Below, one piece after another: positions 1 to 12,443 of a DNA stretch of 12,443 nt. The first letter of the stretch is position 1. Each line of letters opens with the position of its first letter. Source of the DNA: an uncultured Nitrososphaeraceae archaeon. Its GTDB lineage: Archaea > Thermoproteota > Nitrososphaeria > Nitrososphaerales > Nitrososphaeraceae. Under the pieces are notes generated by a model, which was given only the letters and a program-made list of their open reading frames with translations, searched no databases and was not told where the DNA came from. A program made the translations under genes and the position numbers. Where the stretch lies: NCBI GenBank assembly GCA_963765895.1, contig CAVXZB010000007.1:1-12443 (forward strand), given 5' to 3'.

Positions 1-163
1 ATCTAGTATAATTATCCCGGAAATAGTGTTATGATTGGATATGCGGCATGCCAGATTATAAACACTATCAAAAATGGTGCATCAGGTATAGACGGGAGTT
101 TTCGTAGACGGATATACAGTATGTATGTATGTCTATCATGAGGCGCGCACATTATACCTCTAG
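1..163 (+). repeat. Dispersed non-coding repeat, copy A (may extend left of the window)
   Basis: 1-80 aligns without gaps to 6426-6505 at 61/80 identity (counted by hand). A second box, CATGAGGCGCGCACATTATACCTCTAG (137-163), sits at the same offset as in copy B. Confidence 0.85.
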
Positions 164-537
164 TTTGAATTATATTAAGTGCAATTACACTCGGATACTT
201 TAGTAATCAATTCATTAATCATCTTTTCATGCTGCAATACTAAGAGCATAGATAATGATTCACCGGGATAGTTTTCGCCTTTGGAGTTAACAGCTCTGAT
301 GTAGTCTTTATTTTGTCCACATTCAGAAAGCATCTTACCAAATAGAAGTGCATTTTCTTCTCAGAGCATATTCAAAGTCTTTCTGTGATTTGATCTCTTT
401 AGCTAGGATACCAACGTTGCCATTCTCATTTTGTTCATTTTGGGACACTCTATTATCTTGAACGTACATTCTTTTTAACTACAGAGCCTTTCGGGAACTG
501 AGAACGCATAAATGGCAGTCCTAGATTCCACGGTCAC

Positions 538-933
538 ATGGCTCTAGGAGATTTAGCATTCGAAGAAACTGGAAAGTTTGCAGGAATAAGGGCACTCCCC
601 GACGGAAAGGTGGAAGCGACATATCAGGGAACTGGCAAATTGTTCGGTGTAGACTATTCATCTATCTATACCGGCGTCGCAAGCCCGCATGGAGGAACCT
701 TGATTGCAGAGTTCAATGGAATCTGCACAACCAAAGATGGGGACACTGTTGGTGTGTGGGCTCATGGAAGGGGGCGACCTACCGGAAGTGGCCTAAAGGC
801 GAGCTGGCGAGGTGGAGTTATCTGGCAGGCTTCCTCGCCGCAATTTGCAAGGTTGAATAGCGTGCCAGGAGTGTGGGAGTTGGACATTGACGAAGGAGGT
901 AACTTCCATTTGAAGGTTTGGGAATGGAAGTAG
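538..933 (+). CDS. Hypothetical protein (131 aa, Gly-rich, probably mostly beta)
   Basis: Clean ATG-TAG ORF with natural composition, visibly higher GC than its flanks, followed by a pyrimidine/T-rich tract. Resembles an uncharacterised family I recall from Nitrososphaerales and Actinobacteria. Confidence 0.85.
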   Translation: MALGDLAFEETGKFAGIRALPDGKVEATYQGTGKLFGVDYSSIYTGVASPHGGTLIAEFNGICTTKDGDTVGVWAHGRGRPTGSGLKASWRGGVIWQASSPQFARLNSVPGVWELDIDEGGNFHLKVWEWK

Positions 934-960
934 GGTTCCCGACACGAAGCTTAGCTAGCC

Positions 961-988
961 GTTTCCTCTTCTCTCATTTTCTTTCTTG
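961..988 (+). terminator. Possible archaeal pyrimidine-rich terminator
   Basis: GTTTCCTCTTCTCTCATTTTCTTTCTTG about 30 bp after the 933 stop. Confidence 0.35.
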
Positions 989-1182
989 TAGGAGGCGGAC
1001 ATTCCATTAGTAATTGCTGCCACCATAATAATTACCATTGTTACACTACACTTGTGACAAACCTGGTCCACTCAAACGTCCACTCTGTCCACTCGTATAA
1101 ATGAACTGAAGTCCATAACCTCTAATAATTCTTAATAGAAAATAGTTGGGAGCAATTTCCTTTGGTATTTCTTATTCTCTGC

Positions 1183-1674
1183 CTAAGCTGATACCACCAT
1201 CTTCTTTTTACGTCGACGCTCCTCTACACTCTTTTCATATTGAATCTGCTGTCGTTCCCGCTTTTGGCCTGTATACTCTTCATGTTTTTGACTTTTTTCT
1301 ATAAAAGTAGCATCTTTATTGAGACGTTTTTCAGTTTCTTCTTTTTCCAAAATATTTTTTGGTTCTGACGGAGAATTGTCAACGTAGTGTTTGTAACGCC
1401 TTTCGACCTCGTAATTATTCCCCTGAAGCACCTTTTCTATTGCATTATCCAGAGATTTCTTAATTCGTTCTTCGAGCTTGTCTGTTTCAAGGCATTGCGG
1501 ATAAGTAGCTAGCAAGTATTCAAATTGTTTCATGTATTCTATTACTTTATCACGATATTCTTCCTTGGTAGGCTTGTGATTTTTTGTTATCTTGAACCAT
1601 GTGGTTGCACATTGAGCAGGATACGCTTTCGCGAGTTCTTCAATTACACGATCCATTTCAAAATAGTCTAGCAT
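1183..1674 (-). CDS. Hypothetical protein (163 aa; helical N-terminal domain, charged C-terminal tail)
   Basis: Long ORF with an AGGAG Shine-Dalgarno-like motif upstream (complement of CTCCT at 1684-1688). The N-terminus resembles conserved thaumarchaeal hypotheticals. Confidence 0.8.
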   Translation of the reverse strand: MLDYFEMDRVIEELAKAYPAQCATTWFKITKNHKPTKEEYRDKVIEYMKQFEYLLATYPQCLETDKLEERIKKSLDNAIEKVLQGNNYEVERRYKHYVDNSPSEPKNILEKEETEKRLNKDATFIEKSQKHEEYTGQKRERQQIQYEKSVEERRRKKKMVVSA

Positions 1675-2167
1675 ACAAATTAGCTCCTACCTGAAAGGAT
1701 TAGAAATATATCTTTGTTTTGCAATCATGGTTATAGCTGCTAACTTGAAGCTGATATTATCGTCTTGTAAAGGCTGTTTATTACATTCCATTAATTACCA
1801 TATGAGGATTACATGTTTATAATTTAATCTATTGTTTATTTGTTTGTTCTAATTGGATATCTGAATAATTATTATAAAAAGTATTATATTTATGAAGATA
1901 TTCAAATTACTGATTCAGTCTTAAACGAGTCAGGTTTTAAAGTTCTCGTTATGGCGATTTTGGTTATCGATTCCGCGGGACAGTATGATGTTTTACAGGT
2001 TCATGATCTTTTTGTGAAGATAACGAAGGATGATATCTTCTGATTGGTAGTTTATCATAAAGGTCATAATGCGATATCTGAATGCGTCTTAGGTCTCCTA
2101 TTCTAACGCTGGCTAGATTAGCTAATAACTGCATAGCTTCAAGATATCCATAATATATAAGCGGCAC

Positions 2168-2295
2168 GATGTTAAAATAATACAAAGATGGGACAGTCAA
2201 AGGCCTGCAATAAACTATCTATTGCGCGATTTTAGAAGATGGCTCATAAATAAAAAGTAATGCAGAGATTGACTAATGGTAGAAGGGGGGCGCGC
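2168..2295 (+). pseudogene. Internal fragment of a paralog of the AEP primase/PriX-like gene at 9445-10466
   Basis: Translates DVKIIQRWDSQRPAINYLLRDFRRWLINKK*, versus IMQRWDGQRPAINYLLRDFRMWLIDEK at ~10028-10109. Both share ATAAACTATCTATTGCGCGATTT exactly. Confidence 0.9.
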
Positions 2296-2312
2296 AGATC
2301 ACGGATATGATG
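2289..2312 (+). repeat. Partial degenerate GGCGCGC box of the dispersed repeat
   Basis: GGCGCGC-AGATCACGGATATGATG versus GGCGCGCCAGATTATAAATATTATG (10573-10597). 12 of 17 positions match after the core, and 4 of the 5 mismatches are transitions. Confidence 0.5.
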
Positions 2313-2398
2313 TGACTCAATATCCTGGATGGTGTCCGGGTTTTAAAAGTGGGTACGCCGCTGAGTGGGCAATTCTAGAGGTCGGTAAATAAGTAGCA

Positions 2399-2686
2399 CT
2401 AGCTCGCTACTGTCTGAGCTTCTACATCAGCGACGGCTTTTACTACAGGGTCGCTGCTCGTAGCACCTGATACACTGGGTTTATTAAGGTAATAATTCTT
2501 AATATCGTCTTTATAGTCTTTGGCGTTTTTGTCTGATTTCTCCACGAGGCAGGTTGTTGCGTCTCCCTCGCTAGCAGTAGTAGGGGCCACGTCCTTAATA
2601 GGTTTATTGAGCGCCTTCGCGACAGGGGGTATGGCATTTAAAGCCTGCACTAATTGGTTAAATACAGACTCAGGTCTTCCTTGCAT
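2399..2686 (-). CDS. Hypothetical protein (95 aa)
   Basis: ATG-started ORF with natural Ala/Lys/Asp composition and AT-rich TATA-like sequence upstream. No family recognised. Confidence 0.65.
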   Translation of the reverse strand: MQGRPESVFNQLVQALNAIPPVAKALNKPIKDVAPTTASEGDATTCLVEKSDKNAKDYKDDIKNYYLNKPSVSGATSSDPVVKAVADVEAQTVAS

Positions 2687-2987
2687 ATCTTAACCAATGT
2701 CTTTAAGTCTAAATCACTGTAGTGCACACGTCCATACCACAAATATATCTAAAAATTGGTGGATAGAAAGACTATTGCAATTGTAACGAATTTGAAAAGG
2801 CAGTTGACTATAATGATATTCGATATTATCGACCTGAGGACGATAGGTTTAACGCAGTAAAAAAGCAGGTTGGTACCTACATTCTTTGAGACATCAGCGT
2901 CCCACTGCTAGTCTGGAGCCTTTCAAGTATAGTCCATGGTGTACAAAGAAACTAAAACAACTAAAGAGTGAATAATTATCCATACCA

Positions 2988-2996
2988 CTTATATCG
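2988..2996 (+). promoter_or_regulatory. Putative TATA box of hicBA
   Basis: CTTATATCG about 30-38 bp upstream of the hicB ATG. An alternative is TTAAAATTATA at 3007-3017. Confidence 0.35.
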
Positions 2997-3025
2997 ACCA
3001 TAGCCCTTAAAATTATACACGAATA

Positions 3026-3229
3026 ATGCAGCCATACCATATGCTATTTAAGAAGGCCGAAGAGGGAGGCTTTACAGGAAAGTGCTTAGAGTTACCTGGA
3101 GCCATTTCTGAGGGAGAAACCATGGAAGAACTTAGAGCGAACATGATAGAAGCAATCTTGTTAGTCCAAGAGTCTATCAAGGAAGAGGCAGAACTAAGGC
3201 ATGAGCAGATAACCGAAGTAATTGTCTAA
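3026..3229 (+). CDS. hicB: Type II TA antitoxin, HicB family (short, no C-terminal DNA-binding domain)
   Basis: Motif EEGGFTGKCLELPGAISEGETMEELRANMIEAI is typical of the HicB partial RNase H fold. Adjacent to hicA. Confidence 0.92.
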   Translation: MQPYHMLFKKAEEGGFTGKCLELPGAISEGETMEELRANMIEAILLVQESIKEEAELRHEQITEVIV

Positions 3230-3252
3230 CAAAGTAATTATTGACTGACTAA

Positions 3253-3468
3253 TTGAGTCTACGAAATCATAACTGGCGTGAGGTAGTTAGGGTTCAAAGT
3301 CGTCATGGTTTTGATATGGAAAGGCAGAGTGGTAGCCATATCCTACTAAAATACGTAGACGGAAGAAGGATAACGGTACCAAAACACGACACACTAAAAC
3401 AGGGTACGTTAAGGGCTATTCTTGACCAGGCTGATATTTCAAGAGAGCAGTTTCTTAGCGAACTGTAG
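3253..3468 (+). CDS. hicA: Type II TA toxin, HicA family mRNA interferase
   Basis: GF..RQSGSH..L....R.ITVPKH..LKQGTLRAIL.QA.IS.E.F motif with the catalytic GSH His intact. TTG start 23 bp after hicB. Confidence 0.92.
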   Translation: MSLRNHNWREVVRVQSRHGFDMERQSGSHILLKYVDGRRITVPKHDTLKQGTLRAILDQADISREQFLSEL

Positions 3469-3680
3469 CGTAGAACTAGGTTCAGTGTCGCAGATGGCAC
3501 ATGCGGTGTTTACAACGAACTAACTGACACTATTATTCCTTTTCTATATTTTTTATGTTAAAGAGGCTTTACCTCCAGTAAGTAGGCGTTATTACGTTAT
3601 TGCTGGATTGTAATCCGCATCTGGCAAGTTCTCGTCACTAAGATAACCAAATAATGGAACAAGCCATAATTTGTGTCCAG

Positions 3681-3692
3681 TTAATTATATAT
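3681..3692 (+). promoter_or_regulatory. Putative TATA box for the small secreted-peptide gene
   Basis: TTAATTATATAT about 22-33 bp upstream of ATG 3714, consistent with a leaderless archaeal transcript. Confidence 0.45.
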
Positions 3693-3713
3693 TTTCCTTA
3701 GGGTATGTTACCA

Positions 3714-3916
3714 ATGAATAAAATATTTTATGCAGTAGGCTTGGCTTTGCTAATTGTAGGAACTGCCGCAGCGACTACAATCTTGACAATTCAGCCAGCG
3801 CAGGCACAGCACCATAAATGTAGCTTGCCGAACGGGGACCATTTCCAGGCCAAGGAGACCAAGGTTGTCCCCCGGGCTTAATTGATAACCCAGGCAGCGA
3901 ACACGCAGGCAACTAA
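3714..3916 (+). CDS. Small secreted peptide (not in the ORF track): 55 aa as written (3714-3881), or 67 aa if one G is added at GGGG 3834-3837
   Basis: MNKIFYAVGLALLIVGTAAATTILTIQPAQA is a signal peptide with an AxA cleavage site. The shifted frame GPFPGQGDQGCPPGLIDNPGSEHAGN* stops at 3916, directly before a poly-T run. Confidence 0.7.
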
Positions 3917-3917
3917 C

Positions 3918-3982
3918 TTTTTTTTATTTTTATTTATAAACTAAACAAAATCGCATATTTTTCATTTATATAGTAAAAAAAA
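3918..3982. terminator. Convergent poly-T terminator region
   Basis: T-runs at 3918-3935 on the + strand follow the peptide gene. An A-run at 3975-3982 (T-run on the - strand) follows the minus-strand small-gene cluster. Confidence 0.5.
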
Positions 3983-4006
3983 TCTCTGGTGATTTCACGA
4001 GGGAAT

Positions 4007-4222
4007 TTATGAACTCCTTTTTAGTTTCTTAGTACACCGCGGACAGAACAGAAAGGGCGCCAACGACACTATAGGCCTATCAAATTGTGCATCATTGCAT
4101 ATACCAACCGTCTTTTGTTATAGCGTTATAGGAATCCTCCTTAGCCTTGTAGTAACAGATATATCATATTCCACGCTTTTTTTAATTTTGCGACAACAAT
4201 ATCCTCCAGCCAATATAGTCAT
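4007..4222 (-). pseudogene. Small Cys-rich (CC...CPxC) putative Zn-binding protein with two apparent frameshifts
   Basis: Segments read MTILAGGYCCRKIKKSVEY / YICYYKAKEDSYNAITKDGWYMQ / DAQFDRPIVSLAPFLFCPRCTKKLKRSS*. The ATG overlaps the upstream stop (TAATG). Confidence 0.5.
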
Positions 4223-4398
4223 TACGAATTATCTATGACGTTTTTGCTGCCACTGCCATCGCTCTCGCTGTTATTGCTTTTCATTTTTTTAGTTTTGTTA
4301 TGCGTATAGACAATAGTCCAGATAGTTGTTACAAACTACGGCAACATTATCAGTATTGCCGCTACGGGTGTAACTTCAGTTGGAACGACTACGACCAT
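4222..4398 (-). pseudogene. Small single-TM protein with an in-frame TAG at 4336-4338
   Basis: MVVVVPTEVTPVAAILIMLP*FVTTIWTIVYTHNKTKKMKSNNSESDGSGSKNVIDNS*. The hydrophobic run spans the stop, and the final TAA overlaps the next ATG. Confidence 0.45.
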
Positions 4399-4405
4399 GA
4401 TTTAA

Positions 4406-4570
4406 TTATCTCTCTTCAGTAACTTCTCCTTCTTCAACAATGAGGTTTGTTATCTCTGAACCATCGACATGTCTTACTATGATATTGTATAAGTGGTCCA
4501 TGCCTTGATCCCTATTCTCGCACTCGAAAGTTCCAGATATCTTGAAACTATAACGCTTTCTTTCTGTCAT
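4406..4570 (-). CDS. Small hypothetical protein (54 aa, not in the ORF track)
   Basis: MTERKRYSFKISGTFECENRDQGMDHLYNIIVRHVDGSEITNLIVEEGEVTEER* has a beta-alpha-beta-like pattern and ends 7 nt before the next ATG. Confidence 0.6.
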   Translation of the reverse strand: MTERKRYSFKISGTFECENRDQGMDHLYNIIVRHVDGSEITNLIVEEGEVTEER

Positions 4571-4595
4571 TGAATTCCACGTCTCAAGTAACTAA

Positions 4596-4822
4596 TCATT
4601 TATCCTTTTTTATCTCATCCGTGGCGTGCTGAAAGATTTTAGCCATTGATGTATTACTACTACTACTGCTGCCGTTACTAGTTGGGGGGGTGTGTCGTAA
4701 ATGTATCATTTCCAAGTGCCTTCACATTTACAAAGCGAGGCAAGTGAGGCAGATCCTGCCAGTACGATTGTAACTACAAGGATAGTCGCCAGAATAACGA
4801 TGTCATTTCTCTCTTTACCTCA
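4596..4822 (-). pseudogene. Degraded secreted or membrane-anchored Ser/Thr-rich protein
   Basis: Hydrophobic segment RNDIVILATILVVTIVLAGSASLAS, followed in shifted frames by PTSNGSSSSSNTSMAKIFQHATDEIKKDK*. No intact start. Confidence 0.35.
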
Positions 4823-4931
4823 TATCACTAGCATAAATGGATACCTTAAGATTCCTAATGTGTTGTTTAGACCGTGAGTCGGCGTTTTTATACGACCTTG
4901 CGCCTTTACTCATTAAAGTAGAGCCCCTTAA

Positions 4932-5219
4932 TTAGGTCAAATTTGATTCATACACCCTTGGGCCCCAGAAGATATAGCAATAAGAGGCTAGATGATTTGG
5001 ATAACAAGTAATTATATGAATAAAGTCCTTTTTTTGATGATTGGACGTTCTTTTTGCTAATGGTGCTTCTTGGTAAACACTTGTTGTAGGTGGATTAGGT
5101 CTTTTGCAGTTCAGTAACTGATCGATTGTCAAGATTTGGATCTTTGGATACTTGCGTTTCCAGACAGATGATGCATAACGATCTGTTATTTTAGGTTCCT
5201 TTATCATTTCACTTGTCAT
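4932..5219 (-). pseudogene. C-terminal remnant of a DNA methyltransferase / Mrr-like restriction endonuclease fusion
   Basis: T.EM.KE....RY....W...YPKIQILTIDQLL...RP..P....YQEAP matches, from my recall, the C-terminal tail of N4/N6-MTase-Mrr fusions. No upstream catalytic domains are present. Confidence 0.65.
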
Positions 5220-5336
5220 CTCTTATCTGTGCTTCTCTATGATTGATCCCATGATTGATGATGTTCCATTGGTTGCCTATCCTATTCCATTAAATTAATT
5301 AGAACCTAATATAGTATATAGATAATCAAGAAGCAT

Positions 5337-5573
5337 CTAGTGTGAGCGATAATGATGATGGTTGTCGCTAGTTCTCCTCTTATCAAAAGAAGCAACATTC
5401 CGTGGCGGAGGAGGACTATCATTCTCATGCCCTGAATGTGTTCTAATATGATTCCAGTAGTCTGAATTTGTGATCGCAGTTTTGCATACAGGACAATTGG
5501 CATAACCACATTTATGATGTCCTATAAAGTTTGGATGAAACGTAATGTTACATTTATCACATTTATTTTGCAT
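5337..5573 (-). CDS. Small tandem zinc-finger protein (78 aa)
   Basis: CDKC...HHKC followed by a C2H2-like CPVC-x11-HIRTH, and a His-rich C-terminus. Confidence 0.65.
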   Translation of the reverse strand: MQNKCDKCNITFHPNFIGHHKCGYANCPVCKTAITNSDYWNHIRTHSGHENDSPPPPRNVASFDKRRTSDNHHHYRSH

Positions 5574-5619
5574 GTCTATTTTATCACTTTTGTCGTTGAT
5601 AGTAGTATGTGCATATCGA

Positions 5620-5797
5620 TAATTAGGATGTATCGAACGATTGCAGTTATATCAAGCTGGATAAGACGAAGCTCGAATTACTACATGAAGTGAGTATAGT
5701 TATAGTTAGTTCACATGCATTCCGGATATACATAGACTAATCTATAATACCTCATGTATATCTCAGTCATGGGCGCACGCCAAATAGTGTGTTCTAT
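5620..5797 (+). repeat. Degenerate copy D of the dispersed repeat (3' part best conserved)
   Basis: CGGATATACA (5723-5732) is shared with copy A (109-118). CATGGGCGCACGCCAAATAGTGTGTTCTAT (5768-5797) resembles GATGAGGCGCGCCAAATAATCCATTCTAT (6563-6591). The 5' limit is uncertain. Confidence 0.55.
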
Positions 5798-5909
5798 AGA
5801 TAAGGATTGAGACTTGATGATTTTTTCCAGCTCTAAACATGAGCCACTTTATTAACCAATTTCAGCAAGTTTCAAATTTCATAGCTGTCCCAGCTCTTGA
5901 CTTGATTGA

Positions 5910-6170
5910 CTTGAATTTGTTGTACCGACTAAAGATAGAAATAATGAAGATATTGTAAATGCTCAGGGAGTGAAAGGTATGATGGCGAAGGGATCCGAGT
6001 TATAGATGGAGCTAGTCTCATCACAGTCAGTAGAAGCAGCTTCTACCATCGAAATTAGGGCATTTAGAGGAAAGAAGAATGTATTCAAAGATGATATACT
6101 TGTAAGTAATGCTGACGCACAAAGACTAATGAGATTCATCAAGGAAAACTTCTCCCTCACCTCCCCATGA
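5910..6170 (+). pseudogene. Hypothetical protein interrupted by TAG at 6003-6005 (or a 54-aa ORF at 6006-6170)
   Basis: Frame reads LEFVVPTKDRNNEDIVNAQGVKGMMAKGSEL*MELVSSQSVEAASTIEIRAFRGKKNVFKDDILVSNADAQRLMRFIKENFSLTSP*, which is more protein-like than the antisense ORF 5963-6160. Confidence 0.45.
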
Positions 6171-6425
6171 AATTAGGCGGTTACTGAAGTTCTTCCCAGA
6201 AATCAAAAGTTTTAATCCCAATTATACGATCAAGTATAATATCAATTCTGCAAAAAGGATGGTTATACTTATCAATTATGATACCTTAATCCGATACTCG
6301 TGGTGAACTTAACATCTGTTGACTCCTTATTGATGATATCTATAGATAGTAGTGCTAGTCGATGCGAATCAACATATTAATTCCGTTAATATGCAACAAG
6401 TTTAACGCATTTGACTTTTTAACAT

Positions 6426-6597
6426 ATCCGATATAATTATCTCGGAAAAAGCGTTATAACCCGATAGGTGGGATGCTAGGTTTTAACCATTATCAAAAAT
6501 GCTGCCTACTAGATGTAGACTAACGTCCCAAGATGGTGATAGAATTTATATATGCCGTATATGATGAGGCGCGCCAAATAATCCATTCTATGAAAAA
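6426..6597 (+). repeat. Dispersed non-coding repeat, copy B
   Basis: ATCCGATATAA TTATCTCGGAA (arms 9/11 complementary), then AAAGCG TTATAACCCGAT ... ATGAGGCGCGCCAAATAAT. Colinear with copy A. Confidence 0.85.
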
Positions 6598-6709
6598 CCT
6601 TCATTATTTTCCCGTCATGTTCAGGGACTAGGTCTACTACTCTCAATAAAGATGAGATTACAAGAATGGCACGTATGCTAAACTAGTAGCAATCATACCT
6701 CGCGAAGTA

Positions 6710-7015
6710 TTACCTTAATTTTTTAACTGTACCTGATTTATGCATAATACTCTTACCTGGTTTTTGTATCTGAGGCGCTGGCTGTTGTTGAATGAGCATA
6801 TCTGCCTCCTCTCTTTTCTTTCTTTCTCTAAGCTTATCCTTATACTTCAAATTTCGTGGCCTTGTTCTTAGTCTATAGCCACAGCAAGGACACCACAATC
6901 CAACCCAGTTGATGAATATTTCACAAATTTGGCATCGCCTCTGTCCTAAAGCGTAACGGCCATAGCCAGCTGGTTTTTGTGCCTTGTGACGTATACATAT
7001 GCCTTTACAAGTCAT
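6710..7015 (-). CDS. Conserved thaumarchaeal Cys-rich zinc-finger protein
   Basis: MTCKGIC.RHKA.KP....RY..GQ.RCQICEIF..W.GLWCPCCGYRLRT.PRN, a pattern I recognise from Nitrososphaerota hypotheticals. Confidence 0.88.
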   Translation of the reverse strand: MTCKGICIRHKAQKPAGYGRYALGQRRCQICEIFINWVGLWCPCCGYRLRTRPRNLKYKDKLRERKKREEADMLIQQQPAPQIQKPGKSIMHKSGTVKKLR

Positions 7016-7239
7016 TTTGCAATCCTACTGACGATTAATTGACGTTTTACTGTTTACGTATTGTACTTGGCAGGAAAAGGCTAGTTGATGGAAACATATC
7101 TCATAATTTATTTTCTATATTTATCAAAATATTATTTGTTATTCTTTCTTTTAGTATAAAATGAATACATATGAGTACTGCATGTAATATTTCTTCCAAA
7201 TAGTTAATATATCGTAATGTACTCTATCTACGATAAAAA

Positions 7240-7719
7240 TTGGAAGAATATGACTTTGATGAAATGTGTCTGGTTGCTCTTGACATAAGCAAAGATGTAA
7301 AGGTTTGTGGCTGTTACAGATACTAACGGGAAACTACTCGCTGGAAAACAGTGTAAGGATGGTAATATCAATAACAGTCTAATCAAAACTAGACTTTTCC
7401 AATTATCTTCTGCAGAAGCAAAAGAGTATCGGCAACATAGTCTAAAGGCTTCAGCTACATTTTTGTCATTACAATACGAATTATCTTTTCTATACAAATT
7501 ACTTAGCAAGTACATTGAAGAGAATAAAAAGATGACATGCAACATTCAGATAGTAAAGAGCAAGATTCGGCTCATCAAGTCGGACTTGTACAATTCCATG
7601 GGTTACTAAAAATAGCTATAGCTTCGCTAACGGCTAGGAACGATAGATATCTTTGTATATATTTAGAGTCTGCCTCGTCAAATCAAGAGATAATTACAAA
7701 GATACGTAACGCTATGTAA
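7240..7719 (+). pseudogene. Frameshifted roadblock/profilin-like (DUF6659-like) thaumarchaeal protein
   Basis: TTG 7240 gives MEEYDFDEMCLVALDISKDV, then an extra A at ~7298-7300, then RFVAVTDTNGKLLAGK. Further shifts lead to the C-terminus KIAIASLTARNDRYLCIYLESASSNQEIITKIRNAM*. This joins track ORFs 7307-7609 and 7537-7719. Confidence 0.6.
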
Positions 7720-8054
7720 TCTTTCCATCATACAACACGGAATAAAAAAGTTGCATAAATATTGACGAGATCTTGAAGAAGACCAAGTTTATGTTCTGTG
7801 ATATGTTTAGTTTGCTTATTAAAGCCTCAATACTATACCAATTAAAATAATTTCTCTGATACATTGCCATAGTAACCTCTTCAGTCTGAGTTTGCCACTC
7901 AACTATAGATACAGATGAAAAATATCACTGTTAATTGAAGATATATATATAATAAATAATATGCAGATGGAATCCATATCCTGAGACAGATAAGGCGGTA
8001 CCATTCACTATAACTGAGGACTCAAAAATTGCAAATACAGAAAGAGTATCCGCA

Positions 8055-8468
8055 ATGTTGGTAATTCCTGAGAGTTGCTTTCCATATTCGGGGGTTTGGA
8101 TTGGTGGTATCAAAGATGGTGATAACCATTATCATTACCGGAGTCAGATAAGCGCGACACTTGACCATATATTTCTTATGTCGTATATTGAAAATGATGA
8201 CATGACCGATACTATGAGGGAGTTTAATCTAGTGTTTTGTCCAAAAGCATGTCTAGGATTATCAAGAATTGATAGGACCAGGCGAGCACAAATGCGACGT
8301 GTGAAAATGATAGCTCAACCAGATTTAATGCGACCTTATGTATTCATGGATATTAGAGCGTCGGATGTTGCACTGTCTAACTTAATAAATTATTCTGAGC
8401 GTATACCTGCAGAATTTATCCCAGATATAACCAAGTATTATGATACCTGTAGGAAACACTTTACGTAA
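8055..8468 (+). CDS. Hypothetical protein (137 aa; frame is open from 7956, so the 5' end may be damaged)
   Basis: ORF with plausible composition. The upstream in-frame stretch CRWNPYPETDKAVPFTITEDSKIANTERVSA has no ATG. Confidence 0.55.
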   Translation: MLVIPESCFPYSGVWIGGIKDGDNHYHYRSQISATLDHIFLMSYIENDDMTDTMREFNLVFCPKACLGLSRIDRTRRAQMRRVKMIAQPDLMRPYVFMDIRASDVALSNLINYSERIPAEFIPDITKYYDTCRKHFT

Positions 8469-8599
8469 ACGGATCGTGCTTGGCATGAATCACAATTTTC
8501 TGTTTTTGTGGATGGCGCACCTCCAAACGATCATCAAAGTTTTGCAAGTCCTGCTACCGGTTCGTAAACTTAAATTACTTCGCAAAGTGCTTTGAAATT

Positions 8600-9280
8600 A
8601 TGGGATATAATTCAGTTCTCAAAAACTCCTTTGAAATATATCATGCAATCTATTGTCTTCGTTCTCTAGGTCTATTTCCACATCATGATAGAGTAAAGTC
8701 ATGGGATACACATAAGATGGTTGATATAATTAAGCAATCAGACACAAGCGCTTTTGTACTAGATGTTGGATGTAATGGTTCTCCGATTTTGACCCTGCTA
8801 AGTAGACTTGGTTTCATAAACCTATATGGATGTGATTTGCTCCTAGAAGAAGGAATACCATCCACAGTCGAAATGTACAAGACATTTGATATTTCAATTC
8901 AAGATCTAGAAAAAACCGAATTTCAAAACAATACATTTGATTTCGTTACATCACTATCAGTCATCGAGCACGGTATTAATATTCAAAACTATTTTAAAGA
9001 AATGAATAGAATATTAAAAAAAGATGGATTACTTTTGACATCGACAGACTACTGGCCTGAGAAGATACCTAATCTAATAAATACGGATGTAAATCCTAAG
9101 AATTCGCCTGATAATATATTCAGCAGAAGAGAAATAGAGGAAGACGTAATTAGCATTGCAGAACAGAACGGTTTCCTTCTTACCGAACCAATAGATTTCA
9201 CGCATGGGGAAAAAGTTGTTCATTGGAATGCTACGTGCCTTGATTACACTTTCATATTCTTTGCACTAAGGAAGAATTAG
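8600..9280 (+). CDS. Class I SAM-dependent methyltransferase (Methyltransf_11-like)
   Basis: Motif I VLDVGCNGS, then GCD, FDFVTSLSVIEH and MNRILKKDGLLL. Confidence 0.9.
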   Translation: MGYNSVLKNSFEIYHAIYCLRSLGLFPHHDRVKSWDTHKMVDIIKQSDTSAFVLDVGCNGSPILTLLSRLGFINLYGCDLLLEEGIPSTVEMYKTFDISIQDLEKTEFQNNTFDFVTSLSVIEHGINIQNYFKEMNRILKKDGLLLTSTDYWPEKIPNLINTDVNPKNSPDNIFSRREIEEDVISIAEQNGFLLTEPIDFTHGEKVVHWNATCLDYTFIFFALRKN

Positions 9281-9444
9281 TTAGTATGTAAAGGCCTGTT
9301 ACAATTACCATGCACTAGAAATTGGTAGTCGGTTAAATCTATTGTGTGTGAAGAACAGGCATAAAACGTAGTATTAGACCCAAAGAATTTTGCAAATGCT
9401 AGCGAGACTTAAAGATTTTGTCCTACTAAATCGAGAAGAAAATT

Positions 9445-10466
9445 TTGACCCTTAGTAGTCAGGAATTAGAGCAGAACCTAAATTTCATGCTATCACATTT
9501 TCAGGAGCCCATTTTCCCAAGGAATATGATGACAGGATCTCTTGAATATCAGAAGGAAGTGTTCAACATAAAGGAAGTCCTTGCGTACTTTAAGGCATCA
9601 AACTATGAAGATTGTAGGATCAATGCCTATCCTTCATTTACTAAATACGATGGCATTAATAGAACTCCACCAACTTTTCTAATGATAGATACAGATCTAA
9701 AGGACTTTGTTTCGAAAGATAAACTTGATAGGGCGTTGATCAGAATCTTAGAAAATTGAAAGGAGTATACACTGCCATCCTACAGTATTATGGACTGGCA
9801 ACGGCTATCATATTTATCAACCTATGGCAGGTTTTATCCTAGAAGAGGAAGAGGTATATGCGAAATTTATAGACCCAAATGGAAGAGATCTCACCAGTAA
9901 ATTTATGCAGTTTGCAGAGGATTTTCTTACGAATAAAAAAGGAGATCGGCAACATAACCAGACTATAAATTCATGTTTAATTAGAATTCCGGGTACAATA
10001 AATTCAAAATGTGTGCAGATGGTTAAGAATCATGCAGCGATGGGATGGTCAAAGACCTGCGATAAACTATCTATTGCGCGATTTCAGAATGTGGCTCATA
10101 GATGAAAAGATGGAGCAGAGGCTAGCAAGTAGTAGGAAGGCGCGCACTAAGACCGCATATTCAAATACAATCTGGTGGATTGAAAAGTTACTACAAACTC
10201 CACTAAGTGACTATAGGAAATTTGCAGTGTGGTGCATCCTAGCACCCTACCTTATTAATATTAGAAAATGTTCTACCGATGACGCTTCTAAAATAATAAA
10301 GGATTGGCTCGATAGATGTAGCCAATTAAGGCGATTAGACTTTAATGCTTATCGCGTGATCAAATATAATGTTGATTCTGCAAAGAGGAATGGTTATCTA
10401 CCAAGAAGTATGGAGAAATTAAAGACAGAAAATACATACTTGTACAATCTGCTGGCTAAACTTTAG
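9445..10466 (+). pseudogene. Archaeo-eukaryotic primase (AEP) primase-polymerase with PriX-like helical C-terminus; two +1 frameshifts (~9750 and ~10027)
   Basis: Motif I LMIDTD (Asp codons 9688 and 9694), motif II WTGNGYHIY (9791-9817, upstream of the tracked ATG 9824), the conserved RIPGTINSK, and C-terminal WIEKLLQTPL.DYRK...W.ILAPYLINI. The three track ORFs join into about 339 aa. Confidence 0.85.
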
Positions 10467-10525
10467 ATAGAAAGCGAACTACTGTATTAGTAATTCGAAT
10501 CAGACTAAACCAGACAAGATATCAG

Positions 10526-10607
10526 ATCCGGCATAATTATATCGGAAAATGTGTCTTATAATACAGATGTGCGGCGCGCCAGATTATAAATATTATGGAA
10601 AAAACGC
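10526..10607 (+). repeat. Dispersed non-coding repeat, copy C (5' ~80 bp)
   Basis: ATCCGGCATAATTATATCGGAAAATGTGTCTTATAATACAGATGTGCGGCGCGCCAGATTATAAATATTATGGAAAAA. Shares TGCGGC..GCCAGATTATAAA with copy A. Lies about 60 bp after the primase stop. Confidence 0.85.
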
Positions 10608-10643
10608 TACGTCTAATGTATATGAGTTAATTTCACGCTTGAA

Positions 10644-10830
10644 AAATTGAATATTCAGACGGTTTTCAATTTATCCCGACAGGAGAGAACACGTCCGTTT
10701 ATAGATAGCCAGTCAGCTAGTCAACCCGTCCTAGAGACTCGTTGAAAAAATTTCAACAGGCTGCTAAGGCCGTAGAGGCTAGGTAGAAAAAATTTTGGAA
10801 TCTCTAACCTGAGCCCTATCTATTCTACCG
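10644..10830. other. Cluster of inverted repeats (possible origin or protein-binding region)
   Basis: AAATTGAA...TTCAATTT (~10644-10672), GTTGAAA-AAA-TTTCAAC (10741-10757), and a bulged hairpin GGCTAGGTAGA / TCTAACCTGAGCC (10777-10815). Confidence 0.45.
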
Positions 10831-10918
10831 TCTACTATCCCACCATTGTTTGACCCGCTCGCTTCTTTTCTTGTGGGTCTCCTCGCGGCGTGACTTCCAC
10901 CAACGCTCAGCTTCGGCT

Positions 10919-11566
10919 TCAGTTTGCTGCTCGCCGTTCCTGCCACTCTGGCATTCTCCTAAATGCAATCACTTCTATTTTTTGCTGGGGTTTTCCTTGT
11001 TCCTCCTGCAGGTAGTGATCCATTGCCTCCTTGAGAATGGGAGCTCGGTCATAGTCTACGCCCCTCGACCTAATTATCTGGATCATGATCTCGATGCGCC
11101 TTTGTGCTTGCTGCTTTAGCAGATCGCAGTCTCCTTTAGGATCTCGCTTGAGCCAGCTCGGCCTGTCTGGAGCTGGCATCCAGCCTTCACGCCCTTTTTC
11201 TTTTAAATCTGTATCCATGACAGTCAGCACTTGATACATTTCCTCGATGGTTGGCCTTGGCTCGATGCTAAGAAATTGCTTGCCTATGTCAAGAGGCCAG
11301 CCTACCCAGAGGATTCTATCGCCATAGCTGCGACTCGTAGTGTAGTAGAAATTGGGAAGGTCTTTTATTCGTCTTCGCAGGCCCCTCTCTTTAGGCGATA
11401 TGGCCTTTGCCGCAGCTTCTGCCCATCCTCCGTTCCAGTTGGATCGCTTGCATTTGGCACAATAGTTGAGGATTGGTCCGTCCTTGCCGTTAAAGCGGTT
11501 GATCCACTTGTACCCGCACCATGTGCATTCATACTCTTTGGTTTGTATATTGTGTATTGGCGGCAT
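10919..11566 (-). CDS. Hypothetical protein with N-terminal Zn-ribbon (215 aa)
   Basis: ECTWCGYKW...P..YCAKCKRSNW is a CxxC..W..CxxC..W ribbon. Long ORF, visibly higher GC than its flanks. Confidence 0.8.
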   Translation of the reverse strand: MPPIHNIQTKEYECTWCGYKWINRFNGKDGPILNYCAKCKRSNWNGGWAEAAAKAISPKERGLRRRIKDLPNFYYTTSRSYGDRILWVGWPLDIGKQFLSIEPRPTIEEMYQVLTVMDTDLKEKGREGWMPAPDRPSWLKRDPKGDCDLLKQQAQRRIEIMIQIIRSRGVDYDRAPILKEAMDHYLQEEQGKPQQKIEVIAFRRMPEWQERRAAN

Positions 11567-12050
11567 TATCTATCTACTCATTTACTAATTGATGGACATT
11601 AAGAAATGTTAGATGAGGCTCGATTTTTCGGAATATTTCAGCTTTTTCTGAATCCTTTTTGCGCCAGTATGTAGAACCGGCATATCCTATAAAATATTTC
11701 GAGTAATTGGCGTAACCAATGTCTGATATCGTGGTCTTTACAAACCTTCTAAGTGAGTAGAATTCTGTCAGCCTATTGCCAACTTGTATGGTCAGATGAA
11801 GATGGGTTAATAATGATGACTGGAATATTATTACTGCTGTGTATAGTAAACGCACTTGTTCTGACTGAAGGAATTTATATATTAGTTAATATCAGAAGTA
11901 ACTGTATATAATCAAATATACAAAGAATTTTTGTATTAACTCATTATTTAAAAGTAATTTTTCTAATCAGTAATATTGTCTATGGCCTATTATTATACAA
12001 TTATAATACTGTGTTTTTACCAGAAAGAGTCATGTAACATCTGTATTTTG

Positions 12051-12443
12051 CTAATTCAACCATTGTCGTTTCCTCTCCTTAAAAGCGATATAAGCTATGG
12101 CAAACGGAATAAACGCAAGAAATACTGACAAATAGTCAATATAACTCGCAAATAACATACCTAGTTTATTCCTAACTTCAAACCTAATAAGAGTCCTAAG
12201 TACAGAGTTATACCAGCTGGGACTAATCCAAATGCAACAAAATTATGACTTCTTTTCTTGAACTTTTCAAGATTTGAGTAAGGATACTGGATGTTGTGAT
12301 ATACCACAGGCATTACAAAGAGGCAAATTGAGCATGTTGATGTAAACAATGCAATTGTCAAAATAATACTATCCGCTGGTGTAAATGATGCGGGTGTATT
12401 TATCGTTGTGTTGAATAGAAAACCGAAGATAAACCCTGAGACT
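12051..12443 (-). pseudogene. DUF6328-like multi-TM membrane protein, 5' end outside the window, frameshift near 12165
   Basis: The frame is open to the window edge (VSGFIFGFLFN...LFVMPVVYHNIQYPYSNLEKFKKRSHNF..FGLVP). A shifted frame supplies a last TM and basic tail, LSVFLAFIPFAIAYIAFKERKRQWLN*. Confidence 0.6.

Follow-up and report, generated by a model that had tools for sequence, protein, structure and literature searches.

The window, i.e., the whole 12,443-nt stretch of DNA analysed here, carries three + strand copies (A, B and C) of a non-coding repeat, together with pieces of primase and integrase genes and several cargo genes (Table 1). The preliminary description had placed clear copies at 1, 6426 and 10526, and all three are real, both by reading of the sequence and by the repeat families detected in it. 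A sequence-only model of the conserved core, run over the whole window with filters off, gave exactly three matches, and the best remaining + strand match had an E value of 0.31. Moreover, ATAATTATNNCGGAAA with at most one mismatch occurs four times in the window, in the three copies and in the palindromic partner of copy B, against a chance expectation of 0.03, and none of 200 shuffles reached four. The palindrome, the TTAT stretch after it and the GC-rich box with the AGATTATAAA-like box are all present as described, and the placement of the copies outside intact ORFs holds, none of the three lying within an ORF of at least 55 aa with family support. Their extents had been understated: the left edge of copy B lies about 100 nt further left, and copy A is truncated where the contig begins, its missing left part being seen in a near-identical contig (C52:19268-19472). 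A second GGCGCGC-like box, claimed for A, B and a degenerate copy D at about 5620-5797, exists in A and B, whereas D is not a detectable copy, with no nhmmer match at E < 1e-3 and no core-model match at E up to 10. A block of 89-91% homology, common to window 2750-5774 and contig C38, stops at piece D. The other proposed degenerate piece, at 2289-2312, is no copy either and directly follows the stray duplicate of part of the primase gene.

Copy C begins directly 3' of the stop codon of the PriX ORF, and the same primase-stop junction recurs in C48, L118, L120 and L122. An integrase fragment lies about 1 kb rightward of copy C, in convergent orientation. Visual comparison allows its translation to be aligned with the C-terminal portion of a neighbour-cluster protein of 253 aa, which itself matches Phage_integrase at E 1.4e-5 and 25.4 bits, below the cut-off of 27.1. 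The fragment ORF has no Pfam match; window DNA at 11581-11756 gives matches of 82-93% that adjoin integrase hits on C38, C59, C18 and C32. The 215-aa ORF between this fragment and copy C has neither a Pfam nor a PHROG match and is found by tblastn at one locus in the genome.

Table 1. Repeat copies and genes in the 12,443-nt window.
Feature	Position	Strand	Details
Copy A, truncated at contig start	1..160	+	nhmmer 2-148 = profile 121-268; core model 2-91, E 4e-20; palindrome 2-21; first GC box 43-52; AGATTATAAA 53-62; second GC box 141-150
Copy B, nearly full length	6325..6584	+	nhmmer profile 8-284, E 6e-60; left module 6325-6405; core (core model) 6407-6519, E 1e-25; palindrome 6427-6446; right module ends in GGCGCGCC 6568-6575
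Copy C, primase-linked core form	10467..10634	+	nhmmer 10495-10634 = profile 90-222; core model 10495-10623, E 2e-25; palindrome 10527-10546; GGCGCGCC 10573-10580; AGATTATAAA 10581-10590
Piece D, no detectable copy	5615..5797	+	5775-5797 alone resembles the right-hand box of copy B (23 nt, 78%)
PrimPol-PriX primase gene of integrative element, broken	9445..10466	+	three frames: 9445-9759, 9824-10105, 10011-10466 (Pfam PriX, 3.8e-11); covers residues 17-348 of intact 349-aa homologue
Stray piece of second primase gene	2171..2257	+	2176-2257 repeats primase-gene stretch 10028-10109 at 84%; tblastn gives PriX residues 5-33 at 76%
Tyrosine integrase C-terminal fragment	11574..11855	-	
215-aa ORF	10919..11566	-	N-terminal CxxC...CxxC motif
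HicB-like / HicA toxin-antitoxin pair, cargo	3026..3468	+	HicA 3.3e-17; HicB-like and UPF0150 below cut-offs
SAM-dependent methyltransferase, cargo	8600..9280	+	Methyltransf_11 at 9e-13

Anatomy, copy number and range of the repeat

The repeat unit is about 280 nt long (286 positions in the nhmmer profile), of which about 130 nt form the conserved core. The core contains a motif ending in TCGGA, present as a single direct copy or as two at a spacing of about 10 bp. Next comes an inverted pair of this motif, which makes up the 20-bp palindrome, and then AT-rich, TATA-like stretches with palindromic GC boxes. The arms of the palindrome abut with no separate spacer, the best dif-style parse being 7-6-7, and motif blocks are conserved over the full length of the repeat. 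No consensus fold was obtained on either strand; the RNA fold z-scores of -1.2 and +0.2 indicate no stable fold, and the ssDNA z-scores of -1.3, -2.3, +1.3 and +1.4 (two copies, both strands) indicate neither a stable nor an attC-like hairpin, while an Rfam search returned nothing at E up to 1. Terminal inverted repeats are absent, the palindromes being internal only, and no target-site duplication emerges, the best of 3825 offset pairs giving 6/52 for 4-mers, 5/52 for 5-mers, 3/52 for 6-mers and 1/52 for 8-mers. In addition, the core has no translated match. Taken together, the lack of terminal inverted repeats, target-site duplication, RNA or ssDNA fold and Rfam match excludes the repeat as a MITE, attC, dif site or structured RNA. 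A MITE is ruled out by the first two of these, and a structured non-coding RNA by the lack of conserved secondary structure and of a known family. An IS200/IS605-derived palindrome-associated element was likewise rejected, with no Y1_Tnp match (control positive in 6 genomes) and no stable hairpins.

The expectation of further copies in the genome is amply borne out, since an nhmmer profile scan gives 116 matches in the 4.9-Mb, 88%-complete genome. All six sister genomes of the genus contain the repeat, which is nearly absent elsewhere. Adjacent copies at most 20 kb apart are co-oriented in 55 of 68 pairs, some head-to-tail copies are separated by 42-63 nt, and co-oriented arrays are seen in soil contigs too. 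The gene upstream of a copy shares its strand in 32 of 56 cases, and the gene downstream runs the opposite way in 39 of 55. No circular contig occurs among the 68 examined, and no empty site was found for the repeat or the element.

Replication genes, flanks and arrays

Intact elements in sister genomes show the order tyrosine integrase, opposite-strand ORF, ORF of 630-850 aa, PrimPol-PriX primase of about 350 aa and repeat core. The core follows the stop codon of an intact PriX-domain primase by 9 nt in L120, 49 nt in L122 and about 45 nt in L118, and that of the broken window primase by 28 nt. Integrases of 392 and 398 aa are encoded at the opposite end of the module in L120, L125 and L127, about 6 kb from the repeat in the best-kept elements. 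Direct repeats of at least 12 nt, as candidate att cores that would mark the element ends, were not found between the integrase and repeat sides of three well-kept elements. The large ORF has no family assignment, and weak Atlas leads (DUF3631, Toprim) hint at a role in replication.

Stretches within 3 kb of a copy make up only 10.9% of the genome, but they contain 19 of the 22 loci with pieces of the large ORF (18 being upstream and on the same strand) and 14 of the 22 PriX loci; of the integrase-like loci, they contain only 10 of 42. A same-strand replication-gene remnant ends at most 250 nt upstream of 24 of the 116 copies, and these remnants are anchored at their 3' ends: 23 of the 24 end within 12 residues of the C-terminus, and 20 begin after residue 30, at scattered start points. 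In L125, two copies, 92% alike across 78 nt, flank a 935-aa TIG-domain gene.

Most copy pairs (636/752) have only the repeat in common, and 1132 of 2035 pairwise alignments begin within 20 nt of one left boundary. Homology reaches more than 150 nt past the repeat in 116 copy pairs, on the left flank only in 97, on the right only in 10 and on both in 9. From this mostly left-sided extension, the repeat moves together with its replication-gene side, and its right end is a junction. About 20 copies have the same derived layout, consisting of a 3' stump of the large ORF and the left module.

Rearrangements between populations also involve the repeat. Both flanks of an 8.1-kb block (C48:33855-41979) differ in other soil populations; its left break lies 5 nt before the primase stop, at the copy start, and an integrase gene or fragment follows the right break. 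In other populations, window 4930-6063 is fused directly to the start of a core. Strain breakpoints fall within 60 nt of a copy end in 38 of 184 cases, against 6.4% expected, a count in which some loci are redundant (distinct events close to copy ends perhaps number 8) and which comes from contigs selected for containing the repeat. The breakpoints are scattered over several positions in and around the repeat, with no common crossover point.

An array of five copies, with units of 0.5-2 kb that each hold 1-3 small unrelated genes, is kept in soil contigs L093, L105 and L108 and also in C48; integrase fragments occur at the ends. This array is 95.7% identical across 8.1 kb in different soils and, thus, is not turning over fast. 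Genes between copies occur on either strand, and a copy on C40 has chimeric flanks. No conserved integrase plus attI platform was seen at array heads, integrase genes or fragments being present at some array ends; the contigs concerned are all short.

Origin and possible function of the repeat

The best explanation is that a genus-specific family of small, plasmid-like integrative elements ends in a conserved non-coding region, and that the repeat is this region. The repeat would mark seams in a patchwork of old mobile DNA and is not a chromosome dif site. That it constitutes a protein-binding cis region, namely an origin and/or a recombinase site, ending these elements is given a probability of about 0.5. 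The repeat would act in double-stranded form, with proteins of the element itself binding to it, and could serve as a replication origin, as a recombinase (att or resolution) site, or both. The elements would integrate again and again at the same islands, where decay and recombination at or near the repeat could leave more than 100 co-oriented copies, every copy closing a cargo unit and often bearing the 3' stump of a replication gene.

Several features weigh against this explanation. Units of 0.5-2 kb with one small gene are hard to obtain from random decay of 6-10 kb elements with each unit keeping its repeat, and random deletion does not predict that the replication-gene stumps should be nearly all 3' ends. 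Furthermore, only the 24 copies mentioned above have a recognisable replication-gene remnant, and empty sites, circular contigs and att-core direct repeats were not found. As regards the preliminary description, its picture of a dispersed, co-oriented, non-coding repeat between unrelated gene blocks is borne out, as are the link to tyrosine-integrase and replication-gene remnants and the suspected rearrangement breakpoints, strain breaks falling at the repeat ends more often than expected. Its idea of free-standing sites served by a recombinase only in trans needs changing, since the core natively lies 3' of a replication operon and the element has its own integrase.

An integron-like cassette system, in which an integrase in cis or in trans would insert and excise circular one-repeat cassettes and so line up co-oriented unrelated cargo, is unlikely. 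The co-oriented arrays, the small gene units of the five-copy array, the single cargo gene between two nearly alike copies and chimeric flanks such as those on C40 would all be expected of it, and copies move with their upstream flank as an attC does with its cassette. However, an attC-type single-strand hairpin is absent, so that structurally the earlier attC analogy breaks down; the genes between copies occur on both strands, the breakpoints share no crossover point, no conserved integrase-plus-attI platform was found at array heads, the five-copy array is nearly the same in different soils, and the native context of the repeat is a replication operon. It is doubtful, in more general terms, that the repeat is the active site of an archaeal gene-capture system not yet described, which would take one of two forms, integron-like or primase-dependent. 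In the first, an integron-like platform would employ, in place of a folded attC, a site of several motifs in double-stranded DNA; in the second, the repeat would form the constant end of an element that depends on a primase and whose 5'-truncated head-to-tail copies would drag cargo along. If true, either form could explain much of the genome expansion in this soil ammonia-oxidiser genus, with genomes of 3.4-4.9 Mb vs. 1.2-3.5 Mb in most family genomes compared.

Propagation of the repeat as a non-autonomous element, copied with variable upstream DNA by an enzyme encoded elsewhere, seems distinctly improbable. A one-ended or replicative mechanism could give 5'-truncated copies, which would suit the ladder of 3'-anchored stumps, the single left boundary, the many pairs with only the repeat in common, the recurrent derived layout and the closely spaced head-to-tail copies. 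Nevertheless, target-site duplication, terminal inverted repeats and an empty/filled site pair are all missing, and neither a Y1 transposase nor a reverse transcriptase was detected in the 88%-complete genome, with controls positive in 6 and 3 reference genomes, respectively; in the Y2 search, the control gave no signal.

A host regulatory module or small RNA gene, providing promoters, a two-way terminator between convergent genes or a short transcript, is very unlikely. Copies do lie mostly between convergent genes, a TATA-like stretch precedes each GC box by about 15-25 nt, and runs of five T or five A occur on both strands, but neither Rfam nor folding lends support to an RNA, and the confinement of the repeat to one genus and its ties to mobile-element genes fit a selfish origin better than a host regulon.

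A dif/Xer site consists of two 11-bp inverted arms with a spacer of 6-8 bp and is found once per replicon, and in pdif modules the site orientation alternates around each module. The earlier reading of the repeat as a chromosomal or plasmid dif-type Xer site, or as a pdif-type module border, has only the look of the palindrome in its favour (arms ending ATAA and starting TTAT) and is refuted by copy number and arrangement, with 116 copies per genome, no separate 6-8-bp spacer, sites co-oriented rather than alternating and a conserved unit of 130-280 nt instead of 28-30 nt.

Comparison with known systems

Integron attC sites are imperfect inverted repeats that fold as single-strand hairpins, with intI, attI and a promoter at the array head; archaeal integrons were reportedly described by Ghaly et al. 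in 2022. The repeat resembles the arrays of chromosomal super-integrons in that many co-oriented copies stand between short unrelated gene blocks with a tyrosine recombinase nearby, but it differs in lacking the single-strand hairpin, in a unit 2-4 times longer, in having genes on both strands around it and in that no intI/attI platform was seen on the short contigs.

Some attP or resolution sites of tyrosine recombinases, such as lambda attP with its arm sites and the TnpI resolution site of Tn4430, combine a core inverted pair with accessory direct repeats. Similarly, the repeat has an inverted motif pair with one or two direct copies on one side, spaced by about one helical turn, and the element that bears it encodes a tyrosine integrase. 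However, the repeat is a putative site only, att core repeats were not found at the element ends and, in the best-kept elements, the integrase gene is about 6 kb away.

Cryptic integrated elements of Thaumarchaeota that bear integrases, according to the available part of Krupovic et al. 2019 (PMC6563490), build arrays by site re-use, and share with the present family an integrase, AEP primase replication genes, varied cargo and arrays. In contrast, that portion of the text mentions no dispersed conserved non-coding repeat or PriX-fused primase, the terms 'PriX' and 'MITE' each having 0 occurrences in the paper.

In the Sulfolobus plasmid pRN1, the minimal replicon requires 166 bp just 3' of the primase-helicase gene and the origin is a 100-nt stem-loop, as stated in the accessible part of Berkner et al. 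2014 (PMC4234260). As far as that part goes, pRN1 differs from the repeat in its stem-loop origin, the repeat having no significant fold, and in being a free plasmid with a single site, whereas the repeat is present in more than 100 chromosomal copies in arrays. The likeness, within the same limits, is that in both cases a small archaeal element has 100-200 nt of conserved non-coding sequence immediately downstream of a replication gene for a PrimPol-type primase. The repeat, thus, has the pRN1-type trait of a site directly 3' of a replication gene, 9-49 nt after the primase stop, and also the attP-type trait of lying within an element that encodes a tyrosine integrase (L120, L125 and L127).

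Anatomy, copy number and range of the repeat

The three plus-strand copies that the preliminary description had placed at 1 (A), 6426 (B) and 10526 (C) are borne out by direct reading and by a repeat finder, and all of them carry the 20-bp palindrome, the TTAT stretch and the GC-rich box, followed by a AGATTATAAA-like box, that had been ascribed to them. With at most one mismatch, the motif ATAATTATNNCGGAAA occurs four times in the window versus 0.03 expected, a number reached by none of 200 shuffles. The second GGCGCGC-like box said to follow about 100 nt later holds for A (141-150) and B (6568-6575); the degenerate copy at 5620-5797, to which it had also been attributed, is not recognized by a sequence-only core model, only 23 nt (5775-5797) resembling the right-hand box of B. 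This model, whose sole matches over the window are A, B and C (E 4e-20 to 1e-25), is likewise silent at a second proposed piece, 2289-2312, which adjoins a duplicated piece of primase coding sequence. A block that recurs on another contig (C38:154523-157437) at 89-91%, window 2750-5774 with the HicAB pair, has its right end at the GC-box-like 23-mer of 5775-5797.

Iterated nhmmer searches seeded with the opening 100 nt of each of the three copies yielded 76, 85 and then 88 genome matches. When copies were aligned with wide flanks, conservation was seen to begin about 120 nt left of the palindrome, and a 286-position profile gave 116 matches, 56 of them near full length, in the 4.91-Mb host genome (88 contigs, 88% complete); copy counts per genome are somewhat inflated, since twin stretches, some near-identical (99.4-99.7%) and others at 93-97%, indicate a bin with redundant or strain-variant contigs. 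C7:1-9668, on the contig of the window, matches the end of contig C52 (C52:19325-28987) at 99.7% identity, and further twin pairs are C13/C44, C42/C60 and C26/C59. Short-read assemblies break at the repeat: base 1 of C7 falls within copy A, the DNA to its left being visible through C52, and contigs of sister genomes of the genus stop at copies.

The unit comprises three parts: on the left, a module that includes two short palindromes; in the middle, about 130 nt of core; and on the right, a module that closes with GGCGCGCC and then AAAT. Within the core, a TCGGA-ending motif occurs as one direct copy or as two, about 10 bp apart, and then as an inverted pair; AT-rich, TATA-like stretches and a GC box come next. 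Many copies comprise nothing but the core; sequence divergence among copies is 20-25%, and conservation is block-wise over 130-280 nt. Partial copies share no crossover point, most being diverged and not cut. A likeness of the AGATTATAAATAT box to a stretch of the integrase gene (15-17 nt, three paralogous loci) is too short and does not extend into the flanks, and derivation of the left module from the 3' coding end of the primase was dropped, the nhmmer alignment in locus L118 being weak. Resemblance to the GC box also brought to light, elsewhere in the host genome, a minus-strand array at C19:85774-86296, where 14 copies of a 16-nt motif follow a strict 39-nt period, possibly as a 13-residue coding repeat.

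A BLAST search with copy B matched all six sister genomes, and 34 genomes drawn from 33 further genera of the family and order gave no match. The core model matches 12 of 101 family genomes, including the host and all six sisters, five of which have at least 33 matches each. Solid core matches outside the genus are confined to two assemblies (7 and 2 matches), both 6% contaminated, and may thus reflect bin contamination; three more genomes give single matches with E near 1e-4. The palindrome pattern has no match in IMG/VR and occurs on 68 soil metagenome contigs, in 59 of which the profile confirms the repeat (105 matches).

Neighbouring genes and the native element

Adjacent copies no more than 20 kb apart are co-oriented in 55 of 68 pairs, and strand is nearly uniform on contigs C48 (12 copies) and C25 (11 copies). 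By a crude ORF call, the upstream gene lies on the strand of the repeat at 32 of 56 copies, and the downstream gene on the opposite strand at 39 of 55. Three mobile-element families recur beside copies, the primase, the integrase and a large ORF that precedes the primase, while the accessory neighbours, as read from their sequences without a family search, include a solute-binding protein, a patatin-like protein, a short-chain dehydrogenase and hydrolases. Small paired-CxxC (zinc-ribbon-like) ORFs recur in the islands (three in the window, marked in the table, and L035:244-564) and have no Pfam or PHROG match. Most window genes have 80-96% paralogues on other contigs, which would fit a window that is a mosaic of element remnants.

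Features of the window and of the complete module at locus L120 in sister genome G002
Feature	Position or length	Strand	Setting	Match or basis
20-bp palindrome, copy A	2-21	+		Sequence reading
20-bp palindrome, copy B	6427-6446	+		Sequence reading
20-bp palindrome, copy C	10527-10546	+		Sequence reading
ORF without family	538-933		Between A and B	
ORF without family	1183-1674	-	Between A and B	
Primase fragment	2176-2257			84% to 10028-10109; PriX residues 5-33
HicB-like/HicA pair			Between A and B	HicA 3.3e-17
Small zinc-finger-like ORF	5337-5573	-	Between A and B	Paired CxxC
CxxC-rich ORF	6710-7015	-	Between B and C	Paired CxxC
ORF without family	8055-8468		Between B and C	
Methyltransferase			Between B and C	9e-13
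215-aa ORF	10919-11566	-	Right of C, convergent with C	Paired CxxC
C-terminal integrase fragment			Right of C, convergent with C	
L120 integrase	392 aa			Phage_integrase 2e-10
L120 second gene	296 aa	Other strand	After integrase	
L120 large ORF	851 aa		Before primase	
L120 primase	352 aa		Core 9 nt past its stop	PriX 1.6e-11

Copy C begins 28 nt past the stop of ORF 10011-10466 (PriX domain, 3.8e-11), which together with 9445-9759 and 9824-10105 makes up a frameshifted PrimPol-PriX gene covering residues 17-348 of an intact homologue; in sister genomes, the primase forms intact, stop-free frames of 330-385 aa. Downstream of the complete module at L120, more units follow, every one closed by a copy; at the head of the first stands a large-ORF 3' stump. 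The order large ORF, primase and core is the same at loci L122 and L118, and this module recurs at L125 and L127, where the integrase measures 398 and 397 aa, respectively, and homology begins 58 nt ahead of the integrase start codon. Searching the ends of three well-kept elements for att core repeats yielded none; none of the 68 soil contigs is circular, and no circular junction is readable in Logan contigs of four soil runs. For the large ORF, Pfam, PHROG and PDB sequences give no match, and in Atlas there are weak leads only, to DUF3631- and Toprim-bearing clusters; its position suggests a role in replication.

Runs of a 9-nt unit ending TGTCGCA lie within the 3' part of the large ORF ahead of the primase (L120:8738-8982, L125:8208-8307) and, as far as sequence goes, may encode a peptide repeat or serve as iteron-like sites. 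At L127:5797-8875, a 37-nt intergenic motif is scattered five times (64-84% to the reference) between genes of one element. ORFs of 1395-1401 aa that match the N-terminal half of a large-ORF fragment proved to be family-B DNA polymerases of other, repeat-free elements. In one such different type (L115:4642-10612 on G001:C49, also L116 and L117), a 163-aa ORF and then a 369-aa PriX-domain protein come after the 1395-1398-aa polymerase (1.4e-34), and no copy lies nearby.

Remnants of these replication genes gather at the repeat. Compared with a background of 10.9% of the genome within 3 kb of a copy, large-ORF fragments lie within this distance at 19 of 22 loci (18 upstream, on the same strand), the PriX part does so at 14 of 22 and the middle portion of the primase at 8 of 12, as do 10 of 42 integrase-like loci. 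A same-strand replication-gene remnant ends no more than 250 nt upstream of 24 of the 116 copies; 23 of the 24 reach to within 12 residues of the C-terminus, and 20 start past residue 30, at scattered points (184-371 in the large-ORF fragment, 246-298 in the primase). Repeat-adjacent copies of this large-ORF form are fragments throughout the seven genomes of the genus, the longest open frame being 511 aa and most being below 230 aa. Such a ladder of 3'-anchored stumps is not predicted by random decay of whole elements.

Junctions and strain breakpoints

Most near-full copy pairs (636 of 752) share the repeat alone. Among the 116 pairs with homology for more than 150 nt past it, this homology lies in the left flank only in 97, in the right only in 10 and in both in 9. 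High-identity pairs show sharp homology boundaries: in several, homology sets in at the left module's first conserved palindrome, and in one pair it ends about 40 nt past the right-hand GC box. A copy on contig C40 is a chimera of two other copies. At L125, two copies with 92% likeness over 78 nt enclose a 935-aa TIG-domain gene; in the second copy, the palindrome centre is the point of fusion to a fragment from the middle of the primase gene.

Synteny breaks, whose link to the repeat the preliminary description had put forward as a test, fall at copy ends more often than expected: 38 of 184 strain breakpoints are no farther than 60 nt from such an end versus 6.4% expected, a count in which many breakpoints are a single locus read from different contigs and the contigs had been selected because they carry the repeat. 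Between soil populations, conservation reaches 95.7% over an 8.1-kb block with five copies (C48:33855-41979), but the DNA flanking it differs at either end. On the left, the break falls at the start of a copy, 5 nt ahead of the stop codon of a primase stump; on the right, C48 continues with an integrase gene and the soil contigs with an integrase fragment of another type. Four soil contigs carry window 4930-6063 (94.8%) fused straight onto the first TCGGA motif belonging to another copy, which runs on as C64:61280-71762. Logan contigs of four soil runs also show repeat-type loose ends at about 6334 and 10594, as well as copy-to-copy joints. As to tRNA-linked integration, which was rejected, two of 23 aragorn tRNAs lie within 8 kb of a copy and none is adjacent.

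Rival readings and comparison with known systems

The preferred reading, to which we give roughly even odds, is that of a protein-binding cis region (origin and/or recombinase site) at the end of a genus-specific family of integrative elements. Small single-gene units each retaining a copy and the 3'-anchored stumps fit it less well, and both leave room for an integron-like capture system, an unlikely explanation overall; the B and C cores as single-stranded DNA give z of -1.3, -2.3, +1.3 and +1.4. The same two observations leave room for a self-copying non-autonomous element, which seems improbable. The repeat is without terminal inverted repeats of the MITE type, and the best of 3825 offset pairs gives a target-site duplication in 6 of 52 copies (4-mers) or 1 of 52 (8-mers). 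Neither of two candidate empty sites in the host genome is clean, and when the flanks of two copies were compared with five sister genomes, the contigs of the closest one stopped at the repeat. Y1 transposase and reverse transcriptase have no match in the genome, with positive controls working. A host promoter, terminator or small RNA is slightly less probable still; an Rfam scan of the window gave no match at E up to 1 and a tRNA scan none, RNAalifold found no consensus structure in 39 full-length copies on either strand, and copy B as RNA folds no better than shuffles (z -1.2 and +0.2). The dif/Xer or pdif site of the preliminary description is excluded because of copy number and arrangement.

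As regards the preferred cis region, short palindromes with phased direct repeats, the lack of a fold and block-wise conservation point to double-stranded DNA that several proteins would bind. Since it consistently follows the final gene of the replication operon, in an element that encodes a tyrosine integrase of its own, the repeat is the predicted cis-acting end region of this element. A simple marker at the sequence level, it tags the seams of islands derived from mobile elements in a soil Nitrososphaeraceae genus with unusually large genomes, and it defines a family of integrase and PrimPol-PriX elements with a candidate origin or recombination site; to our knowledge, few cis-acting sites of archaeal mobile elements are known beyond thermophiles and halophiles. 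If the arrays arise by site-specific capture, they would represent a new accessory-gene route for ammonia-oxidising archaea, the cargo seen including toxin-antitoxin pairs, methyltransferases, solute-binding proteins and dehydrogenases.

An inverted pair plus direct copies of one motif is the layout of lambda attP and of the Tn4430 resolution site. A recombinase site is plausible because of this layout, because the ends have junction character and the arrays are co-oriented, and because integrase-bearing archaeal elements accumulate at one site, as described in PMC6563490. A replication origin is also plausible by likeness to pRN1, whose minimal replicon is reported to require a 166-bp stretch immediately past the primase-helicase gene; the repeat has no counterpart to the long stem-loop of pRN1. 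The repeat and its elements are undescribed in the literature searched, including passages of PMC6563490 and PMC5862659, and the supplementary tables of the former, outside this scope, may list such elements. Integrative plasmid-like elements, origin or att regions, and arrays of integrated elements are already known kinds; a high-copy, co-oriented, genus-wide cis region with a ladder of 3' stumps is unusual.
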